Shown in pieces: positions 1-64,000 of a stretch of DNA of 64,000 nucleotides. The stretch spans positions 3,454 to 67,453 of the forward strand of contig SVQQ01000003.1 in NCBI GenBank assembly GCA_015065265.1, read 5' to 3'. Positions within the stretch are counted from its first letter, which is position 1. Each line of letters begins with the position of its first letter. Under the pieces are notes generated by a model that did not search any database, was not told the DNA's origin, and was given only the letters and a program-made list of their open reading frames with translations. Source of the DNA: Oscillospiraceae bacterium. Lineage in GTDB: Bacteria; Bacillota; Clostridia; Oscillospirales; SIG627. A program made the position numbers and the translations under genes.

Positions 1-208
1 CGGCGATGCCCTTCTGGAAAATAAAATCGCAGAAGGGGACGTAACCGAGTTTGGACTCTATATTAAAAAAGTAAACGGAATTTCAGGTGACTACGAAAAA
101 GACGGAGTTTACTGGGCGCTTTATAAAGACGGTGAATACCTTATGACAGGTGCCGACACAACCGAAATTACAAGCGGTGAACACTATGAACTCGTCCTGT
201 CAAAATAA
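1..208 (+). CDS. 3' end of DUF4430-like (transcobalamin C-terminal-like) protein, partial
   Basis: Frame from nt 2 reads GDALLENKIAEGDVTEFGLYIKKVNGISGDYEKDGVYWALYKDGEYLMTGADTTEITSGEHYELVLSK*. The G-x-Y-I-x-x-V-N-G...W-x-x-Y...G-A-D pattern resembles DUF4430. It overlaps the ECF S-component gene. Confidence 0.7.
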   Translation, partial: GDALLENKIAEGDVTEFGLYIKKVNGISGDYEKDGVYWALYKDGEYLMTGADTTEITSGEHYELVLSK

Positions 209-725
209 AAGAATACTGTCAATAAAAGAAATAGTAATCTTTTCAATGCTCGGCGCATTGATGTTCGTGTCAAAAATAATTCTCGAAGTACTTCCAAACA
301 TTCATCTGCTGGGTATGTTTACAATGCTATACACCATAGTATATCGTGGTAAAGCCTTAATCCCCATTTACCTTTTCGTCTTCATTCAAGGCGTGTGGTC
401 AGGCTTTGCACTCTGGTGGATTCCATATCTCTATTTATGGTTAGTACTCTGGGGGATAACAATGTTACTTCCCAAAAACCTTCCCACAAGATATGGAGCA
501 ATACTCTATCCTATCATAAACGCCCTTTTCGGACTTCTGTACGGAACACTCTATGCACCGTCACAAGCACTCCTTTTTGGGCTCGACTTTAAGGGAATGC
601 TCTTGTGGATTCTTCAGGGACTGCCATGGGACGTGACCCATGCAATAGGTAATCTGATAGCGGGACTGCTTATTGTGCCTCTTTCAAAAATACTTTTAAA
701 AATAAAGCAATTCCCGACAAAATGA
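186..725 (+). CDS. ECF transporter S component, CbrT-like (probable cobalamin uptake)
   Basis: Hydrophobic ~180 aa with LPNIHL and WWIPYLY motifs and a C-terminal DVTHAIGN helix. ATG at 186 preferred over GTG at 150. Follows the DUF4430-like gene. Confidence 0.7.
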   Translation: MNSSCQNKRILSIKEIVIFSMLGALMFVSKIILEVLPNIHLLGMFTMLYTIVYRGKALIPIYLFVFIQGVWSGFALWWIPYLYLWLVLWGITMLLPKNLPTRYGAILYPIINALFGLLYGTLYAPSQALLFGLDFKGMLLWILQGLPWDVTHAIGNLIAGLLIVPLSKILLKIKQFPTK

Positions 726-763
726 GGCAAAAAAATAAAAATTCCACCAAAATAAAAAAACAC

Positions 764-792
764 TTGATTTTATCTTCATAGTATGGTAAAAT
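764..792 (+). promoter_or_regulatory. sigmaA promoter of the Tyr T-box operon
   Basis: TTGATT (764-769), 17 nt spacer, TGgTAAAAT (extended -10; hexamer 787-792). Confidence 0.75.
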
Positions 793-807
793 GTTTGTAA
801 CATCTAA

Positions 808-1064
808 ATGCGTTTGAGCGAAAACAAGTAAGGATAAGAGTTTATCCAAAGAGAGTCGTTGGCAGGTGTGAAACGACGTTGACCTTATCCCCAATACATT
901 TCGTGAGCAGTGCACCGAACTTACAGTAGGCTGCAACGGGAGTTCCCGTCATAGAACGAGGGTATGTACGTACCCGTAAAGGCTGTTGTCGCGAGACTTC
1001 AGTGAACAGAGGTGGTACCACGGGAAATTCTCGTCCTCTTCTTTTGAAGAGGACGATATTTTTT
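808..1064 (+). promoter_or_regulatory. T-box riboswitch, Tyr specifier (UAC)
   Basis: K-turn TGC..GA / GA-GCA. Lower stem CGAAA (819-823) / TTTCG (899-903). AGTA loop, AGAGA bulge and GGTG distal loop present. Specifier TAC at 895-897 followed by A. T-box GGTGGTACCACG (1011-1022). Terminator TCGTCCTCTTC-TTTT-GAAGAGGACGA plus a T run (1031-1064). Confidence 0.92.
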
Positions 1065-1118
1065 ATCCATTTTAAAGTCTCTTTGAAAGAAAAAAGTACG
1101 AAAGAAGGGATTTTTAAA

Positions 1119-2699
1119 ATGGGTACACAGATTTTAACACTTATAATGCTCGTTGTATTTTTTGCGGTAATGATAGGGGTAGGTCTCTATTGTCGCCGCC
1201 ACTCTACCAACGTTGACGGTTTCGTCCTTGGTGGCAGAAGTGTTGGACCATGGCTTACCGCCTTCGCCTACGGTACTTCATACTTTTCAGCAGTTATTTT
1301 CGTAGGCTACGCAGGACAGTTCGGTTGGGCGTTCGGTATGTCGTCAACCTGGATAGGTCTCGGTAATGCCTTCATCGGCTCACTTCTCGCCTGGGTAGTT
1401 CTTGGCAGAAGAACAAGAGTTATGACCCAACACCTTGAAAGTAAGACAATGCCCGACTTCTTCCAGAAGAGATATAAGTCAAACGCACTGAAAATTGCCG
1501 CATCTTTCATAGTGTTCATTTTCCTCATTCCTTATACAGCGTCCCTCTATAACGGACTTTCAAGCCTCTTTACTATGGCTTTTGACGTGCCTTACTGGTC
1601 AGTAATTCTCATAATGGCAGTCCTTACAGGCATCTACGTCATCTTTGGCGGATATATGGCAACTGCGGTAAATGACTTTATTCAAGGTATTATAATGCTT
1701 GTAGGTATTGTTGCGGTAATCGGCGCAGTTTTACATAGTCAAGGTGGCTTTATGGAAGCATACAGCGCCCTTGGTGCTCTTCCTCACGATACAATGCAAG
1801 GCGCCTTTTCATCATTTGTAGGACCCGACCCAATATTCCTCTTCTTCGTTGTAATGCTCACCTCCCTTGGCACCTGGGGACTTCCTCAGATGATTGGTAA
1901 GTTCTACTCAATCAAAAATGAAGAAGCCATCAATAAAGGAACTATAATTTCAACAGCATTTGCAATCATCGTAGCAGGGGGTTGCTACTTCCTCGGCGGT
2001 TTTGGACGTCTTTTCGACTCACCCGACCTTTACGTAGGTGGAAAACTTATGAACGATAAGATTATCCCATCTATGCTTTCCGAACTTTCCCCCGTAATTG
2101 TGGCGATAGTTATAGTTCTTGTCCTTGCGGCATCAATGTCAACTCTCTCATCACTTGTGCTCACTTCAAGTTCCACCCTGACACTTGACGTAATCGTCCC
2201 CGGACTTGAAAAGAACAAAAAGAGTACAAGCGAGAAGAAAAAACTCTTAATTCTCCGCTTATTTATAGTTTTCTTTATCGTAGTATCTGCAGTAATCGCC
2301 ATTGTTAAGGATATGTTCCCCGGCTTTACCTTTATCGCGCAGATGATGGGCGTGTCTTGGGGCGCTCTTGCAGGAGCATTCCTTGCTCCCTTCCTCTATG
2401 GATTATACTGGAAGAAAACCACAAAATCGGCTGTCGCAGTTTCCTTTATCTTCGGCACAGGAATTGAACTTGTGCAACTGTTAAAAGACTTTGGCGTCTT
2501 TACAATAGACGGCGGACTTTTAGGATTTATTTTCAGAAATTCACTTTACTCGGGAGTATTTGCAATGCTTGGCGGACTTATCCTCGTTCCCATTATCAGC
2601 CTTATCACACCTAAACTTAAAAAAGAGGACACAGATGAAATGTTCTCTTGCTACCATAAGGAAGTAAAAGTATTATCCAAAGAATCACTTGGCAAATAG
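1119..2699 (+). CDS. sodium:solute symporter (SSS/PutP family)
   Basis: Multi-TM protein with FVLGGRSVG, TSYFSAVIFVGYAG and AASMSTLSS motifs. ATG at 1119 follows an AAGGGA RBS. Confidence 0.9.
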   Translation: MGTQILTLIMLVVFFAVMIGVGLYCRRHSTNVDGFVLGGRSVGPWLTAFAYGTSYFSAVIFVGYAGQFGWAFGMSSTWIGLGNAFIGSLLAWVVLGRRTRVMTQHLESKTMPDFFQKRYKSNALKIAASFIVFIFLIPYTASLYNGLSSLFTMAFDVPYWSVILIMAVLTGIYVIFGGYMATAVNDFIQGIIMLVGIVAVIGAVLHSQGGFMEAYSALGALPHDTMQGAFSSFVGPDPIFLFFVVMLTSLGTWGLPQMIGKFYSIKNEEAINKGTIISTAFAIIVAGGCYFLGGFGRLFDSPDLYVGGKLMNDKIIPSMLSELSPVIVAIVIVLVLAASMSTLSSLVLTSSSTLTLDVIVPGLEKNKKSTSEKKKLLILRLFIVFFIVVSAVIAIVKDMFPGFTFIAQMMGVSWGALAGAFLAPFLYGLYWKKTTKSAVAVSFIFGTGIELVQLLKDFGVFTIDGGLLGFIFRNSLYSGVFAMLGGLILVPIISLITPKLKKEDTDEMFSCYHKEVKVLSKESLGK

Positions 2700-2733
2700 A
2701 ATTCATTAAATAGTCTTTTGAAAGGAAATAAAA

Positions 2734-4368
2734 ATGCCCATTACAGAGATTTTACAGAAGAATGCCGACCTTTATCCCAACGACGTAAGTCTCATTGAGA
2801 TAAACCCCAAGTTCGAAAAAGAACGTACCTCTTGGCGCGAATATTCTCTAATTGAGACAAATTCAAGAGAGGTTTATAAAAAGCAGATAACCTGGCAGGA
2901 CTTCAACTGTCGTTCTAACCGCTTTGCAAACCTACTCCTGTCAAGAGGAATAAAAAAAGGGGACAAGGTTGCAATTCTTCTTATGAACTGCCTTGAATGG
3001 CTTCCCGTATATTTCGGAGCCCTTAAATCAGGCGCTATGGCAGTACCTTTAAACTACCGCTATACCGCAGATGAGATTAAGTATTGCCTTGAACTTGCCG
3101 ACGCCGACGTCCTTGTCTTCGGACCTGAATTTATCGGACGAGTTGAAGAGATTTGCACAAAGGTAAAACGTGTGAAAACTTGGCTCTACGTGGGCGGGGA
3201 TTGCCCCACCTTTGCCGAAAGTTACGAGGAACTGGTAGGCTATTGCTCGTCTAAATCACCCGCCATCAAACTCACCGACGACGACGAGGCGGCAATCTAC
3301 TTTTCATCAGGTACAACAGGCTTCCCCAAAGCCATAATACATAAACACAGAAGCCTTATGCACTCCGCCCTTACCGAGAATAATCACCATTCACAGACGA
3401 AAGACGACATCTTCCTGTGTATTCCGCCCCTCTACCATACGGGTGCCAAGATGCACTGGTTCGGCAGTTTCCTTGTAGGTGCAAAATCGGTACTCTTAAA
3501 CGGTATTAAACCCGAATGGATAATGAAGGTCGCAAGTGAAGAGAAGTGCTCTATCGTGTGGTTACTCGTGCCCTGGGCACAGGATATTCTGGATGCCATC
3601 GAGAGAGGGGATATCAAACTTGAAGAATACGACCTTACAAGTTGGCGCCTTATGCACATCGGCGCACAACCTGTACCCCCAAGTCTTATAAAGCGTTGGA
3701 AGAAGTATTTCCCGAACCACGCCTACGACACCAACTACGGACTTTCCGAGTCCATAGGCCCTGGCTGTGTACACCTCGGCGTTGAAAATGAACATAAAGT
3801 CGGCGCTATCGGTAAAGCAGGTTACGGTTGGGAAACTATGATAGTTGACGAAAATAAGAACCCTGTAAAGAGGGGAGAAGTCGGGGAACTTGCAGTAAAA
3901 GGCCCAGGCGTTATGACCGCTTACTATAAAGACGAAAAAGCCACCGCCGAAGTGCTTCGTGACGGTTGGCTCTTTACAGGAGATATGGCAGAGGAAGACG
4001 AGGACGGCTTTATCTGGCTGGTTGACCGCAAGAAAGACGTCATAATTTCAGGCGGTGAAAATCTGTACCCCGTTCAGATTGAAGACTTCTTACGTAAAAA
4101 CGATAAGATTTCCGACGTAGCAGTTATCGGACTTCCCGATGCAAGACTTGGAGAAATAGCCGCCGCTATAATCCAAGTCAAAGAGGGACAGACCTTGACA
4201 GAAGAAGAGGTTGAAGAGTTCTGTATGGACCTTCCCCGATACAAGAGACCTCATAAGGTAATCTTCGCAGACGTACCCCGTAACCCAACAGGTAAAATAG
4301 AAAAGCCCAAACTTCGTAAAATTTACTGTGGCGAAAGCGTTGTGGCTCAACAAAACGAAATAAAGTAA
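2734..4368 (+). CDS. acyl-CoA synthetase (AMP-forming, class I adenylate-forming enzyme)
   Basis: YFSSGTTGFPK P-loop, YGLSE, TGD, DRKKD and GKIEK motifs. Confidence 0.92.
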   Translation: MPITEILQKNADLYPNDVSLIEINPKFEKERTSWREYSLIETNSREVYKKQITWQDFNCRSNRFANLLLSRGIKKGDKVAILLMNCLEWLPVYFGALKSGAMAVPLNYRYTADEIKYCLELADADVLVFGPEFIGRVEEICTKVKRVKTWLYVGGDCPTFAESYEELVGYCSSKSPAIKLTDDDEAAIYFSSGTTGFPKAIIHKHRSLMHSALTENNHHSQTKDDIFLCIPPLYHTGAKMHWFGSFLVGAKSVLLNGIKPEWIMKVASEEKCSIVWLLVPWAQDILDAIERGDIKLEEYDLTSWRLMHIGAQPVPPSLIKRWKKYFPNHAYDTNYGLSESIGPGCVHLGVENEHKVGAIGKAGYGWETMIVDENKNPVKRGEVGELAVKGPGVMTAYYKDEKATAEVLRDGWLFTGDMAEEDEDGFIWLVDRKKDVIISGGENLYPVQIEDFLRKNDKISDVAVIGLPDARLGEIAAAIIQVKEGQTLTEEEVEEFCMDLPRYKRPHKVIFADVPRNPTGKIEKPKLRKIYCGESVVAQQNEIK

Positions 4369-4393
4369 TTTTTGCTTTTAAAGGAGAATTTCA

Positions 4394-6136
4394 ATGAAAA
4401 AGTTATTACTGGGTAACGCCGCAGTTGCCCGTGGCGCCTATGAAGCAGGAGTTAACGTCGTTGCTTCCTATCCAGGCACCCCAAGTACCGAAATTACAGA
4501 AGAAATAGTAAAGTTTGAAGAAATCTACGCCGAATGGTCACCTAACGAAAAGGTTGCCGCCGAAGTTGCAATCGGAGCATCTATTGCAGGTGGCAGAGCC
4601 ATGAGTTGTATGAAACACGTAGGACTCAACGTTATGGCAGACCCTGTCTTCACCGTTAGTTATACGGGAGTTAACGGTGGACTCGTCTTCTGCGTTGCAG
4701 ACGACCCCGGTATGCACTCTTCCCAGAACGAACAGGACTCAAGACACTACGCCAAGGCGTCGAAGATTACAATGCTCGAGCCTTCCGACTCAAAAGAGTG
4801 CCGTGACTTTACCCGCCTTGCTTTCGACCTTTCCGAAAAATTTGATACCCCCGTATTCATCCGCCTTTCCACAAGAGTTTCCCACTCTCAAAGCCTTGTG
4901 GAACTTGAAGAGAGAAAATTAGTTCCCGTAAAGGACTATGAGAAGAATATCGGAAAGTACGTTATGATGCCCGCAAACGCCATAAAGAGACACGTAACCG
5001 TTGAAGAACGCATTAACGCCCTTCGTGAGTTTGCCGAAGTAAGTGACCTTAATACAGTTGAAAATAACGGTTCAAAAATTGGCGTAATTACATCAGGTAT
5101 CACATATATGTACGCGAAAGAAGCACTGGAAGATAAGGTTGACTACCTTAAACTCGGTATGGTTTACCCCCTTCCCGAAAAGAAGATTGTGGATTTTGCG
5201 AAGAATTACGATAAGGTTTTTGTTATCGAAGAACTTGACCCCGTAATCGAAGACCACGCGAAAGCCCTCGGCGTTGAAGTTATCGGTAAAGAGGTGTTCA
5301 CACTTCTTGGCGAATATACCCCCGCTATGATTAAAAAGGCAGTACTTTCAGCCTCTGCCCCCGAAACAATTACCGTAAACGAAAATATCCCTGTCCGTCC
5401 CCCCGTTATGTGCGCAGGTTGCCCACACCGTGGCACCTTCTACGTACTTAAAAAACTCGGACTCGTCGTGTCGGGTGACATCGGTTGTTATACTCTGGGC
5501 GCTACAATGCCCTTGCAGTCGGTAGATACTACAATCTGTATGGGCGCATCCGTTTCAGCCGCACACGGTATGGCAAAAGCAAGAGGCAAGGAATTCAATA
5601 AGAAACTCGTCTCGGTTATAGGGGATTCCACCTTTATGCACTCGGGTATCACAGGACTTGTTGATATCGTTTATAATAAAGGCGCAAACACCGTAATCAT
5701 TCTCGATAACTCTATCACAGGTATGACAGGCCATCAGGACAACCCCACCACAGGCTATACTATCAGAGGTGAAGAGACAAAACAGGTTAACCTCATCACC
5801 CTTTGTAAAGCGGTAGGCGTTGAAAGAGTTGTGGTTGCCGACCCCTTCGACGTAAAACACTTTGAAGAAGTAGTCAAAGCCGAAGTTGAAGCAGACGAAC
5901 CCTCTGTAATTATCGCACAACGCCCCTGCGCACTTTTGAAGAGCGTTAAATATACAGGCGTATGTCAGATTAACGATAAATGTCGCAACTGTAAAATGTG
6001 TATGAAACTCGGTTGCCCCGCCATCACCCTTCGTGACGGTAAGGTAGTAATCGACCCCACCCAGTGTAACGGTTGCGGACTCTGTGTTAACGTTTGCCCG
6101 TTCTCTGCTATCGAAAAGAACGACGAAAGGAGATAA
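4394..6136 (+). CDS. iorA: indolepyruvate:ferredoxin oxidoreductase alpha subunit
   Basis: YPGTPSTE, NEKVA, CAGCPHR, GDIGCY and GDSTF TPP motifs, plus a C-terminal 2x[4Fe-4S] ferredoxin domain. Confidence 0.95.
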   Translation: MKKLLLGNAAVARGAYEAGVNVVASYPGTPSTEITEEIVKFEEIYAEWSPNEKVAAEVAIGASIAGGRAMSCMKHVGLNVMADPVFTVSYTGVNGGLVFCVADDPGMHSSQNEQDSRHYAKASKITMLEPSDSKECRDFTRLAFDLSEKFDTPVFIRLSTRVSHSQSLVELEERKLVPVKDYEKNIGKYVMMPANAIKRHVTVEERINALREFAEVSDLNTVENNGSKIGVITSGITYMYAKEALEDKVDYLKLGMVYPLPEKKIVDFAKNYDKVFVIEELDPVIEDHAKALGVEVIGKEVFTLLGEYTPAMIKKAVLSASAPETITVNENIPVRPPVMCAGCPHRGTFYVLKKLGLVVSGDIGCYTLGATMPLQSVDTTICMGASVSAAHGMAKARGKEFNKKLVSVIGDSTFMHSGITGLVDIVYNKGANTVIILDNSITGMTGHQDNPTTGYTIRGEETKQVNLITLCKAVGVERVVVADPFDVKHFEEVVKAEVEADEPSVIIAQRPCALLKSVKYTGVCQINDKCRNCKMCMKLGCPAITLRDGKVVIDPTQCNGCGLCVNVCPFSAIEKNDERR

Positions 6137-6140
6137 TGTT

Positions 6141-6707
6141 ATGACAAAGAATATAATGATTGTTGGAGTCGGCGGACAGGGAACTCTCCTTGCCAGTCGA
6201 ATTCTCGGTAACACCGTTATAAACGAAGGCTACGACGTAAAGGTCTCCGAAGTTCACGGTATGAGTCAGCGTGGCGGAAGCGTTGTAACCTACGTAAAAT
6301 ATGGCGAAAAGGTCTATTCCCCCATAGTTGATAAAGGATGCGCCGACATAATTTTAGCCTTCGAACTTCTCGAAGCATACCGCGCCCTTCCTTATCTTAA
6401 AAAAGGCGGAAAGATTATTGTAAATAATCAGAAGATTGACCCCATGCCCGTAATTTCAGGCGTTGCCGACTACCCCGATAATATCCCCGAAAAACTCTCG
6501 GGTCTTACCGACTGCACAGTAGTCGATGCCCTCGCCCTTGCAAAAGAGGCGGGAAGCACCAAGGCTGTTAACGTAGTCCTTATCGGCGTTATGGCAAGGA
6601 GCACCGATATCCCCTTTGAAAAGTGGATTGAAACCATAAAGACCACAGTCCCCCCGAAATTCCTCGACATCAACCTCAAAGCCTTTGAACTTGGCTACAA
6701 TAACTAA
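6141..6707 (+). CDS. iorB: indolepyruvate:ferredoxin oxidoreductase beta subunit
   Basis: GVGGQGTLLAS and SEVHGMSQRGGSV motifs. ATG at 6141. Confidence 0.95.
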   Translation: MTKNIMIVGVGGQGTLLASRILGNTVINEGYDVKVSEVHGMSQRGGSVVTYVKYGEKVYSPIVDKGCADIILAFELLEAYRALPYLKKGGKIIVNNQKIDPMPVISGVADYPDNIPEKLSGLTDCTVVDALALAKEAGSTKAVNVVLIGVMARSTDIPFEKWIETIKTTVPPKFLDINLKAFELGYNN

Positions 6708-6714
6708 AAAACAA

Positions 6715-6750
6715 CCCCGAGACAACAACGCTTGCCTCGGGGAAATTTTT
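6715..6750. terminator. hairpin terminator between convergent iorB and the WG-repeat gene
   Basis: CCCCGAG...CTCGGGG stem with flanking A and T runs. Confidence 0.65.
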
Positions 6751-6755
6751 ATGTA

Positions 6756-8465
6756 TTAGTTGTAACTGTAAACAAATTCAATATTATCGTAAACGGGCTG
6801 AATCACCAGTTCCCCATTTTCATTAATAAGTCCACGTTTGTCATTGATTTCGACGATTGTCAAACCGTCATCGGAGAAAGAGTAAATGTAATCATAAACA
6901 GGCTGAACAACAACTTCCCCCTTTTCGTTGATAATTCCCCATTTACCATTGATTTCGACTCTTGCCAAACCATCGTAGAAACTGCCAACGTCATCATATA
7001 TAGACTGAACAACCAACTCGCCCTTTTTGTTAATAAATCCGTATTTACCGTTGATTTCAACTTCTGCTAAACCGTTGTCTGAGAAAGGGTAAAAGACATC
7101 ATAAACAGGCTGAATCACGAAGTCACCCTTATTGTTAATAAATCCCCATTTACCGTTGATTTCGACTCCTGCCAAGCCGTTGTCGGAGAAATAGGAAACG
7201 TCATCATAAACAGGCTGAATCACAAGTTCACCCTTATCGTTGATAAATCCCCATTTACCGTTGATTTTAACTCCTGCCAAACCGTTGTCGGAGAAATAGG
7301 AAACGTCATCATAAACAGGCTGAATCACGAAGTCACCTTTATTGTTAATAAATCCCCATTTACCGTTGATTTTAACTTTTGCCAAAACGTTGTCCGAAAA
7401 AGAACCTGCACTATCATAAACGGGCTGAATCACGAGTTCGCCCTTTTCGTTAATAAATCCGTATTTTCCATTGATTTCGACTCTTGCCAAACCGTTGTAG
7501 AAAGAGTAAACGTCATCATAAACAGGCTGAATCACGAATTCCCCTTTTTCGTTGATAAATCCACATTTACCATTGATTTTGACTTTTGCCAAACCGTTTG
7601 AGAAAGGGTAAAAACCATCATATATAGGCTGAATCACGAGTTCCCCATTTTCATTAATAAGTCCACGTTTGTCATTGATTTTGACGATTGTCAAACCGTT
7701 GTCTGAGAAAGAGTCAATATCATCATAAATAGGCTGAACAACCAACTCGCCCTTTTCGTTAGTAACTCCCCATTTACCGTTGATTTTAACTTTTGCCAAA
7801 CCGTTGTCTGAGAAAGAGTCAATATCATCATAAATAGGCTGAACAACTAACTCGCCCTTTTTGTTAATAGATCCGTATTTACCGTTGATTTCAACTTTTG
7901 CCAAACCGTTGTCGGAGAAAGAGGAAACGTAATCATAAACAGGTTGAACAACGTATTTCCCTTTTTCGTTGATAAATCCCCATTTACCGTTGATTTTAAC
8001 TCCTGCCAAGCCGTTGGAGAAATCGTCAACAGCACCACTAATAGGCTCAATAACCACGATGCCCTTTTTGTTAATAAATCCCCATTTACTTTTGTCTTTG
8101 ATTCTTGCCAAACCGTTGTCTGAGAAAGAGTCAATATCATCATAAATAGGCTGAACAACCAACTCGCCCTTTTCGTTAATAACTCCCCATTTACCGTTGA
8201 TTTTGACTCCTGCCAAACCTTCGGAGAAATCGTCAACGTTATCAAAAATTGTATTTGTATAAGGTTTTCCGTTTAGGTCAAGGTACGACCAACCATTGTT
8301 TGATTGAACAAAAAATCCAACCACTTCAATCTCTGTGGTACTGCCTTCAATCTCTGTGGTACTGCCTTCCTCTGTATTATCCTTTTTTTCTTCCTTTTCA
8401 CAAGAGCAGAGGATTAGAGATAAAGTGAGCAAAATTACCCCAACTGCTTTTAAGAATTTTTTCAT
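6756..8465 (-). CDS. WG (KWG) repeat-containing lipoprotein
   Basis: ATG at 8465 after an AAGGAG RBS. Lipobox-like LILCSC. Fourteen 34-35 aa repeats of type (K/G)VxINGKWGFINxKGExVIQPVYD..FSDNGLA, plus one degenerate N-terminal copy. Confidence 0.9.
   Translation of the reverse strand: MKKFLKAVGVILLTLSLILCSCEKEEKKDNTEEGSTTEIEGSTTEIEVVGFFVQSNNGWSYLDLNGKPYTNTIFDNVDDFSEGLAGVKINGKWGVINEKGELVVQPIYDDIDSFSDNGLARIKDKSKWGFINKKGIVVIEPISGAVDDFSNGLAGVKINGKWGFINEKGKYVVQPVYDYVSSFSDNGLAKVEINGKYGSINKKGELVVQPIYDDIDSFSDNGLAKVKINGKWGVTNEKGELVVQPIYDDIDSFSDNGLTIVKINDKRGLINENGELVIQPIYDGFYPFSNGLAKVKINGKCGFINEKGEFVIQPVYDDVYSFYNGLARVEINGKYGFINEKGELVIQPVYDSAGSFSDNVLAKVKINGKWGFINNKGDFVIQPVYDDVSYFSDNGLAGVKINGKWGFINDKGELVIQPVYDDVSYFSDNGLAGVEINGKWGFINNKGDFVIQPVYDVFYPFSDNGLAEVEINGKYGFINKKGELVVQSIYDDVGSFYDGLARVEINGKWGIINEKGEVVVQPVYDYIYSFSDDGLTIVEINDKRGLINENGELVIQPVYDNIEFVYSYN
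8324..8369. repeat. 21-bp tandem duplication (EGSTTEI x2)
   Basis: CTTCAATCTCTGTGGTACTGC occurs twice in tandem, followed by CTTC. Confidence 0.9.
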
Positions 8466-8486
8466 AGTCCTTTTCTCCTTTAAATT

Positions 8487-8697
8487 AAAAAAGTGTGTGC
8501 AAACCGAAGTCGCACACACCGAAAAAGGCGGCTCCGTTTTGCTACCACACAAAAACCTTTTCACACACCCAATAAGGACGACGCGAAATAGAGCCGACAC
8601 TTTTTACCAAAGTAAAAAGAGTATCGTCTCTCATTGGGCATTTTATTCGATTTTTGTGTGGTAAGAAGATTATATCACAAATTCTTTTGTTTGTAAA
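8487..8697 (-). promoter_or_regulatory. sigmaA promoter plus structured 5' leader with an intrinsic terminator
   Basis: Minus strand: TTTACA-17-TATAAT (8697-8669). 12-bp stem ACCACACAAAAA/TTTTTGTGTGGT with nested stems. Terminator GTGTGTGCGA..TTTGCACACAC-T6 just before the RBS. Confidence 0.7.
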
Positions 8698-8699
8698 GA

Positions 8700-8738
8700 A
8701 AAAACAGCCTACACCGTTTGGTGTAGGCTGAAATTTTT
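8700..8738 (-). terminator. terminator of the MBOAT-DHHW operon
   Basis: CAGCCTACACC-GTTT-GGTGTAGGCTG with flanking A/T runs. Confidence 0.8.
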
Positions 8739-9861
8739 ATTTAAATGAATATGAATCGTTTAAAATCATTGCGCTGTAAAGGAAAAGTACGTCGGCGTCC
8801 TTGAATTCTTCTTCACTGATAAGTGCGCCTATAACGTGAGAGTAAACGTAGCGGATATCAACAAGAATGATTTCCGAGTACCCCTCGGTCATAAGAGGTG
8901 CAAGGCTTGAGGAGAAAGAGTCACGGAAGACGATAAGACGTTTTCCCGAAGTGTTCTCGGGGTTTACAATTCTGATAAGGTAAGAGGCACCCGACAAAAA
9001 CATTTCGTAAGGGTCTTTGGAGTTTAACTTTTCTTCATTGTACACCTTTTCGGGAATAATTGTCTCAAGTACTCCGTTTGTGCCCTCGTAGTTGTAAACT
9101 ACGGAATTTTCGATTGAGTCGGACGTGATATAAGTTATCTTATCGGGGGGAAGGGGGAGAGAAGACTGTCCGTAATAGACACCGTAAAAGTCCTTGTCAA
9201 GAGTTACCTCTTTGTAATTTTTAATCTTTTCAGCACCCATTTCGTCAAGTATCTTGTCTGCCACGTCCTTCACCTTTTCCTGACTCCAATGTGTGTCAGT
9301 CTTGTAGTAGTCTGTGTAGTCAAGGAGAGGTAAAATATCTATATACTTTGCGAAGTCAAGGTCCTCTTTTAACTTTTCCACAATTGCCTTGGCGTCAAGG
9401 TAAGGGTAATTTCCAAGAGGTGCGAGGGTATAAGACTTATCGGGAATTACCGAGAAGTACACCTTGTCACTCTTTTCCTTGACGTAGGTATCGTAGAGGT
9501 ACTTTATCTTTTTAACAGCGTTTTCAACCGACTCCACCTTTATCTCGGAGTCAAGTTTTGACGCGTACCCGTCGTGAATATAAATGTCGTTGTTATCTTT
9601 TTGGTTGAAAATATAGAACTTCGCTATCGCCTTAAGGGTACGCCAAGAGTCACGGGCAGGGAATTGGTCGGTAGCATAGTCCTCAAATTTTGAAGTAAAG
9701 TCACCTGAAAGTATGGTATCAATACTCAGTTCAGGGAACTGCGCAAGAGGTCGGCGTTCACTTAAAGAACTCTCGTCTGCAGGTTTTAAAATTGCCATAA
9801 CCGACAGAGAAAAAAGCATCACAATAAAAACAATAGATGAGATTATATATCTTTTTTTCAT
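8737..9861 (-). CDS. DHHW family protein (AlgJ/AlgX-like SGNH partner of MBOAT)
   Basis: N-terminal TM, SERRPLA, TDTHW and RDSFSS motifs. Directly downstream of the MBOAT gene. Confidence 0.8.
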   Translation of the reverse strand: MKKRYIISSIVFIVMLFSLSVMAILKPADESSLSERRPLAQFPELSIDTILSGDFTSKFEDYATDQFPARDSWRTLKAIAKFYIFNQKDNNDIYIHDGYASKLDSEIKVESVENAVKKIKYLYDTYVKEKSDKVYFSVIPDKSYTLAPLGNYPYLDAKAIVEKLKEDLDFAKYIDILPLLDYTDYYKTDTHWSQEKVKDVADKILDEMGAEKIKNYKEVTLDKDFYGVYYGQSSLPLPPDKITYITSDSIENSVVYNYEGTNGVLETIIPEKVYNEEKLNSKDPYEMFLSGASYLIRIVNPENTSGKRLIVFRDSFSSSLAPLMTEGYSEIILVDIRYVYSHVIGALISEEEFKDADVLFLYSAMILNDSYSFK

Positions 9862-9873
9862 AACGTCACCCCC

Positions 9874-11271
9874 TTAAAATCTGAAATACAGGAATGGGTT
9901 ATAAGACCCATCCACAAGGTAAGCAGTACATAACATAAAGAGCAAAACTGCCACAATGGGTTCAACAACTGCCAGAACTCCCGACATCTTCGAGTTTTCA
10001 AGTTTTGAGTGTAATAACTTCGGAAGAGGAGTTGCACCCACAATGCCGAGGATGAAAATCACAGCGTTACTTGACAGGTGATAAAGAGTTGTGTCGTTTA
10101 CAAACTCATATCCGCCTACCCCTATCATACCGAGTAAATCTTTACCTGCAGTCAGCATATCGGGGGCATTGAATATAACAAAGCCGATTGTTACAAAGAG
10201 CATTGTGTAAATATGAGCAAGGACGTCACTTTTAGTTATAATCTTCTTTATAAAGAACTTTTCCAAAATGAGAAGCAAGGCATAGAGAAGTCCCCAGAAA
10301 ACGAAGTTCCACGCCGCCCCATGCCAGAGTCCTGTCAGCATCCATACCACAAGTGTATTGAATAACCACCTTGTAACCTTAACTCTGTTACCGCCAAGGG
10401 GAATATACACGTAGTCTCTGAACCAAGAGCCAAGGGACATATGCCAACGTCTCCAGAATTCACTAATACTCTTTGAAATGTAAGGATAATTGAAGTTTTC
10501 AATAAAGTTAAAGCCGAAAATCTTGCCAAGACCTATTGCCATATCCGAATATCCCGAAAAGTCGAAATACACGTGTATCGCAAAAGCCAGAGCATAAACC
10601 CAGAAAAAGAGGGTAGACTTTTCACTCGTTTCTCTGAAAATATCACATACAGCGCCCATCTGATTTGCTATAAGTACCTTCTTTGAAAGACCCATAATGA
10701 AGCGTCTTGTGCCAAGATAAAATTTTTCAAAAGAGTGTTCACGCTTTTCAAGTTCACGACATACGTCAACGTATCTTACAATGGGCCCTGCAATAAGTTG
10801 AGGGAAGAGGGCAACGTAGGTTGCAAAGTTTATAATGTTTTTCTGATAAGGTACGTTTCCTCTGTAAACGTCGATAGTGTAACTGAGAATCTGGAACGTG
10901 TAGAAACTGATACCGATGGGAAGGGCAATTTTCAAAAGGGGAAGGGAAAGCCCTGTCACCGCATTGAAGTTATCTATAAAGAAGTCGGCGTATTTGAAAA
11001 AGCCAAGTATTACAACACTTGACACCACCGACAGAGTCAGCCAAATTTTCTTCCCCGTCTTTGACTTCGTCTTGTCTATTGCCATACCGATGAAAAATCC
11101 GAGCAGAATTGAAACTGCCATAAGGAATAAGTACAAAGGCTCACCCCAACCGTAGAAGACAAGGCTTGACAGAAGAAGGACTGTGTTTTTAAGTTTAAAT
11201 GGTACCAAAAAGTAAAGTAAAATTACAGTTGGCAAAAAATAAAAAAGGAAAGGTATTCCCGAAAAAAGCAT
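9874..11271 (-). CDS. MBOAT family O-acyltransferase (AlgI/DltB-like)
   Basis: LPIGISFYTFQ, FPQLIAGPIVR, DFSGYSDMAIG, FWRRWH and GLWHGA motifs. Confidence 0.95.
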   Translation of the reverse strand: MLFSGIPFLFYFLPTVILLYFLVPFKLKNTVLLLSSLVFYGWGEPLYLFLMAVSILLGFFIGMAIDKTKSKTGKKIWLTLSVVSSVVILGFFKYADFFIDNFNAVTGLSLPLLKIALPIGISFYTFQILSYTIDVYRGNVPYQKNIINFATYVALFPQLIAGPIVRYVDVCRELEKREHSFEKFYLGTRRFIMGLSKKVLIANQMGAVCDIFRETSEKSTLFFWVYALAFAIHVYFDFSGYSDMAIGLGKIFGFNFIENFNYPYISKSISEFWRRWHMSLGSWFRDYVYIPLGGNRVKVTRWLFNTLVVWMLTGLWHGAAWNFVFWGLLYALLLILEKFFIKKIITKSDVLAHIYTMLFVTIGFVIFNAPDMLTAGKDLLGMIGVGGYEFVNDTTLYHLSSNAVIFILGIVGATPLPKLLHSKLENSKMSGVLAVVEPIVAVLLFMLCTAYLVDGSYNPFLYFRF

Positions 11272-11285
11272 TTATTCACCGCCTT

Positions 11286-11325
11286 AAAAAAAGGCTGTCA
11301 ACCGTCTGCGGTTTGACAGCCCTTT
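11286..11325 (-). terminator. internal terminator-like hairpin just upstream of the MBOAT RBS
   Basis: GGCTGTCAA..TTGACAGCC followed by T7 on the minus strand. Confidence 0.7.
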
Positions 11326-11336
11326 ATTTAAAATTA

Positions 11337-11914
11337 TTACTTCTTTGTCGCTTCGTAGTCGATAGCGCCTACAACTTCTACAAATGCATCAACAAAACCG
11401 TTGATATCGATTTCCATTTGAGAGTCAATCATAATGAGCATAACTGTGTTACCTGAAACAACAGTTCTGATAAGGTCGGCTTCAACGCACATCCATTTTC
11501 TCTGGTCGATGCCGTTAATCATAGCGTCTGCAACTGCATTTACGTCTTCGCCTTCTTTAACACTTACAAGAACAAGAGAGTAAGCCTGTGAGCCAATCAT
11601 AGATTCAGAAACGTTAACCGCACTGATTTTTGAAGAATCTGTAAGTAAGCGAATGACTCGTCGTTTATCATTTCAGCGGGAACGTCCCCTGCCATAAAGG
11701 GAACAGGGCTCTTTTCATAAATTCCTGCTGTTGCCGCCTGAAGTTCTTCAAGAGTGAGAACGGTAGCGGTGGTTTTGTCATTGTTTTCTGTGTTGTTTTC
11801 ACCGTTGTTTTCAACGATGTCGTTGTTGTTTTCTTCCACAACGTCTTTTGCGCAAGAAACAAGGAGTACTGATGCTACAAGTACAAGTGAGAGAGCGATA
11901 ATAATTTTTTTCAT
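11337..11914 (-). pseudogene. lipoprotein gene split by a frameshift near 11643
   Basis: ORF 11597-11914 has a lipobox (LLVSC). The second frame reads TDSSKISAVNVSESMIGSQAYSLVLV...DQRKWMCVEAD from ~11643 and has no RBS of its own. Confidence 0.7.
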
Positions 11915-11941
11915 GTTTTTTTCCTTTCGGTTGTTTATTTT

Positions 11942-12487
11942 TTATTTCTCTGACAAAATTATACTGTTTCTTTTGTCATCTTTGGAAATACTGTAACAAA
12001 TGAGTTCTTTTTCCTTTTCTATTATAAGGTTATATTCTTGAAGATAAAAGTCTCCTTCTGCCACCCAGACAAGAGAAGTGTCTTTGTCAATTTCAATTTC
12101 CTGAGTGATTATTTCACTATCAGGCAAGGCAAGAAAACCGTTTGTAACGGATACCTTAACCTTCTTGTCGGTCTTGATTTCAAGGGGAATGTTAACGCTT
12201 GACGCGGTGGATAAAGTCATAACTCTGGCGTTTGTGTTTGGAACTTCACCGAGGACTAGCCCCTTTGACGTAACTTTATTCCCGTCAAAATAAAGAGAAG
12301 TGTTATTCATAGGCAAAAACAAGAATACAATCACAACAAGTGCAAGACACGCCGCAAGAGCATAAAAAGAGCGTACTGTGGCAAGGTTTTTACTTCTGCT
12401 TCTTTCTCTTTCAGTCTCTATCCTCACCTTTAATGACTCTGGTGCTTTAATAGATAAATATGCTTCAATTTCTTTTTTGTCAGTCAC
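11942..12487 (-). CDS. putative anti-sigma factor-like membrane protein
   Basis: GTG start after AGGAGG. Short cytoplasmic N-terminus, one TM (FYALAACLALVVIVFLFL). Directly downstream of the ECF sigma gene. Confidence 0.6.
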   Translation of the reverse strand: MTDKKEIEAYLSIKAPESLKVRIETERERSRSKNLATVRSFYALAACLALVVIVFLFLPMNNTSLYFDGNKVTSKGLVLGEVPNTNARVMTLSTASSVNIPLEIKTDKKVKVSVTNGFLALPDSEIITQEIEIDKDTSLVWVAEGDFYLQEYNLIIEKEKELICYSISKDDKRNSIILSEK

Positions 12488-12517
12488 AGGGCAACACCTC
12501 CTTAAAGTGCGTGACTA

Positions 12518-12991
12518 TCAGTCACCTGAAAACTCGCTTTTCAGTTTTTCCCGTGCCCTCTTTAATCGCATTTTGACCGCTGAAACCGATATTCTCATAA
12601 TTCTGGCTGTTTCTTCAACGCTATATCCTTCATAATAGTGAAGCAGTATGGGAGTCTTGTAGGTGTCCTCTAAATTGAACACACTTTCGGTAAACTCGCC
12701 TACACCCGATTCCACCGCAATCTCGTGGGCTTCATCAAGTGGCGAGTGACTTCTCACCTTTCTCTTCCTTCTCATATCGTGACAATGATTTATAGTCACC
12801 CTGATGAACCAGGCCTTTTCGTGTTCTTCACCGAAAAAGTGAAAAGGAGAATTGATGTACTTAACAAATACGTCGTGTACCGCATCCTCTGCATCCTCTT
12901 TATTCAGAAGATGAGACAGAGCAAGTCTGTAAAGAGTATCACAGTACTTCGAGTATATATGTTCAAACTGCTCCGCAGGGGAACTCTTCAT
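12518..12991 (-). CDS. ECF RNA polymerase sigma factor
   Basis: DAEDAVHDVF, KAWFIRVTINHC, LHYYEGYSVEETA and SAVKMRLKRAR (regions 2 and 4). Confidence 0.93.
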   Translation of the reverse strand: MKSSPAEQFEHIYSKYCDTLYRLALSHLLNKEDAEDAVHDVFVKYINSPFHFFGEEHEKAWFIRVTINHCHDMRRKRKVRSHSPLDEAHEIAVESGVGEFTESVFNLEDTYKTPILLHYYEGYSVEETARIMRISVSAVKMRLKRAREKLKSEFSGD

Positions 12992-13010
12992 TTGTACCTC
13001 CTATCATGAA

Positions 13011-13037
13011 CACGTATGAGAGTATCACAAGGTCACA
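13011..13037 (-). promoter_or_regulatory. candidate ECF-type autoregulatory promoter
   Basis: Minus strand TGTGAC-17 nt-CGTG, resembling the general ECF -35/-10 layout, about 20 nt upstream of the sigma start. Confidence 0.4.
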
Positions 13038-13128
13038 TCTTTTTTTAAAAAAATAAAAAATTTCTTTTTCTAATTTTATCATATAGATCCATATTTTGCA
13101 ATAGTCGAAAATATTTCCACTATATCGC

Positions 13129-13157
13129 TTGAAAATTTGAAATTTTTGTGTTAAACT
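13129..13157 (+). promoter_or_regulatory. sigmaA promoter of copA-copZ
   Basis: TTGAAA-17-TAAACT with a TGn extension. Confidence 0.55.
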
Positions 13158-13192
13158 GATGTTAGTCTTAACAAACATTGTAAGGAGAAGGT

Positions 13193-15424
13193 ATGAAAAA
13201 AGTTTTTATTGTTGAATCAATGAGTTGCTCTGCCTGTTCCGCCTCGGTGGAACGTGCCGTCTTACGCATTGACGGTGTAAATAGCGCCTCGGTGAACCTT
13301 CTATCCAAAACCTTACTCTGCGAATTTGATGAGAAAAAGATAGACTCTTCACATATAATAGGTGCTGTTGAAAAGGCAGGTTTTTCGGCAAGTGAAGTTA
13401 CAGACAATAAAAAGGAAGATAAAAAAGAGACTACCAAGGAAAGCGACCTTCCAAAAGAGAAGACGAGACTAATTGTTTCTGGAATATTCCTTGCCCTTCT
13501 CATGTACGTCTCAATGGGGCATATGCTCTCTTTACCCGAAGTGCCTTTCTTCAAAGGTTCAGAAATGTCCCTTGTCTTCGCCTTTACTCAGTTTCTTTTG
13601 TGTTTGCCTATAGTTTTTGTCAATCGCAAGTTCTTTTATTCAGGCTTTCGTGCTATAAAAAACAAAGCACCCAATATGGATACTCTCGTGTCCATCGGGT
13701 CACTTGCAGGACTTATTTACGGAGTTTTTGCAATATATATGATAGGCTACGCCCTTGGAAAAGGGGATATGGCACTTTGTGACACCTACCGCCATAACCT
13801 CTACTTCGAGTCCTCGGGTATGATACTCACCCTTGTCACCGTCGGTAAGTTTTTTGAAGAGAAATCAAAGAACAAAACAGGTGACGCCCTGAATTCCCTT
13901 AAAAATCTCTGCCCCGAAAAAGTTATCGTTGAAAGAGAGGGAAAAGAGATAGAAGTGACACCCGACGAGGTCAAAAAAGGTGATATCGTAGTTCTCCGTC
14001 CTGGTTCAAGAGTTGCCTTCGACGGAATTATTGTTGAAGGAGAAGGCACCTTCGATACGTCAAGCCTTACAGGAGAGAGTATGCCCGTCTATAAGTCGGT
14101 AGGAGACGAAATTCTGTCTTCCACATTACTTCTCGACTCCACCGTTAAATTCAGAGCCACAAGCGTAGGGAATGAAACCACCCTTTCACAGATTATAAGC
14201 CTTGTGGAAAGGGCAGGTGCAACCAAAGCCCCTGTGGCGAAATTCGCCGATAAAATCAGTAGAATTTTTGTACCAACAGTTATTTCACTTTCTCTAATCA
14301 CCCTTACCCTCTGGCTTATAATGGATAAGAGTTTTGAATTTGCACTTTCTCGCGCCCTGTCAGTCCTTGTCATTTCCTGTCCCTGTGCTCTGGGACTTGC
14401 AACCCCCGTTGCAATTACTGTGTCAATAGGCACTCTTGCAAAAGAGGGAATTCTTGTAAAAGAAGCCTCCTTTGCCCAGCGTTGCGCAGACGTGAAAACT
14501 GTAGTTTTCGATAAAACAGGTACCGTTACAAAAGGGGAGATGACAGTTACCGATATAAGTTTTAATGGTGATAAAAATGAATTTCTCTCTCTTATTCACG
14601 GACTTGAAAAGAATAGTGAACACCTACTTGCAAAGGCAGCGGTGAACTTCGCAAAAGATGTAAAGCCTCTTGAAATAAAAGACTTTGTGGCAGTTTCAGG
14701 AAGAGGTGTTAAAGGGAAGGCTGAGGACGTAAAGTGCCTTGGCGGAAACCTTGCCTTTATGAAAGAAAATAAAATTGACACTGCCCCTTTTGAAAAAGAT
14801 GCAGAACGTTATTTTAGTCAAGGTAAAACGGTAATGTACTTTTCAAAGGGAAATGAATGTCAAGGCATTGTGGCTATAAGCGACGCTCTAAAAGAGGGAG
14901 CCGAGGAAACTGTGGCGGGACTTAAAAAGCTTGGTATAAAAACAGTCCTTCTCACAGGCGACAACAAAAAGAGCGCTCAAAGTGTAGCCGATATAATAGG
15001 CGTTGACGAAGTGATTTCAGAAGTTCTACCCGCCGATAAAGAAAACTGTGTTAAAAAATATAAAAAGCATGGCAAAGTTGCTATGGTAGGAGACGGAATA
15101 AACGACAGTCCCTCACTTGCCTCGGCAGATATCGGAATTGCCATTGGCACAGGTACTGATATCGCCATTGACGCCTCTGACGTGGTTCTTATGGGAAGTG
15201 ATATAAAGAGTGTTCTGCGCATCGTTACCTATTCAAAGGCGACCCTTAGGATAATTAAACAAAATCTCTTTTGGGCGTTCTTCTATAACGTTCTGGGTAT
15301 CCCCCTTGCCGCAGGTGCCTTCTATCCAATGGGCATTTTACTAAACCCAATGATAGGGGCTGCCGCTATGAGTTTTAGTTCAATTTTCGTCGTAACAAAC
15401 GCACTTAGACTAATGAGAAAATAA
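13193..15424 (+). CDS. copA: heavy-metal (Cu+) translocating P1B-type ATPase
   Basis: N-terminal CSAC metal-binding domain, TGES, CPCALGLATP, DKTGT and GDGIND motifs. Confidence 0.93.
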   Translation: MKKVFIVESMSCSACSASVERAVLRIDGVNSASVNLLSKTLLCEFDEKKIDSSHIIGAVEKAGFSASEVTDNKKEDKKETTKESDLPKEKTRLIVSGIFLALLMYVSMGHMLSLPEVPFFKGSEMSLVFAFTQFLLCLPIVFVNRKFFYSGFRAIKNKAPNMDTLVSIGSLAGLIYGVFAIYMIGYALGKGDMALCDTYRHNLYFESSGMILTLVTVGKFFEEKSKNKTGDALNSLKNLCPEKVIVEREGKEIEVTPDEVKKGDIVVLRPGSRVAFDGIIVEGEGTFDTSSLTGESMPVYKSVGDEILSSTLLLDSTVKFRATSVGNETTLSQIISLVERAGATKAPVAKFADKISRIFVPTVISLSLITLTLWLIMDKSFEFALSRALSVLVISCPCALGLATPVAITVSIGTLAKEGILVKEASFAQRCADVKTVVFDKTGTVTKGEMTVTDISFNGDKNEFLSLIHGLEKNSEHLLAKAAVNFAKDVKPLEIKDFVAVSGRGVKGKAEDVKCLGGNLAFMKENKIDTAPFEKDAERYFSQGKTVMYFSKGNECQGIVAISDALKEGAEETVAGLKKLGIKTVLLTGDNKKSAQSVADIIGVDEVISEVLPADKENCVKKYKKHGKVAMVGDGINDSPSLASADIGIAIGTGTDIAIDASDVVLMGSDIKSVLRIVTYSKATLRIIKQNLFWAFFYNVLGIPLAAGAFYPMGILLNPMIGAAAMSFSSIFVVTNALRLMRK

Positions 15425-15439
15425 AAAGGAGAAAAGAAA

Positions 15440-15631
15440 ATGGAAAAGATATTTACAGTTGAAGGAATGCATTGTAGCCACTGCTCTTCAAGAGTTATAA
15501 AAGCCCTTGAAGAAATGGGACTCGGGGTAGAAGTTAGTCTCGAAAAAGGCGAGGTTCGGGTTACAGGGGAAAACATAAAGGACTCAGACGTGAAAAACGC
15601 CATCGAAGATTTAGGCTTTATAGTTAAATAA
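15440..15631 (+). CDS. copZ: HMA-domain copper chaperone
   Basis: 63 aa with GMHCSHC. Confidence 0.85.
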   Translation: MEKIFTVEGMHCSHCSSRVIKALEEMGLGVEVSLEKGEVRVTGENIKDSDVKNAIEDLGFIVK

Positions 15632-15680
15632 AAAAGAAAGACTGTTTAAACTGCAAAGCGGTTTAAACAGTCTTTTTTTA
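15632..15680. terminator. bidirectional terminator
   Basis: AAAGACTGTTTAAAC..GTTTAAACAGTCTTT. Confidence 0.85.
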
Positions 15681-17345
15681 GTTCTTAACTATCGTCCACA
15701 AGTCGTCCTTGTTCTTTGGAAGGTATCCGTGAGAAGAGTTTTGTAAGAAACGAATTTCCTTTTCACAGGACATATTGTTGTATGCGGCGCATATTCCCGA
15801 TGCAACACAAATTTCATCCCCCAAAGCGCATCTTCCGATAAGGGTAGGAATACGAATAAACTTTGAGTGATGCGCGGCGTCAAAGTACTCGCAGTTTTCT
15901 GCCCATCTGATACCAAATCTGTTTCTGATGCGTCCCAATTTCTGCCCTGCATAGTCGCACAAAGCAGGAACGGTAACCTCACATTTGGCGCTTTTTATCT
16001 CTTCGTCAAGGAAGTTCAACACCGATGAAAGTGTAAGCGACTGAAATCCTCCAAGACTTCCGCCGATGATGGTAACGTCCCCGTTCCAAAGCCTTACAAT
16101 TTCCGGAAAATCTTTCAAAAGGTCGGAATTTGTGAAAAATCTGAGCATCTGGAAGTTACGAAGTATAATGTAAAGGGAATAGCAGTCACCCTTATCGTCG
16201 AACTTTCCGTTAGGGTGGTCAGTACCTCTGGAGTACCTACCTAAAATACCAGTTCCGTTAAGTTTTTGATAGAATTCCTCGTAACCAAGGTCACAGGGAT
16301 ATCCGTGATGGGTCGCATGTACGGCAATGGCATCGTCGTTAAAGAATGGTGTGGGCGCCGCCGCACCGTAGCCGTCAAAGTAAACCCTTATAGGAAGTGT
16401 GTGACTTTCTTTACCCTTAGGATATGACACGTACCCTGTAGCAGGGCAGGGACCCAAGGATTTAAGAGAATAGTCGAAAAGTTCAAACTTGTCCAGCTCT
16501 TCATCAGGTGACCTTGTGATTTTTTTTAGTCTCAACTTTTCAAGGTCTGACTTTTCGATTTTCTTTATGTGATAGTAGTTGGTTTCGGGGATGTTTCCGT
16601 CATAGATTATCGAGCCCACGTATCCGTCAGAGGTGGTGTCAATAGGGGAAACTTTCTTCTGCTTTTCGCATTGTTCTTTCCAGAATTCCTCGAAATCTTC
16701 GGGAGTATCAACAGAAGTTGAAATTTTCTCAAAATCAAAGAGAGCACCCGATATACTCTTGTCCGAGCCCATTATCTGTTCTTTGTTCTCGTCACAGGCA
16801 ACAAGTACCGCCTTAACTGCGCCGGGACGTGTACAGGTTATGGAAAACTCTAAGGAAGAAGTGTTTTCCACCTCCCCTTGAAGTTCCCCTCCGTCCTCGG
16901 AAAAGACTGAATATGTAATAAAAGGAACCTTTTCAGGTGTATCTGTTGCAGCATTTAAAACAGTGGCTTTAAAGTATGCTATCTCTCCCGCCCTAAAAGA
17001 AATAGGGGGTACAGGAACGAGGTTTTCACCCTCTTTTTTGAAGGTCTCGATATTAAAGTAAAGCCCGTCGGGATGGTCGAGGTTATTAAGCTCCGAAAGT
17101 CCAAGAGTAATATCAACACCGTGAACGTTACTGAAATTTCTGAAAAAGGTTTCAATTGCCACAATAAGATTCATTCCCGAGCCGTCGGGAACAATAAAGT
17201 TTTCAAGTTCACGTCTGTACTCTTCGTCTCTTTCAGACCTTTTGAGAATGGTAAAGAGAATGTTCTGCTTTGATGTCAGTGCAGAGAGTTCTGGCGAATT
17301 TGTAATTGTTGTAAACAGTTTGTAATCACGTTCAACTCTTGTCAT
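15678..17345 (-). CDS. alpha/beta-hydrolase, acetylxylan esterase (CE7/AXE1)-like, with a long N-terminal extension
   Basis: PEDFEEFW, FDGYG, GGSLGG nucleophile elbow, DEICVAS and a C-terminal SHG. Confidence 0.7.
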   Translation of the reverse strand: MTRVERDYKLFTTITNSPELSALTSKQNILFTILKRSERDEEYRRELENFIVPDGSGMNLIVAIETFFRNFSNVHGVDITLGLSELNNLDHPDGLYFNIETFKKEGENLVPVPPISFRAGEIAYFKATVLNAATDTPEKVPFITYSVFSEDGGELQGEVENTSSLEFSITCTRPGAVKAVLVACDENKEQIMGSDKSISGALFDFEKISTSVDTPEDFEEFWKEQCEKQKKVSPIDTTSDGYVGSIIYDGNIPETNYYHIKKIEKSDLEKLRLKKITRSPDEELDKFELFDYSLKSLGPCPATGYVSYPKGKESHTLPIRVYFDGYGAAAPTPFFNDDAIAVHATHHGYPCDLGYEEFYQKLNGTGILGRYSRGTDHPNGKFDDKGDCYSLYIILRNFQMLRFFTNSDLLKDFPEIVRLWNGDVTIIGGSLGGFQSLTLSSVLNFLDEEIKSAKCEVTVPALCDYAGQKLGRIRNRFGIRWAENCEYFDAAHHSKFIRIPTLIGRCALGDEICVASGICAAYNNMSCEKEIRFLQNSSHGYLPKNKDDLWTIVKN

Positions 17346-17355
17346 ATTTTTTCTC

Positions 17356-18234
17356 CTACATATAGTGCTTCATTGTCTTTTCTATCCAATATTCAAAACG
17401 GGTATTCGGACACAGATGTTCAAGGGCTTTGAACTTCTCGAACATCTCAACTCCGTCCGAGGGGTCGTGCCATGTGTCTGCATAAATATAGTCGAAGTTT
17501 TCCTTTGGGGCTACTTCTTTTGCATACTCAAAAGCGTCGGCGCAAACTACCTTCACCTTTTCTTTATTAGGAAACTGAGGAAGAATATATCTCTTGAAAA
17601 TGTCGATTACCACAGGGTCTTTTTCCACCACCGTCACACTTTCAACCTCGTCCATAATTGAGGTCATATAAGGGAAATAGCCAAGCCCCAGTCCATAGGT
17701 GGCAACCTTGCCCTTTGCAATCTTTATTGCATCCCTCATGGTTTCCACTTCGTTTGGAGTCACAAGCATCCACTCAACCGAGTTTTCGAAAATAACGGGG
17801 TAGGGAAATTCGGTGTCGAAAAAAGCCACTTGAGGAATTATTCTTCCGTCATCAAATTCCTTTAAATCGTCAAAGGGTATAAGTTCGTAAGGCTTAATTG
17901 TCGCCTCTCGAAACTCCCAATTTCCCTCTTTTACGGGAGTAACCTTTATGTTCTTGTAGTAAGGGTCACAGTCGTAGTCCTCTTTTTTTATATAGTGTAT
18001 CATTTCGGGAAAATAATTTTCAAACATTTCACGGTCCTCTTCGTCCTCGTCAATGTTCATATAACATGCCGAGGCAAGTACCAGAGAGAAAGCATATTTT
18101 CTGTCAACTCCGCACTCATCTACAAGTTCATCTATAATTTCAGATGTAATAAAATCTGAATTAAAGTTCATAAATGCACTTATACGTGAAATTATTTCAT
18201 TGTTGTACTTTTTTATTTTCTCAGGGGTCAACAT
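17356..18234 (-). CDS. SAM-dependent methyltransferase / spermidine synthase-like protein
   Basis: GLGLGY motif I, VTVVEKD, VCADAF and YIYADTW. Confidence 0.65.
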   Translation of the reverse strand: MLTPEKIKKYNNEIISRISAFMNFNSDFITSEIIDELVDECGVDRKYAFSLVLASACYMNIDEDEEDREMFENYFPEMIHYIKKEDYDCDPYYKNIKVTPVKEGNWEFREATIKPYELIPFDDLKEFDDGRIIPQVAFFDTEFPYPVIFENSVEWMLVTPNEVETMRDAIKIAKGKVATYGLGLGYFPYMTSIMDEVESVTVVEKDPVVIDIFKRYILPQFPNKEKVKVVCADAFEYAKEVAPKENFDYIYADTWHDPSDGVEMFEKFKALEHLCPNTRFEYWIEKTMKHYM

Positions 18235-18253
18235 AAAGGATTTTTCTCCACGT

Positions 18254-19972
18254 CTATTGAACTACAACTTGCTTCTTTTTGAGTTCTTCTTCCTCAAGTT
18301 CACGGTAATTAACCTTACCTACAAGAGTTTTGGGAAGAGTTTCTCTGAACTCAATATCATAAGGCATAGCGTATTTTGCAATATTCTTTCTGCAATATTC
18401 AAAAAGCAGTTCTTTCTTTTCCTCTGTGGGAAGAATACCGGGTTTAAGCATTACGAAAGCCTTAACCTTTTGCATTTTCAAGGGGTCGGGAACACCAATT
18501 ATACAACTCATCTGAACAAACTCGTGAGCATCTAAAATGTTCTCAATCTGTGAGGGATATACGTTATATCCGCTTGTGATTATCATTCTCTTGATTCTCT
18601 GCTTGAAGTATATGAAGCCTTCACTGTCCATATAACCCAAATCCCCTGTGTGTACCCAAACTCTGCCGTCTTTGTGAACTTGCAGGGTGTTGGCGGTTTC
18701 CTCAGGATGATTTATGTATTCCATCATTACGGTAGGACCTGATATACAGATTTCGCCATCGGTATTGTAGTCAAGTTCTTTTGTAGTACCCGGCTCAACT
18801 ATGGTGTAATAAGTGTCGGGGAAGGGTTGACCGATGCTTCCTTCCTTTGACATATGAAGGGGAGTAAGACAACTTGCAGTAACACATTCTGTTGTACCGT
18901 AGCCTTCACGAATCTGAATTTTTGAATTGTGGTCGTAAAGGAATTTGTCAAACTTCTTTTTTAGCTCAACAGACAGAGAGTCGCCACCGCTGAAAACACC
19001 CTTCAGACAAGAAAGGTCGGCATCTTTCATACAGTCCTGACGCAGTAGCGCCTCGAAAAGAGTAGGCACTCCCGCAATAAAGTTGCATTGATACTTCTTT
19101 ATGAGTTTAGCATAACTTTCAGGGGTAAACCTTGGCACAAGAATACATCTTCCGCCGTTTGTCAGCATTGTATGAATACTTACCCCAAGGCCGAACCCGT
19201 GGAAAATGGGCATAGCCGCAAGCATCTTGTCACCCGGACGGAAAATTCTGTTTGTGGCAATTATCTGGGCAGACAAAGCGTTAAAGTTAAGGTTTGAGAG
19301 AAGTATTCCCTTTGTAGTTCCCGTAGTTCCACCGCTGTATAATATTACTGCAGGGTCAGTGTCTTTTTTGTCGGCACGGTACTTCCAGTGATAATTTCTT
19401 CCGTAATTTAAAAATCTCTTCCATCTGATTATGGGCGCATCTTTTGGAATTTTTGCAATCTTCTTACCGTCGGTAAGCATATAACCTGCTTTAAGTGGGG
19501 GAGAGAGGGCATCTTTAATACTTGCAATTATAATGTTTGCAAGGTTTACGTTCTGCCTTATTGCTTCAAACTTTCCGTAAAATTGGTCAAGGGTAATAGC
19601 ATAAAGGCTTCCCGATTCTTTTATGTAAAATTCAATTTCATTCTGACTTGAAAGAGGGTGGATCATATTGGCAATACCGCCAACTAAATTCACCGCATAA
19701 AACATTATTATAGCCTGTGGGCTGTTAGGCATACATATTGTAATTTTGTCATTCTCTCTGACGCCTATGGCTTTAAGTGCACGTGCACAAAGTTCAATGT
19801 TCTTCACGAAATCTCTGTAAGTGGTCTTTGAACCCATAAAATCGTAGGCGATGTATTTCGGATATTTTTCAGCCATCTCTGCTACAAGGTCAAACATAGT
19901 CCCTTTAAAGTAGTCAAGAGTTTTTGGCACGTCCCCGTAATTATCAAGCCAGGGAGTTCTGGTTTCTTTCAT
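18254..19972 (-). CDS. long-chain fatty acid-CoA ligase-like AMP-binding enzyme
   Basis: YSGGTTGTTKG, EGYGTTE, TGDLG and KTLVGK motifs. Confidence 0.9.
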   Translation of the reverse strand: MKETRTPWLDNYGDVPKTLDYFKGTMFDLVAEMAEKYPKYIAYDFMGSKTTYRDFVKNIELCARALKAIGVRENDKITICMPNSPQAIIMFYAVNLVGGIANMIHPLSSQNEIEFYIKESGSLYAITLDQFYGKFEAIRQNVNLANIIIASIKDALSPPLKAGYMLTDGKKIAKIPKDAPIIRWKRFLNYGRNYHWKYRADKKDTDPAVILYSGGTTGTTKGILLSNLNFNALSAQIIATNRIFRPGDKMLAAMPIFHGFGLGVSIHTMLTNGGRCILVPRFTPESYAKLIKKYQCNFIAGVPTLFEALLRQDCMKDADLSCLKGVFSGGDSLSVELKKKFDKFLYDHNSKIQIREGYGTTECVTASCLTPLHMSKEGSIGQPFPDTYYTIVEPGTTKELDYNTDGEICISGPTVMMEYINHPEETANTLQVHKDGRVWVHTGDLGYMDSEGFIYFKQRIKRMIITSGYNVYPSQIENILDAHEFVQMSCIIGVPDPLKMQKVKAFVMLKPGILPTEEKKELLFEYCRKNIAKYAMPYDIEFRETLPKTLVGKVNYRELEEEELKKKQVVVQ

Positions 19973-19991
19973 ATCTTTGTCCTTTCTAAAA

Positions 19992-20879
19992 TCAAACGTC
20001 CACTTCGGTGTTTATGGGAAGGTCGAGAAGTTCGGGATTTTCTATTAGGTGACGGAGAATTTTCACACTCTTTGCAAAATATACACCGTCTGCGATTCTT
20101 TCGTCAATGGTCATGCCAAGTTCAATAGTATCCCTTAGTTCAAAAGTACCGTCTTCCTTAAAGAAGGGCCTTTTCTTTTTCTCGCCAACAACTACGAAAA
20201 ATGAGTTTGTACCCCAGTTTGCAAGGTGATGATAACTTGCATTCATTTTTATACTTCCGAGGTTTGATACAAATACCGAAGAAAAATAAGGGTCCTCTTT
20301 CATTAAGGAATAAGGATATTTTCCGTGATAGTCAAGCCATTTTAAAGTCCTCATAAAGAACCTCAAAACAGGCAAGGGGAGAAGTGACACAAGAGTGTCC
20401 ATTATGTCGGTAGTCCCGTCTTTTTTATTTTCACGACGTACCGAGTAAACGATTTTCTTTACCTTTGTATAAAACTGCTCAACGGGGGAAACATCAGAGT
20501 CCTTGTCAACCTTGATTATTGCCAGAGCCTCGTGGGCATCGTCTTCAAATTTCTTTTTAACAACAAAGGAAAAAGTAATGTCCTTTCTGTCAAAAAGCCT
20601 TGACCCCTCGTAAAAACGGTTAAGTCTTGGGCGAAGCACCATAGTCTTTGCCAGAGCCCCGAGAATTACGTGGAAAAAGGTATATTTGAATTCAGGATTA
20701 TCTGCATTTTTCTTTTCAAGATACTTGTTTAAATTCGTTATGTCAAGAACCTCGTTCATTACCGCTTCATTATCAGTTCTGTTTGGCATAATGAGAGGGG
20801 CAATAACGTGCATGGAGTCAAGATTTCTTACGCGATATCCGTCTTTTCTATCACCGAGACGTCGTTTTGTTTCTTTCAT
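19992..20879 (-). CDS. stand-alone 2-oxo acid dehydrogenase E2-like acyltransferase domain
   Basis: E2 catalytic-fold motifs (SNLGSI, TIDERIADG) and no lipoyl domain. ATG at 20879. Confidence 0.7.
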   Translation of the reverse strand: MKETKRRLGDRKDGYRVRNLDSMHVIAPLIMPNRTDNEAVMNEVLDITNLNKYLEKKNADNPEFKYTFFHVILGALAKTMVLRPRLNRFYEGSRLFDRKDITFSFVVKKKFEDDAHEALAIIKVDKDSDVSPVEQFYTKVKKIVYSVRRENKKDGTTDIMDTLVSLLPLPVLRFFMRTLKWLDYHGKYPYSLMKEDPYFSSVFVSNLGSIKMNASYHHLANWGTNSFFVVVGEKKKRPFFKEDGTFELRDTIELGMTIDERIADGVYFAKSVKILRHLIENPELLDLPINTEVDV

Positions 20880-20923
20880 AAAATCCTCCGAATGTGTTAA
20901 AAAAATGAACATAAACTAAAATA

Positions 20924-20952
20924 ATTTTAACTCCTGTATCGAAAAATGTCAA
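20924..20952 (-). promoter_or_regulatory. sigmaA promoter of the E2-like/ligase/MTase/esterase operon
   Basis: Minus strand TTGACA-17-TAAAAT. Confidence 0.7.
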
Positions 20953-21049
20953 TAGAAAAAACTGTCATCATTTATCTTCCGACGATAAAAAAGTGACGGG
21001 TAAGAAAAAGAGTGAAAAACCCGTTTTCTTACGCGTCACGTAGAAAAAT

Positions 21050-21622
21050 CTATTTTATTATCGGCTGAATTTGCACACCTTGAAGTGCGGCATCAAGAGT
21101 CTTCTCTATGGCGGAAAAATCCGCTACCATTGAACGGTGCTTACTTTCGGGAGCATCCTGACCGAAGGGCACAAAATAAATGTTCTTCGTGTTCATAAGT
21201 AACCCGATATTCTTATGCGTTGCCCCCAGAGCATCGTTTGTAGAGGGCGCGAGAACGATAGGACACTCGTTTCTCAGCGCCGCCTTTACAGCCATAGTTA
21301 CCGACGTGTCGGTTATTCCCAAAGCGATTTTTGATAAAGTGTTACCTGTACAGGGCGCCACTACAATGGCATCAAAAAGTTTCTTTGGACCGATAGGTTC
21401 GGCTTCTTGAATAGTCGTAATCGGTTTCTTCGGAGTTATCAAAAGAAGTTTTGAGTACAAATCATCAAGAGGCATAAATCTGCTTGAAGTTGTTGCCACA
21501 ATGTTTGACAAAATAGGCGTTATCTCGAATTTATCGGGACACAGTTTCCCCATTTCCTCTAAAACCGTTTCAAGAGTACAAAAAGAGCCGGTAATAGCAA
21601 AACCAAGTCTGATTTTGTCCAT
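21050..21622 (-). CDS. spoVFB: dipicolinate synthase subunit B
   Basis: GFAITGSFCT, AEPIGPK, APCTGNT and STNDAL motifs. Confidence 0.93.
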   Translation of the reverse strand: MDKIRLGFAITGSFCTLETVLEEMGKLCPDKFEITPILSNIVATTSSRFMPLDDLYSKLLLITPKKPITTIQEAEPIGPKKLFDAIVVAPCTGNTLSKIALGITDTSVTMAVKAALRNECPIVLAPSTNDALGATHKNIGLLMNTKNIYFVPFGQDAPESKHRSMVADFSAIEKTLDAALQGVQIQPIIK

Positions 21623-21631
21623 AACTGCTCC

Positions 21632-22420
21632 TTAATTAAGATGTCGGAAAATTGCGTTTTTAACGGCGAGTGCGGCAGACTTCGGAGAAACTTTAGCAGG
21701 AAGAGAACCTGCACGTTCACCGTGAAGTGTAAAAGTGTTCATGGCTTTCCAGTCAACGTTGTTTTCACCACTGGCAAGGTCGAGAATGTACACGTTCTCA
21801 TTAAGTTGTGACAGGGTTTCTTGATTTATCACGTGCCTTAACGGAATTGTATTTACAACAGTGTGAAAAATATCCATACTCTCTCTCTGCCACAGATGAC
21901 AGGCGGAAATACCTTGTGTTTTTGCTCGGGTGAGTTCTTCGTCACTTGACGAAAATACTCTCACCGTAGCGCCCAGAGACAGTAGCATACGGGTAAGACG
22001 TTGACCTATTCTTCCATATCCGAAAACTGCCACTCTCATTGAATACAAGGTAGTGTCGGTTGCATTTATAATAAGAGCAAGGGTAGCCTCGGCAGTAATA
22101 AGGGCATTTTCTTTGCAAAATTGCTCCTCGTTTAGTATGTTCACGTAACTGAGGTTTTTGCTGTTTATAATACTGCGACAAATTTCCCCCTCGTGCCCCC
22201 CAAACACCTGACTTCCGTCGTCAAGATTCTTTAAAAAAGAGGCCGCCACTTCATCTTGTATAAAAAAAGGAAGAATGACTATCGGGTTTTCTATTCCCAA
22301 CATTTCTTCCGCCGAATTTAAAGTATATACGTTGTCTTTTAATTTCAAGAGTTTAATTAAAGCAAGGTTTCTCTTGTCACAGGACAACTCGGCTTTCGGT
22401 ATCAGAAAATTGTAATTCAT
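21632..22420 (-). CDS. spoVFA: dipicolinate synthase subunit A-like (divergent)
   Basis: NALITAEA, VAVFGYGRIG, VNTIP, ILDLAS and SLPAKVSP motifs. Directly upstream of spoVFB. Confidence 0.7.
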   Translation of the reverse strand: MNYNFLIPKAELSCDKRNLALIKLLKLKDNVYTLNSAEEMLGIENPIVILPFFIQDEVAASFLKNLDDGSQVFGGHEGEICRSIINSKNLSYVNILNEEQFCKENALITAEATLALIINATDTTLYSMRVAVFGYGRIGQRLTRMLLSLGATVRVFSSSDEELTRAKTQGISACHLWQRESMDIFHTVVNTIPLRHVINQETLSQLNENVYILDLASGENNVDWKAMNTFTLHGERAGSLPAKVSPKSAALAVKNAIFRHLN

Positions 22421-22480
22421 ATTTTTTCCTCCCCTTTTATATTATGCTTTTTCTTTCTCACAGGTGACGGATGTAAAACA

Positions 22481-22512
22481 AAAAAGGCACAGTTTTTAAC
22501 TGTGCCTTTTTA
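22481..22512 (-). terminator. intrinsic terminator
   Basis: AAAAGGCACAG-TTTTTAA-CTGTGCCTTTT. Confidence 0.8.
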
Positions 22513-22520
22513 AATCTCTT

Positions 22521-24089
22521 TTACTTTGCTATCTTGATATAGTTGAAATCTTTAATTGCATTTCCAAAATATCTTGACTGATATACAAGAGTTTCTATAA
22601 CCTTGTCTGCTCTTTCGTCAAATACTATTTCGGGAAGATAAGGATTTTCGCTTGAAGTATTGATAATAGGAATTATGCGGTATGAAACCGACTTCACAGA
22701 GTTTTCGTCCTTCTTGAAGGTCTGACGGAAGAGGAAGGAATAATCGGTGTTTTTCATTGTACTGTCTACACCACCGCTATAAGACAGATCCCCTGTTGAA
22801 AGAACTATCATCTTGTCCTTATAGAGCTGAATTCCTTGAAGAACTCTCGCGCCGTATCCTACGACAAGGTCTGCACCCGCATCGATTGAAGCCTGTGCAA
22901 TTTCCTTGTTATATACGTCGAAATGCGCTTCATATTCACTGATTGTGTTACCAAGATAATCGGAAACAAGAGCGTCGCTAACTCTCTGTCTTGTGTTCCA
23001 ATGAATTTGAACGATAATAAGAGTAGCGCCGTTTTCACGCTCAACCTTTACCGCATTCTTGATAACTTCTTCGTTTCTCGTCTTCTGTTCAAGAGTAACG
23101 GGTGTATCTCTCAAATCGAAGGTTATATAAACTACCTTGCCGAAGTCTGTCTGAATACCCTGTGAGCCTTCCTGAACAGAGTAGGAAATTCCGTTTTCTC
23201 TGAGTACTTTAACTGTGTCGTTAAAGCCTGTGTCACCGTATTCCATCACCCCTGAAGATGCAAGAGAAACCGCCTCAACTCCCAGAAGGCTCTTGACGTA
23301 ATTGGGAGAGCCTTTTGCAGGATTTGTGGAATCCGACTCGATAGCCGAAGTTAAAGGAGCTTCAAGACTTACAAGAGTCAGGTCGTCGTGCATTGTCACA
23401 GATGAAATTTTGTGGAAAGGATAAGGGAAGGTGTATTTTTCAACCTGAGTTGAGAACTTGTCCGCTTCCGCAGTACCAAGTCTGTCACCTAAAAGAACTC
23501 CACCGCCAACTGTTACAACGTATGTGTCAGGGTCACTTCCGCCAAGCCCCATCTCATAAATTGATAAAAGAGCAAGGGTTAAGTCTCCGCCAACAGTTGT
23601 GTCAAGTTCAGGGTAAAGAGAAAGTTTATCACCCGATATCTTTGACGCGGCGTCATCAATATCTTTAAGAATATTTCCTACTTTCACGGAGAAATCTTCA
23701 TCACTTGTAAAGCCTTCCTTTGCACTCTTGAAGGTGGAAGAAAGTGTTTCAAGATATTTTCCCTCGTTTGAGTCTTTAACACTGCCTGAAATCTTATCAA
23801 GGTTTTCTATTATGTAGTCAATGTCAGCAATCGACTTGTCTTTTTCATAAGCAAGGCGCAAAACGAAACTTTCCACCTTGTCGGAAAAAGAAGAAATTGC
23901 CTTGTCGGTCAGTTCTACTTCTTTGTCACCCGATTCAAGAGTGGTGTCATTGTTCACACTCTCATTGTCTTTTGAGGGAACGTAAACGTTAGGTGTTGTT
24001 TCGTCTGAGTTTATCAGATTCACTGTCATTACCATTGACACAACAAGCGCCACAAGGCAAAGACATAAACAAATTATTCTGCTTTTCAT
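22521..24089 (-). CDS. membrane-anchored CapA/PgsA-like protein (degenerate metallophosphatase fold)
   Basis: N-terminal TM. The C-terminal half aligns with the CapA layout (LVSLEAPLT, QIHW, IDAGADLVVG, IQLYKDK). Confidence 0.65.
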   Translation of the reverse strand: MKSRIICLCLCLVALVVSMVMTVNLINSDETTPNVYVPSKDNESVNNDTTLESGDKEVELTDKAISSFSDKVESFVLRLAYEKDKSIADIDYIIENLDKISGSVKDSNEGKYLETLSSTFKSAKEGFTSDEDFSVKVGNILKDIDDAASKISGDKLSLYPELDTTVGGDLTLALLSIYEMGLGGSDPDTYVVTVGGGVLLGDRLGTAEADKFSTQVEKYTFPYPFHKISSVTMHDDLTLVSLEAPLTSAIESDSTNPAKGSPNYVKSLLGVEAVSLASSGVMEYGDTGFNDTVKVLRENGISYSVQEGSQGIQTDFGKVVYITFDLRDTPVTLEQKTRNEEVIKNAVKVERENGATLIIVQIHWNTRQRVSDALVSDYLGNTISEYEAHFDVYNKEIAQASIDAGADLVVGYGARVLQGIQLYKDKMIVLSTGDLSYSGGVDSTMKNTDYSFLFRQTFKKDENSVKSVSYRIIPIINTSSENPYLPEIVFDERADKVIETLVYQSRYFGNAIKDFNYIKIAK

Positions 24090-24178
24090 AAAATTTGACT
24101 TCCTCTCATTTTATCTTTGATACTATCATATCATATTTTGAGAAAAAAGCAAAGTATTTTTTAAAAATTTGTAATCTG

Positions 24179-24856
24179 TTATTCAGTTTGCGCCATAAAG
24201 TCGAAGACGTCACCCTCTTCTTCCTCTGTAAGCCTGTTAATAGAAGTGTAAGCGTCAGGCACTTTTCCTACAATTATAGTGTCCGCAATAAGTACCCTGT
24301 CACTTATATCGACGCTTTTTTGTTTTCTCAGAAGAATTACCGCCATCTTCAAATTTATTATCATTTCGATTTTATGCCGTGACTGATTTATCCCCATTTC
24401 CTCAACCGTGCTTTCAAGAGTGGTTGTAACACTGTCTGCGAGAAGCAGTTTAACGTTTATTTTCGGGCCTCTTCCGGAAAGCAGATACGTTCCGCTTAAA
24501 TTCCCTAAAGGAATACCAAAACTCTTATATTCCCCCTTTATTAAAGATGCAATTTTCAAGGACACTTTACTTTTTATAGTGTTCACCTTTACCATATTTG
24601 CAGATAAACTCATAACGTTACCGTCTTTGTCTCTTGTGGTAGTAATAATGTCAAGGTAGGATACCTCTTCCTCTCTTAAAACGTCTTCTACCGCCTCGTT
24701 TATCACACGTGTTCCTCTGGTGCGTAAAATTGCCAGTGCCTTTGTTGAAACTATAGGCTCAATTCTATTTAGAACGTAACAAAAAAGCAAAAGAAGAAAA
24801 AACAAGGTCAGCAAAAAAATGCCGACCTTCACTTTCAGTTTCTTTGATTTTTTCAT
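24179..24856 (-). CDS. yunB: sporulation protein YunB
   Basis: N-terminal TM, IPLGNLSG, GRGPKI, GINQSRH and IIVGKVP motifs. Confidence 0.9.
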   Translation of the reverse strand: MKKSKKLKVKVGIFLLTLFFLLLLFCYVLNRIEPIVSTKALAILRTRGTRVINEAVEDVLREEEVSYLDIITTTRDKDGNVMSLSANMVKVNTIKSKVSLKIASLIKGEYKSFGIPLGNLSGTYLLSGRGPKINVKLLLADSVTTTLESTVEEMGINQSRHKIEMIINLKMAVILLRKQKSVDISDRVLIADTIIVGKVPDAYTSINRLTEEEEGDVFDFMAQTE

Positions 24857-24972
24857 CTTTTTCACCTCATTAAATTCTATTCTTTTTGGAAAATTTAAGT
24901 GAAAAAGTAAAAAAATGAAAAAATATGATATTAACTTGTTTTTATCTTTTTTTAATTAAAACCTTGACTTTT

Positions 24973-25722
24973 TTAGTCAATTTCAAGATTTTTAAAAACT
25001 TCTATCCCTTTTCTCTTGTGATGTGAGCGATTATGGTAAGAGCGTATTATTTCCTTTGATTTTTCGCTTATCTCTTCACCCTTTATATATTTTTCAACTT
25101 CACTGTATGTCACGCCCATCTCTTTTTCGTCGGTCTGACCCTCGAAAAGTCCCGCCGAAGGAGCCTTCTTTATGATATTTTCAGGACAACCGAGAAATTC
25201 GAGAAATTCATATACTTCGCTGACGTACAAGTCGGATATAGGATTGAAGTCAAAAGCACCGTCTCCCCATTTTGTAAAGTATCCCATATACCTTTCGCAT
25301 CTGTTACCCGTACCTGCTACAAGGAGTCCCTCTGCAGCACCGATAGTGTAAAGGGTAGTCATACGAAGACGGGGTGCTATATTGTTAAGAGCCACAGAGT
25401 TAAGGGGCGAAACCTTTTCACAGCGACGGACAATTTCACCCTTGGCATCTGTTAAGTCCACCACGTGCTTTTCTATACCGAACTTTTCGGACAGACTGTC
25501 CGCATCTGACATATCACTTGTGAAGTTTATTTTTGACTCACAGGGAAGAATTACGCCAACTACACGGGCGTCATCTCCCAACGCCTTTTTGCAGAGAATT
25601 CCCACAAGAGCACTGTCCTTTCCGCCACTGTTTCCGAAAACGACACCTTTTGCCCCTGCACCTTTCACAAGTTCTCTTATATATTCACAACGTTTTTCAA
25701 GTTCTTTTTGCCAATCTCTCAT
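24973..25722 (-). CDS. nadE: NH3-dependent NAD+ synthetase
   Basis: SGGKDS, NIAPRLRM, GYFTKWGDG, KAPSAGL and DEKEMG motifs. Confidence 0.93.
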   Translation of the reverse strand: MRDWQKELEKRCEYIRELVKGAGAKGVVFGNSGGKDSALVGILCKKALGDDARVVGVILPCESKINFTSDMSDADSLSEKFGIEKHVVDLTDAKGEIVRRCEKVSPLNSVALNNIAPRLRMTTLYTIGAAEGLLVAGTGNRCERYMGYFTKWGDGAFDFNPISDLYVSEVYEFLEFLGCPENIIKKAPSAGLFEGQTDEKEMGVTYSEVEKYIKGEEISEKSKEIIRSYHNRSHHKRKGIEVFKNLEID

Positions 25723-25870
25723 AATATTTCCCTTTATTCCTTATTTTATGATATTATACATTAATATTTCTTGATTTTCAAGTTTTTTTGACCTTTTGTG
25801 TGGACTTTTTTACATTATTATGATATTATATTTTTGTAAATGTATATTCTCTTGAAGGAGGAATTTAAAT

Positions 25871-27568
25871 ATGTTTTGTAAAAATTGCGGAACAGAAATT
25901 CAGGAAAACGCAAAATTTTGCTCAAGTTGCGGAGCAAAAATAGAGTTTATAACTCCTGAAGAAACAACACAGGAAAACGTGACACCCCCTGCGGAAAATA
26001 TCCCCGCCCCCAATAACGAGGCACCCTTTTTCCCCGAAAACGATACCCCCACAAAGAAAAAAAGCAAAAAAGGACTCATTTTCGGAATTATAGGTGCAGT
26101 AGTTGTAATTGCAGTAGCCCTCATTTTGTGCTACCCATATATTTCAAACTTTTTAACTGATAAGTTCACCCCCGAAGAAAAATATTATCAGTCTGTTGAA
26201 AAGAAGAACGCCGAAGAGTTTGTAGACGGAATCGGCGACGTTATCGACAACTTGAAAGAAGAGGTAAAAAAGAGAAAAAACAGCGGTACATCCGACTACA
26301 CCTATGACGCTATTTACTCAGTTATAGAAGCCCTTCCAAGCGGTGACAAAACCGAAAAAATTCTCACAAAGTATATTGACGTTATTTTCGCAAATCTCGG
26401 AGAAAGCGAAAAGGAAAAGGACGAAATATATCTTGGAGACAAAGAAATAAAGGTCACAAGAACGACTGTTACGCTAAACGAGAGTGACCTTGAAAAGATT
26501 GCCCTCGCTATCACAAAAGAGGTAAAAGAAGATAAAGAACTTCGCGAAAGTATAACAGACGCAATAAAAACAATCGACCCTTACACCGCTGAGGAAATAG
26601 AACTTCTTTACGACGACCTTGACGACAAGGAAATTGAAGAAGAAATCGACGGACTTTTCGACGGATTTGGTACAATCGAAATTTCTGCTTTCGTTAATTC
26701 AAAGAGCAAGGTTATAGGGCGTGAACTTAAACAAGGGGACACAACCCTTCGCGTTGTAAGTTTTGAAGATGGCAACGAATATAACCTTGAAATAATTGTT
26801 GAAAGTGAAGATGCAAAACTTGAATTTTCAGGTTCAGGAAAAACTTTGGGTGATAAGTTCACAGGTAAATTTACCCTTAAATCTATGGACCAGCCAATTT
26901 TCAATATAAAACTTGACGACCTCGTTCAGGACGAAGAAGCAAATGGTAAATTCACTCTTGAACTTTCAAAAGAACTGACCTCAATGCTTCCTATGATTAT
27001 GGACACTAATACCTTCAAGGAAAAGGGAATAGACCTGTCTTCACTTGCTATTGTCCTTGATATGTCCACCAAAAATGGCATAATTACAGGAAAATACTCA
27101 ATTGTTACAGGTGAAGACACCTTCGTTTCGGTAGAAATTAAAATCGATGAAGACGGTAACGTAATCAACCTCGACAACTTAAAAAACGGAGAGGACGATA
27201 TAGTAAATAATCTTACAGAAGATGACCTTATCGACCTTATTGACGCTCTGCCCTATGAAGTTAAACAAGTTATCTATGGAATGATCTACGGCACAACCGA
27301 TGACGACTACGGTTATGATTATGACTATGACTACGGTTATGATTATGACTATGATTATGGTTATGACTATGACAACGATTATGACTACGACTATGGCAAT
27401 GATTATGACTATGACTATGATTATGGTTATGATTACGACTATGAAGAAGACTTAGACGTAGAATACGGATATGACGTAGGTGGTAACGGATATAACGTCA
27501 GAGTGGAAGCACCTGCTACGTCAATGTCAGGCGCAGCATATGATTTTGCACCTAGTATACTTGAATAA
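25871..27568 (+). CDS. zinc-ribbon domain membrane protein with an Asp/Tyr-rich C-terminal tail
   Basis: MFCKNCG..AKFCSSCG zinc ribbon, a single TM and an acidic extracellular region. Confidence 0.8.
   Translation: MFCKNCGTEIQENAKFCSSCGAKIEFITPEETTQENVTPPAENIPAPNNEAPFFPENDTPTKKKSKKGLIFGIIGAVVVIAVALILCYPYISNFLTDKFTPEEKYYQSVEKKNAEEFVDGIGDVIDNLKEEVKKRKNSGTSDYTYDAIYSVIEALPSGDKTEKILTKYIDVIFANLGESEKEKDEIYLGDKEIKVTRTTVTLNESDLEKIALAITKEVKEDKELRESITDAIKTIDPYTAEEIELLYDDLDDKEIEEEIDGLFDGFGTIEISAFVNSKSKVIGRELKQGDTTLRVVSFEDGNEYNLEIIVESEDAKLEFSGSGKTLGDKFTGKFTLKSMDQPIFNIKLDDLVQDEEANGKFTLELSKELTSMLPMIMDTNTFKEKGIDLSSLAIVLDMSTKNGIITGKYSIVTGEDTFVSVEIKIDEDGNVINLDNLKNGEDDIVNNLTEDDLIDLIDALPYEVKQVIYGMIYGTTDDDYGYDYDYDYGYDYDYDYGYDYDNDYDYDYGNDYDYDYDYGYDYDYEEDLDVEYGYDVGGNGYNVRVEAPATSMSGAAYDFAPSILE
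27299..27445 (+). repeat. low-complexity GAY/TAY coding repeat (DY)n
   Basis: GATTATGACTATGACTACGGTTAT-type iterations encoding DDDYGYDYDYDYGYDYDY... Confidence 0.9.
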
Positions 27569-27694
27569 AAACGGAACAGGTAATTAAATTTTAACTTTTA
27601 CATATTATTAATTATAACCTGTTTATAAGTGAAAACGTCTTCTCTCAGATGAATCTTTCCTAATCTTACCCATGTAGAAAAAACTAAAAATATG

Positions 27695-27723
27695 TTGACA
27701 AACAGAGAAGCGTTTGTTACAAT
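27695..27723 (+). promoter_or_regulatory. sigmaA promoter
   Basis: TTGACA-17-TACAAT with a TGn extension. Confidence 0.75.
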
Positions 27724-27764
27724 AAAGTCATAGAATATTAATATTTTTAAGGAGGATATATCAT

Positions 27765-28415
27765 ATGGCATTTTGTCAGAAGTGCGGTCAGCCAATTGAG
27801 GAAACTGTTAACAACTGTCCTTACTGTGGCGCTCCCAACGCAGCTAACCCCAACCCTAAAAAATCTAACGTTTCAGACATTGTTTCTAAGGCAAAGACAC
27901 TTAATAAGAAGAACGTTGCAATACTTGTAGGTGCAGTTGCAGGAATTGCAATTCTGTGGTTCCTCATCGCTACTCTTGCAGGTGGCGGATATAAGAAAGC
28001 GTTAAAGAACTACGTTGACGTTATCTGGAATGGCAAGGCAAATAAGATTGAAAAACTTGCTCCCGAAGAATACTGGGAATTCTACGAAGAAAGATATGAC
28101 AAAGACATCGACGACGTAATAGACGATTACGAAGACATTTTTGATGAAAAAATGGACTATTACGAAGACGAATATGGAAAGAACGTAAAGTTTAAGTACA
28201 CCATCACCGACAAGGATGAACTTGACGAAGACGACCTTAAAGACCTTAAGGACAGACTTAAAAACGATTACGACATTCCCAGAAAGTCAGTTAAAAAAGC
28301 CTTTGAAGTAGAATATGACTACGTAATTAAAGGTAAAGAAGACGAGTACGAAGGAGAAGGCGAAGTAATTATCGCAAAAATCGACGGAAAATGGTACGTA
28401 ACTAACTTCTTTTAA
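27765..28415 (+). CDS. zinc-ribbon domain membrane protein
   Basis: MAFCQKCG..CPYCG, one TM and a C-terminal KIDGKWY (NTF2-like tail). Confidence 0.8.
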   Translation: MAFCQKCGQPIEETVNNCPYCGAPNAANPNPKKSNVSDIVSKAKTLNKKNVAILVGAVAGIAILWFLIATLAGGGYKKALKNYVDVIWNGKANKIEKLAPEEYWEFYEERYDKDIDDVIDDYEDIFDEKMDYYEDEYGKNVKFKYTITDKDELDEDDLKDLKDRLKNDYDIPRKSVKKAFEVEYDYVIKGKEDEYEGEGEVIIAKIDGKWYVTNFF

Positions 28416-28429
28416 TAAGCATGAAATAA

Positions 28430-28503
28430 AAAGCCGATAGATTTTAAATCTATCGGCTTTTCTTTGTATAATGAAATTCCCCACGTTAAACGTGGGGAAT
28501 TTG
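28430..28503. terminator. two back-to-back terminator hairpins between convergent genes
   Basis: AAAAGCCGATAG..CTATCGGCTTTT and AATTCCCCACG..CGTGGGGAATT. Confidence 0.8.
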
Positions 28504-28525
28504 TTTTGTCCCTTGGGACTTTATT

Positions 28526-29596
28526 TTAGTTTTTCTTTATAGGGCAAGTCCAGTTAAATTTGTCTTCAATTTTGCCCCATTGAATTCCTGTGAGAGTATC
28601 GTAAAGGTGCTGTGTAACCTTACCGATTTTGCCTTCGTTGATAACGAACTTCTTGCCCTTGTAAGCAAGTTCGCCAATGGGTGATACAACTGCCGCTGTA
28701 CCGCAACCCCAAGCCTCTTCAAGAGTTCCGTTTTCGAGAGCCTCTTCAAGTTCGTTTACACTGATAAGGCGTTCACTTACAGTATAGCCTTCACTCTTTA
28801 ATACTTCGATACAAGACTTTCTTGTAATACCGGGAAGAATTGAGCCTGTGAGTGCAGGTGTTACGATTTCTCCGTTTATTTTGAACATAACGTTCATAGC
28901 GCCAACTTCTTCAATGTACTTTCTCTCAACACCGTCAAGCCAAAGTACCTGTGAATAACCCTGAAGTTCTGCCTTCTGACCTGCTCTGTTACTTGCAGCA
29001 TAGTTACCGCCACACTTAGCATAGCCTGTACCACCGCGAACAGCTCTGACGTCGTCGGCTTCAATCATGATTTTAACAGGGTTGATGCCTTCTTTGTAGT
29101 AACTGCCAACGGGAGAAGTGATTATCATAAAGGTTGCATTGTGTACCGCGTGAACGCCGAGAGTTTCGTCACTACCGAACATAAAAGGACGAATGTAAAG
29201 GGAAGTACCCTCTGCAAAAGGTGTCCAGTCCTGTTCGAACTCAACGAATTTAGTAAGAACTTCCATAGCGAGGTCTTCTGGAATCTGAGGAAGACACAAA
29301 CGTTCTGCAGACGTGTTCATTCTGCGAATGTTTTCAATGGGACGGAAAAGCTGAACTGAACCGTCTTTCTTTCGATAGGCTTTAAGACCTTCGAAAATTT
29401 CAGAACCGTAGTGAAGAACTGTACAAGCAGGATGAATCGAGAAAGGACCGAAAGGAACGATTCTCGCATCGTGCCAACCTTCACCCTCGGTGTAATTCAT
29501 AATGAACATATGGTCTGTAAAATACTTTCCAAAGCCCAGAGTAGATGCCTCGGGTTTTTCTTTTGGCTGTGCAATTTTAGTGATTGAAATATCCAT
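28526..29596 (-). CDS. ilvE: branched-chain amino acid aminotransferase
   Basis: FGKYFTDHM, FEGLKAY, LYIRPF, GGTGYAKCGGNYA (PLP Lys) and LPGITRKS motifs. ATG at 29596. Confidence 0.95.
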   Translation of the reverse strand: MDISITKIAQPKEKPEASTLGFGKYFTDHMFIMNYTEGEGWHDARIVPFGPFSIHPACTVLHYGSEIFEGLKAYRKKDGSVQLFRPIENIRRMNTSAERLCLPQIPEDLAMEVLTKFVEFEQDWTPFAEGTSLYIRPFMFGSDETLGVHAVHNATFMIITSPVGSYYKEGINPVKIMIEADDVRAVRGGTGYAKCGGNYAASNRAGQKAELQGYSQVLWLDGVERKYIEEVGAMNVMFKINGEIVTPALTGSILPGITRKSCIEVLKSEGYTVSERLISVNELEEALENGTLEEAWGCGTAAVVSPIGELAYKGKKFVINEGKIGKVTQHLYDTLTGIQWGKIEDKFNWTCPIKKN

Positions 29597-29615
29597 ATTT
29601 TTATCCTCCTGTAAC

Positions 29616-30149
29616 TTAAAAGTCACGTCCGATTTTCATAGCGTCAAGGTTCTTGTCAAGCATATCTATATGCTTTGCGGAAATGACCTTGCGAAGAGCC
29701 GCTTCAACTGATTTTTCATCAAATTCACCGGTCTCTTTGAGAACTTTACCTACCATAATAATGTTAGCAAGGGTAGGAGTCATATTATCGTCGGCAAGTT
29801 TTGTAGCAGGAATTGCAAAAGCACGAACGTCTTTACGGATAACCTCTCTTTCGATAAGAGAAGAATCGTAGAAAATCATTCCACCCTCTGCCACGTCGTT
29901 TTCGTACTTGTCAAGAGAAGGAAGGTTCATAGCGATGAGAATGTCGGGCTTTGAAACGATAGGTGAGCCAACGGGAGTGTCGCTGATAATTACCGAGCAA
30001 CTCGCTGTACCGCCTCTCATTTCAGGACCGTATGAAGGAAGCCATGAAACGTTTTTTCCGTCGGTAAGTCCCTTATATGCAAGGAGTTTTCCCGAGAAGA
30101 GAATACCCTGACCGCCGAAACCTGCAAAAAGATACTTATTAGTACTCAT
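29616..30149 (-). CDS. 2-oxoacid:ferredoxin oxidoreductase gamma subunit (Vor-type)
   Basis: AGFGGQG and [12 protein letters not shown] motifs. Confidence 0.92.
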
Positions 30150-30910
30150 TAGTTTGCCCCCTTTACGATTCCCGCACTTCTGTCTTTATATACTCCCAAA
30201 GGATAATAGGGAATCATTTTTTCGTCTATCCATTCAAGAGCCTTTTGAGGAGTCATACCCCAGTTTGTAGGACAAGAGGAAATAACCTCAACAAGAGAAA
30301 ATCCCTTGTTGTTAACCTGATTTTCAAAAGCCTTTTTAATAGCCTTCTTTGCCGCCTTAACGTTCTTAACGTTGTTTACAGCAACTCTTTCAAGATACTC
30401 AGGACCGTCAAGTTCTGAGAGAAGTTCGCAGACTCTGATGGGGAAACCGCAGTGGTTTGTGTCTCTTCCGTAAGGAGAAGTCTGTGTCACCTGACCTGGA
30501 AGAGAAGTAGGAGCCATCTGACCGCCTGTCATTCCGTAGATCGCATTGTTAATGAAGATTACGGTAATGTTTTCGTTACGAGCTGCAGAGTGAACTGTCT
30601 CTGCCATACCGATTGAAGCAAGGTCACCGTCACCCTGATAAGTAAATACAATGTGTCCTTCGGGGTTCGCACGTTTAACGCCTGTTGCAACAGCAGGAGC
30701 ACGTCCGTGAGCCGCCTCTATCATATCACAGTTAAAATAGTTGTAAGCCATAACCGAGCAACCTACGGGAGCCACACCTATTGTCTTACCTTCAATTCCG
30801 AGTTCATCAATACACTCTGCTACAAGACGGTGAACAATACCGTGTGTACAACCGGGACAATAGTGAAAGGGAATGTCGGCAAGTGCATGGGGTTTATCAA
30901 ATACTACCAT
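30149..30910 (-). CDS. 2-oxoacid:ferredoxin oxidoreductase beta subunit (Vor-type)
   Basis: YCPGCTHG, HGRAPAVATG, YQGDGDLA, YGMTGGQ and SCPTNW motifs. Confidence 0.92.
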   Translation of the reverse strand: MVVFDKPHALADIPFHYCPGCTHGIVHRLVAECIDELGIEGKTIGVAPVGCSVMAYNYFNCDMIEAAHGRAPAVATGVKRANPEGHIVFTYQGDGDLASIGMAETVHSAARNENITVIFINNAIYGMTGGQMAPTSLPGQVTQTSPYGRDTNHCGFPIRVCELLSELDGPEYLERVAVNNVKNVKAAKKAIKKAFENQVNNKGFSLVEVISSCPTNWGMTPQKALEWIDEKMIPYYPLGVYKDRSAGIVKGAN

Positions 30911-31977
30911 TATTTAGCACCTCCGTTTTTATTGGCATTTTTAATAGCATCGAGAATCTGTTCAGGATTGGGTATCATACCACCCGCTCTGTTTACAAGA
31001 GTCACGGGACGACGACATTCTGTAGCAAGACGTACGTCTTCAATCATCTGACCCATTGAAAGTTCAACTGAAATAAACGTATGTACCTTTTCAGCCGCCT
31101 TCTTGAAAGGCTTCTTGGGGAAAGGCCAGAGAGTTATAGGACGGATAAGACCAACCTTGATGCCCTCTTTTCTCGCCTCGTCAATAGCATTCTTTGCAAC
31201 TCTTGAAGCAATACCGAAAGCCGCAATACAGATTTCAGCGTCTTCCATACAGTACTCTTCATACATAACTTCGTTTTCTTCGATTGTTTCGTATCTCTTG
31301 TATCTGTCGAAGTTTCCTTTTTCAAGGGCTTCGGGGTCAAGGTAAAGGGAGTTTGTGATGTTGTGGAAACGTTCAAGTTTCGTACCAGTTGTAGCCCAAG
31401 GCTTTTCGATAGGCTCACCTACTTTAAGGTCAAGGGAAACAGGTTCCATCATCTGACCCATAGTACCGTCGGCAAGAATCATTGAAGTCATACGGTACTT
31501 ATCTGCAAGGTCAAAACCATGAACTGTGAGGTCTGCCATTTCCTGAACTGATGCAGGGGCAAGAACTATCATATGGAAGTCACCGTGAGCAGCACCCTTT
31601 GTAGCCTGGAAATAGTCCGACTGAGAAGGCTGAATACCGCCAAGACCGGGACCACCTCTTTGAACGTTAACTACAAGAGAGGGAAGGTCAGCACCTGCAA
31701 GGTAGGAAAGTCCTTCTCCTTTAAGAGAAATTCCTGGGCTTGAAGATGATGTCATTACACGAAGTCCGCAAGATGCAACTCCGTAAACCATATTTATAGC
31801 GGCAACTTCACTTTCTGCCTGAAGGAAGCAACCACCGATTTTAGGCATTCTTTTTGCCATATAAGCGGCAATTTCTGTTTGAGGAGTAATGGGGTAACCG
31901 AAATAGTGTCTGCAACCTGCGATGATTGCCGCTTCGGCTATAGCCTCATTACCTTTCATTAAAACTTTATCTGACAT
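30910..31977 (-). CDS. vorB: 2-ketoisovalerate:ferredoxin oxidoreductase alpha subunit (VorB family)
   Basis: MKGNEA, GYPITPQ, QAESE, TSSSSPGISL and RGGPGLGGIQPSQSDY motifs. Confidence 0.9.
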   Translation of the reverse strand: MSDKVLMKGNEAIAEAAIIAGCRHYFGYPITPQTEIAAYMAKRMPKIGGCFLQAESEVAAINMVYGVASCGLRVMTSSSSPGISLKGEGLSYLAGADLPSLVVNVQRGGPGLGGIQPSQSDYFQATKGAAHGDFHMIVLAPASVQEMADLTVHGFDLADKYRMTSMILADGTMGQMMEPVSLDLKVGEPIEKPWATTGTKLERFHNITNSLYLDPEALEKGNFDRYKRYETIEENEVMYEEYCMEDAEICIAAFGIASRVAKNAIDEARKEGIKVGLIRPITLWPFPKKPFKKAAEKVHTFISVELSMGQMIEDVRLATECRRPVTLVNRAGGMIPNPEQILDAIKNANKNGGAK

Positions 31978-31992
31978 TTTTTCACGACCTTT

Positions 31993-32199
31993 CTATTTCT
32001 CAATCTTGATTATACAGTCGGGACACATTGTAGCGCAGAAAGTACAACCGATACAAGCCTCTTCATTTACTGCTTCTACGGGGTGATGTCCTTTTTTGTT
32101 GATTTTTTCCTTGGCAAGTGCCAGAACTTTTTTAGGACAAGCGTCAACGCACAGTCCACAGCCCTTGCAATTGTCTGTTTTAAAAGTGAGTTTAGGCAT
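31993..32199 (-). CDS. 2x[4Fe-4S] delta subunit of the 2-oxoacid oxidoreductase
   Basis: CKGCGLCVDACP and CIGCTFCATMCP. Confidence 0.92.
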   Translation of the reverse strand: MPKLTFKTDNCKGCGLCVDACPKKVLALAKEKINKKGHHPVEAVNEEACIGCTFCATMCPDCIIKIEK

Positions 32200-32211
32200 T
32201 TTTTACACTCC

Positions 32212-32874
32212 TTACATGATTTTTTTCTGCAAATTTAAGGGTATTAAATTTGCAACTTTATTTTCAAGGGAGGGGAAAATCTTCGAGTGCACAGTTGTTG
32301 CTATCAAAGGAAGGGAAGTGGCTTTCGCAAGTTCCTCTGCCTTGTGATAAAGGTTTAGCACTAACTCGGGTGTTGTTTCTTCTCCGATGTTTGAATTGTT
32401 TATGATTGCAGTGAAAGGGATTTTTCCCGCAATCTCTATTTCCCTCATCACTTCAATGGCACTTTCGATGTTTGAGGTGAGGGGTCGACAGGCATTGTAA
32501 ACGAAAATCATTTCATAATCGTTTTCTTCAAGAATGTAGGGGGTATATCTTCCAAGCACCAGAGCCCCTCGCTCGTCTCCGCCAATGTCAAGAATACAGT
32601 GACCTGTGTTCTTGTCCACAAGGGAATACATTTCTTGGGGCAGGGCAGGTAAGTCAACGTTTGACCCTGCAAAAGGCGATGCAATAAGTTTTATCCCCGC
32701 ATCTTCAAATTCTTTTTGACTGTCTTTTGTACGGAAATAAGGATTGACAATGTCCATATCGGCAACTGTTACTTTACCATACCTCTTTTTAATTTCAAAG
32801 GCAAGATTTACAGCAATATTTGTCTTTCCGCTTCCGTAATGTCCTGACAAAAGGGTTAATCTTTTAAATTCCAT
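32212..32874 (-). CDS. P-loop NTP-binding protein of unknown function (CobQ/MinD-like)
   Basis: GHYGSGKT Walker A, DMDIVNPYFR and DIGGDERG motifs. Confidence 0.8.
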   Translation of the reverse strand: MEFKRLTLLSGHYGSGKTNIAVNLAFEIKKRYGKVTVADMDIVNPYFRTKDSQKEFEDAGIKLIASPFAGSNVDLPALPQEMYSLVDKNTGHCILDIGGDERGALVLGRYTPYILEENDYEMIFVYNACRPLTSNIESAIEVMREIEIAGKIPFTAIINNSNIGEETTPELVLNLYHKAEELAKATSLPLIATTVHSKIFPSLENKVANLIPLNLQKKIM

Positions 32875-35162
32875 TACAGTTTATTCCTTTGTATCTTTCC
32901 GCTGACAGTTTTGGGAAGAGAGTCTCTGAATACAACTATTCTCGGATACTTATAAGGAGCAGTTCTGCTCTTAACGTAATCCTGAATTTCCTTTTTGAGA
33001 GCGTCTGTGGGTTCAGTACCTTTAACAAGAACGATACTTGCCTTAACTACCTGTCCTCTCACCTCGTCGGGCGCTGCGGATACACCGCATTCAAGAACGT
33101 AGGGCAGTTCCATAATAACGCTTTCAATTTCAAAAGGACCGATTCGGTAGCCTGAGGACTTGATAACGTCGTCAGTTCTGCCAACGTACCAGTAGAATCC
33201 GTCTTCATCACGCCAAGCAACGTCGCCTGTGTGATAATAGCCGTCGTACCATACCTCATCTGTCTTTTCTTTATTCTGATAGTAGCCCTTGAAGAGTCCG
33301 CAAGGAGCACCGTCCTGAACTCTTACGCAAATTTCTCCCGATTCACCGTCAGAAACTTCGTTTCCGTCTGCATCAAGAAGATGTACGTCATATATGGGAG
33401 CAGGTTTACCCATAGAACCTATTTTATGATTTGCTCCCACCAGATTTCCTATAATCATAGTACTTTCCGTCTGACCAAAGCCTTCAAGAATTTGAAGACC
33501 TGTAAGTTTTTCAAACTGATAATATACCTCGGGGTTAAGTGCCTCACCTGCTGTTGTCATATGCTTAACGGAAGACAGGTCGTACTTTGAAATGTCCTCT
33601 TTTACCATCATACGAAGTATAGTGGGAGGGGCACAGAAGGTAGTAATATGATATTTACTGAACATGGGAAGTATGTCTGCCGCGTCAAAACGGTCAAAGT
33701 CATATACGAAGGTGGCCGCCTCGCATATCCACTGTCCGTAAAGTTTACCCCACATAGCCTTTGCCCAACCTGTGTCGGATATAGTAAGGTGAAGTCCGTT
33801 GGGGTCAACCGTATGCCAGTATTTTGCAGTATGGAAGTGACCGAGTGCATATTTAAATGAGTGACAGGCAATTTTCGGATAACCTGTTGTGCCCGAAGTG
33901 AAGTACATAAGCATCAGGTCGTCACCACCTGCCGACTCGGACGTTCTGTCAAAGTGAGTACTAAAGAGTGACATCTCACTGTCAAAGTCACGCCAACCGT
34001 CAATCTTCTTGTCGCCAACTAAAATCTTGTATTCAAGAGTGGGGCAGTGCTCTGCGGCAAGGTCTACCTGCTTTGCAGTTTGGTCAGAGGCAGTACAAAC
34101 AATAGCCTTAACTCCCGCAGAATTGAAGCGGTATTCAAAGTCGTGCTCCTGAAGTTGATTTGTTGCAGGAATTGCAATCGCACCAAGTTTATGAAGACCG
34201 AGCATTGCTATCCAGAATTGGTAGTGACGTTTAAGAACCAGCATTACTCTGTCACCCTTCTTGATACCAAGTGACTTAAAGTAGTTTGCCGCCTGTGACG
34301 AAAGTTTCTTCATATCCTTGAAGGTGAAGCGCCTCTCAGTCTTGTCAATGGAAATATGTAACATTGCAAGTTTGTCAGGGTCTTTATCTGCAATAGCATC
34401 AACTATGTCGTATGCAAAGTTGAAGTTTTCGATGTTCTTGAATTTTATTGAAAGGGGAGTACCGTTTTCATCTTCGACAGTATCGATGAAATTCTTATAT
34501 ACTCTCTCCTTGGTGTCCTTTGGAACTTTTCTTTCAATAATTGTATTTGAGTGAACGAGTTCGGATATGGGCTCACCTGTGGGATTAAGAACGATAGCAT
34601 AGAAAAGACAGTCCGCATTATCTACAGCAATCATACCGTGAGGAGTTGAACTGTTGTAATAAATACTGTCACCTGGGCCAAGAACTTCCGTGTGGTCGCC
34701 TACCTGAACTTTAAGGTGCCCCTCAATGATGATATCACATTCCTGACCTGCGTGAGTTGTCAGTTCAATTGCCTTGTTTTGAGCCTCGGCACTGTATGCC
34801 GCCTTTACGTAAAGGGGCTCGGCAATTCTGTTCTGGAAAGAGGGCGCCAGATTATAGTAAATCATTCCGTGGGCCTGTTCAATCTTCTGACCCATACCAC
34901 GCCTTGTAACAGTATATGTTTTAAGTTTGGGACTATAACCTTCAATAATGTCGGTAACGTCAACGTTAAGGGCCTGAGCACAACGGTAGATAAATGCGAA
35001 AGTGAGGTCCATTTCACCCTTTTCGCAACTTATGTATTCTTCTGTAGAAACACCTGTCTTCTGTGACATTTCCTCGGGGGATAGAGCCACGATTTCGCGA
35101 AGTTCTTTTATTCTCCCCGCCATTTCCTTGATTTTGCAATCAAGTTCAGAAAATTTGTTCAT
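32874..35162 (-). CDS. XRE-HTH/cupin regulator domain fused to a medium/branched-chain acyl-CoA synthetase
   Basis: N-terminal HTH (RIKELRE..EYISCEKG) and cupin (THAGQE..YYNSSTPHG), then an ACS domain (YFTSGTTGYPK, DTGWAK, EGFGQTE, TGD, KTVSGK). Confidence 0.9.
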   Translation of the reverse strand: MNKFSELDCKIKEMAGRIKELREIVALSPEEMSQKTGVSTEEYISCEKGEMDLTFAFIYRCAQALNVDVTDIIEGYSPKLKTYTVTRRGMGQKIEQAHGMIYYNLAPSFQNRIAEPLYVKAAYSAEAQNKAIELTTHAGQECDIIIEGHLKVQVGDHTEVLGPGDSIYYNSSTPHGMIAVDNADCLFYAIVLNPTGEPISELVHSNTIIERKVPKDTKERVYKNFIDTVEDENGTPLSIKFKNIENFNFAYDIVDAIADKDPDKLAMLHISIDKTERRFTFKDMKKLSSQAANYFKSLGIKKGDRVMLVLKRHYQFWIAMLGLHKLGAIAIPATNQLQEHDFEYRFNSAGVKAIVCTASDQTAKQVDLAAEHCPTLEYKILVGDKKIDGWRDFDSEMSLFSTHFDRTSESAGGDDLMLMYFTSGTTGYPKIACHSFKYALGHFHTAKYWHTVDPNGLHLTISDTGWAKAMWGKLYGQWICEAATFVYDFDRFDAADILPMFSKYHITTFCAPPTILRMMVKEDISKYDLSSVKHMTTAGEALNPEVYYQFEKLTGLQILEGFGQTESTMIIGNLVGANHKIGSMGKPAPIYDVHLLDADGNEVSDGESGEICVRVQDGAPCGLFKGYYQNKEKTDEVWYDGYYHTGDVAWRDEDGFYWYVGRTDDVIKSSGYRIGPFEIESVIMELPYVLECGVSAAPDEVRGQVVKASIVLVKGTEPTDALKKEIQDYVKSRTAPYKYPRIVVFRDSLPKTVSGKIQRNKL

Positions 35163-35179
35163 TTTTACCTCCGATTAGG

Positions 35180-35445
35180 GACAAAAAAATCGCCCCAAAG
35201 ATATGTTCCTTGAGACGAGTTGTTTACACATTACCCGCGGTACCACTCAATTTGCAGTAAAACTGCCACTCTTGGAATCTAGCAATTCCTATGCCTTTAC
35301 GCAGCAATCACGGAGAGGTTCTACCGGCAAACGCTTTCTTCCTCTCGGCTCGGAAACTACAAATGACGTCTCTTTTTTGCGACTCGCACCACCCGTCGCC
35401 TCTCTGTAAAAAAAGTATTACGCCACACTCTTCGTCATAGCCTTT
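35180..35445 (-). promoter_or_regulatory. T-box riboswitch, Val specifier (GUA)
   Basis: Minus strand: K-turn GGC-TAT-GA / GA-GCC; lower stem GAAG/TTTC; specifier GTA (35360-35358) followed by G; upper stems GGCGT/ACGTC and CTTTTTT/AAAAAAG; AGAGA and GGTG motifs; T-box GAGTGGTACCGCG (35248-35236); terminator TCGTCTCAAGG..CTTTGGGGCGA-T7. Confidence 0.9.
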
Positions 35446-35460
35446 ATCTTGAATAAAACA

Positions 35461-35489
35461 AGTATAACATATTCTTTATGTTTTGTCAA
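35461..35489 (-). promoter_or_regulatory. sigmaA promoter of the Val T-box operon
   Basis: Minus strand TTGACA-17-TATACT with a TGn extension. Confidence 0.85.
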
Positions 35490-35498
35490 CAATTTAAT

Positions 35499-35535
35499 TA
35501 AACCCGTCTCAAAGTTGTCTTTGAGACGGGTTATA
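35499..35535 (-). terminator. 14-bp stem terminator
   Basis: AACCCGTCTCAAAG (35501-35514) / CTTTGAGACGGGTT (35519-35532). Confidence 0.8.
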
Positions 35536-35640
35536 AAAAGCCATCTGAATTATCACACTGTAAGGGCTCGAAAATTAAGGGCTCATTAGTGTCAGAAAAC
35601 CGTCTTTGACATAGCCTTTTTTATATAAATATATATTATA
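35500..35640 (-). ncRNA. candidate small RNA
   Basis: Has its own TTGACA-17-TATATT promoter (35675-35647), a closing stem, two GAGCCCTT copies, a terminator at 35500 and no ORF. Confidence 0.4.
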
Positions 35641-35671
35641 TGTAAGAATATAACACTAAAAAAGGACTTTG

Positions 35672-37066
35672 TCAAGAGTTTTTGTACATTGTGAGGTATT
35701 CTTTGGTATTGTCGATCATTTCGTCGAAAAGTTGTCTTGCTTCCTTGGTATTTATTGTCACAAGTTGGTCGTTTGCAAAGGCTGTAAACGCTTTTTCAAG
35801 GTCACGTTCAAAAGCCGCCTCAATTACAAGTTCCTGTTCGCCTACAACTCTTGAAATGATGGGGTAAAGTTCTTTTGGGAGAGGCCCTGCACATACAGGC
35901 TTTAGACTTCCGTTTGTGAAGGAAGCGTTAGTTTCAACAACCGCGTCCATTGGAAGATTGGGAATTTGTCCCATATTAGGCAGGTTTACGTTAGTGATAA
36001 GGTCTTCAAGACCAAGAAGTGCACGCATCTGATTTACGCCTTCTTCACCTGTCTTTTTGATTACAACGGGAATTTTTCCGTTTCTCATATCTTCGCTCTT
36101 CTGAAGTCTGTCCCCAAGGTCCTTAATTCTCCAAGCAACCGTAGTAAGTCCAAACCCCCACTCTTTTACCTTCTCGGGAGATTCGAGATACCACTTACCT
36201 TCGCAGTCCTCTGCAAGATGTCTGTCACCTGCCGCCGCGATGTATCCGTAACGCTTGAAGAGGTCGAACTTAACCTTGTCAGAGCAGTCGAAATGGTCGT
36301 TGAGCCAGTTGTCGTCCTTGCCCTTGGTGTAGCCTGTTTCGGCATATTTTTCTGCAAATACTTTATAATCTTTGAAAATATCAATGTCCTTGTACTTTGC
36401 CGCAGTTATCCAGGTAAAGTGGTTAAGACCTGTAACTTCAACGTTTATTTCTTCTCTCTTAACACCCTTGATTCCGTGCATATCTTCAAGAAGACTTGCA
36501 AGGAGTTTCTGAGTGCCGAATACTTCGTGACAACATCCGAAAGCCTTGATTTTCGGGAACGCCTTGTAAAGTGCTCTTGTACATATGGTCATAGGATTTG
36601 TGTAGTTTATAACCCAAGCGTCAGGACAGTACTTTTCAATGTTCTTTGCAATTTCTTCAAACATAGGAACAGTACGAAGCGCCCTTACAATACCGCCTGG
36701 TCCTACAGTATCTCCAACAGACTGGTAAATTCCGTATTTTTCGGGAGTATGTACGTCACTTTCCATTTCCTTAAAAGTTCCGGGAAGAATTGATATAACT
36801 ACGAAATTTGCGCCTGTCAGAGCCTCACCGATAGTCTTTGTCGCCTTGTAATCCCAGTGAGTACAAGCACCTTCAGCAGAATTGTACATATTGCCGATTA
36901 TTTCGTTGTGCTGTGCCGCTTCATAATCAATGTCGTAAAGGGCAACTTCGCCGCTGATATCACCCGCTGATACAAGGTCACTCATAAGACCCCAAGCCCA
37001 ACCTCTTGAGCCACCGCCGATATACGCAATTTTAATACCTTCTACGCCTTTGTCTGTGTATTTCAT
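35672..37066 (-). CDS. family 4 glycoside hydrolase, probable alpha-galacturonidase (LplD-like)
   Basis: NAD-binding IAYIGGGS, QSVGDTVGPGG, NYTNP and the CHEV motif. Confidence 0.85.
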   Translation of the reverse strand: MKYTDKGVEGIKIAYIGGGSRGWAWGLMSDLVSAGDISGEVALYDIDYEAAQHNEIIGNMYNSAEGACTHWDYKATKTIGEALTGANFVVISILPGTFKEMESDVHTPEKYGIYQSVGDTVGPGGIVRALRTVPMFEEIAKNIEKYCPDAWVINYTNPMTICTRALYKAFPKIKAFGCCHEVFGTQKLLASLLEDMHGIKGVKREEINVEVTGLNHFTWITAAKYKDIDIFKDYKVFAEKYAETGYTKGKDDNWLNDHFDCSDKVKFDLFKRYGYIAAAGDRHLAEDCEGKWYLESPEKVKEWGFGLTTVAWRIKDLGDRLQKSEDMRNGKIPVVIKKTGEEGVNQMRALLGLEDLITNVNLPNMGQIPNLPMDAVVETNASFTNGSLKPVCAGPLPKELYPIISRVVGEQELVIEAAFERDLEKAFTAFANDQLVTINTKEARQLFDEMIDNTKEYLTMYKNS

Positions 37067-37209
37067 AACTTTTTTCCTCTTTTATGTATTTTATAGTTTG
37101 ATTTTATATCAATTTTTCAAAAAAATCCTCTGTAATATTGACAAAATGTATAGTTTTTCTTGATTTTTTTGATATTTTGTCTTATACTAATATAAAAGGT
37201 GGTGAAGAA

Positions 37210-38010
37210 ATGGAACAGGGCATTTCATTTTCCGATAAAAAGAACTTCTATTACGAACAGGTGGAAAACGACCCTAAGAGGTCAGCACAAATGTTGTCCC
37301 ACCATTATCACAGTTTCTTTGAAGTCTATTATCTTGAAAAAGGGGAGTGTAACTACTTCGTAGGCGGTCGCACCTATCACGCGATTGCAGGTGACGTTGT
37401 GATTATCCCCGAGGGAGTAATACATAAGACTACCTATAACGCTCCATACCTTCGCAGAATTATATACTTCACCAGACACTTTCTTCCATCGTCTGTAATA
37501 AAAGCCCTTCCCACAATGCTCTACCTCTACCGAAACCCCGATATTTCAGACAGTATAAGAGAAATATTCGACGAAATAAAAGGGGAGTATAACTGCCCTG
37601 ACCAATATACCGAGGACAGTCTCAAAAGCCTTGTGTACAGACTGTTTTTCCTACTTGCAAGAAACCTTAACAAAACTATGGAAAAAGCAAGTAACTCGGA
37701 CTTCGTTATCGAGGCGGTAAAACTTGTAGGTGATAACTATATGTCGGACATCACCCTTAAAAGTATGGCACAGAAACTCTCGGTAAGCCCCGAACACCTG
37801 TCCCGAACCTTCAAGAAAGAAACAGGCTTTGGCTTTAACGAATATCTCACCCTGGTAAGACTTCAAAAAGCCGAGACTATGCTCCGCGAAGAAGATAATA
37901 TAAGTATCTCCCACGTGTCCTCAAAATGCGGATTTAATGACAGTAACTACTTTTCGGATAAATTCAAAAAGTATTACGGAGTGTCCCCACTGAAATATAG
38001 AAAGAACTGA
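37210..38010 (+). CDS. AraC family transcriptional regulator
   Basis: Cupin HYHSFFEVYY, HLSRTFKKETG and CGFNDSNYFS motifs. ATG at 37210. Confidence 0.93.
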   Translation: MEQGISFSDKKNFYYEQVENDPKRSAQMLSHHYHSFFEVYYLEKGECNYFVGGRTYHAIAGDVVIIPEGVIHKTTYNAPYLRRIIYFTRHFLPSSVIKALPTMLYLYRNPDISDSIREIFDEIKGEYNCPDQYTEDSLKSLVYRLFFLLARNLNKTMEKASNSDFVIEAVKLVGDNYMSDITLKSMAQKLSVSPEHLSRTFKKETGFGFNEYLTLVRLQKAETMLREEDNISISHVSSKCGFNDSNYFSDKFKKYYGVSPLKYRKN

Positions 38011-38015
38011 TTTTT

Positions 38016-38056
38016 AATCTTTGCACCCTAAAATAAATTTTGGGGTGCATTTTTTA
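38016..38056. terminator. bidirectional terminator
   Basis: GCACCCTA..TGGGGTGC with flanking T runs. Confidence 0.6.
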
Positions 38057-39541
38057 TTTCTTTATAATTTTAAGGCCTTCACCTTCACCGTAACGCTTTC
38101 CCGTCTTGTCATAAAGAACTTTATAACAAACACCGTCAATCCACAGGTTGTCCACTAAAAAATAGTCCCAGTTTTCAGGAATGTTCGGAGTCACCTCAAG
38201 TTTACCCATATTACTTTTTATTCCTAAAACACCTCTGAGAACAATGTGACAGAACGCCGAGTGATTGTAGTCTCGTCCTCTTTCGACGCCGCCTTTTCTT
38301 TCAGGCCAACCCCAATTTTCAAGGACCTTTCTGCTACTCCATTCATCAGTTATAGGGTCTTTTACTTCGTCTATCCAACAGATTTTCTTTCCGTCTTCCA
38401 TAACTCTGTAATGCATCTTTGCATAGTCTGAAACCATTTTGTAAAAGTCTGTGTATGTAAGATACTCTTGCTCATAGTTTTCAAGCAGATTTATTACCGC
38501 CACAAGTGTTTGAGTCGTAGCATAGGGCCACACGTATCCGTTCCACAAACAAGAATGAGGGTAAGAGTACATAAAGCGCGGATGCCTCTGTTCCGCAGTT
38601 GTTAACCCGTTATTTGACATAAACCCGCAAGGGTCTGTCAAATCCCGAAAAACTTTCTCATACCCTTTTGGCATAAGGTTGAAATACCAAGGTAGATATC
38701 CTATAAGTTCTCTTGCATTCCTGTCTTGTTGTACCTCTGTCACCTTGGGAAAATTTGCAGGGATACGGGTTAAAGAATGAGTTGCCTTAAAGAAAGACCC
38801 GTCCCAGAGAAGTTCTATCATTTTTTGAATAATAAATTCACCTTTTTTTCGATACTTCTCCTCAAGGTCTAATCTACCACTTGCCTTTGCAATTTTAGAC
38901 AGAGCAAAAGCGTTACCCGCCATATAGGAGTTGAGAGTAGGACGAAGCCCCGGGAAAGCCTTTTCCTCAATGGTACGCCCACCGCTTATACTGCACTCCA
39001 TAGCATCGTCACCGTCATAGGAAAAATAGAGTCCAGTGTCAGTTATATGCGCCTTTTCAAAGGTCTCGAAATACTGGACGAGTAAATCAAGATTTTTTAT
39101 TGCAAACTCCATATTGTTGCAGTGAATACAATACTCTAAAACGGAATAAATAAACCAAGTGCTGTAATCGTAAATATTACCTTTTTTATCAAGGTAAAAC
39201 TGGGTGTAATCTGCAAGAATTTCTTTTCCGCATTTAAGCCACTTCGCCTCGTTTACCTGATGCCCGAAGGGCGCAACAATGGCATTGTGAAGTGAAGCCC
39301 AAGGAACGTTAGGTAAAAACTCCGTTATAACGTATCCGTCACAGGTGTGCTTTATGTGCTTTCTGAAAGTCCACCAACGAAAATAGTATATTTCTTCAAG
39401 AGTGGCGTCAGGACACTCAAAAAGAGGAATATTCTCTTTTAAAAATTCAAAAGCACGGCTGTTGTCAATGGTGTTTTTGTGCATTTCACAGTCGTCCGAA
39501 TTGAACTTATCAACGTAATTTTTGAGTTTATTTAAAAGCAT
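38054..39541 (-). CDS. (alpha/alpha)6-barrel glycoside hydrolase (MGH1/GH63-like)
   Basis: YYFRWWTFRKHI, DGDDAME, WNGYVWPYAT and RDYNHS motifs. ATG at 39541 after AAGGAG. Confidence 0.7.
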   Translation of the reverse strand: MLLNKLKNYVDKFNSDDCEMHKNTIDNSRAFEFLKENIPLFECPDATLEEIYYFRWWTFRKHIKHTCDGYVITEFLPNVPWASLHNAIVAPFGHQVNEAKWLKCGKEILADYTQFYLDKKGNIYDYSTWFIYSVLEYCIHCNNMEFAIKNLDLLVQYFETFEKAHITDTGLYFSYDGDDAMECSISGGRTIEEKAFPGLRPTLNSYMAGNAFALSKIAKASGRLDLEEKYRKKGEFIIQKMIELLWDGSFFKATHSLTRIPANFPKVTEVQQDRNARELIGYLPWYFNLMPKGYEKVFRDLTDPCGFMSNNGLTTAEQRHPRFMYSYPHSCLWNGYVWPYATTQTLVAVINLLENYEQEYLTYTDFYKMVSDYAKMHYRVMEDGKKICWIDEVKDPITDEWSSRKVLENWGWPERKGGVERGRDYNHSAFCHIVLRGVLGIKSNMGKLEVTPNIPENWDYFLVDNLWIDGVCYKVLYDKTGKRYGEGEGLKIIKK

Positions 39542-39706
39542 AACGGTACTCCTTACAGTTACTAAGTAAGATTGTAGCACAAAGAAAAAGTTTTTTCAAG
39601 ATAAATAGTTTGCACTAAAAAAAGAAGCCTCTTAAAGAAAATTCAACAAAAGTTAGTTTTTGCATATGATACATTGACCGAATAATAAATTTAGGAGGAA
39701 ATCAGA

Positions 39707-40519
39707 ATGATTCAAAAATGTTGTGCAACCGACGATAAAAACTGTTGTTGCAACGAAGACTTTTGTTGCATTGACACTAACCGCATATATGACACCAGCA
39801 GAACACAGGACTGTATTGAAGGTCTGAGAGTAATTCTCACACCGTCGGGTATGCAAGTACTTGAAAATTGCAGAAGCCCGAGAGCCAAGGAAGTACGCGT
39901 TATCTGGACCCAGATAAACACAGAGGAAATGCCCTTTAACAGCGGATACTATCAGGTAACGATACGCTATTATTTCTACGTAGTATTGACCTGTTGCGTA
40001 AACGGAACAAGTCAGGACATTGAAGGCCTTGCCATAAGCGAGAAAACGGTCGTTCTCTACGGAGGCGAGGGAAACGTCAGCGTCTTCATTTCAGACACTA
40101 ACCAGAACCCCTGCTACACTCCCAATTTGTGCAATACCTTACCTGCTTCAAACCGCCCCAAAGTAGTAGTTGAAGTGGCAACACCCATACCCCTTGCAGT
40201 AAGTGTCGTTGAAAACTGTAACGGAATACCCTTGCCACCCGAATACGACAATATTCCCGAACAGATATCCTGCCTCTTTGACGGAGGACTGGATACTTCA
40301 AATTGCGCTAAAATCGCAGTGTGTCTCACCCTTGGAATTTTTGCACTTGTAAGGATTGAACGCCCCTCACAACTTATCATACCTGCTTGTGACTATTGCA
40401 TTCCCGATACCGATAAGAGTCCCGTCAGCGTTACCGACCCTTGCTCAATGTTCTGCAATACGCCTTTTCCCATTGAGGAATTTTACCCCAGTGTCTGTGC
40501 CCAAAACAGAAACCAATAA
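39707..40519 (+). CDS. Cys-rich conserved hypothetical protein (possible spore coat protein)
   Basis: Many Cys (KCCATDDKNCCCNEDFCC, IDTNRIYD, CDYCIP). No TM or signal peptide. Confidence 0.7.
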   Translation: MIQKCCATDDKNCCCNEDFCCIDTNRIYDTSRTQDCIEGLRVILTPSGMQVLENCRSPRAKEVRVIWTQINTEEMPFNSGYYQVTIRYYFYVVLTCCVNGTSQDIEGLAISEKTVVLYGGEGNVSVFISDTNQNPCYTPNLCNTLPASNRPKVVVEVATPIPLAVSVVENCNGIPLPPEYDNIPEQISCLFDGGLDTSNCAKIAVCLTLGIFALVRIERPSQLIIPACDYCIPDTDKSPVSVTDPCSMFCNTPFPIEEFYPSVCAQNRNQ

Positions 40520-40536
40520 ATTTTTTTAAAAAACGC

Positions 40537-40565
40537 TTGACAAGAACGCTGTTTTATGATAATAT
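40537..40565 (+). promoter_or_regulatory. sigmaA promoter of tRNA-Val
   Basis: TTGACA-17-TAATAT with a TGn extension. Confidence 0.75.
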
Positions 40566-40575
40566 AGACAGCGTT

Positions 40576-40651
40576 GGGGGTTTAGCTCAGCTGGGAGAGC
40601 ATCTGCCTTACAAGCAGAGGGTCACAGGTTCGAGCCCTGTAGTCCCCACCA
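40576..40651 (+). tRNA. tRNA-Val (anticodon TAC)
   Basis: 76-nt cloverleaf with acceptor GGGGGTT/AGTCCCC, anticodon loop CTTACAA, TTCGA T-loop and encoded CCA. Confidence 0.97.
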
Positions 40652-40655
40652 AAAC

Positions 40656-40686
40656 AAAAAGGAACACCGAAGGGTGTTCCTTTTTT
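40656..40686 (+). terminator. tRNA terminator (copy 1)
   Basis: AAAAAGGAACACC-GAAG-GGTGTTCCTTTTT. Confidence 0.9.
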
Positions 40687-40843
40687 GTTTTGGTATAGAA
40701 TAGAAGAGAGGAGTTTTGTATCGTATACAAAAGCCCTTTTCCTTTACAAGAGCAAGAAAAATAGTAAAAATTTATTGCAAAAACATTTGAATTATGATAC
40801 AATATTTTATATGTATTTATGTGTTATTATGGGTGGTGAAAAT

Positions 40844-42070
40844 ATGGCAAAGACTAAAATAACAAATTATTTTCAAAAAATATTAGAAAAGTCAATGAAA
40901 TATTTGAAAGAAACCTTTTCCGATGATGAAATTAATGATTTAATACACCAGTGTCAACATTTAAATCAATTAAAAAAACATGATGAAATAGTATCCAAAT
41001 GGACAGAAATATATATATCAAATGTCAAAAGAAAATATCAAAAGGAACACGAGTATGATGATGATATAGCTTCATTTGTTGAACACAATCAACCTGAAAA
41101 AGTTAAAGTGATATGGGGTGATTGTCTAAACGTATTAAAATCATTAAAAAGCGAATCGGTTCATTTAATGGTTACCTCACCTCCATACTATAACGCGAGA
41201 GAGTACTCTCATTGGGATGACTTAAAAAAATACTTAGAGGATATGCGAGCAATTATAAAAGAGGCCTATAGAGTTCTTGATAATCACAGAGTTTTTGTGT
41301 GGAATGTAGGAGATATTTTCGATAACGATAATTTATTTACAAAATCAACATGGGGGAAAAGAAGGATCCCTTTAGGAGCATATTTTATTTCAATTTTTGA
41401 AGAAGAAGGTTTTACTTTTGTTGATGATTATATTTGGGATAAAGGAGAAGTACAATCTCAAAGGCACAAAAACGGAAATAAGCCCTATCCTTTTTATCAA
41501 TATCCAATGAATTGTTATGAACACATTCTTATTTTTCATAAACACAGAACTGATTACACAAGATATCCTTGTCCTGTTTGTGGATGTCTACAAGTAAATG
41601 GAAATGCATATAGCGAAATAGGTCATAAAAGTTGGGAATGCAAGAATCAAGAATGTTTTGAAAGAAGTGAAGCAAATAGAGGTAAGCGTTTTTCTGTTAA
41701 ATCTATACTTACACAAAGTCGTCAAAGTAATGAATTTGAAATTGAAGAAGATTTTATAAAAAAATGGCGGAGGGATGTTATAAAAATATCTCCGGTAATA
41801 AAGATTAATTCTAAAGGGGAAAATACATTAGGACATACTGCCCCATTCCCAGAAGAAATTCCTGAAATGGCAATAAAGTTCTTCTCATATCCTGGAGAAA
41901 TTGTAATGGATCCTTTTGGAGGAAGCATGACAACTCCAATTGTCGCGTCCAAGTTAAATAGAAATGGAGTAGGAGTAGAATTAAACAAAAATATGTTTGA
42001 AGATAGTATAAGAAAAAATATTACTAATAAACTCGGAATTGATAAAATGGAGGAATTTGAATATGAGTAA
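40844..42070 (+). CDS. site-specific DNA methyltransferase (beta-class N4/N6, SPPY motif)
   Basis: WGDCL, VTSPPYY (motif IV) preceding DPFGGS (motif I), HTAPFP and a CPVCGC..CKNQEC insert. ATG at 40844 after GGTGGTGA. Confidence 0.9.
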   Translation: MAKTKITNYFQKILEKSMKYLKETFSDDEINDLIHQCQHLNQLKKHDEIVSKWTEIYISNVKRKYQKEHEYDDDIASFVEHNQPEKVKVIWGDCLNVLKSLKSESVHLMVTSPPYYNAREYSHWDDLKKYLEDMRAIIKEAYRVLDNHRVFVWNVGDIFDNDNLFTKSTWGKRRIPLGAYFISIFEEEGFTFVDDYIWDKGEVQSQRHKNGNKPYPFYQYPMNCYEHILIFHKHRTDYTRYPCPVCGCLQVNGNAYSEIGHKSWECKNQECFERSEANRGKRFSVKSILTQSRQSNEFEIEEDFIKKWRRDVIKISPVIKINSKGENTLGHTAPFPEEIPEMAIKFFSYPGEIVMDPFGGSMTTPIVASKLNRNGVGVELNKNMFEDSIRKNITNKLGIDKMEEFEYE

Positions 42071-42710
42071 TTTTTCTGCCGATAGCATAGAAGAAAAAAA
42101 GAAATTAGTTATTGGATTATATGGTGAAATGCATTTGTCAATGCATCTTCATGAATTAGGGTGGCAGGTACATCGTGCATATATTGACGAAGGAATAGAT
42201 TTTACTATCACAAAATATTGGTGCCCTAAATGTAAAAAATATAGCAATCAATGGATTAGAAAAAGCAAATGGAAAACATCAACAGCAAAATGTGTTACTA
42301 ATTTATGCGAACATTGTAAAGAAACTGAGCTCAAGGTGATTTCAAGATATTTGCAAGTAAAGACATCAGAAGGAAAAGAAGTTACCGGCGATGATACTTG
42401 TAGAGATTTTAGTTTTCATCCCAAAATAAGATATGATATGGGCGATGATGTTTTTTATGTGTGGATTGCAGTTTTTAGTGATGATAAGGGAGAAAAACAA
42501 TGCTATTATTATATTTTTAACACAAAAGATGTAACCAAGTTTGATAATATAAATATTGATACATATCAAATAACAGACAACCAAAAAACAACTTTAAGAA
42601 TCAGGAAAGTTGACGGTGCGGTTATAAACAAAGGAAAAATATATGATTACAGTTGTTTTAACAAAAAATTCTTCTGCGATTTTAGTTGTCTGGAGCTAGA
42701 ACGAAAATAA
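42063..42710 (+). CDS. putative type II restriction endonuclease (PD-(D/E)xK-like, QxK variant)
   Basis: GLYGE..., DEGIDF and YLQVKTS core with a CPKC..CEHC insert. Overlaps the MTase stop codon. Confidence 0.65.
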   Translation: MSNFSADSIEEKKKLVIGLYGEMHLSMHLHELGWQVHRAYIDEGIDFTITKYWCPKCKKYSNQWIRKSKWKTSTAKCVTNLCEHCKETELKVISRYLQVKTSEGKEVTGDDTCRDFSFHPKIRYDMGDDVFYVWIAVFSDDKGEKQCYYYIFNTKDVTKFDNINIDTYQITDNQKTTLRIRKVDGAVINKGKIYDYSCFNKKFFCDFSCLELERK

Positions 42711-42780
42711 GATCGATGTAGGTGTACTTTTTTAACTTTTTACCTCGATTCTATTTCGTTTAGTTGTTCTTTAGCAAAAT

Positions 42781-42811
42781 AAAAAGGAACACCGAAAGGT
42801 GTTCCTTTTTT
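42781..42811 (+). terminator. terminator (copy 2, near-identical to the tRNA terminator)
   Basis: AAAAAGGAACACC-GAAA-GGTGTTCCTTTTT. Confidence 0.9.
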
Positions 42812-42981
42812 ATCCAATCCGAAGGATTGGTATGTAATCGCCGTAAGGCGTATGTAATCACGCGTTAGCGTGAATGTTATCACCGCAGGTGTATTTTCAT
42901 CGGATTGATTACATACATTTTCTTTGGAAAATGATTACATTCCGACTTCGTCGTATTACATACAAGGCTCCGCCTTGATTT
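42812..42981. repeat. multi-hairpin palindromic element A
   Basis: Three TATGTAATC-like units each followed by a short hairpin, mirrored by three GATTACAT(AC)-like units with hairpins. Ends CATACAAGGCTCCGCCTTGATTT. Confidence 0.8.
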
Positions 42982-43052
42982 GTTTTTAGTTGCTATGCCT
43001 GAGGAGAGAGCAGACCGAAGGTATGCGTCGAGCCCTGTAGTCCCCACCAACA

Positions 43053-43091
43053 AAAAACGCACTTTTGTCTACCGACAAAGGTGCGTTTTTT
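43053..43091 (+). terminator. terminator after the att copy
   Basis: AAAAAACGCACTTTTGTC-TACC-GACAAAGGTGCGTTTTTT. Confidence 0.85.
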
Positions 43092-43295
43092 GAATGATGT
43101 TTGCCTTCGGCAAATGATGTTGGCTTCGCCAATGATGACGGCTGCGCCTATTGATGCGCGGCTTCGCCACATTTTGGGGCAAACATCGCATCATTGCGAC
43201 CAACGGGAGCAACATCGTTTTGAGCATAGCGAAAACATCATATCGCCGTAAGGCGATGCATCATTTTCAAAGCATACAAGGCTCCGCCTTGATTT
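43092..43295. repeat. multi-hairpin palindromic element B
   Basis: AATGATGTT-like units with hairpins (GCCTTCGGC, GGCTTCGCC), mirrored by AACATC(A/G)T-like units. Has the same 23-nt 3' end as element A. Confidence 0.8.
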
Positions 43296-43317
43296 ATTTC
43301 TGCTTTTGTGCTATATT
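43289..43317 (+). promoter_or_regulatory. sigmaA promoter of the MATE gene, with its -35 inside element B
   Basis: TTGATT (43289-43294)-17-TATATT (43312-43317) with a TGn extension. Confidence 0.65.
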
Positions 43318-43350
43318 TGATAGGTAACGAAAACAAGCGAGGGAAAGACT

Positions 43351-44715
43351 TTGAAACTCTTTGTAAATGATAAAAAATTCTATAAAACCGTATTACTTAT
43401 CGCAATTCCGATAGCACTTCAAGGACTGATTACCACAGGCGTCAATATGATGGACACCATAATGGTTGGTAAAGTAGGGGAGACACAACTCTCCGCTGTA
43501 TCCCTTGCCAATCAGTTTATAAATATATTCCACATTTTCTGTATGGGTATCGGTATGGGCGCCTCTGTTCTCGTGGCAAGATACTACGGAATGAAAGACA
43601 ATATGGCACTTAAAAAAACCGTTGCCATTATGCTACGCCTTTGCCTTTTGATGTCCACCCTTTTTTGCGTTCTGACAATCTTCTTCCCCGAAGAAATTAT
43701 GAAAATTTACACCGTCGAAAAAGATATAATTGCCTATGGCGTACGATATCTGAAATACTCGGTTATAACCTACTATCTTTTAGGATTATCCCTTACCTGT
43801 ACCATTGTTTTAAGAAACGTCGGGCAGGTAAAAATTCCCCTTTATACCTCTATTGCAGCCTTTTTTATAAACGTTCTTGCAAACTACGTTTTTATTTTTG
43901 GAAAACTCGGCGCACCAAAAATGGACGTTGCAGGTGCCGCAATAGGTACGCTTATTGCCCGAATTTTTGAATTCTCTGCAATATGCGGATACCTGTTCTT
44001 TAAGGACAAGGAAATCGGTTTCAGAATTAAACACCTGTTTATGAAAGTAGGAAACTTCTGGAAAGAGTACATCAGAGTCAGTATCCCCGTCCTTGTCAGT
44101 GACGGAATACTTGCTTTTGGTAATAACTCTGTGGCAATGGTTATCGGAAGACTTGGCAAAAGTTTCGTTGCCGCAAACGCCGTTACCGCAGTGACCCAAC
44201 AACTCAGTTCCGTTATGATTCAAGGCTTTTCACAAGCAGGAGGTATTGTCACAGGCCACACTCTTGGTGAGGGTGACAAAGAGAAAGCCTACCGCCAAGG
44301 CTACGCCTTTTTACTCCTTGGGATTGTATTCGGCGCTATTTCCGCCCTTATAATTATGCTTATAAGCCCAATAATTATAAATGCCTACGACTTGTCTCAT
44401 GACACCCGAAAACTTGCAAGTGAACTTATGGTGTCAATCAGTATTATCGTCCTCTTCCAAGCCACAAACAGTATAATGACAAAAGGCGTTTTAAGAGGGG
44501 GCGGAGACACCAAAATACTTATGGCAGCCGATAATATCTTCCTTTGGGTTGCATCTATCCCCCTTGGAATTCTGGCAGGTTTCGTGTTCCACCTGTCTGC
44601 CTTCTGGATTTACTTCTTTTTAAAGATTGACCAAGTCTTAAAAGCCATCTGGTGCGTCATAAGACTTAAAAGCGGAAAATGGATAAAGAGAATAAAATCT
44701 TCCAGTGAAATGTAA
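43351..44715 (+). CDS. MATE family efflux transporter
   Basis: TTG start, about 12 TMs, DTIMVGKVG, AGAAIGT and LRGGGDT motifs. Confidence 0.92.
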   Translation: MKLFVNDKKFYKTVLLIAIPIALQGLITTGVNMMDTIMVGKVGETQLSAVSLANQFINIFHIFCMGIGMGASVLVARYYGMKDNMALKKTVAIMLRLCLLMSTLFCVLTIFFPEEIMKIYTVEKDIIAYGVRYLKYSVITYYLLGLSLTCTIVLRNVGQVKIPLYTSIAAFFINVLANYVFIFGKLGAPKMDVAGAAIGTLIARIFEFSAICGYLFFKDKEIGFRIKHLFMKVGNFWKEYIRVSIPVLVSDGILAFGNNSVAMVIGRLGKSFVAANAVTAVTQQLSSVMIQGFSQAGGIVTGHTLGEGDKEKAYRQGYAFLLLGIVFGAISALIIMLISPIIINAYDLSHDTRKLASELMVSISIIVLFQATNSIMTKGVLRGGGDTKILMAADNIFLWVASIPLGILAGFVFHLSAFWIYFFLKIDQVLKAIWCVIRLKSGKWIKRIKSSSEM

Positions 44716-44745
44716 AAAAACGCCACTCATTTTGAGTGGCGTTTA
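44716..44745. terminator. bidirectional terminator
   Basis: AAACGCCACTC-ATTTT-GAGTGGCGTTT. Confidence 0.8.
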
Positions 44746-44760
44746 AACTTTTATATTCTT

Positions 44761-45864
44761 TTACACGTTAAATCTGAAGAGGGTAATGTCCCCGTCTTTC
44801 ATAACGTAGTCCTTGCCTTCACTTCTCACAAGGCCCTTTTCTTTTGCCGCGTTCATCGAACCGCAAGACATAAGGTCGTCAAAGGAAATAATCTCGGCAC
44901 GGATAAATCCGCGTTCGATATCCGAGTGAATTTTTCCTGCCGCCTGAGGAGCCTTTGTGCCGTTCTTGATAGTCCAAGCCCTCACTTCAGGCTGACCTGC
45001 TGTAAGGAAACTTATAAGTCCTAAAAGAGAGTAACTTTCGCGAATAAGCCTGTCAAGACCCGAACACTTAAGCCCCAGGTCTTCAAGGAACATCGCCTTT
45101 TCGTCGTCGTCAAGTTCTGCAATTTCCGCCTCAATGTTGGCACAAATGGGAAGAACGCCGGAATTTTCACTTCTTGCAAAGTCTGCCACCGCTTTGTAAT
45201 GAGGATTTTTGTCTTCAAGGTCGTCAATGTCGGGAATGTCGTTTTCCCCAATGTTAGCCGCGTAAATTATAGGCTTTTCACTAAGGAGGGGAATTTCTTC
45301 GAGAAACTTTTCTTCGTCTTCCGTACGTTCAAGACTTCTTGCGCTGAGTCCCGCATCAAGATGTGCTTTAAGCCTTGTGAGGAAATCTATTTCCACCTGA
45401 ACGCTCTTGTCACCCTTAAGCGCCTTCATAGCGCGGTCGATACGTCTGTCGAGAATTTCAATATCCGAAAGGATAAGTTCGGTGTTGATTGTCTGAATGT
45501 CGTCAAGAGGGTCAATTTTTGAATTCACGTGAATAACGTCGTCGTTGACAAAACAACGAACAACGTGAACAATAGCGTCAACCTCTCGTATGTGAGATAA
45601 GAACTTGTTTCCAAGACCTTCACCCTGAGACGCGCCCTTAACAAGACCCGCAATGTCAACGAATTCAATTACGGCGTGTGTAACTTTTTCGGGGGAATAC
45701 ATCTTCTTTAGTTCATCAAGTCTCTCGTCGGGTACAGTAACAACCCCTACGTTAGGGTCAATGGTACAAAAAGGATAGTTCGCAGCCTCTGCCCCCGCCC
45801 CCGTAATAGCATTAAAAAGAGTACTTTTTCCAACGTTTGGAAGTCCTACTATACCAAGTTTCAT
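44761..45864 (-). CDS. ychF: redox-regulated ATPase YchF
   Basis: GIVGLPNVGKST, NYPFCTI, DIAGLV, GKIHSD and YVMKDGD motifs. Confidence 0.96.
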   Translation of the reverse strand: MKLGIVGLPNVGKSTLFNAITGAGAEAANYPFCTIDPNVGVVTVPDERLDELKKMYSPEKVTHAVIEFVDIAGLVKGASQGEGLGNKFLSHIREVDAIVHVVRCFVNDDVIHVNSKIDPLDDIQTINTELILSDIEILDRRIDRAMKALKGDKSVQVEIDFLTRLKAHLDAGLSARSLERTEDEEKFLEEIPLLSEKPIIYAANIGENDIPDIDDLEDKNPHYKAVADFARSENSGVLPICANIEAEIAELDDDEKAMFLEDLGLKCSGLDRLIRESYSLLGLISFLTAGQPEVRAWTIKNGTKAPQAAGKIHSDIERGFIRAEIISFDDLMSCGSMNAAKEKGLVRSEGKDYVMKDGDITLFRFNV

Positions 45865-45974
45865 ATGTTTCTCCTCATACAAAATAGTTTAACGATTTAT
45901 TTTAACACATAAGATAGTATTTTTCAAGTAGAAGCAAACAAAAATATAAAAAGTGGCGCAAAAGCGCCACTTTT

Positions 45975-46826
45975 TTATTTTACAATATTGAAAACAACAG
46001 GTGGATTTTCGGCACAAAGGGGAGAGATGTACTCGGGTACACCGCCTTCACCCTCAAGGATGCTCAAATGGTCGTTGTGCTTGTCTCCGCAAATCATGGC
46101 AAATACTGGAGAGTCGGGGGCATTTATTAAGTCAAGAACCGTCTTCCAGCTGTCGTTTAAGCAGATTCCCTCGCCGCCGAGAGACAGGTCACGCCCGTGA
46201 CGTCCGTTTATATATTCTTCGTGAAGTTCCTTTGTTGAAAGAGGAACGTGTTGAGTGAGGATTACGTGCTTTTCACCTTTTAACGCCTCTTTTAAATAAA
46301 CAAGCGTCTGTTCTTCATAGAAGTTTCTGGTGTCGTCAAGTCCGATGATGGCAACGTCGCCTACCTTGAGTTTTTGCAGATATGTACTGCCACCGCAAAT
46401 TTTCTCGAATCTCTGACGTACTACTTCAACAGGAGTGCACGAAAAGATAAAATCGTGATTTCCCGGTGTGTAAATATAAGGTATAGGAAGTTTTGCTAAC
46501 TGCTCTTCAAGAAATTCCACAGCCTTATCGGTGTAGAAATCAAGAATGTCGCCTGTAAAAAATACAGCATCAAAATCCTTTGCATTGTCTCTTATCCAAT
46601 CGCAGAGTGTTGCAAATTTTTCACAAGAGGGAACAGAGTCAATAGTGAAACGTTCATAACGTGCAGCTGCCCAGTCGGACACCCTTTTGCCCTTATGCGC
46701 ACCACCCTGAATTATCTTTTTGTCGTCTCTTTCATCCCACAAAACAAGGTGAGCATCGGTTACGTGTAACAGACGAAGATTTTTTTCAATACCCTCACGC
46801 TTAATTGTCTTTTCAATTAAATTCAT
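45975..46826 (-). CDS. metallophosphoesterase
   Basis: TDAHL, TGD, PGNHD, QHVP and CGDKH motifs. Confidence 0.8.
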   Translation of the reverse strand: MNLIEKTIKREGIEKNLRLLHVTDAHLVLWDERDDKKIIQGGAHKGKRVSDWAAARYERFTIDSVPSCEKFATLCDWIRDNAKDFDAVFFTGDILDFYTDKAVEFLEEQLAKLPIPYIYTPGNHDFIFSCTPVEVVRQRFEKICGGSTYLQKLKVGDVAIIGLDDTRNFYEEQTLVYLKEALKGEKHVILTQHVPLSTKELHEEYINGRHGRDLSLGGEGICLNDSWKTVLDLINAPDSPVFAMICGDKHNDHLSILEGEGGVPEYISPLCAENPPVVFNIVK

Positions 46827-46839
46827 TTTAATTTTCCTC

Positions 46840-48198
46840 TTAAATTTTTAAATCAATTATATTTCCTGCCCCCATAATGAGAACAAGGTCATCTTCTTTT
46901 ACGTTTATTTTAAGGTACTCTTCAATTTCCTCAAACGAGCCGAGATATTTTCCGTTTTCCACAGCATCGGACAAATCCTTTGAGGTTATGCCGAACCTGT
47001 TTTTTTCACGTGCTGCATAAATGTCTGCAAAAATTACCTCGTCACAGTCTTTGAAGGAAGTGGCGAAATCGTCAAAAAGGTCGTGAGTACGTGTATATGT
47101 GTGAGGTTGATAAACCACAACTACACGCCCTTTTTCAAAGGCTTTTGCAGTGGCAAGAGTTGCTTTGATTTCGTCGGGGTGATGAGCATAGTCGTCGTAA
47201 ACGTCAGCCCCATTTAGTTTCCCTCTGAATTGGAAACGCCGTCCAACGCCAGTAAAGTTTTCAAGTCCCTTCACAATGGCATCTGATTCAATGCCCGACA
47301 AAGTTGCCACCGCTATTGCCGCAAGAGCGTTTTCAACCTGAAAAGCCCCTGGTACACCAAGTTTTGCATGAAGTAAAAATTCATTGTTATAATACGCATC
47401 AAATTCCGCAAAACCGCGATTTAACTTAAAGTTTTTCGCATAGAAGTCGCAGTCTGTACTTTTTGCCGAGTAATATACTACACGGGCAGAAGTTGTCTTC
47501 GCGGCATCCCTTGCATTTTCACTGTCAAAACAAACTACTGCAACCTTTGAAATATTCATAAATTTTGTATAAGAATCTTTCATTTGGTCAAGACTTAAAA
47601 AGTAATCGGTATGGTCGAGTTCAACGTTTAAAACTACCGACAGAGTAGGGGAAAAGGAAAGAAAGGAGTCCTTGTACTCACAAGCCTCGAAAACGAAATG
47701 CTCGTCGCCACCGATTCTCAGACCTGTTTTTATTACAGGCAGGTCCGCACCTACCATTAAGGTAGGATTGATATCAGCATCCATAAAAATCTGTGATATC
47801 ATACCAGAAGCAGTTGACTTTCCGTGGGTACCTGAAACGCCTATTCTGTTTTTATAGCATTTCATCATTTCCCCCAGAAAGGGCGCTCTGACAACTGTTA
47901 GAATATTAAGTTCACGTGCCTTAACTAAAATTTTGTTATCCTCTTTTATGGCAGCGGTATAAACCACAACCCCAACGTTATCAAGTTCGGGCATCTGGTC
48001 GCCGTACACAACGTCAATACCGTTTTTCTCAACAAGGTCTGTATATACGCCTTTTTTCTCATCGTAACCGGCAACTTTGTAACCCATGTCACACAGCATC
48101 AAAGCGATGGCAGACATACTTACACCGCCAATTCCGAGAACCAGACAAACCTTGTCAGAAATATATTTATCATAGAAGAATTTACTATTTGTTAACAT
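46840..48198 (-). CDS. murC: UDP-N-acetylmuramate--L-alanine ligase
   Basis: GIGGVSMS, GTHGKST, EACEY, DHTDY, DDYAHHP and QPHTYTR motifs. Confidence 0.95.
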   Translation of the reverse strand: MLTNSKFFYDKYISDKVCLVLGIGGVSMSAIALMLCDMGYKVAGYDEKKGVYTDLVEKNGIDVVYGDQMPELDNVGVVVYTAAIKEDNKILVKARELNILTVVRAPFLGEMMKCYKNRIGVSGTHGKSTASGMISQIFMDADINPTLMVGADLPVIKTGLRIGGDEHFVFEACEYKDSFLSFSPTLSVVLNVELDHTDYFLSLDQMKDSYTKFMNISKVAVVCFDSENARDAAKTTSARVVYYSAKSTDCDFYAKNFKLNRGFAEFDAYYNNEFLLHAKLGVPGAFQVENALAAIAVATLSGIESDAIVKGLENFTGVGRRFQFRGKLNGADVYDDYAHHPDEIKATLATAKAFEKGRVVVVYQPHTYTRTHDLFDDFATSFKDCDEVIFADIYAAREKNRFGITSKDLSDAVENGKYLGSFEEIEEYLKINVKEDDLVLIMGAGNIIDLKI

Positions 48199-48292
48199 CT
48201 TGGCACCTTCCATGTAATAATATGATTATATAATGATTTTATTCTTATCAGAGTAAGGATTTAATACAACATAAGAAAAGGAGTTCGGATTT

Positions 48293-48580
48293 ATGCAGAT
48301 TACAGACATTAAAATCAGGAAAACTTTCGACGACGGTCCGTTGAAAGCGGTTGTATCTCTTACTTTTGACGCAGAACTTGCAGTACACGACATCAAGGTT
48401 ATTTATGCAAACGACAGATACTTTATTGTAATGCCAAGTCGCAAAAACGGAGATGGAACCTATCGTGACATTACTCACCCCATCAATGCAGAATTCAGAG
48501 TAATGGTAGAGGAAGCAGTCCTCAAAGCCTACCGCGAAGAAATCGCAAAAGCGCCTACCGAAGCAATTGCCACAGAATAA
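48293..48580 (+). CDS. spoVG: SpoVG family protein
   Basis: MQITDIKIR, VHDIKVI, MPSRK and DITHPI motifs. Confidence 0.93.
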   Translation: MQITDIKIRKTFDDGPLKAVVSLTFDAELAVHDIKVIYANDRYFIVMPSRKNGDGTYRDITHPINAEFRVMVEEAVLKAYREEIAKAPTEAIATE

Positions 48581-48687
48581 GAAACCCTAAAAGAAAAACG
48601 GGAGAGTTTAACTCTCCCGTTTTATTTTTTAAGGAGAAATTTCATTAAATACATTTTAACACCATTTCTCCAAAAAGTCCATACTTT

Positions 48688-49536
48688 TTATGCGTTTTTA
48701 ACTGCTTCTTCTATTTTTTCACTTGCAAGGTGTACCTTCGAGGACCAGATAATGTGTCTTGGACAAACCTCAAAGCATTTACCACAGTGAGTACAAGTGG
48801 AATAATCAATCTTTGCTAAATTGTTTACTACCTTGATTGCTTCCACGGGGCAGTTCTTTTCGCATATCTTACAGCCGATACAGCCGATATCACACCAGGT
48901 CTTTGTGTTTGCTCCCTTTTCAACACACTTACATCCAACCCAGTACTCCGCTTCAAAGGGTACAAGTTCGATAAGTGATTTGGGACAAGCATTTACACAA
49001 GCACCACAAGCCTGACATTTGTTGTAGTCAACTGCTGCAGTTCCGTTAATAATCTTTATGGCATCGAACTTACAAGCCTCAACACAAGTTCCAAAGCCCA
49101 TACAACCGTTGGGACAAAGTTTGTGTCCACCTGCAAGTTTTGCCGCAGAAATACAGTCGTGTATTCCTTCGTACTCATATTTGAGTTTCGCATGGTCGTT
49201 AGTTCCGCTGCACATTACCTGTGCTCTCATACGAACTTGCTTTTCGGCTTTAATGCCCATTATTTCAGATATCTTTTCTATTGCCTCTTTACTTGCAACA
49301 GCGCACTTTGCGGGACTGACTTCTCCCTTTACGATGGCGTCCGCCATAGCACCGCAACCTGCATATCCGCAACCGCCACAGTTAGCGGCAGGAAGATTTT
49401 CAAGTACTTCTTCTGTTCGGGGGTCTTCTTCGACTCTGAAGAACTTTGCCGCAAAGGCAAGTGCAACGCCAAGAGCCCCGCCTATAACGAGGAACCAGAC
49501 TCCCGCCCAGACTATATTCATTATATATTCACTCAT
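48688..49536 (-). CDS. rnfB: Rnf complex subunit B
   Basis: LPAANCGGCGYAGC and several CxxCxxCxxxCP ferredoxin motifs. Confidence 0.93.
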   Translation of the reverse strand: MSEYIMNIVWAGVWFLVIGGALGVALAFAAKFFRVEEDPRTEEVLENLPAANCGGCGYAGCGAMADAIVKGEVSPAKCAVASKEAIEKISEIMGIKAEKQVRMRAQVMCSGTNDHAKLKYEYEGIHDCISAAKLAGGHKLCPNGCMGFGTCVEACKFDAIKIINGTAAVDYNKCQACGACVNACPKSLIELVPFEAEYWVGCKCVEKGANTKTWCDIGCIGCKICEKNCPVEAIKVVNNLAKIDYSTCTHCGKCFEVCPRHIIWSSKVHLASEKIEEAVKNA

Positions 49537-49554
49537 TACTTTTCTCCTTTCAAA

Positions 49555-50136
49555 TTAGAGGCTTATTCCCGAAAATCCCGAGAATGCCATGGCAATAAGT
49601 CCTGCTGAAACGAGAAGAAGGGGAAGCCCCTTGAAAGCATTTGGCGGAGTCGCAAATTTAAGTCTCTCTCTAACCCCTGCAAATATGAGAAGTGCTACGG
49701 TAAAGCCTATTGCCGCCGCAAATCCGAAAACTACAGACTCACCGAAGTTGAAACCGTTTTGAATGTTCAAAAGGGCTGCACCGAGTACCGCACAGTTTGT
49801 GGTAATAAGGGGAAGATAAATACCCAGTGCCTGATAAAGAGCGGGTATAAACTTTTTAAGGAACATTTCAATTATCTGTACCAATGCCGCGATAATGAGG
49901 ATAAAGGCAATAGTCTTTATGTATTCAAGACCGCTTGGCACAAGAATAAACTTATAAACAAGCCAGGTCAGTGCCGAGGCAATTGTCATAACGAACATTA
50001 CTGCAAAACCCATACCCATAGCGGTGGAAGGCTTTTCGGAAACGCCAAGGAAAGGACAAATGCCAAGGAAACGTGAGAAGATAAAGTTTTCTGTAATTAT
50101 CGCCGCAAAGGCTATAAGCAAAAGTTCTTTTACCAT
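49555..50136 (-). CDS. rnfA: Rnf complex subunit A
   Basis: FLGICPFLG and YLPLITTNCAVLG motifs. Confidence 0.95.
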   Translation of the reverse strand: MVKELLLIAFAAIITENFIFSRFLGICPFLGVSEKPSTAMGMGFAVMFVMTIASALTWLVYKFILVPSGLEYIKTIAFILIIAALVQIIEMFLKKFIPALYQALGIYLPLITTNCAVLGAALLNIQNGFNFGESVVFGFAAAIGFTVALLIFAGVRERLKFATPPNAFKGLPLLLVSAGLIAMAFSGFSGISL

Positions 50137-50137
50137 A

Positions 50138-50773
50138 TTACTTTACCTCCTTCTTTTCGGCTTTCTTCTTAACTGAATCCATTATTTTGTTCATTCCCGC
50201 AATAACGAAGGCGAGAGTGAAGAAAGCACCTGCCGACATTATGAAGATAAGAGCGGGTTCAAAGGAGACGGGTGTAACTCTCACTCCAAGGAAGGTTCCC
50301 GAACCTAAAAACTCACGTATGGCGGAAACTACAACCAGTGCCATGGTAAATCCCGCACCCATAGCAACACCGTCAAGCATTGCAAGGAAAGGCTTATTCT
50401 TTGAAGCAAAGGACTCGGCACGTGACAAAATAATACAGTTAACAACTATAAGAGGAATAAATACTCCAAGTGATTTGTTGATTTCGGGAAGGAACGCCTT
50501 GATTAGTAGTTCAATGGCAGTTACAAATCCCGATATAACTACTATGTAAGATGCAATTCGTACTTCTTTTGGAATAAAGTTTCTAAGAAGTGATATAAAA
50601 AGGTTTGAACAAACAAGCACTGCGGTAGTTGAAAGACCCATTGCAAGTCCGTTTGAAACGGAAGTCGTTACCGCAAGGGTAGCACAGGTACCAAGAAGTT
50701 GAACAAGGATAGGGTTTTTGTCAAATAAACCGTCGGTAAATATCTTTTTAATACTGGTTTTTTCTTTCGACAT
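50138..50773 (-). CDS. rnfE: Rnf complex subunit E
   Basis: NPILVQLLGTC and FIPLIVVNCIIL motifs. Confidence 0.95.
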   Translation of the reverse strand: MSKEKTSIKKIFTDGLFDKNPILVQLLGTCATLAVTTSVSNGLAMGLSTTAVLVCSNLFISLLRNFIPKEVRIASYIVVISGFVTAIELLIKAFLPEINKSLGVFIPLIVVNCIILSRAESFASKNKPFLAMLDGVAMGAGFTMALVVVSAIREFLGSGTFLGVRVTPVSFEPALIFIMSAGAFFTLAFVIAGMNKIMDSVKKKAEKKEVK

Positions 50774-51319
50774 TTATTTACCCTCCTTTATTATATTTTC
50801 AATAGTTTCAGTAGCGCTTTCAATTCCAGCCTTTACAGCCTTTGAACTGATGGTCGCACCTGTAATGGCAGTAACAGAGTTTACGTCATCTGATTTAAGA
50901 CCACTGAATTTTGCAAGGTAAGATGCGTCGGTAGCCTTTGTTCCGACACCTGGAGTCTCACTTGCGGAAAGCAAAGAGACTTTAAGTACTTTCCCCTCTG
51001 TATCCGTACCCACTATAAGTCCGATTTCACCCTTGAAACCTACGGGTGCAACGTCTGCATAGTAGCCGATAACGTCACCTTCTTTATTAAGTACAACTCC
51101 CGCGTCACTTACGTTTGAAGAAAACAAAGAGGAGTTTTCTTCACTTTCAAAGTTTTCGCATTCAGTAAAAATTCCCTTAATTGCCTGTGTCTTTTCGTTC
51201 AAAGTGTTTTCGATTATTCTGTCTGCTGTCACAGCGTTTACAAGGGCAAGAAGCAGAGCAATTATCACACAGATAAAAGTGAGGGGAAGAGCAGGTCTTA
51301 AAAATTTAAGCTTTTGCAT
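50774..51319 (-). CDS. rnfG: Rnf complex subunit G
   Basis: GFKGEI, ETPGVG and the flavinylation motif ITGATISS. Confidence 0.92.
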   Translation of the reverse strand: MQKLKFLRPALPLTFICVIIALLLALVNAVTADRIIENTLNEKTQAIKGIFTECENFESEENSSLFSSNVSDAGVVLNKEGDVIGYYADVAPVGFKGEIGLIVGTDTEGKVLKVSLLSASETPGVGTKATDASYLAKFSGLKSDDVNSVTAITGATISSKAVKAGIESATETIENIIKEGK

Positions 51320-52292
51320 TTTTTACCCTCCCTCCGAATTTGGTAGGTTTGGTAGCGCGGTCGAGATACCAAACGAAGAGATTCATTATAAGGATAGCGA
51401 AGGAAACACCTTCAGGATATCCACCGAAGAATCTTATAAATACCGTCAACGCTCCGCATCCGATACCGTAGATGATACGTCCCAGAGGAGTAACGGGAGA
51501 GGTAACGTAGTCGGTTGCCATGAAGAATGCACCAATCATAAGACCACCGCTTAAAATTTCAGAAAGCATAAAATTAAGAGAAGAAACGTTGTCGGGTGCA
51601 AATACAAAGGTAATTAAGGCAACTGTAAGAACGAAAGAAACAGGGATGTGCCAGGTTATTACCTTTCTTACAAGCAAGTATATACCACCTGCTATAATGA
51701 GAAGAGCAGAAATTTCACCTATACAACCTGCCATATTTCCGATAAACATATCGAAAACAGACACGTCGGGAAGTTCTCCGCCCTTGAGAACTGTAAGAGA
51801 AGTAGCGGAAGAAACCGCATCTGCCTCTGTGATTTTGTCAAAGAAAGACAGTCTTACAAGAGGCTCACTGTAATTTGTCATATGACCGGGCCATGATGCG
51901 AAAAGGAATACACGTGCGGCAAGGACAGGATTCATTATGTTTTTACCTATTCCGCCGAAAATGCCCTTTACTATTACCATGGCAAATAAAGCACCTATTA
52001 CAGGTATCCACAAAGGAATAGTGGCAGGGAGATTGAATGCAAGGAGCATTCCGCTGACAACGGCAGACATATCTCCTACTGTGCAAGGCTTTTTAACTAT
52101 AAGATTAAATATGTATTCAAATAATACACAACTGATTACGGAAATCGCAGTAACTGTAATTACTCTTGGTCCGAAAATATATGCTCCCCATATAAACAAA
52201 GGAATCATTGCCAAAATAACGTCGCTCATGAGGACTCTGGTGGTATCCTCGTGTCTGATATGAGGGGAAGCGGAAACTTTTAGAAGTCCCAT
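51306..52292 (-). CDS. rnfD: Rnf complex subunit D
   Basis: SASPHI, FGGIGKNIMNP, SSAT flavinylation site and FMATDYVTSP. Confidence 0.95.
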   Translation of the reverse strand: MGLLKVSASPHIRHEDTTRVLMSDVILAMIPLFIWGAYIFGPRVITVTAISVISCVLFEYIFNLIVKKPCTVGDMSAVVSGMLLAFNLPATIPLWIPVIGALFAMVIVKGIFGGIGKNIMNPVLAARVFLFASWPGHMTNYSEPLVRLSFFDKITEADAVSSATSLTVLKGGELPDVSVFDMFIGNMAGCIGEISALLIIAGGIYLLVRKVITWHIPVSFVLTVALITFVFAPDNVSSLNFMLSEILSGGLMIGAFFMATDYVTSPVTPLGRIIYGIGCGALTVFIRFFGGYPEGVSFAILIMNLFVWYLDRATKPTKFGGRVKNAKA

Positions 52293-52313
52293 TTTATTCA
52301 TCCTTTCTCTAGC

Positions 52314-53612
52314 TTATTTCTTGAGTTTACCTTTTGCAGTCCTGATATATTGAACGATAGGAACGTTTCCTGGACACTGATATGTACAGCAACCGCACTC
52401 AACGCAACTCATCACGTCAAATGCCTTACAACTGTCCCAATCGCCAATTTTAGCAAAAGAAGCAAGATACAAGGGCATAAGGTGCATAGGACAAGAGCCG
52501 ACACACTTTCCGCAGTGGATACAGTTTTCAGGTCCTCTGTTTGTCTTTGACTTGCCAAAACAGAGAATAGATGCAGTTCCCTTTATAACGGGAGCATCTT
52601 TGTCCCACTGTGCAATTCCCATCATAGGACCGCCACTGATTATCTTTTCAACTTCACTTGTAAATCCGCCACAGAATTCAATGATATCCGAGAAAGAAGT
52701 ACCAAGAGGTACGCGCAGGTTTTTAGGCTCACGAACACAGTCGCCCGTTACAGTCATAATTCTGTCTATAAGTGGCATACCGTACTTGAATGCGCGCCAG
52801 ATAGCCGACGAGGTTTCGGCGTTAAGTACCACGCGTCCCACGTCTGCAGGGAGTTTACCTGCAGGGATTTCAACCTTGTCAATAGCGTAAATTAACTGTC
52901 TTTCGTCTCCCTGAGGATACTTGGTCTTCAGTATCTTTACACAGATGCCCTCTTCTTTTTCGAGAAGTTCGTTTAATACTTTAATTGCATCTTTTTTGTT
53001 GTCCTCAACTGCAATATCGCAAAGTTTTAAGTCGAGTGCCTTCATAACCACCTTGACACCGTTTATAATATCGGAAGGTCTTTCAAGCATAAGACGGTGA
53101 TTTGCAGTAATGTAAGGTTCGCACTCACAACAGTTTACAATAAGTTTTGAAACTTTTCCTTTTGCTGAAGAAATTTTAAAATGAGTAGGGAAGGTAGCAC
53201 CCCCCATACCCGCAATTCCTGCATTCTTTATAATGTCAACAATCTGTTCAAACTCCGCTTCTTCAAGAGGAGTTTCACAGGGTTTTATTTCAGGGTAAAG
53301 TTCTGATTTAAAATCGTTTTCAATAACAACGTGGGTGACCTTTTGTCCGAAAGCGCCCACTCTGTCCTCAAGTTTTAAAACGGTTCCCGATATGCTCGAG
53401 TGAACAGGACAGGTAAGAGCCCCCTGGGCTTCACCTATAGGCTGACCCTTAAAAACGTAGTCACCTTTTTTTACGGTAGGATTGCAAGGCGCACCGATGT
53501 GCTGTGACATTGCAATAGCAACCGTAGCGGGTTCAGGCATTACTTCAATGGGAGATTTCGCCGTTATCTTATTCTCCTCGGGATGAAGACCGCCCTTGAA
53601 AGTTAATGACAT
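52314..53612 (-). CDS. rnfC: Rnf complex subunit C
   Basis: FKGGLHP, QHIGAP, GIAGMGGATFP, NCCECEP and two CxxCxxCxxxCP motifs. ATG at 53612. Confidence 0.95.
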   Translation of the reverse strand: MSLTFKGGLHPEENKITAKSPIEVMPEPATVAIAMSQHIGAPCNPTVKKGDYVFKGQPIGEAQGALTCPVHSSISGTVLKLEDRVGAFGQKVTHVVIENDFKSELYPEIKPCETPLEEAEFEQIVDIIKNAGIAGMGGATFPTHFKISSAKGKVSKLIVNCCECEPYITANHRLMLERPSDIINGVKVVMKALDLKLCDIAVEDNKKDAIKVLNELLEKEEGICVKILKTKYPQGDERQLIYAIDKVEIPAGKLPADVGRVVLNAETSSAIWRAFKYGMPLIDRIMTVTGDCVREPKNLRVPLGTSFSDIIEFCGGFTSEVEKIISGGPMMGIAQWDKDAPVIKGTASILCFGKSKTNRGPENCIHCGKCVGSCPMHLMPLYLASFAKIGDWDSCKAFDVMSCVECGCCTYQCPGNVPIVQYIRTAKGKLKK

Positions 53613-53724
53613 TTTTTCACACTCCTTTACGTTCGCGTATATTTTACCACTTTTAATTTCACTTTGCAACACCTAAAACAATCTTTTTTCTCTTTTTTAA
53701 TAATTTTTTCACGAATGTCACAAA

Positions 53725-53742
53725 TTGATAATTTTTTAACAA
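53725..53742. promoter_or_regulatory. candidate Rex operator upstream of rnf
   Basis: TTGATAA-TTTT-TTAACAA, one mismatch to the clostridial Rex consensus TTGTTAA-N4-TTAACAA. Confidence 0.6.
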
Positions 53743-54094
53743 TCTTTTTTCGAAAAAATGCCTTTATTATAGGGGTAAATCCCGATTGTTAAAAAATGTG
53801 TATTACTATTCTGAAAACGAAATGTAAATGCTTACATTTTTATGCGGACCAATATGTGATTTGCAAAGGCAAAATGTTATAAAAATACAAATAGTCTCAT
53901 AAATATTCAAAAGTTTTTAATGTTTTTGTTGTTAATTTATGCATAAATATGGCAAAAAATGTGGTAAAAAATGAATAAAAATAAACTAAAATATAAAAAG
54001 TTTTGTAAAAAAGGTTGATTTTTATATAAAATGATGTGTAATCTTTTTATCCCCTCGGGGATTTTAACAGATTTATTTTAAGGAGAAAAGAAAA

Positions 54095-54901
54095 ATGAAA
54101 AAGATTCTTTCTTTAGTGCTCGTAGCAGCAATGCTCGTTATGTGCTTTGCTCTTACTGCATGTAATGAAAAAGAAGATGTTATCGGCGGAGCAGACGATA
54201 AGACAGATATCGTAGTTGATGACAACAAAGACAAAGCAACTCTCAAGATGGCTACAAACGCTTACTTCCAGCCCTATGAATATTATCAGGACGGCGTTAT
54301 TGTAGGTATCGACGCTGAAATTGCAGCGGCAATCGCAGAATATCTCGATATGGAACTCGTTATCGAAGATATGCAATTTGATACAATCATCACCGCAGTT
54401 AAGGGCGGTTCGGTTGACTTCGGTATGGCAGGTATGACCGTTAATGAAGAAAGACTTCTTGAAGTTAACTTCACAAACAGTTATGCTTCAGGCGTACAGG
54501 TTGTTATCGTTAAGGAAGATTCAGCCATCACAACTGTTGACGACCTCTTCGCAGATGACGCTACCTACAAGGCAGGCGTTCAGCTCGGTACAACAGGTGA
54601 TACATATGCAACAGGCGACCTTGGTGCTGACAGAGTTACACAGTACGACAACGCTAACAATGCAGTTCTTGGTCTTATAGGCGGTGACGTTGATTGCGTT
54701 ATCATCGACAACGAACCTGCAAAGGCACTCGTACAGGCTAACGAAGGACTCAAGATTCTTGACACCACTTATGCTGACGAAGACTACGCTATCTGCGTAA
54801 AGAAAGAAAATACCGAACTTCTTGAAAAACTCAACGAAGCAATCGTTGAACTTACCAAGAACGGTAAAATCAGCGAAATTGTTGCAAAATACATTAAGTA
54901 A
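54095..54901 (+). CDS. polar amino acid ABC transporter substrate-binding lipoprotein
   Basis: Lipobox LTAC, ATNAYFQPYEY, GIDAE, VDFGMAGMT and GVQLGTTG motifs. Confidence 0.93.
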   Translation: MKKILSLVLVAAMLVMCFALTACNEKEDVIGGADDKTDIVVDDNKDKATLKMATNAYFQPYEYYQDGVIVGIDAEIAAAIAEYLDMELVIEDMQFDTIITAVKGGSVDFGMAGMTVNEERLLEVNFTNSYASGVQVVIVKEDSAITTVDDLFADDATYKAGVQLGTTGDTYATGDLGADRVTQYDNANNAVLGLIGGDVDCVIIDNEPAKALVQANEGLKILDTTYADEDYAICVKKENTELLEKLNEAIVELTKNGKISEIVAKYIK

Positions 54902-54930
54902 TTAAAGTATAAAATCAATAATTTTGACGC

Positions 54931-54966
54931 AAAAAAATAGGACGGTCTCGGCTTTCCTATTTTTTT
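54931..54966 (+). terminator. hairpin between the SBP and permease genes
   Basis: AAAAATAGGA..TCCTATTTTT. Confidence 0.6.
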
Positions 54967-55006
54967 GTGTCTTGGCATTTTAAAAAAATCAGAAAGGCGA
55001 TTTTCA

Positions 55007-56398
55007 ATGTTAAAGAACAAATTTTTCAGAATATCCCTATTTGTTCTGGCAGGTATATTTATAATTTCGGCAGTATTCGGCGCAGCCCTTTTTATCGAAA
55101 AGCAGTCGAATACCGTAGATACCAAAATCACGATAGAAGAAGCACAGGAAATTGTTGATACACAACTTTCATCACTTCCCAATAACGTTGCCGACTGTGC
55201 GAAATTTCTTTTAGAGAACACATCAGTCAAGGTAAAAGATATTGAATACGGAAACGAAAAAAATATCATTTTGAATTGCGACTATAAAACCCTTGACATT
55301 TATAGCGTTGTTTCAAGTAATATAAACGACCTTCTGAACATAAGCCTTACGGACGAAATAACTGGCAAGGCGAAAAACGCTACTACAATTCAGCTTGAAA
55401 TCAACGACAAACTCTTTTTACTTCTCGAAAACGCCCCTACTCTTTCGGGAGAGGTTCAGATAAATATTTACGAGACCGAAGACAAAGGACTTATCCTTTA
55501 CCTTGACGACAACACCGTCAACACGGTGCTTGGAGGTATCGTTGACGCCAAAAACATCGTAAATAATACAAACTACATAACAGTTAATTCTGAAGAGATT
55601 GACATTTCAAACAAGAATTCGTTAAGACGAGGACTGGAACAGTGCTTCGCTTTAAAAAACTACGATTCCAAAAAGCCCGATACTTCTTCTCCTCTTATTA
55701 AATGGGTAAACAGTCTTGCCGACGAGTTTTACCGCAACTTTATTAAGGAAGCAAGATGGCAGTACCTTGCAAGGGGGCTACGCACCACCCTTTCCATTAC
55801 CTTCCTCTCTCTCGTTTTAGGACTTGTAATCGGCTTTATCGTAGCCATTATCCGTTGCACCTTTGCAAAAACAGGTAAACTTAAAATCCTTGATGCCATT
55901 TGTCGTCTGTACATAACGGTTATGCGCGGAACACCCGTTATGGTACAACTTATGATAATTTTCTTCGTAATTCTTTTACCTATGGGCGTTGAGAAGTTCA
56001 CAGCGGCAGTTCTTTGCTTCGGTATAAACTCGGGAGCATACGTAGCGGAAATTGTCAGAGGCGGAATTATGTCGGTTGACAACGGTCAACTTGAGGCGGG
56101 TAGAAGCCTTGGCTTTAACTACGTTTCTACAATGTGGTACATAGTTATCCCTCAGGCAATAAAGGCAGTACTTCCTGCCCTTGCAAACGAATTTATAGCA
56201 CTACTGAAAGAGACGTCAGTCGCTTTCTATATAGGCGTTGCCGACCTTACTCAAGGCGGACTTAAAATTCGTTCAATAACCTACAGTAACTTTATGCCCC
56301 TTATTGCAATAGGACTTATATATCTTGTACTGGTACTCGGTCTTTCCTACCTTGTATCCTTGCTTGAAAGGAGGCTGAATAAGAGTGATAGAGGTTAA
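55007..56398 (+). CDS. amino acid ABC permease with a ~240 aa extra N-terminal domain
   Basis: C-terminal HisM/GlnP domain ([36 protein letters not shown]) preceded by a TM and a soluble region. Confidence 0.9.
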
Positions 56399-57119
56399 AA
56401 ATCTTGTAAAAAATTTCGGCAAGAACGGTGAAATAAAAGTTCTTCGCGGAATAGATATTAAAATTGAAAAAGGCGAAAAAGTAGTAGTTATCGGACCATC
56501 AGGTGGCGGAAAGAGCACCTTCCTTCGTTGCCTTAATATGCTTGAAATTCCAAGTGAGGGCGAAATCTACTTTGACGGAAAGAAAGTTGACCACAAGAAA
56601 CGTGAAATCAATAAAATCCGTCAGAAAATGGGAATGGTTTTCCAGCACTTTAACCTTTTCCCACACCTTACAATTCTCGATAACATTACTATTGCTCCCA
56701 TAAAACTCGGACTTATGAATAAGAAGGACGCAGAAAAAAGAGCATATGAACTTCTTGAAAGAATAGGACTTCGTGACAAGGCAGAAGCCTTCCCATCGCA
56801 ACTGTCAGGCGGACAAAAGCAGAGAATTGCCATAGTCCGCGCCCTTGCTATGAACCCAGAAGTTCTTCTTTTCGACGAACCTACCTCTGCCCTTGATCCC
56901 GAAATGGTAGGCGAAGTTCTCGAACTTATGAAGCAACTTGCAAGTGAAGGAATGACAATGGTTGTAGTAACTCACGAAATGGGCTTTGCAAAAGAAGTTG
57001 GCTCAAGAATGCTCTTTATCGATAACGGAATTATCGCCGAAGAAGCACCCCCCGAAGAGTTCTTTAAAAATCCCAAAAACCCAAGACTTAAAGACTTCCT
57101 TTCAAAAGTTCTTCAATAA
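56385..57119 (+). CDS. amino acid ABC transporter ATP-binding protein (GlnQ family)
   Basis: [17 protein letters not shown] and [12 protein letters not shown] motifs. Confidence 0.95.
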
Positions 57120-57130
57120 GGGAGCACAAT

Positions 57131-57463
57131 ATGGGATTTCTCTCAAGATTTATTAAAGCAAAACCGGGCTCAAAAGCATATAAACTTGAAATGGCAGAAA
57201 AGTTCAATAACCTAATTATTGACTCCGCCACCGAGCGTATTGACAATGAGGAAATACTCATTGGAAAAAAAGGCTCAATTTCAATAAAGGATAAAACTTT
57301 TATCGTCTGCTGTGAAGGAAAAACTGTCTTTCACGGAAGGGCAGACGAGATTAACGTGTCCGAACTTATGAGCAAAAACGGGATTATCATCAGCGGTTAC
57401 GATGATGAAAGGGAAGAAGACAGAACCATTGTCGCCCACTTCTCTTATTATAGGAAGTTGTGA
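57131..57463 (+). CDS. hypothetical protein
   Basis: 110 aa ORF with an AAGGGAG RBS and host-like codon usage. Confidence 0.65.
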   Translation: MGFLSRFIKAKPGSKAYKLEMAEKFNNLIIDSATERIDNEEILIGKKGSISIKDKTFIVCCEGKTVFHGRADEINVSELMSKNGIIISGYDDEREEDRTIVAHFSYYRKL

Positions 57464-57467
57464 TTTG

Positions 57468-57850
57468 TGTTTTTGGTTAAAACCGAAATGAAATGATGTT
57501 ATAAGAATCAGGTAAAGCGTAGTCTTAAAAGCAGACTATGCTTTATTTATTATACTGTGCATATTGTAAATGCAGAGTGCAGAATGCAGAATGCAGAATT
57601 AAGGAACAAATGCTTTGCATTTGAGTTGATTTTTATACATTTAGCGGATTTTCCGCTAAACTAATATAAATGAAGATTTGCAAAGCAAATCATCCGTAAT
57701 TCAGCATTCAGCACTCATCATTCTGCATTCTGAACTATATTAGCGATTTTTCCTCAAAAACACATTCTCTCTTCAGGCTGTGTGTTGAAGTTTTGTTTTT
57801 GGTTAAAACCGAAATGAAAAAAATGTAGTCTTTTTCAAGACTACATTTTT
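57468..57850. repeat. heptamer-flanked palindromic element between 26-bp direct repeats
   Basis: TGTTTTTGGTTAAAACCGAAATGAAA at 57468-57493 and 57794-57819. (N)TGCAGA x4 at 57570-57597 is mirrored by ATTC(A/T)GC-like heptamers at ~57698-57735. Confidence 0.75.
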
Positions 57851-58816
57851 TTATTTAAAACTTCCGTAGTATATTTTTTCACCGTCTTGGGTAACCCACA
57901 TAACTCCGATATTGTCGAAGTTTTCGAGAATTTCTTTTCCCTCTTCAACGCTCATACAAAAGAGTGCAGTGGACAGGGCGTCAGCTAAAGCACCGTTTTC
58001 ATATAGAACGGACACCGAGGAATAGAGGGTTGCAGGGTAAAGGGTATCGGGGGAAATTATGTGGTGATACTTTACGCCGTCATACTCAAAAAACCTCTGA
58101 TAACTACCACTTGTAACAAGGCAGGAATCTTTTACCGAGATTGTGTGGGCAAGACCGTCCTCATCTTCGGGGGACTGAACGCCCACAAGCCAACCGTCCC
58201 CGTCTTTGTCACCTAAAACTACTACGTTACCGCCGAGATTTATCAATAGATTTGTAAATCCGCTCTCTTGTAGCCTTTCTCTTAGAACGTCCGAAACGTA
58301 CCCCTTGGCAATAGCCCCCATATCAAGAGAAATGTTTTCGTCAAGGAAGACAACACCAAAATTTTCTTCAAGACTTACTTTTTCAATATCGGTGTGTAGG
58401 GACTTTTCATATAAGTCATCATAAGAGGGAAGATAGGGAATTTCCGACTCTCTTGCATTATGCCACAGGGAGAGTACCGACCCCAAAGCCACGTTGCAGT
58501 AACCATTTGTAAGTCTTTCTACCTCTTTTGAAAAAAGGATAGCATCATAAAGGGCGGGGGAAACGGTCAAAGACTTTTCTTCATTTAGTTTTTTAAGTTC
58601 CCCGTCGTCGTAAATATCGAAAACTCCGTCATAGTATCCCAGAGTATCTTCTATAATTTTACAGGCGTTGTTGAAATCTTCTGCGTTTTCAAAATAACCG
58701 TCAACACTTATTACGGTATCAAAATAGTTAAAGTAGTGAGTAGAAAACCTTGTCTCACCGCAGGAAGTTAAAAAGAGAAGCGCCAAAAGAGACAAGAAAA
58801 GAGAAATTTTCTTCAT
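57851..58816 (-). CDS. apbE: FAD:protein FMN transferase (ApbE)
   Basis: Lipobox LTSC, YFDTVI, DMGAIAKGY, NLGGN, TSGSYQR, HHIISP and ADALSTA motifs. Confidence 0.93.
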   Translation of the reverse strand: MKKISLFLSLLALLFLTSCGETRFSTHYFNYFDTVISVDGYFENAEDFNNACKIIEDTLGYYDGVFDIYDDGELKKLNEEKSLTVSPALYDAILFSKEVERLTNGYCNVALGSVLSLWHNARESEIPYLPSYDDLYEKSLHTDIEKVSLEENFGVVFLDENISLDMGAIAKGYVSDVLRERLQESGFTNLLINLGGNVVVLGDKDGDGWLVGVQSPEDEDGLAHTISVKDSCLVTSGSYQRFFEYDGVKYHHIISPDTLYPATLYSSVSVLYENGALADALSTALFCMSVEEGKEILENFDNIGVMWVTQDGEKIYYGSFK

Positions 58817-59322
58817 CGTTCTTTCCCCCACAGTTTAAAAAATGGACCTTCAACAGCACGTAACAAAATAGCGTTAAGTACCCCGAAGATAAGTCCTGAA
58901 ATTACAAGGACAGGCAGATAGGGCAGAAGGGAAGTTGGAGAATATACAAAACTCACCACCAAAAACTGTCCAAGGTTGTGAGTAAGTGCTGAGAAAACGC
59001 TGACAACCGACAGAGATACGTTTTTAAAAATAGAGGTTATTATTATCATAACAAGAATAGAAGAAATGCCCCCCACAAGACTTAAAACCGATGCCATAAC
59101 ACCCCTTGTCAAAAGCACGAAAAGGGATTTTAATACACCTACCTCAAGGGCGGTTTTTTTGTCTATAAAAAACAGGGCAAACATAACCGCAACGTTAGAA
59201 AGCCCCATTTTTATTCCGGGAAATTGCGGTATTATCACAAAACTCGACTCCACGAAATTAAGCACGAGAGCAATAGCAAAGAGCAGGGAGGTCAGAGTGA
59301 CAGTTCTTACTTTTTTATTCAT
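58813..59322 (-). CDS. Gx transporter family protein (heptaprenyl diphosphate synthase component I-like)
   Basis: PGIKMGLSN, SLVGGI and ALTHNLGQ motifs. Confidence 0.85.
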   Translation of the reverse strand: MNKKVRTVTLTSLLFAIALVLNFVESSFVIIPQFPGIKMGLSNVAVMFALFFIDKKTALEVGVLKSLFVLLTRGVMASVLSLVGGISSILVMIIITSIFKNVSLSVVSVFSALTHNLGQFLVVSFVYSPTSLLPYLPVLVISGLIFGVLNAILLRAVEGPFFKLWGKER

Positions 59323-59323
59323 A

Positions 59324-59680
59324 TTAACTTACTGTGTCGGCACTTTTTTTCTTGCCTGTAATCTTAATTACAGTTTCATTAGGTAAGCACGCCGCCCATT
59401 CTCCTTCCTTGGAGAGTTTGCCTGTGTTTATACACACCTTGTCGGGACAGTCGGAGTGCGAGAAAAATGCACTTTCCCCATTCCCCTTAATTGTAACGTC
59501 AAAGTCAAGTTCAAGTTCAAAAGGCTTTTCAAGAGGGAAACTTTGGTACATCTCCCCCTGAACCCACACTTCAACCATTTCTCCCTTGTTATTAGATTTT
59601 AATAAAAAGAAAACAAGAGCAAGAAACAAAAGTACTACAAAAACTGCAATATCAGAAACTTTAAACAGTCGTCTTTTCAT
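59324..59680 (-). CDS. NusG domain II-containing protein
   Basis: N-terminal TM, SDCPDKVC and ACLPN motifs. Confidence 0.85.
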   Translation of the reverse strand: MKRRLFKVSDIAVFVVLLFLALVFFLLKSNNKGEMVEVWVQGEMYQSFPLEKPFELELDFDVTIKGNGESAFFSHSDCPDKVCINTGKLSKEGEWAACLPNETVIKITGKKKSADTVS

Positions 59681-59805
59681 CTTGCCCTCCTAAAAAATTA
59701 CTAATAAAAGTATATAACATTTAACCTACATCGTCAAGTTTTTTTGACAAAAGCATAATTATGTAATATAATGTGTACGGTACAAATTCAAAAACGGAGG
59801 TAAAT

Positions 59806-60618
59806 ATGGCAACAAACGTTTTTCTTGCCTTTATAGTAGGAATAATTGAAGGTATTACCGAGTGGCTGCCAATAAGCAGTACAGGTCATATGATTCTCTT
59901 TCAGGAGTTCTTCCCAATGAAAGTTTCCGCATCTTTTTGGGAAATGTTCCTTGTAGTAATTCAACTTGGTGCAGTTCTGTCGGTAGTTATGATTTACTTT
60001 AAAAAACTGTTCCCATTTTCCTTAAAAAAAGGGGAGGACTTCATAAAAAAAGATATCTTTTCCCTTTGGATTAAAATTATAGTGTCCTGCCTTCCTGCCG
60101 CAGTTATCGGCATACTTTTTGAGGACACCTTCGACCGACTTTTCTATAATTCCCGCTCTGTATCTATTGCCCTTATTGTTTTCGGAATTCTCTTTATAGC
60201 AGTAGAAATGTTAAATAAGAAAAGTGCAAAGATAAACTCAATTTCGGAAATCACATACAATACCGCAATTCTTATAGGAATTTTCCAAGTCCTTGCCGCA
60301 GTATTTCCAGGAGTTTCAAGGTCAGGAGCGACAATTCTCGGAGCAATAATTATTGGAGTGTCAAGAACCGTTGCCGCAGAATACACCTTCTTCCTAGCTG
60401 TACCCGTTATGGCAGGAGCGAGCCTCCTGAAAATTGTGAAGTTTGGCTTTGATTTTTCACTTGAGGAAGTTGTAATTCTTATAGTTGGAATGGTCACCGC
60501 ATTTTTGGTGTCCGTTCTTGCAATCAAATTCCTTGTGGGCTACGTTAAAAAACACGACTTTAAAGTCTTTGGTATATACCGAATAATTCTTGGAATTTTA
60601 GTGCTTCTTTTACTATAA
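59806..60618 (+). CDS. uppP: undecaprenyl-diphosphate phosphatase
   Basis: EGITEWLPISSTGH, IQLGA and PGVSRSGATI motifs. Confidence 0.95.
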   Translation: MATNVFLAFIVGIIEGITEWLPISSTGHMILFQEFFPMKVSASFWEMFLVVIQLGAVLSVVMIYFKKLFPFSLKKGEDFIKKDIFSLWIKIIVSCLPAAVIGILFEDTFDRLFYNSRSVSIALIVFGILFIAVEMLNKKSAKINSISEITYNTAILIGIFQVLAAVFPGVSRSGATILGAIIIGVSRTVAAEYTFFLAVPVMAGASLLKIVKFGFDFSLEEVVILIVGMVTAFLVSVLAIKFLVGYVKKHDFKVFGIYRIILGILVLLLL

Positions 60619-60676
60619 AAAATAGTTGATTTTTAAATAAAAAAGTTGTATAATCTCACTTGAAGGAGTGATTGTT

Positions 60677-61231
60677 TTGAAATACTATCCTATGAATATT
60701 GCAGGAGTTGACAGAAAACTCCCTATCTGCCGTGTGAACGACGATTTATATATAGGAGCTTTTGTAATATTCGGCGACGCGGAACTTACAGTTGCCGCAG
60801 CAAAAGCCTTGCTTGAAAGAGCGCCCGAATACGATTATATTATTACCGCAGAAGCCAAAGGAATACCTCTTGTTCACGAAATGGCACGTCAGGCAGGGGA
60901 CGAAAAATACATATTGGCAAGAAAGAACCCCAAACTTTATATGACAGGCGTCTTCGAAGTCAACGTAAATTCCATCACCACCGAGAAACAGCAAAAACTG
61001 TATCTTGACGTGGAAGATGCAAGCCTTATGAAAGATAAAAAGATTCTCATTGTCGACGACGTAATATCCACAGGAGAATCCCTTCACGCTATTGAAACTC
61101 TTGTAGAAAAGGCAGGAGGCAACATCTGTGGCAGAATGGCAATCCTTGCCGAAGGAGATGCCGCTGACAGAAAAGACATAATATATCTTGAAAAACTTCC
61201 TCTTTTCAATGCCGACGGTAGCATAAAATAA
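60677..61231 (+). CDS. phosphoribosyltransferase family protein (adenine PRT-like)
   Basis: TAEAKGI, ARK and VDDVISTGES PRPP-binding motifs. TTG start inferred from RBS spacing. Confidence 0.85.
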   Translation: MKYYPMNIAGVDRKLPICRVNDDLYIGAFVIFGDAELTVAAAKALLERAPEYDYIITAEAKGIPLVHEMARQAGDEKYILARKNPKLYMTGVFEVNVNSITTEKQQKLYLDVEDASLMKDKKILIVDDVISTGESLHAIETLVEKAGGNICGRMAILAEGDAADRKDIIYLEKLPLFNADGSIK

Positions 61232-61296
61232 TATGGAAACCAAGAAGCGAGTGTAAACTCGCTTCTTTCGTTATATTACAAAATTTGAACTTTTTC

Positions 61297-61325
61297 TTGA
61301 CAAATCGACAACAGGGTGTTAATAT
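61297..61325 (+). promoter_or_regulatory. sigmaA promoter
   Basis: TTGACA-17-TAATAT with a TGn extension. Confidence 0.8.
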
Positions 61326-61334
61326 TAGCTTAGT

Positions 61335-61497
61335 GATAGAGGTGCGACGATTATAAGTAATTTCCCACACGTGCAAAGGAGCAGGGTAATGAAAGGAATC
61401 GCCGCCGAAATCCGAAAAATATCCTTGAACTGTTTTTCGGGTTGGTTGACTTGTAGAATATGCAGTCGACTGTCACAATTATTTGTGGAGTGCTATC
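61335..61497 (+). promoter_or_regulatory. lysine riboswitch (L-box)
   Basis: GATAGAGGTGCG..AGTA..GAAAGG..CGCCGAA..CTGTCAC..GTGGAGTGCTATC; P1 is GATAG/CTATC. Confidence 0.9.
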
Positions 61498-61565
61498 TTT
61501 TGTGACTTTTTTGTCGTGGGTGATAGTACCCATGACATTTTTTATTTTTTTAGGAGGATTTTTCT

Positions 61566-63071
61566 ATGTTTGAAGCAACAATCTGGTCGCTTTTGCCCCC
61601 TGTTATTGCTATTGCTTTGGCACTTATAACAAAAGAAGTTTTCTCTTCTCTGTTTATAGGTATTTTAGCGGGTGGTCTCATGTTTGCAAACTTCAATCCC
61701 GTAAAAACTATTGACGCGGTAGTTAATGAAGGCGTAATTGCCGCAGTTTCCGATACAGCAGGTATTTTCGTATTCCTTGTTGTACTTGGAGTTATGGTAG
61801 CCCTCATCAATAAGTCGGGCGGTTCTGCCGCTTTTGGTAGATGGGCGGAAACCCATGTTAAAACAAAAGTAGGTGCAGCTCTTGCAACCTTTGCTCTCGG
61901 CATTCTCATTTTCATCGACGACTATTTTAACTGTCTTACAGTTGGTTCAGTAATGCGCCCCGTAACCGATGCTCACAAGATTTCAAGAGTAAAACTCGCA
62001 TATCTTATCGATGCTACAGCAGCACCTATTTGTATGATTGCCCCCATCTCATCTTGGGCAGCAGCAGTTTCCGAATACGTTGCAGACGGACAGGGCCTTA
62101 CATACTTCATTAAGGCAATTCCCTATAACTTCTATTCACTTCTTACCCTCGTGTTCATCATAACTATCACAGTTATAGGCTTTGACTTCGGAAAAATGTC
62201 AGAATACGAAATCAAGGCACAACAGGGCGATATCGTAGGTGATACAAGTAACCTTTCCAAGTCAGAAAAACTTGAAGTAAACGAAAAGGGAATAGTATTC
62301 GACCTCATTTTCCCCATTATCGTTCTTATCATAACTTGTGTTACAGCCCTTCTGTACGTTGGCGGATTCTTCCCCGGCGGAGACTATACCTGGGACCTTA
62401 TCGGTGCATTTGGTAACACCGATGCAACAGTAGGACTTCCCATGGGCTCACTTGTAGCACTTGTTGTAACAATCATCTACCTTCTCCTTCGTAGAGTCGT
62501 TACCTTCAAAAAGGCTATGGAAGCCATTCCTCAGGGCTTTATCGCAATGGTACCCGCAATACTTATCCTCACCCTTGCAACTGCCCTTAAGAATATGACA
62601 GGACTTCTTGACGCATCTTCATACGTAAAGGGAATTCTTGCAAATGCAGGTGCTCTTGAATATTTCCTTCCCGTAATAGTATTCCTTGTTGCATGCTTCC
62701 TTGCATTCTCAACAGGAACCTCTTGGGGAACATTTGGAATTCTCATTCCTATCGTTTCAGAAGCAATCGGACTTGACTCGGAACTTGGAGTAATCGCAAT
62801 GTCCGCTTGTCTTGCAGGTTCAGTTTTCGGAGACCACTGCTCACCCATTTCGGACACAACAATTATGTCTTCCGCAGGTGCAGAGTGTAACCACATCGCA
62901 CACGTTTCAACACAGATTCCTTACGCTTCGACCGTTGCTGCCGTTTCCGCGGTATCATACATCATCGCAGGTTTCGTGAGAAACGCTCTCATCGTTCTTC
63001 CTATTGCAATAGTGCTTATGTTCGCAACCATTTTCACTTTAAAGGTTGTAACTGCAAAGAAAGCAAAATAA
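61566..63071 (+). CDS. NhaC-family Na+/H+ antiporter-like protein, probable lysine transporter (LysW type)
   Basis: FIDDYFN, IDATAAP, GTSWGTFG and GDHCSPISDTT motifs. Lies under a lysine riboswitch. Confidence 0.88.
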   Translation: MFEATIWSLLPPVIAIALALITKEVFSSLFIGILAGGLMFANFNPVKTIDAVVNEGVIAAVSDTAGIFVFLVVLGVMVALINKSGGSAAFGRWAETHVKTKVGAALATFALGILIFIDDYFNCLTVGSVMRPVTDAHKISRVKLAYLIDATAAPICMIAPISSWAAAVSEYVADGQGLTYFIKAIPYNFYSLLTLVFIITITVIGFDFGKMSEYEIKAQQGDIVGDTSNLSKSEKLEVNEKGIVFDLIFPIIVLIITCVTALLYVGGFFPGGDYTWDLIGAFGNTDATVGLPMGSLVALVVTIIYLLLRRVVTFKKAMEAIPQGFIAMVPAILILTLATALKNMTGLLDASSYVKGILANAGALEYFLPVIVFLVACFLAFSTGTSWGTFGILIPIVSEAIGLDSELGVIAMSACLAGSVFGDHCSPISDTTIMSSAGAECNHIAHVSTQIPYASTVAAVSAVSYIIAGFVRNALIVLPIAIVLMFATIFTLKVVTAKKAK

Positions 63072-63085
63072 GAAACTAAAAAATA

Positions 63086-63122
63086 AAAAAGGAGTTGTTT
63101 GATAAAAACAACTCCTTTTTTG
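63086..63122 (+). terminator. intrinsic terminator
   Basis: AAAAGGAGTTGTTT..AAACAACTCCTTTT. Confidence 0.85.
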
Positions 63123-63185
63123 TCTTGCAAAGTTCTTTAATATATATTATAATATTATAAATATACTTATTTTTTAGAGGTAGAT

Positions 63186-64000
63186 ATGGTAAATACAGTT
63201 TATACAGTGGCAATGTGGGGAATAGACGGTTTTGAAGTCAGCGTTGAATGTAACGTAGAAAGAGGACTTCCCGAAATTTCTGTTATAGGACTTCCCGATG
63301 CCTCGGTTAAAGAAGCCACCGATAGAATACGTTCGGTTGCCACAAATAACTCCCTGCCCTTCATAAAAGGGCGCACCACTATAAACCTTGCCCCCGCCGA
63401 CAAAAAGAAAATAGGTTCTTATTACGACCTTGCCATATTCATTTCACTTCTTAAACATTCGGTTATAGAAAACGTATTCACCGACGATGCAGTCTTTATC
63501 GGAGAACTGTCTCTTGCAGGAGATTTAAGAGCAGTATCAGGCGCTCTGCCTATGTGCCTTGCGGCAAGAGATGCAGGAAAGAAAAGAATATTCCTGCCAT
63601 ATCAGAACGTCTTTGAAGCATCTGTTGTAAAAGGCATGGAAATCTACGGAGTTAAGAACATAACCGAACTTATCTCCCACCTTAAAGGCGAAGAACTTAT
63701 AACTCCCGTCACCTATAACGAAAGCCTTGTGGAAACGAGAAACTCGCCCATAATCGATTTTGCCGACATCAAAGGTCAGGAAAAAGCCAAAAGGGCTATG
63801 GAAATTGCCGCCGCTGGTAACCATAACGTTCTTCTTATAGGCCCTCCAGGTTCGGGAAAAAGTATGCTTTCAAAAGCGCTGATAGGTATTCTTCCCGATA
63901 TGACCTACGACGAGATAATCGATGCAACGAAAGTCCATTCCGTCACAGGTAACCTTTCTGAAAAAACACCTGTAATAAACACCCGTCCTTTCCGTTCACC
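63186..64000 (+). CDS. YifB/ComM family Mg-chelatase-like AAA ATPase, 5' part (runs off the window)
   Basis: [72 protein letters not shown]. Not in the ORF track because it has no stop codon in the window. Confidence 0.92.

Follow-up and report, generated by a model that had tools for sequence, protein, structure and literature searches.

Dyad arrays of words and mini-hairpins behind tRNA genes in gut Oscillospirales, and an Avd-like protein that accompanies them

Four-helix-bundle proteins of the PF05635 (TIGR02436) family are encoded by open reading frames (ORFs) carried in intervening sequences of 23S rRNA, for example in Leptospira and Coxiella, and RNase III cuts intervening sequences that carry this gene family. 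Avd of the diversity-generating retroelements (DGRs), the one relative that has been studied, binds retroelement RNA, and is known as the partner of a reverse transcriptase and RNA rather than as a sequence-specific DNA binder. Outward promoters are a property of some bacterial MITEs, such as the Correia elements of Neisseria. A further relevant entity is Gut-1 (RF01706), described as a 77-nt single arm and as an sRNA of the 'human gut only', with neither context nor function given (PMC2864571; Rfam). Weinberg et al. (2010) rated it a likely RNA on grounds of covariation (PMC2864571). We found no functional description in the literature of the repeats discussed below, of Gut-1, or of PF05635 outside DGRs.

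We have analysed a 64,000-nt stretch of the genome of an Oscillospiraceae bacterium (the window). It contains two elements, A and B, that are true copies of a widespread and almost undescribed repeat of uncultured gut Clostridia. Each is a dyad array, in which a word of 7-9 nt alternates with mini-hairpins of variable sequence and is then mirrored, and the family is a large set of such dyad-symmetric 'word + mini-hairpin' arrays in gut Oscillospirales. An earlier note on this DNA knew of no named family with this layout. In fact Gut-1 corresponds to a single arm of a sister type whose word is UGAAAU, though A and B themselves fall below its threshold.

At the gathering threshold no Rfam family is found for A or B, and matches at E <= 10 are at chance level except for a weak one to Gut-1. 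The latter, given by the 5′ arm of B, lies at 43070-43143 (20.9 bits, E = 0.23), and a B-type arm elsewhere scores 28.1 bits; the Gut-1 gathering score of 50 bits is reached by neither element, and A gives no match even at E <= 10. Gathering-level matches are present in 23 of 41 related genomes and at C9:15426-15496 in the genome of the window (58.4 bits), and they occur as convergent plus/minus pairs about 20 nt apart. In Gut-1 a constant 6-7 nt word alternates with three variable mini-hairpins having CUUCG-type loops, and A and B resemble it in this grammar, in their host genomes and in their place behind a tRNA terminator, and at one locus a Gut-1-type and an A-type array share a single cassette array. 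They differ in their linker words (ATGTAAT and ATGATG rather than UGAAAU), and the loop polarity of A is the opposite one. Moreover, the real unit has two arms, a promoter and a protein partner. Gut-1, listed in Rfam since 2010 without organism, context or function, thereby gains an anatomy as one arm of a two-armed element.

Other described systems are similar in part. The 23S rRNA intervening sequences involve the same protein family and prefer stable-RNA operons, and inverted arms around an ORF also occur in the genomes studied here. However, A and B have no ORF, their arms are abutted and consist of word and mini-hairpin arrays rather than a simple stem, and they lie behind tRNA-Val terminators. 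Among the complete copies in which a PF05635 ORF is downstream of or inside the array, none was seen within rRNA. REP, BIME and REPIN sequences are also extragenic, palindromic and multi-copy, often 3′ of transcription units and arranged as mosaics of two orientations. In REP sequences the hairpin sequence is conserved, whereas in the present elements conservation is confined to the linkers and the hairpins vary; the arrays also show no co-occurrence with RAYT and a strict association with tRNA terminators. The attC and attI sites of integrons are structured, with shape prevailing over sequence, and form the edges of small, variable and often single-gene cassettes at one anchor; strand-specific folding is plausible for the present arrays as well. 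Yet in the loci read there is no IntI-type integrase beside the arrays, the cassettes have promoters of their own, the anchor is a tRNA 3′ end with its terminator, and there are repeated words and a four-helix-bundle partner. Correia-type MITEs are likewise short, inverted-arm, multi-copy intergenic elements that can provide the next gene with a promoter. Here neither a TA-type target duplication nor a parent IS is evident, and the word-and-hairpin periodicity and the docking at tRNA terminators are distinct. The arms are inverted, a short duplication of the T-run would be indistinguishable from the terminator tail, and the sole consistent partner is PF05635, which is not known as a transposase.

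Two arrays downstream of tRNA-Val

The anchor of the insertion array is tRNA-Val(TAC) (40576-40651, plus strand; ARAGORN, and 67.6 bits in Rfam tRNA), which has its own promoter, TTGACA-17-TAATAT. The terminator scan finds term1 directly behind it (AAAAAGGAACACC-GAAG-GGTGTTCCTTTTT, 40656-40686, plus strand), and this recurs at 97% identity as a second copy at 42781-42811 (plus strand; inverted repeat of 13 nt at 100%) that abuts element A. Between the two copies lies a restriction-modification (R-M) pair (40844-42710, plus strand). The methyltransferase (40844-42070) is of type II, N6/N4 (Pfam PF01555; PADLOC MTase_II, 1e-89), and the overlapping 223-aa ORF (42039-42710) gave no family in searches of Pfam and PADLOC. 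On the reading preferred below, element A came in together with the inserted R-M segment.

A sequence termed the T-unit is split here. Its first ~25 nt lie at 40687-40711, as judged by alignment by eye to intact 188-bp T-units, which sit after tRNA-Val in genome G008. Its last ~47 nt, ending in GCAGACCGAAGGTATGCGTCGAG, lie within 42982-43050 (plus strand; repeat search) and are followed by a repeat of the tRNA-Val 3′ end, exact over 22 nt at 43029-43050. The T-units are a second repeat family, inserted at the T-loops of tRNAs. Next comes term2 (43051-43092, plus strand; terminator scan), a hairpin of 19 pairs, whose sequence also precedes B-type elements behind different tRNAs in two other genomes (G036 and G024, loci L002 and L025).

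Element A (42812-42981, plus strand) was delineated by sequence reading, inverted repeats and a word scan, and has the word ATGTAAT, mirrored as ATTACAT. It starts at the first base 3′ of the terminator hairpin at 42781-42811 and opens with the hairpin CCAATCC-GAA-GGATTGG (42814-42830). The words of its 5′ arm, TATGTAATC, GTATGTAATC and AATGTTATC (at 42831, 42851 and 42873), are each followed by a mini-hairpin (GCC-GTAA-GGC, CACGC-GTTA-GCGTG and CACC-GCA-GGTG respectively). The centre, TATTTTCATCGGATTG (42892-42907), leads into a 3′ arm with the words GATTACATAC, GATTACATTC and TATTACATAC (at 42907, 42933 and 42954), again each with its mini-hairpin (ATTTTC-TTTG-GAAAAT, CGAC-TTC-GTCG and AAGGC-TCC-GCCTT), and GATTT closes the element. 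The terminal hairpin occupies 42963-42977 and is followed by ATTT. Five of the 12 ATGTAAT sites in the window are clustered in 130 nt, two on the plus strand and then three on the minus strand, with a Poisson probability of ~1e-8 after correction for the number of windows.

The body of element B (43093-43266, plus strand; word ATGATG, mirrored as CATCAT) begins at the first base 3′ of the 19-pair terminator hairpin 43051-43092, and the tail that it shares with A reaches 43295. The 5′ arm comprises AATGATGTT twice, AATGATGAC and TATTGATGC, with hairpins having TTC or TGC loops. The centre is GGGGCAAACATC, with GGCAAACATC at 43178-43187, and the 3′ arm contains CATCATT, AACATCGTT, AACATCATAT and ATGCATCATT with further hairpins, including a GTAA loop. 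The sequence ATCGCCGTAAGGCG is common to A (42837) and B (43242). The earlier note had described two word and mini-hairpin elements with mirrored arms, each starting directly after a terminator T-run. Sequence reading, shuffles and the Poisson estimate bear out the former, and the two terminators the latter. The 23-nt end that it reported is indeed shared by A and B, and extends to 27 nt at 96% identity (42959-42985 and 43273-43299), but the exact 23-nt sequence is found only twice in the genome.

Both elements close with one hairpin and TTGATT, a -35 box. In the tail of B (43267-43317, plus strand; promoter scan) a word remnant, CATAC, is followed by the hairpin CAAGGC-TCC-GCCTTG (43277-43291), the -35 box (TTGATT, 43289-43294), a 17-nt spacer containing TG, and the -10 box TATATT (43312-43317). 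This tail completes the promoter of a MATE efflux gene (43351-44715, plus strand; Pfam MatE), so that the promoter is borne by the element. None of the MATE orthologues in 10 genomes of the genus has element B upstream. There is no good -10 box downstream of element A. Among A-type copies in general the tail module has a complete outward promoter, with its -10 box, in 32 of 70 cases, compared with 5 of 70 shuffles. For annotation, this means that arrays give promoters to neighbouring genes, here the MATE gene; they also break MAG assemblies.

Copies of the arrays and their protein partner

An exact or near-exact search of the genome with the 23-nt end and a 14-mer returned only the two copies in the window, and lower stringency revealed multi-copy bodies. 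The genome holds at least seven additional B-type copies, and B-type copies are present on five other contigs (64-82% identity); A is its sole A-type copy. A- or B-type DNA occurs in 27 of the 41 relatives, and the exact 19-mer that starts the A type occurs on over 120 contigs from Oscillospirales MAGs. Of 117 A-type copies, 64 (55%) lie 31-41 nt 3′ of an intact tRNA, with 24 anticodon classes represented; those without an intact tRNA are mostly behind a tRNA-end remnant and a terminator. The layout is thus a tRNA 3′ end or remnant, a terminator, the array, and a hairpin with an outward -35 box. The genome-wide copy search proposed in the earlier note therefore reveals a multi-copy family with one shared context after a terminator T-run. 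As for its suggestion that terminators are the target, the elements do follow terminators, but specifically those behind a tRNA 3′ end or its remnant and not terminators generally.

The block of term2 and element B recurs with 84-92% identity behind different tRNAs in other genera and families, which points to lateral spread. At locus L084 the order is tRNA-Gln, terminator, a gathering-level Gut-1-type array, promoter, gene, a pseudo-Gln 3′ end, the same terminator and an A-type array, and at locus L132 there are at least five such units. In abundant Oscillospirales of gut and rumen, the stretches downstream of tRNA genes emerge as organised cassette arrays. The number of units per arm varies from 2 to 5, and decayed remnants of elements are common. 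In viral contigs the A pattern had 0 matches and the B pattern 3, and there were none in phage and plasmid collections; nothing in these collections suggests that phages or plasmids carry the elements.

The earlier note looked to an HUH/RAYT or IS200-like transposase as partner. PF01797 is present in 15 of the 41 genomes and absent from ten that are rich in elements, and it is PF05635 that co-occurs instead. Elements and PF05635 genes are found together in 27 genomes, elements alone in 3, the gene alone in 0 and neither in 11 (Fisher 1e-7); the same tally for 16 genomes from other families is 6, 2, 0 and 8 (p = 0.007). The PF05635 gene is the first downstream ORF at 16 of 89 A-type copies. Of ~86 PF05635 genes, 40 are preceded by a dyad array at a distance of no more than 420 nt, with at least 13 word types represented; under a strict criterion about half have no array. 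The word type tracks the protein tree, requiring 15 changes compared with 24-30 when labels are shuffled. In 'complete' copies the type-matched PF05635 gene is the first gene behind the outward promoter, and in a second layout word arrays with a period of 7 nt flank the gene.

In the genome of the window a matching gene exists for each word type with several copies, but not for the A type with its one copy. B is thus an orphan copy whose matching four-helix-bundle gene lies on another contig (C29), and for A such a gene is absent from the genome. A further four-helix-bundle protein, of the ATATCAC type, is encoded on C49. Relatives of A at 87-88% identity are in G018 and G028, and in G028 a PF05635 gene comes next after the A-type element. 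The closest solved chain to the four-helix-bundle protein is in entry 2rld (E = 8.5e-18), which has five chains. The protein is absent from all defence systems listed by PADLOC. It is of the same PF05635 fold family as Avd, itself a small nucleic-acid-associated helper, but a DGR context was rejected, there being no reverse transcriptase in this genome and no TR/VR pair. The reverse transcriptase family RVT_1 is present in only 8 of the 41 relatives, and it is missing from 21 of the 27 that carry PF05635.

These data suggest that the repeat and the Avd-like protein constitute an unrecognised protein-plus-repeat system that heads accessory gene cassettes. PF05635, a large family uncharacterised outside retroelements, would gain a candidate ligand. 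We note that physical linkage and joint transfer alone could make gene and array co-occur and the word type agree with the protein tree.

Fold and probable function of the arrays

Both elements fold far better than shuffled sequences. The z-scores for A and B are -4.8 and -3.9 with RNA parameters and -7.3 and -4.65 with DNA parameters, and 0 of 200 shuffles were as good; the two strands fold equally well, and DNA parameters give the stronger z-scores. Since MAFFT misaligned the variable hairpins, pairing was counted by a word-anchored analysis in place of column-wise pair counts. The 314 inter-word segments include 210 distinct sequences, with pairing of 84-87% compared with 45-53% for shuffled partners, while the words are nearly identical inside an arm and conserved across bacterial families. 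The words would thus be recognised as sequence and the hairpins as shape. Where one arm has G..A loops the other has T..C, their complement. This polarity is held in more than 300 hairpins, and that of B is opposite to that of A. Triloops with a C-G closing pair make up 64% of the loops.

The earlier note envisaged long rods with side hairpins, but the rod is only one of two competing folds. The first hairpin (5′ arm and loop) is also complementary to the centre and this alternative pairing covaries across copies. In addition, ATGGCAT, found 31 times as a variant of the innermost 5′ word, is not compensated by a change in its 3′ partner (ATTACAT). A nested rod as the sole fold was accordingly rejected. 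A first count with a hairpin finder had given an excess of G:T (23) over A:C (10) that was not borne out by the anchored recount, in which G:T is not favoured over A:C; a strand test (19 against 9, p = 0.09) was underpowered. The arrays lie 3′ of a strong terminator and 5′ of a promoter, and consequently no predicted transcript includes them. Taken with the complementary loops of the arms, the C-G triloops and the lack of a G-U excess, this leads us to favour a DNA-level site, as read from sequence.

In the reading that we prefer (probability about 0.45), a matching Avd-like protein reads the array, which acts in cis at the heads of cassettes, and A and B are orphan copies of such an array. 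The array would act as DNA. The three to five identical words in each arm would be candidate sites at which the matching four-helix-bundle protein, as an oligomer, makes sequence-specific contact, and the sequence-free C-GNA-G mini-hairpins, on opposite strands in the two arms, may loop out the spacers and so bring the words into register. Once bound, the array could mark where a small accessory gene cassette begins in the stack behind a tRNA gene, and might serve insertion or rearrangement of the cassette, control of the outward promoter, or both. Should such recognition hold, it would open to test either a new kind of protein-nucleic acid recognition that is sequence-programmable or a novel mechanism by which gene cassettes move. 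It is conceivable, though on balance doubtful, that the arrays (Gut-1 and its sister types) and their type-matched proteins amount to a system for mobility or cassette capture in gut Clostridia that has so far gone unrecognised. In that case the folded-DNA array beside the tRNA-3′-end mimic and terminator would be the site of attachment and assembly, and through it small promoter-bearing cassettes (R-M systems, membrane proteins, acetyltransferases) would accumulate as stacks behind tRNA genes. Such a system might resemble integrons in function, though its parts are unrelated to theirs and a classical integrase in cis is lacking.

The elements could instead be structured RNAs without coding function, in effect a longer Gut-1 with two arms that is made by read-through of tRNA operons and either bound by the Avd-like protein or cut by RNase III. 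Gut-1 was itself classed as a likely RNA from covariation (Rfam; PMC2864571), the mini-hairpins remain paired as their sequence changes, the RNA folds greatly surpass shuffles, and the constant place behind very strongly transcribed tRNA genes could allow read-through into the array. PF05635 was also named for intervening sequences that act at the RNA level, and the gene-flanking layout exists in these genomes. Against this, the array follows a strong terminator, precedes a promoter and is in no predicted transcript. A single RNA strand offers no reason for arm loops that are mutually complementary, nor for a polarity in B opposite to that in A, and C-G triloops outnumber GNRA and UNCG tetraloops. 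There is no excess of G-U over A-C, the ATGGCAT variant is uncompensated in the 3′ arm, and pairing alone requires neither word identity within an arm nor conservation across families. We consider an RNA function rather unlikely. The earlier note had proposed a non-autonomous mobile or structured-RNA family. The orphan character of A and B and their lateral spread fit the former, while the features just given argue against a purely RNA interpretation. A classical non-autonomous transposon, of MITE or REP/BIME type and moved onto terminator hairpins by a transposase in trans (RAYT/IS200, IS110 or similar), would account for multiple copies, inverted arms, insertion that is always behind terminators, the occurrence in several families of copies with 84-92% identity, and outward promoters, which other bacterial MITEs are known to have. 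We think it improbable, given that the Y1 transposase/RAYT is lacking in element-rich G008-G011, G015, G017, G024, G027, G028 and G036, and that no transposase is among the matches listed for the 89 first downstream ORFs (25 Pfam families listed, 49 further families). Nor is there an evident target-site duplication, and the number of units ranges from 2 to 5 per arm. A single transposase would be insufficient for at least 13 word types that each track a four-helix-bundle clade of their own.

The remaining explanations dispense with mobility or with function. The arrays might be purely regulatory operators in double-stranded DNA for the outward promoter, with orphan copies recruiting neighbouring genes to a regulon. 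Some 20 nt separate the last word from the -35 box that follows it, array and promoter are conserved together, the four-helix-bundle gene is first behind it, and dyads are typical of operators. This would leave unexplained the conserved mini-hairpins and strand-specific loop types, as well as the constant docking at tRNA terminators and the place at cassette boundaries, and the 7-nt word period of the gene-flanking layout is incompatible with one face of B-DNA; regulation alone thus has a low probability. Lower still is that of a functionless by-product, whereby slippage or template switching at palindromic terminators makes and homogenises arrays that persist neutrally. Template switching can create perfect hairpins (PMC8794818), and both the variable unit number and the frequent decayed remnants would fit. 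This is very hard to reconcile with the conservation of the words, but not of the stems, across bacterial families, with a loop polarity kept in more than 300 hairpins, and with strict co-occurrence with one protein family.

Architecture of the arrays

Elements A (42812-42981) and B (43093-43266, with a tail to 43295) each start at the first base past a terminator hairpin, and the layout described for them in the earlier note was borne out. A begins with the hairpin CCAATCC-GAA-GGATTGG. Its 5′ arm contains the words TATGTAATC, GTATGTAATC and AATGTTATC, each followed by a different mini-hairpin, and the centre TATTTTCATCGGATTG separates these from the mirrored words GATTACATAC, GATTACATTC and TATTACATAC of the 3′ arm, each with a mini-hairpin, the arm ending in GATTT. 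B is built to the same grammar from AATGATG-type words, mirrored by words of the CATCAT type, and the two elements have in common the 14-mer ATCGCCGTAAGGCG and a 27-nt end that is 96% identical. Five of the 12 ATGTAAT sites in the window lie within 130 nt in A, two on the + strand and then three on the - strand, a clustering far beyond chance (~1e-8). Relative to shuffles, the RNA folding z-scores of both strands of A and B are -3.9 to -4.9, and the DNA folding z-scores are -7.3 for A and -4.65 for B.

The arms of the 80 parsed A-type copies (i.e. those with ATGTAAT/ATTACAT words) contain 2-5 words, usually 3 on the 5′ side and 3-4 on the 3′ side. Inter-word segments were delimited from the words alone, which avoids selecting for hairpins; their outer four positions pair at a rate of 84% in the 5′ arm and 87% in the 3′ arm, and with shuffled partners the rates are 53% and 45%. 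Since pairing is kept while 210 of 314 segments are distinct in sequence, it is the shape of the hairpins that is conserved; for the words it is the sequence, within each arm and across bacterial families. Further word types with the same grammar are TATGGAATC/GATTCCATA, TATATCATC/GATGATATA, ATGAAG/CTTCAT, GTGATAT/ATATCAC, AGCTAAA, GCGATAT, TGAATTG and UGAAAU. The 5′ arm and loop of the first hairpin show complementarity to the centre as well, with covariation (GAA/TTC, GCA/TGC, GATA/TATC), so that the long rod predicted earlier competes with a second fold. In 31 cases the innermost 5′ word takes the form ATGGCAT, without a compensating partner.

Composite arrays, in which a cut-off A- or B-type array runs straight into another word type such as GTGATAT/ATATCAC, occur at L020:2205-2330 and 4262-4330 and at L033 and L034, and suggest unit exchange or nested insertion between types. 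We also note AT-rich word dyads that have no mini-hairpins (ATTCATT/AATGAAT, ACTTCTTAC/GTAAGAAGT) at equivalent positions in C11:36375-36580, L132:2900-3000 and L096, where they are preceded by a tRNA terminator and followed by a promoter with a four-helix-bundle or cargo gene.

The tRNA-Val locus and cassettes behind tRNA genes

The tRNA-Val gene (40576-40651) is followed by the terminator term1, and 3′ of this by a type II methyltransferase gene and an overlapping 223-aa ORF that matched no family. A second, 97% identical copy of term1 (42781-42811) immediately precedes A. About 47 nt 3′ of A the tRNA-Val 3′ end is repeated exactly over 22 nt (43029-43050), and the terminator term2, element B and a MATE gene come next. 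The ends of a split T-unit, a second repeat family, lie at 40687-40711 and 42982-43028; together with the order of the locus this places the restriction-modification (R-M) pair and A inside earlier insertions behind tRNA-Val, and term2, B and the MATE gene are the segment past the displaced tRNA end. The bracketing of the R-M pair by the two terminator copies (40656-42811) suggests a cassette inserted through recombination at the terminator; no recombinase gene is present in that interval. Elsewhere in the window a T-box leader (804-1041) and a lysine riboswitch (61329-61503) match at the Rfam gathering level and are ordinary features.

The T-unit is ~188 bp long, with an internal terminator-like hairpin and the 3′ end GCAGACCGAAGGTATGCGTCGAG, and has no Rfam match. 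Behind this end come a duplicate of the T-loop-to-CCA segment of the upstream tRNA, whichever that is, and a terminator. T-units often stand in tandem; intact copies do so after tRNA-Val in the congener G008 (L169, reverse-complement coordinates 4432-4830), and others follow different tRNAs in this genome (C43:27571-29235, four copies; C1:15463-15597; C23:18543-18669; C11:46175-46278). It looks like a miniature element integrating at the conserved tRNA T-loop.

The 23-nt end singled out earlier has only two exact copies in the genome, but the element bodies are multi-copy. B-type copies (64-82% identity) are carried by contigs C29, C39, C7 (two), C23 (two) and C49. Of the 41 relatives, which range up to order level, 27 contain A- or B-type DNA, with a maximum of about 20 matches in one genome. 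More than 120 contigs of one-genome-per-species GTDB representatives contain the exact A-type start ATCCAATCCGAAGGATTGG; nearly all are from Acutalibacteraceae, Oscillospiraceae, Ruminococcaceae and 'Eubacteriales' MAGs from human and ruminant guts. Among the 117 A-type copies with enough flank, 64 sit 31-41 nt past an intact same-strand tRNA, in 24 anticodon classes. The remainder mostly have, in place of an intact tRNA, a 3′ fragment of one or a pseudo-3′ end that is degenerate yet conserved, followed by an A-run/stem/T-run terminator. A and B therefore belong to a large multi-copy family with a common insertion context. Genomes of another genus (G024) and another family (G036) contain the block of term2 plus B behind different tRNA ends; its 84-92% identity there, in non-coding DNA, indicates lateral spread of terminator plus array. 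No copies were found in phage and plasmid collections, and almost none in viral contigs.

At the locus L084 a tRNA-Gln gene is followed by a terminator, a Gut-1-type array, a promoter, a gene, a second, diverged tRNA-Gln 3′ end, the terminator again (34/35 nt) and an A-type array. At L132 at least five such units lie behind tRNA-Asn, and 8 of 100 A-type copies have a second terminator copy within 6 kb. Together with the R-M pair between term1 copies, these loci place the arrays at the heads of small cassettes that bear promoters and are stacked behind tRNA genes. Neither a recombinase nor a junction was found for the stacks. Conserved pseudo-tRNA 3′ ends ahead of terminator and array within the stacks (e.g. 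GGTTCCATTTTGAGTGTCGGTCCCA, AGTTCTTTTTCGGACACGAATGACA, GTGCCATTAAGTTCAAAACACCCA and GGCATCTAAATTGTTCGTAACAGCCA; C7:6600-7200, L049, L079, L105, L112, L103, L092, L096 and L134) are found again across genomes and so appear to be cassette parts. A ~290-nt GC-rich insert past the tRNA-Asn terminator occurs twice in one stack (L132:190-500 and 1440-1730), its 3′ end being a 35-nt duplicate of the tRNA-Asn 3′ end.

Relation to Gut-1 and action as DNA or RNA

The earlier note knew of no named family with this layout, but Rfam Gut-1 (RF01706) has the same grammar. Its 77-nt model, with consensus CAAUGAAAU-hairpin-GUGAAAU-hairpin-GUGAAAU-hairpin-UGAAAU, corresponds to a single arm with the word UGAAAU. 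Gut-1 was described from human-gut metagenome sequence and rated a likely RNA, with no more said (Weinberg et al., PMC2864571); we found no later functional work in the literature. Matches at the gathering score occur in 23 of 41 relatives (up to 37 per genome) and once in this genome (C9:15426-15496, 58.4 bits). They form convergent +/- pairs ~20 nt apart, i.e. the two arms of one element. At L084 such a match lies directly past the tRNA-Gln terminator, with the A-type array behind that same terminator one cassette on. Neither A nor B reached the Gut-1 threshold in the Rfam scan, an arm of B scoring 20.9 bits and A being unmatched.

The main rival explanation is that A and B act as RNA, as an extended Gut-1. 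The loops of the hairpins point elsewhere. A-type 5′-arm loops run from G to A (GTCA, GCAA, GAA, GTA, GTTA, GTAA), and those of the 3′ arm are their complements (TTC, TGC, TAC, TTGC, TTAC); B-type loops have the reverse polarity. Because the stems of one arm bear no relation to those of the other, a frozen inverted duplication does not account for this; the two arms appear to be read on opposite strands. Triloops make up 64% of loops and almost all are C-G closed; as DNA, C-GNA-G forms a mini-hairpin of unusual stability. In well-formed hairpins G:T outnumbers A:C by 11 to 4 in the 5′ arm and is outnumbered by 5 to 8 in the 3′ arm; counted dyad-wise the ratio is 19 to 9 (p = 0.09). The arrays lie past a strong terminator and ahead of a promoter. 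Loop polarity, C-G-closed triloops, the lack of G:T preference and this position indirectly favour a site that would act at the DNA level, and we consider action as RNA less likely.

Promoter module and the PF05635 protein

The common 23-nt end of A and B is a promoter module, in which the terminal hairpin leads into TTGATT. In B, a spacer of 17 nt including TG connects this to TATATT, which lies 34 nt before the MATE start codon. Among the 70 A-type copies with terminal TTGATT, 32 have a -10-like hexamer 16-18 nt beyond it, against 5 of 70 shuffles, and 26 of the 32 are TG-extended. A has no good -10 because a T-unit remnant follows directly. B is absent upstream of MATE orthologues in ten congeners. 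A conserved leader with a ribosome-binding site, AACCCAAGGCGGTGAT, lies either straight behind the element promoter or straight behind a four-helix-bundle stop codon (L030:2465, L031, C39:6440, C7:6880 and C7:7390; after the stop codon in L103 and L138). The four-helix-bundle gene appears to be a module that can be gained or lost ahead of cargo genes.

The first ORF behind the outward promoter encodes a PF05635/TIGR02436 (Avd-like) four-helix-bundle protein in 16 of 89 A-type copies, the others being miscellaneous and including housekeeping genes; the nearest solved chain is in 2rld (five chains). Scoring arrays by A/B DNA match or the Gut-1 model, 27 of the 41 relatives have both array and PF05635, 3 arrays only, none the gene only and 11 neither (Fisher 1.2e-7); in the 16 genomes that stand for one family each, the corresponding numbers are 6/2/0/8 (p = 0.007). 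A dyad word array lies within 420 nt upstream of 40 of the roughly 86 PF05635 genes, about 35 of the genes have a same-strand tRNA 170-470 nt upstream, and at least eight gathering-level Gut-1 matches lie 150-231 nt upstream of such a gene. Word type follows the protein tree, which requires 15 changes, compared with 24-30 when the labels are shuffled (300 shuffles), and a given type reappears in different genera and families. In this genome matching genes accompany ATGATG (6 copies), ATGAAG (3), ATTCAT-like (4) and ATATCAC (2) arrays; none matches the single A-type copy. The interpretation given earlier was partly right: this is a real, spreading, terminator-docked family, but the HUH/RAYT/IS200-type partner suggested for it does not co-occur, PF05635 being the gene that does. 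The distributions of Y1/RAYT transposases and of reverse transcriptases differ from those of both arrays and PF05635.

We tentatively favour, with a probability of about 0.45, the explanation that A and B are orphan dyad DNA arrays at the heads of tRNA-anchored cassettes, whose words would be read by a type-matched Avd-like protein; B would have been co-opted as the MATE promoter. The bound dyad array would then act at the cassette head, possibly in mobility or regulation. What the data show is the family and its setting, the promoter, the co-occurrence with the protein and the loop polarity of the dyad; word recognition by the protein, action as DNA and a part in cassette mobility or regulation are inferences. 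A and B are probably non-autonomous members.

The PF05635 family is named after the intervening sequences of 23S rRNA. A second layout, with what would be the same pairing of protein and words, resembles these: arrays of 7-nt words without intervening hairpins flank the PF05635 gene as inverted arms, inside housekeeping gene neighbourhoods (L185, L179, L180, L181, L184, L187, L202, L204 and L206; in this genome C23:17960-18400). Each arm has about four tandem words and one adjacent hairpin, e.g. ATTGAAA x4 ... TTTCAAT x4 and GCAGAGT x4 ... ACTCTGC-like x4.
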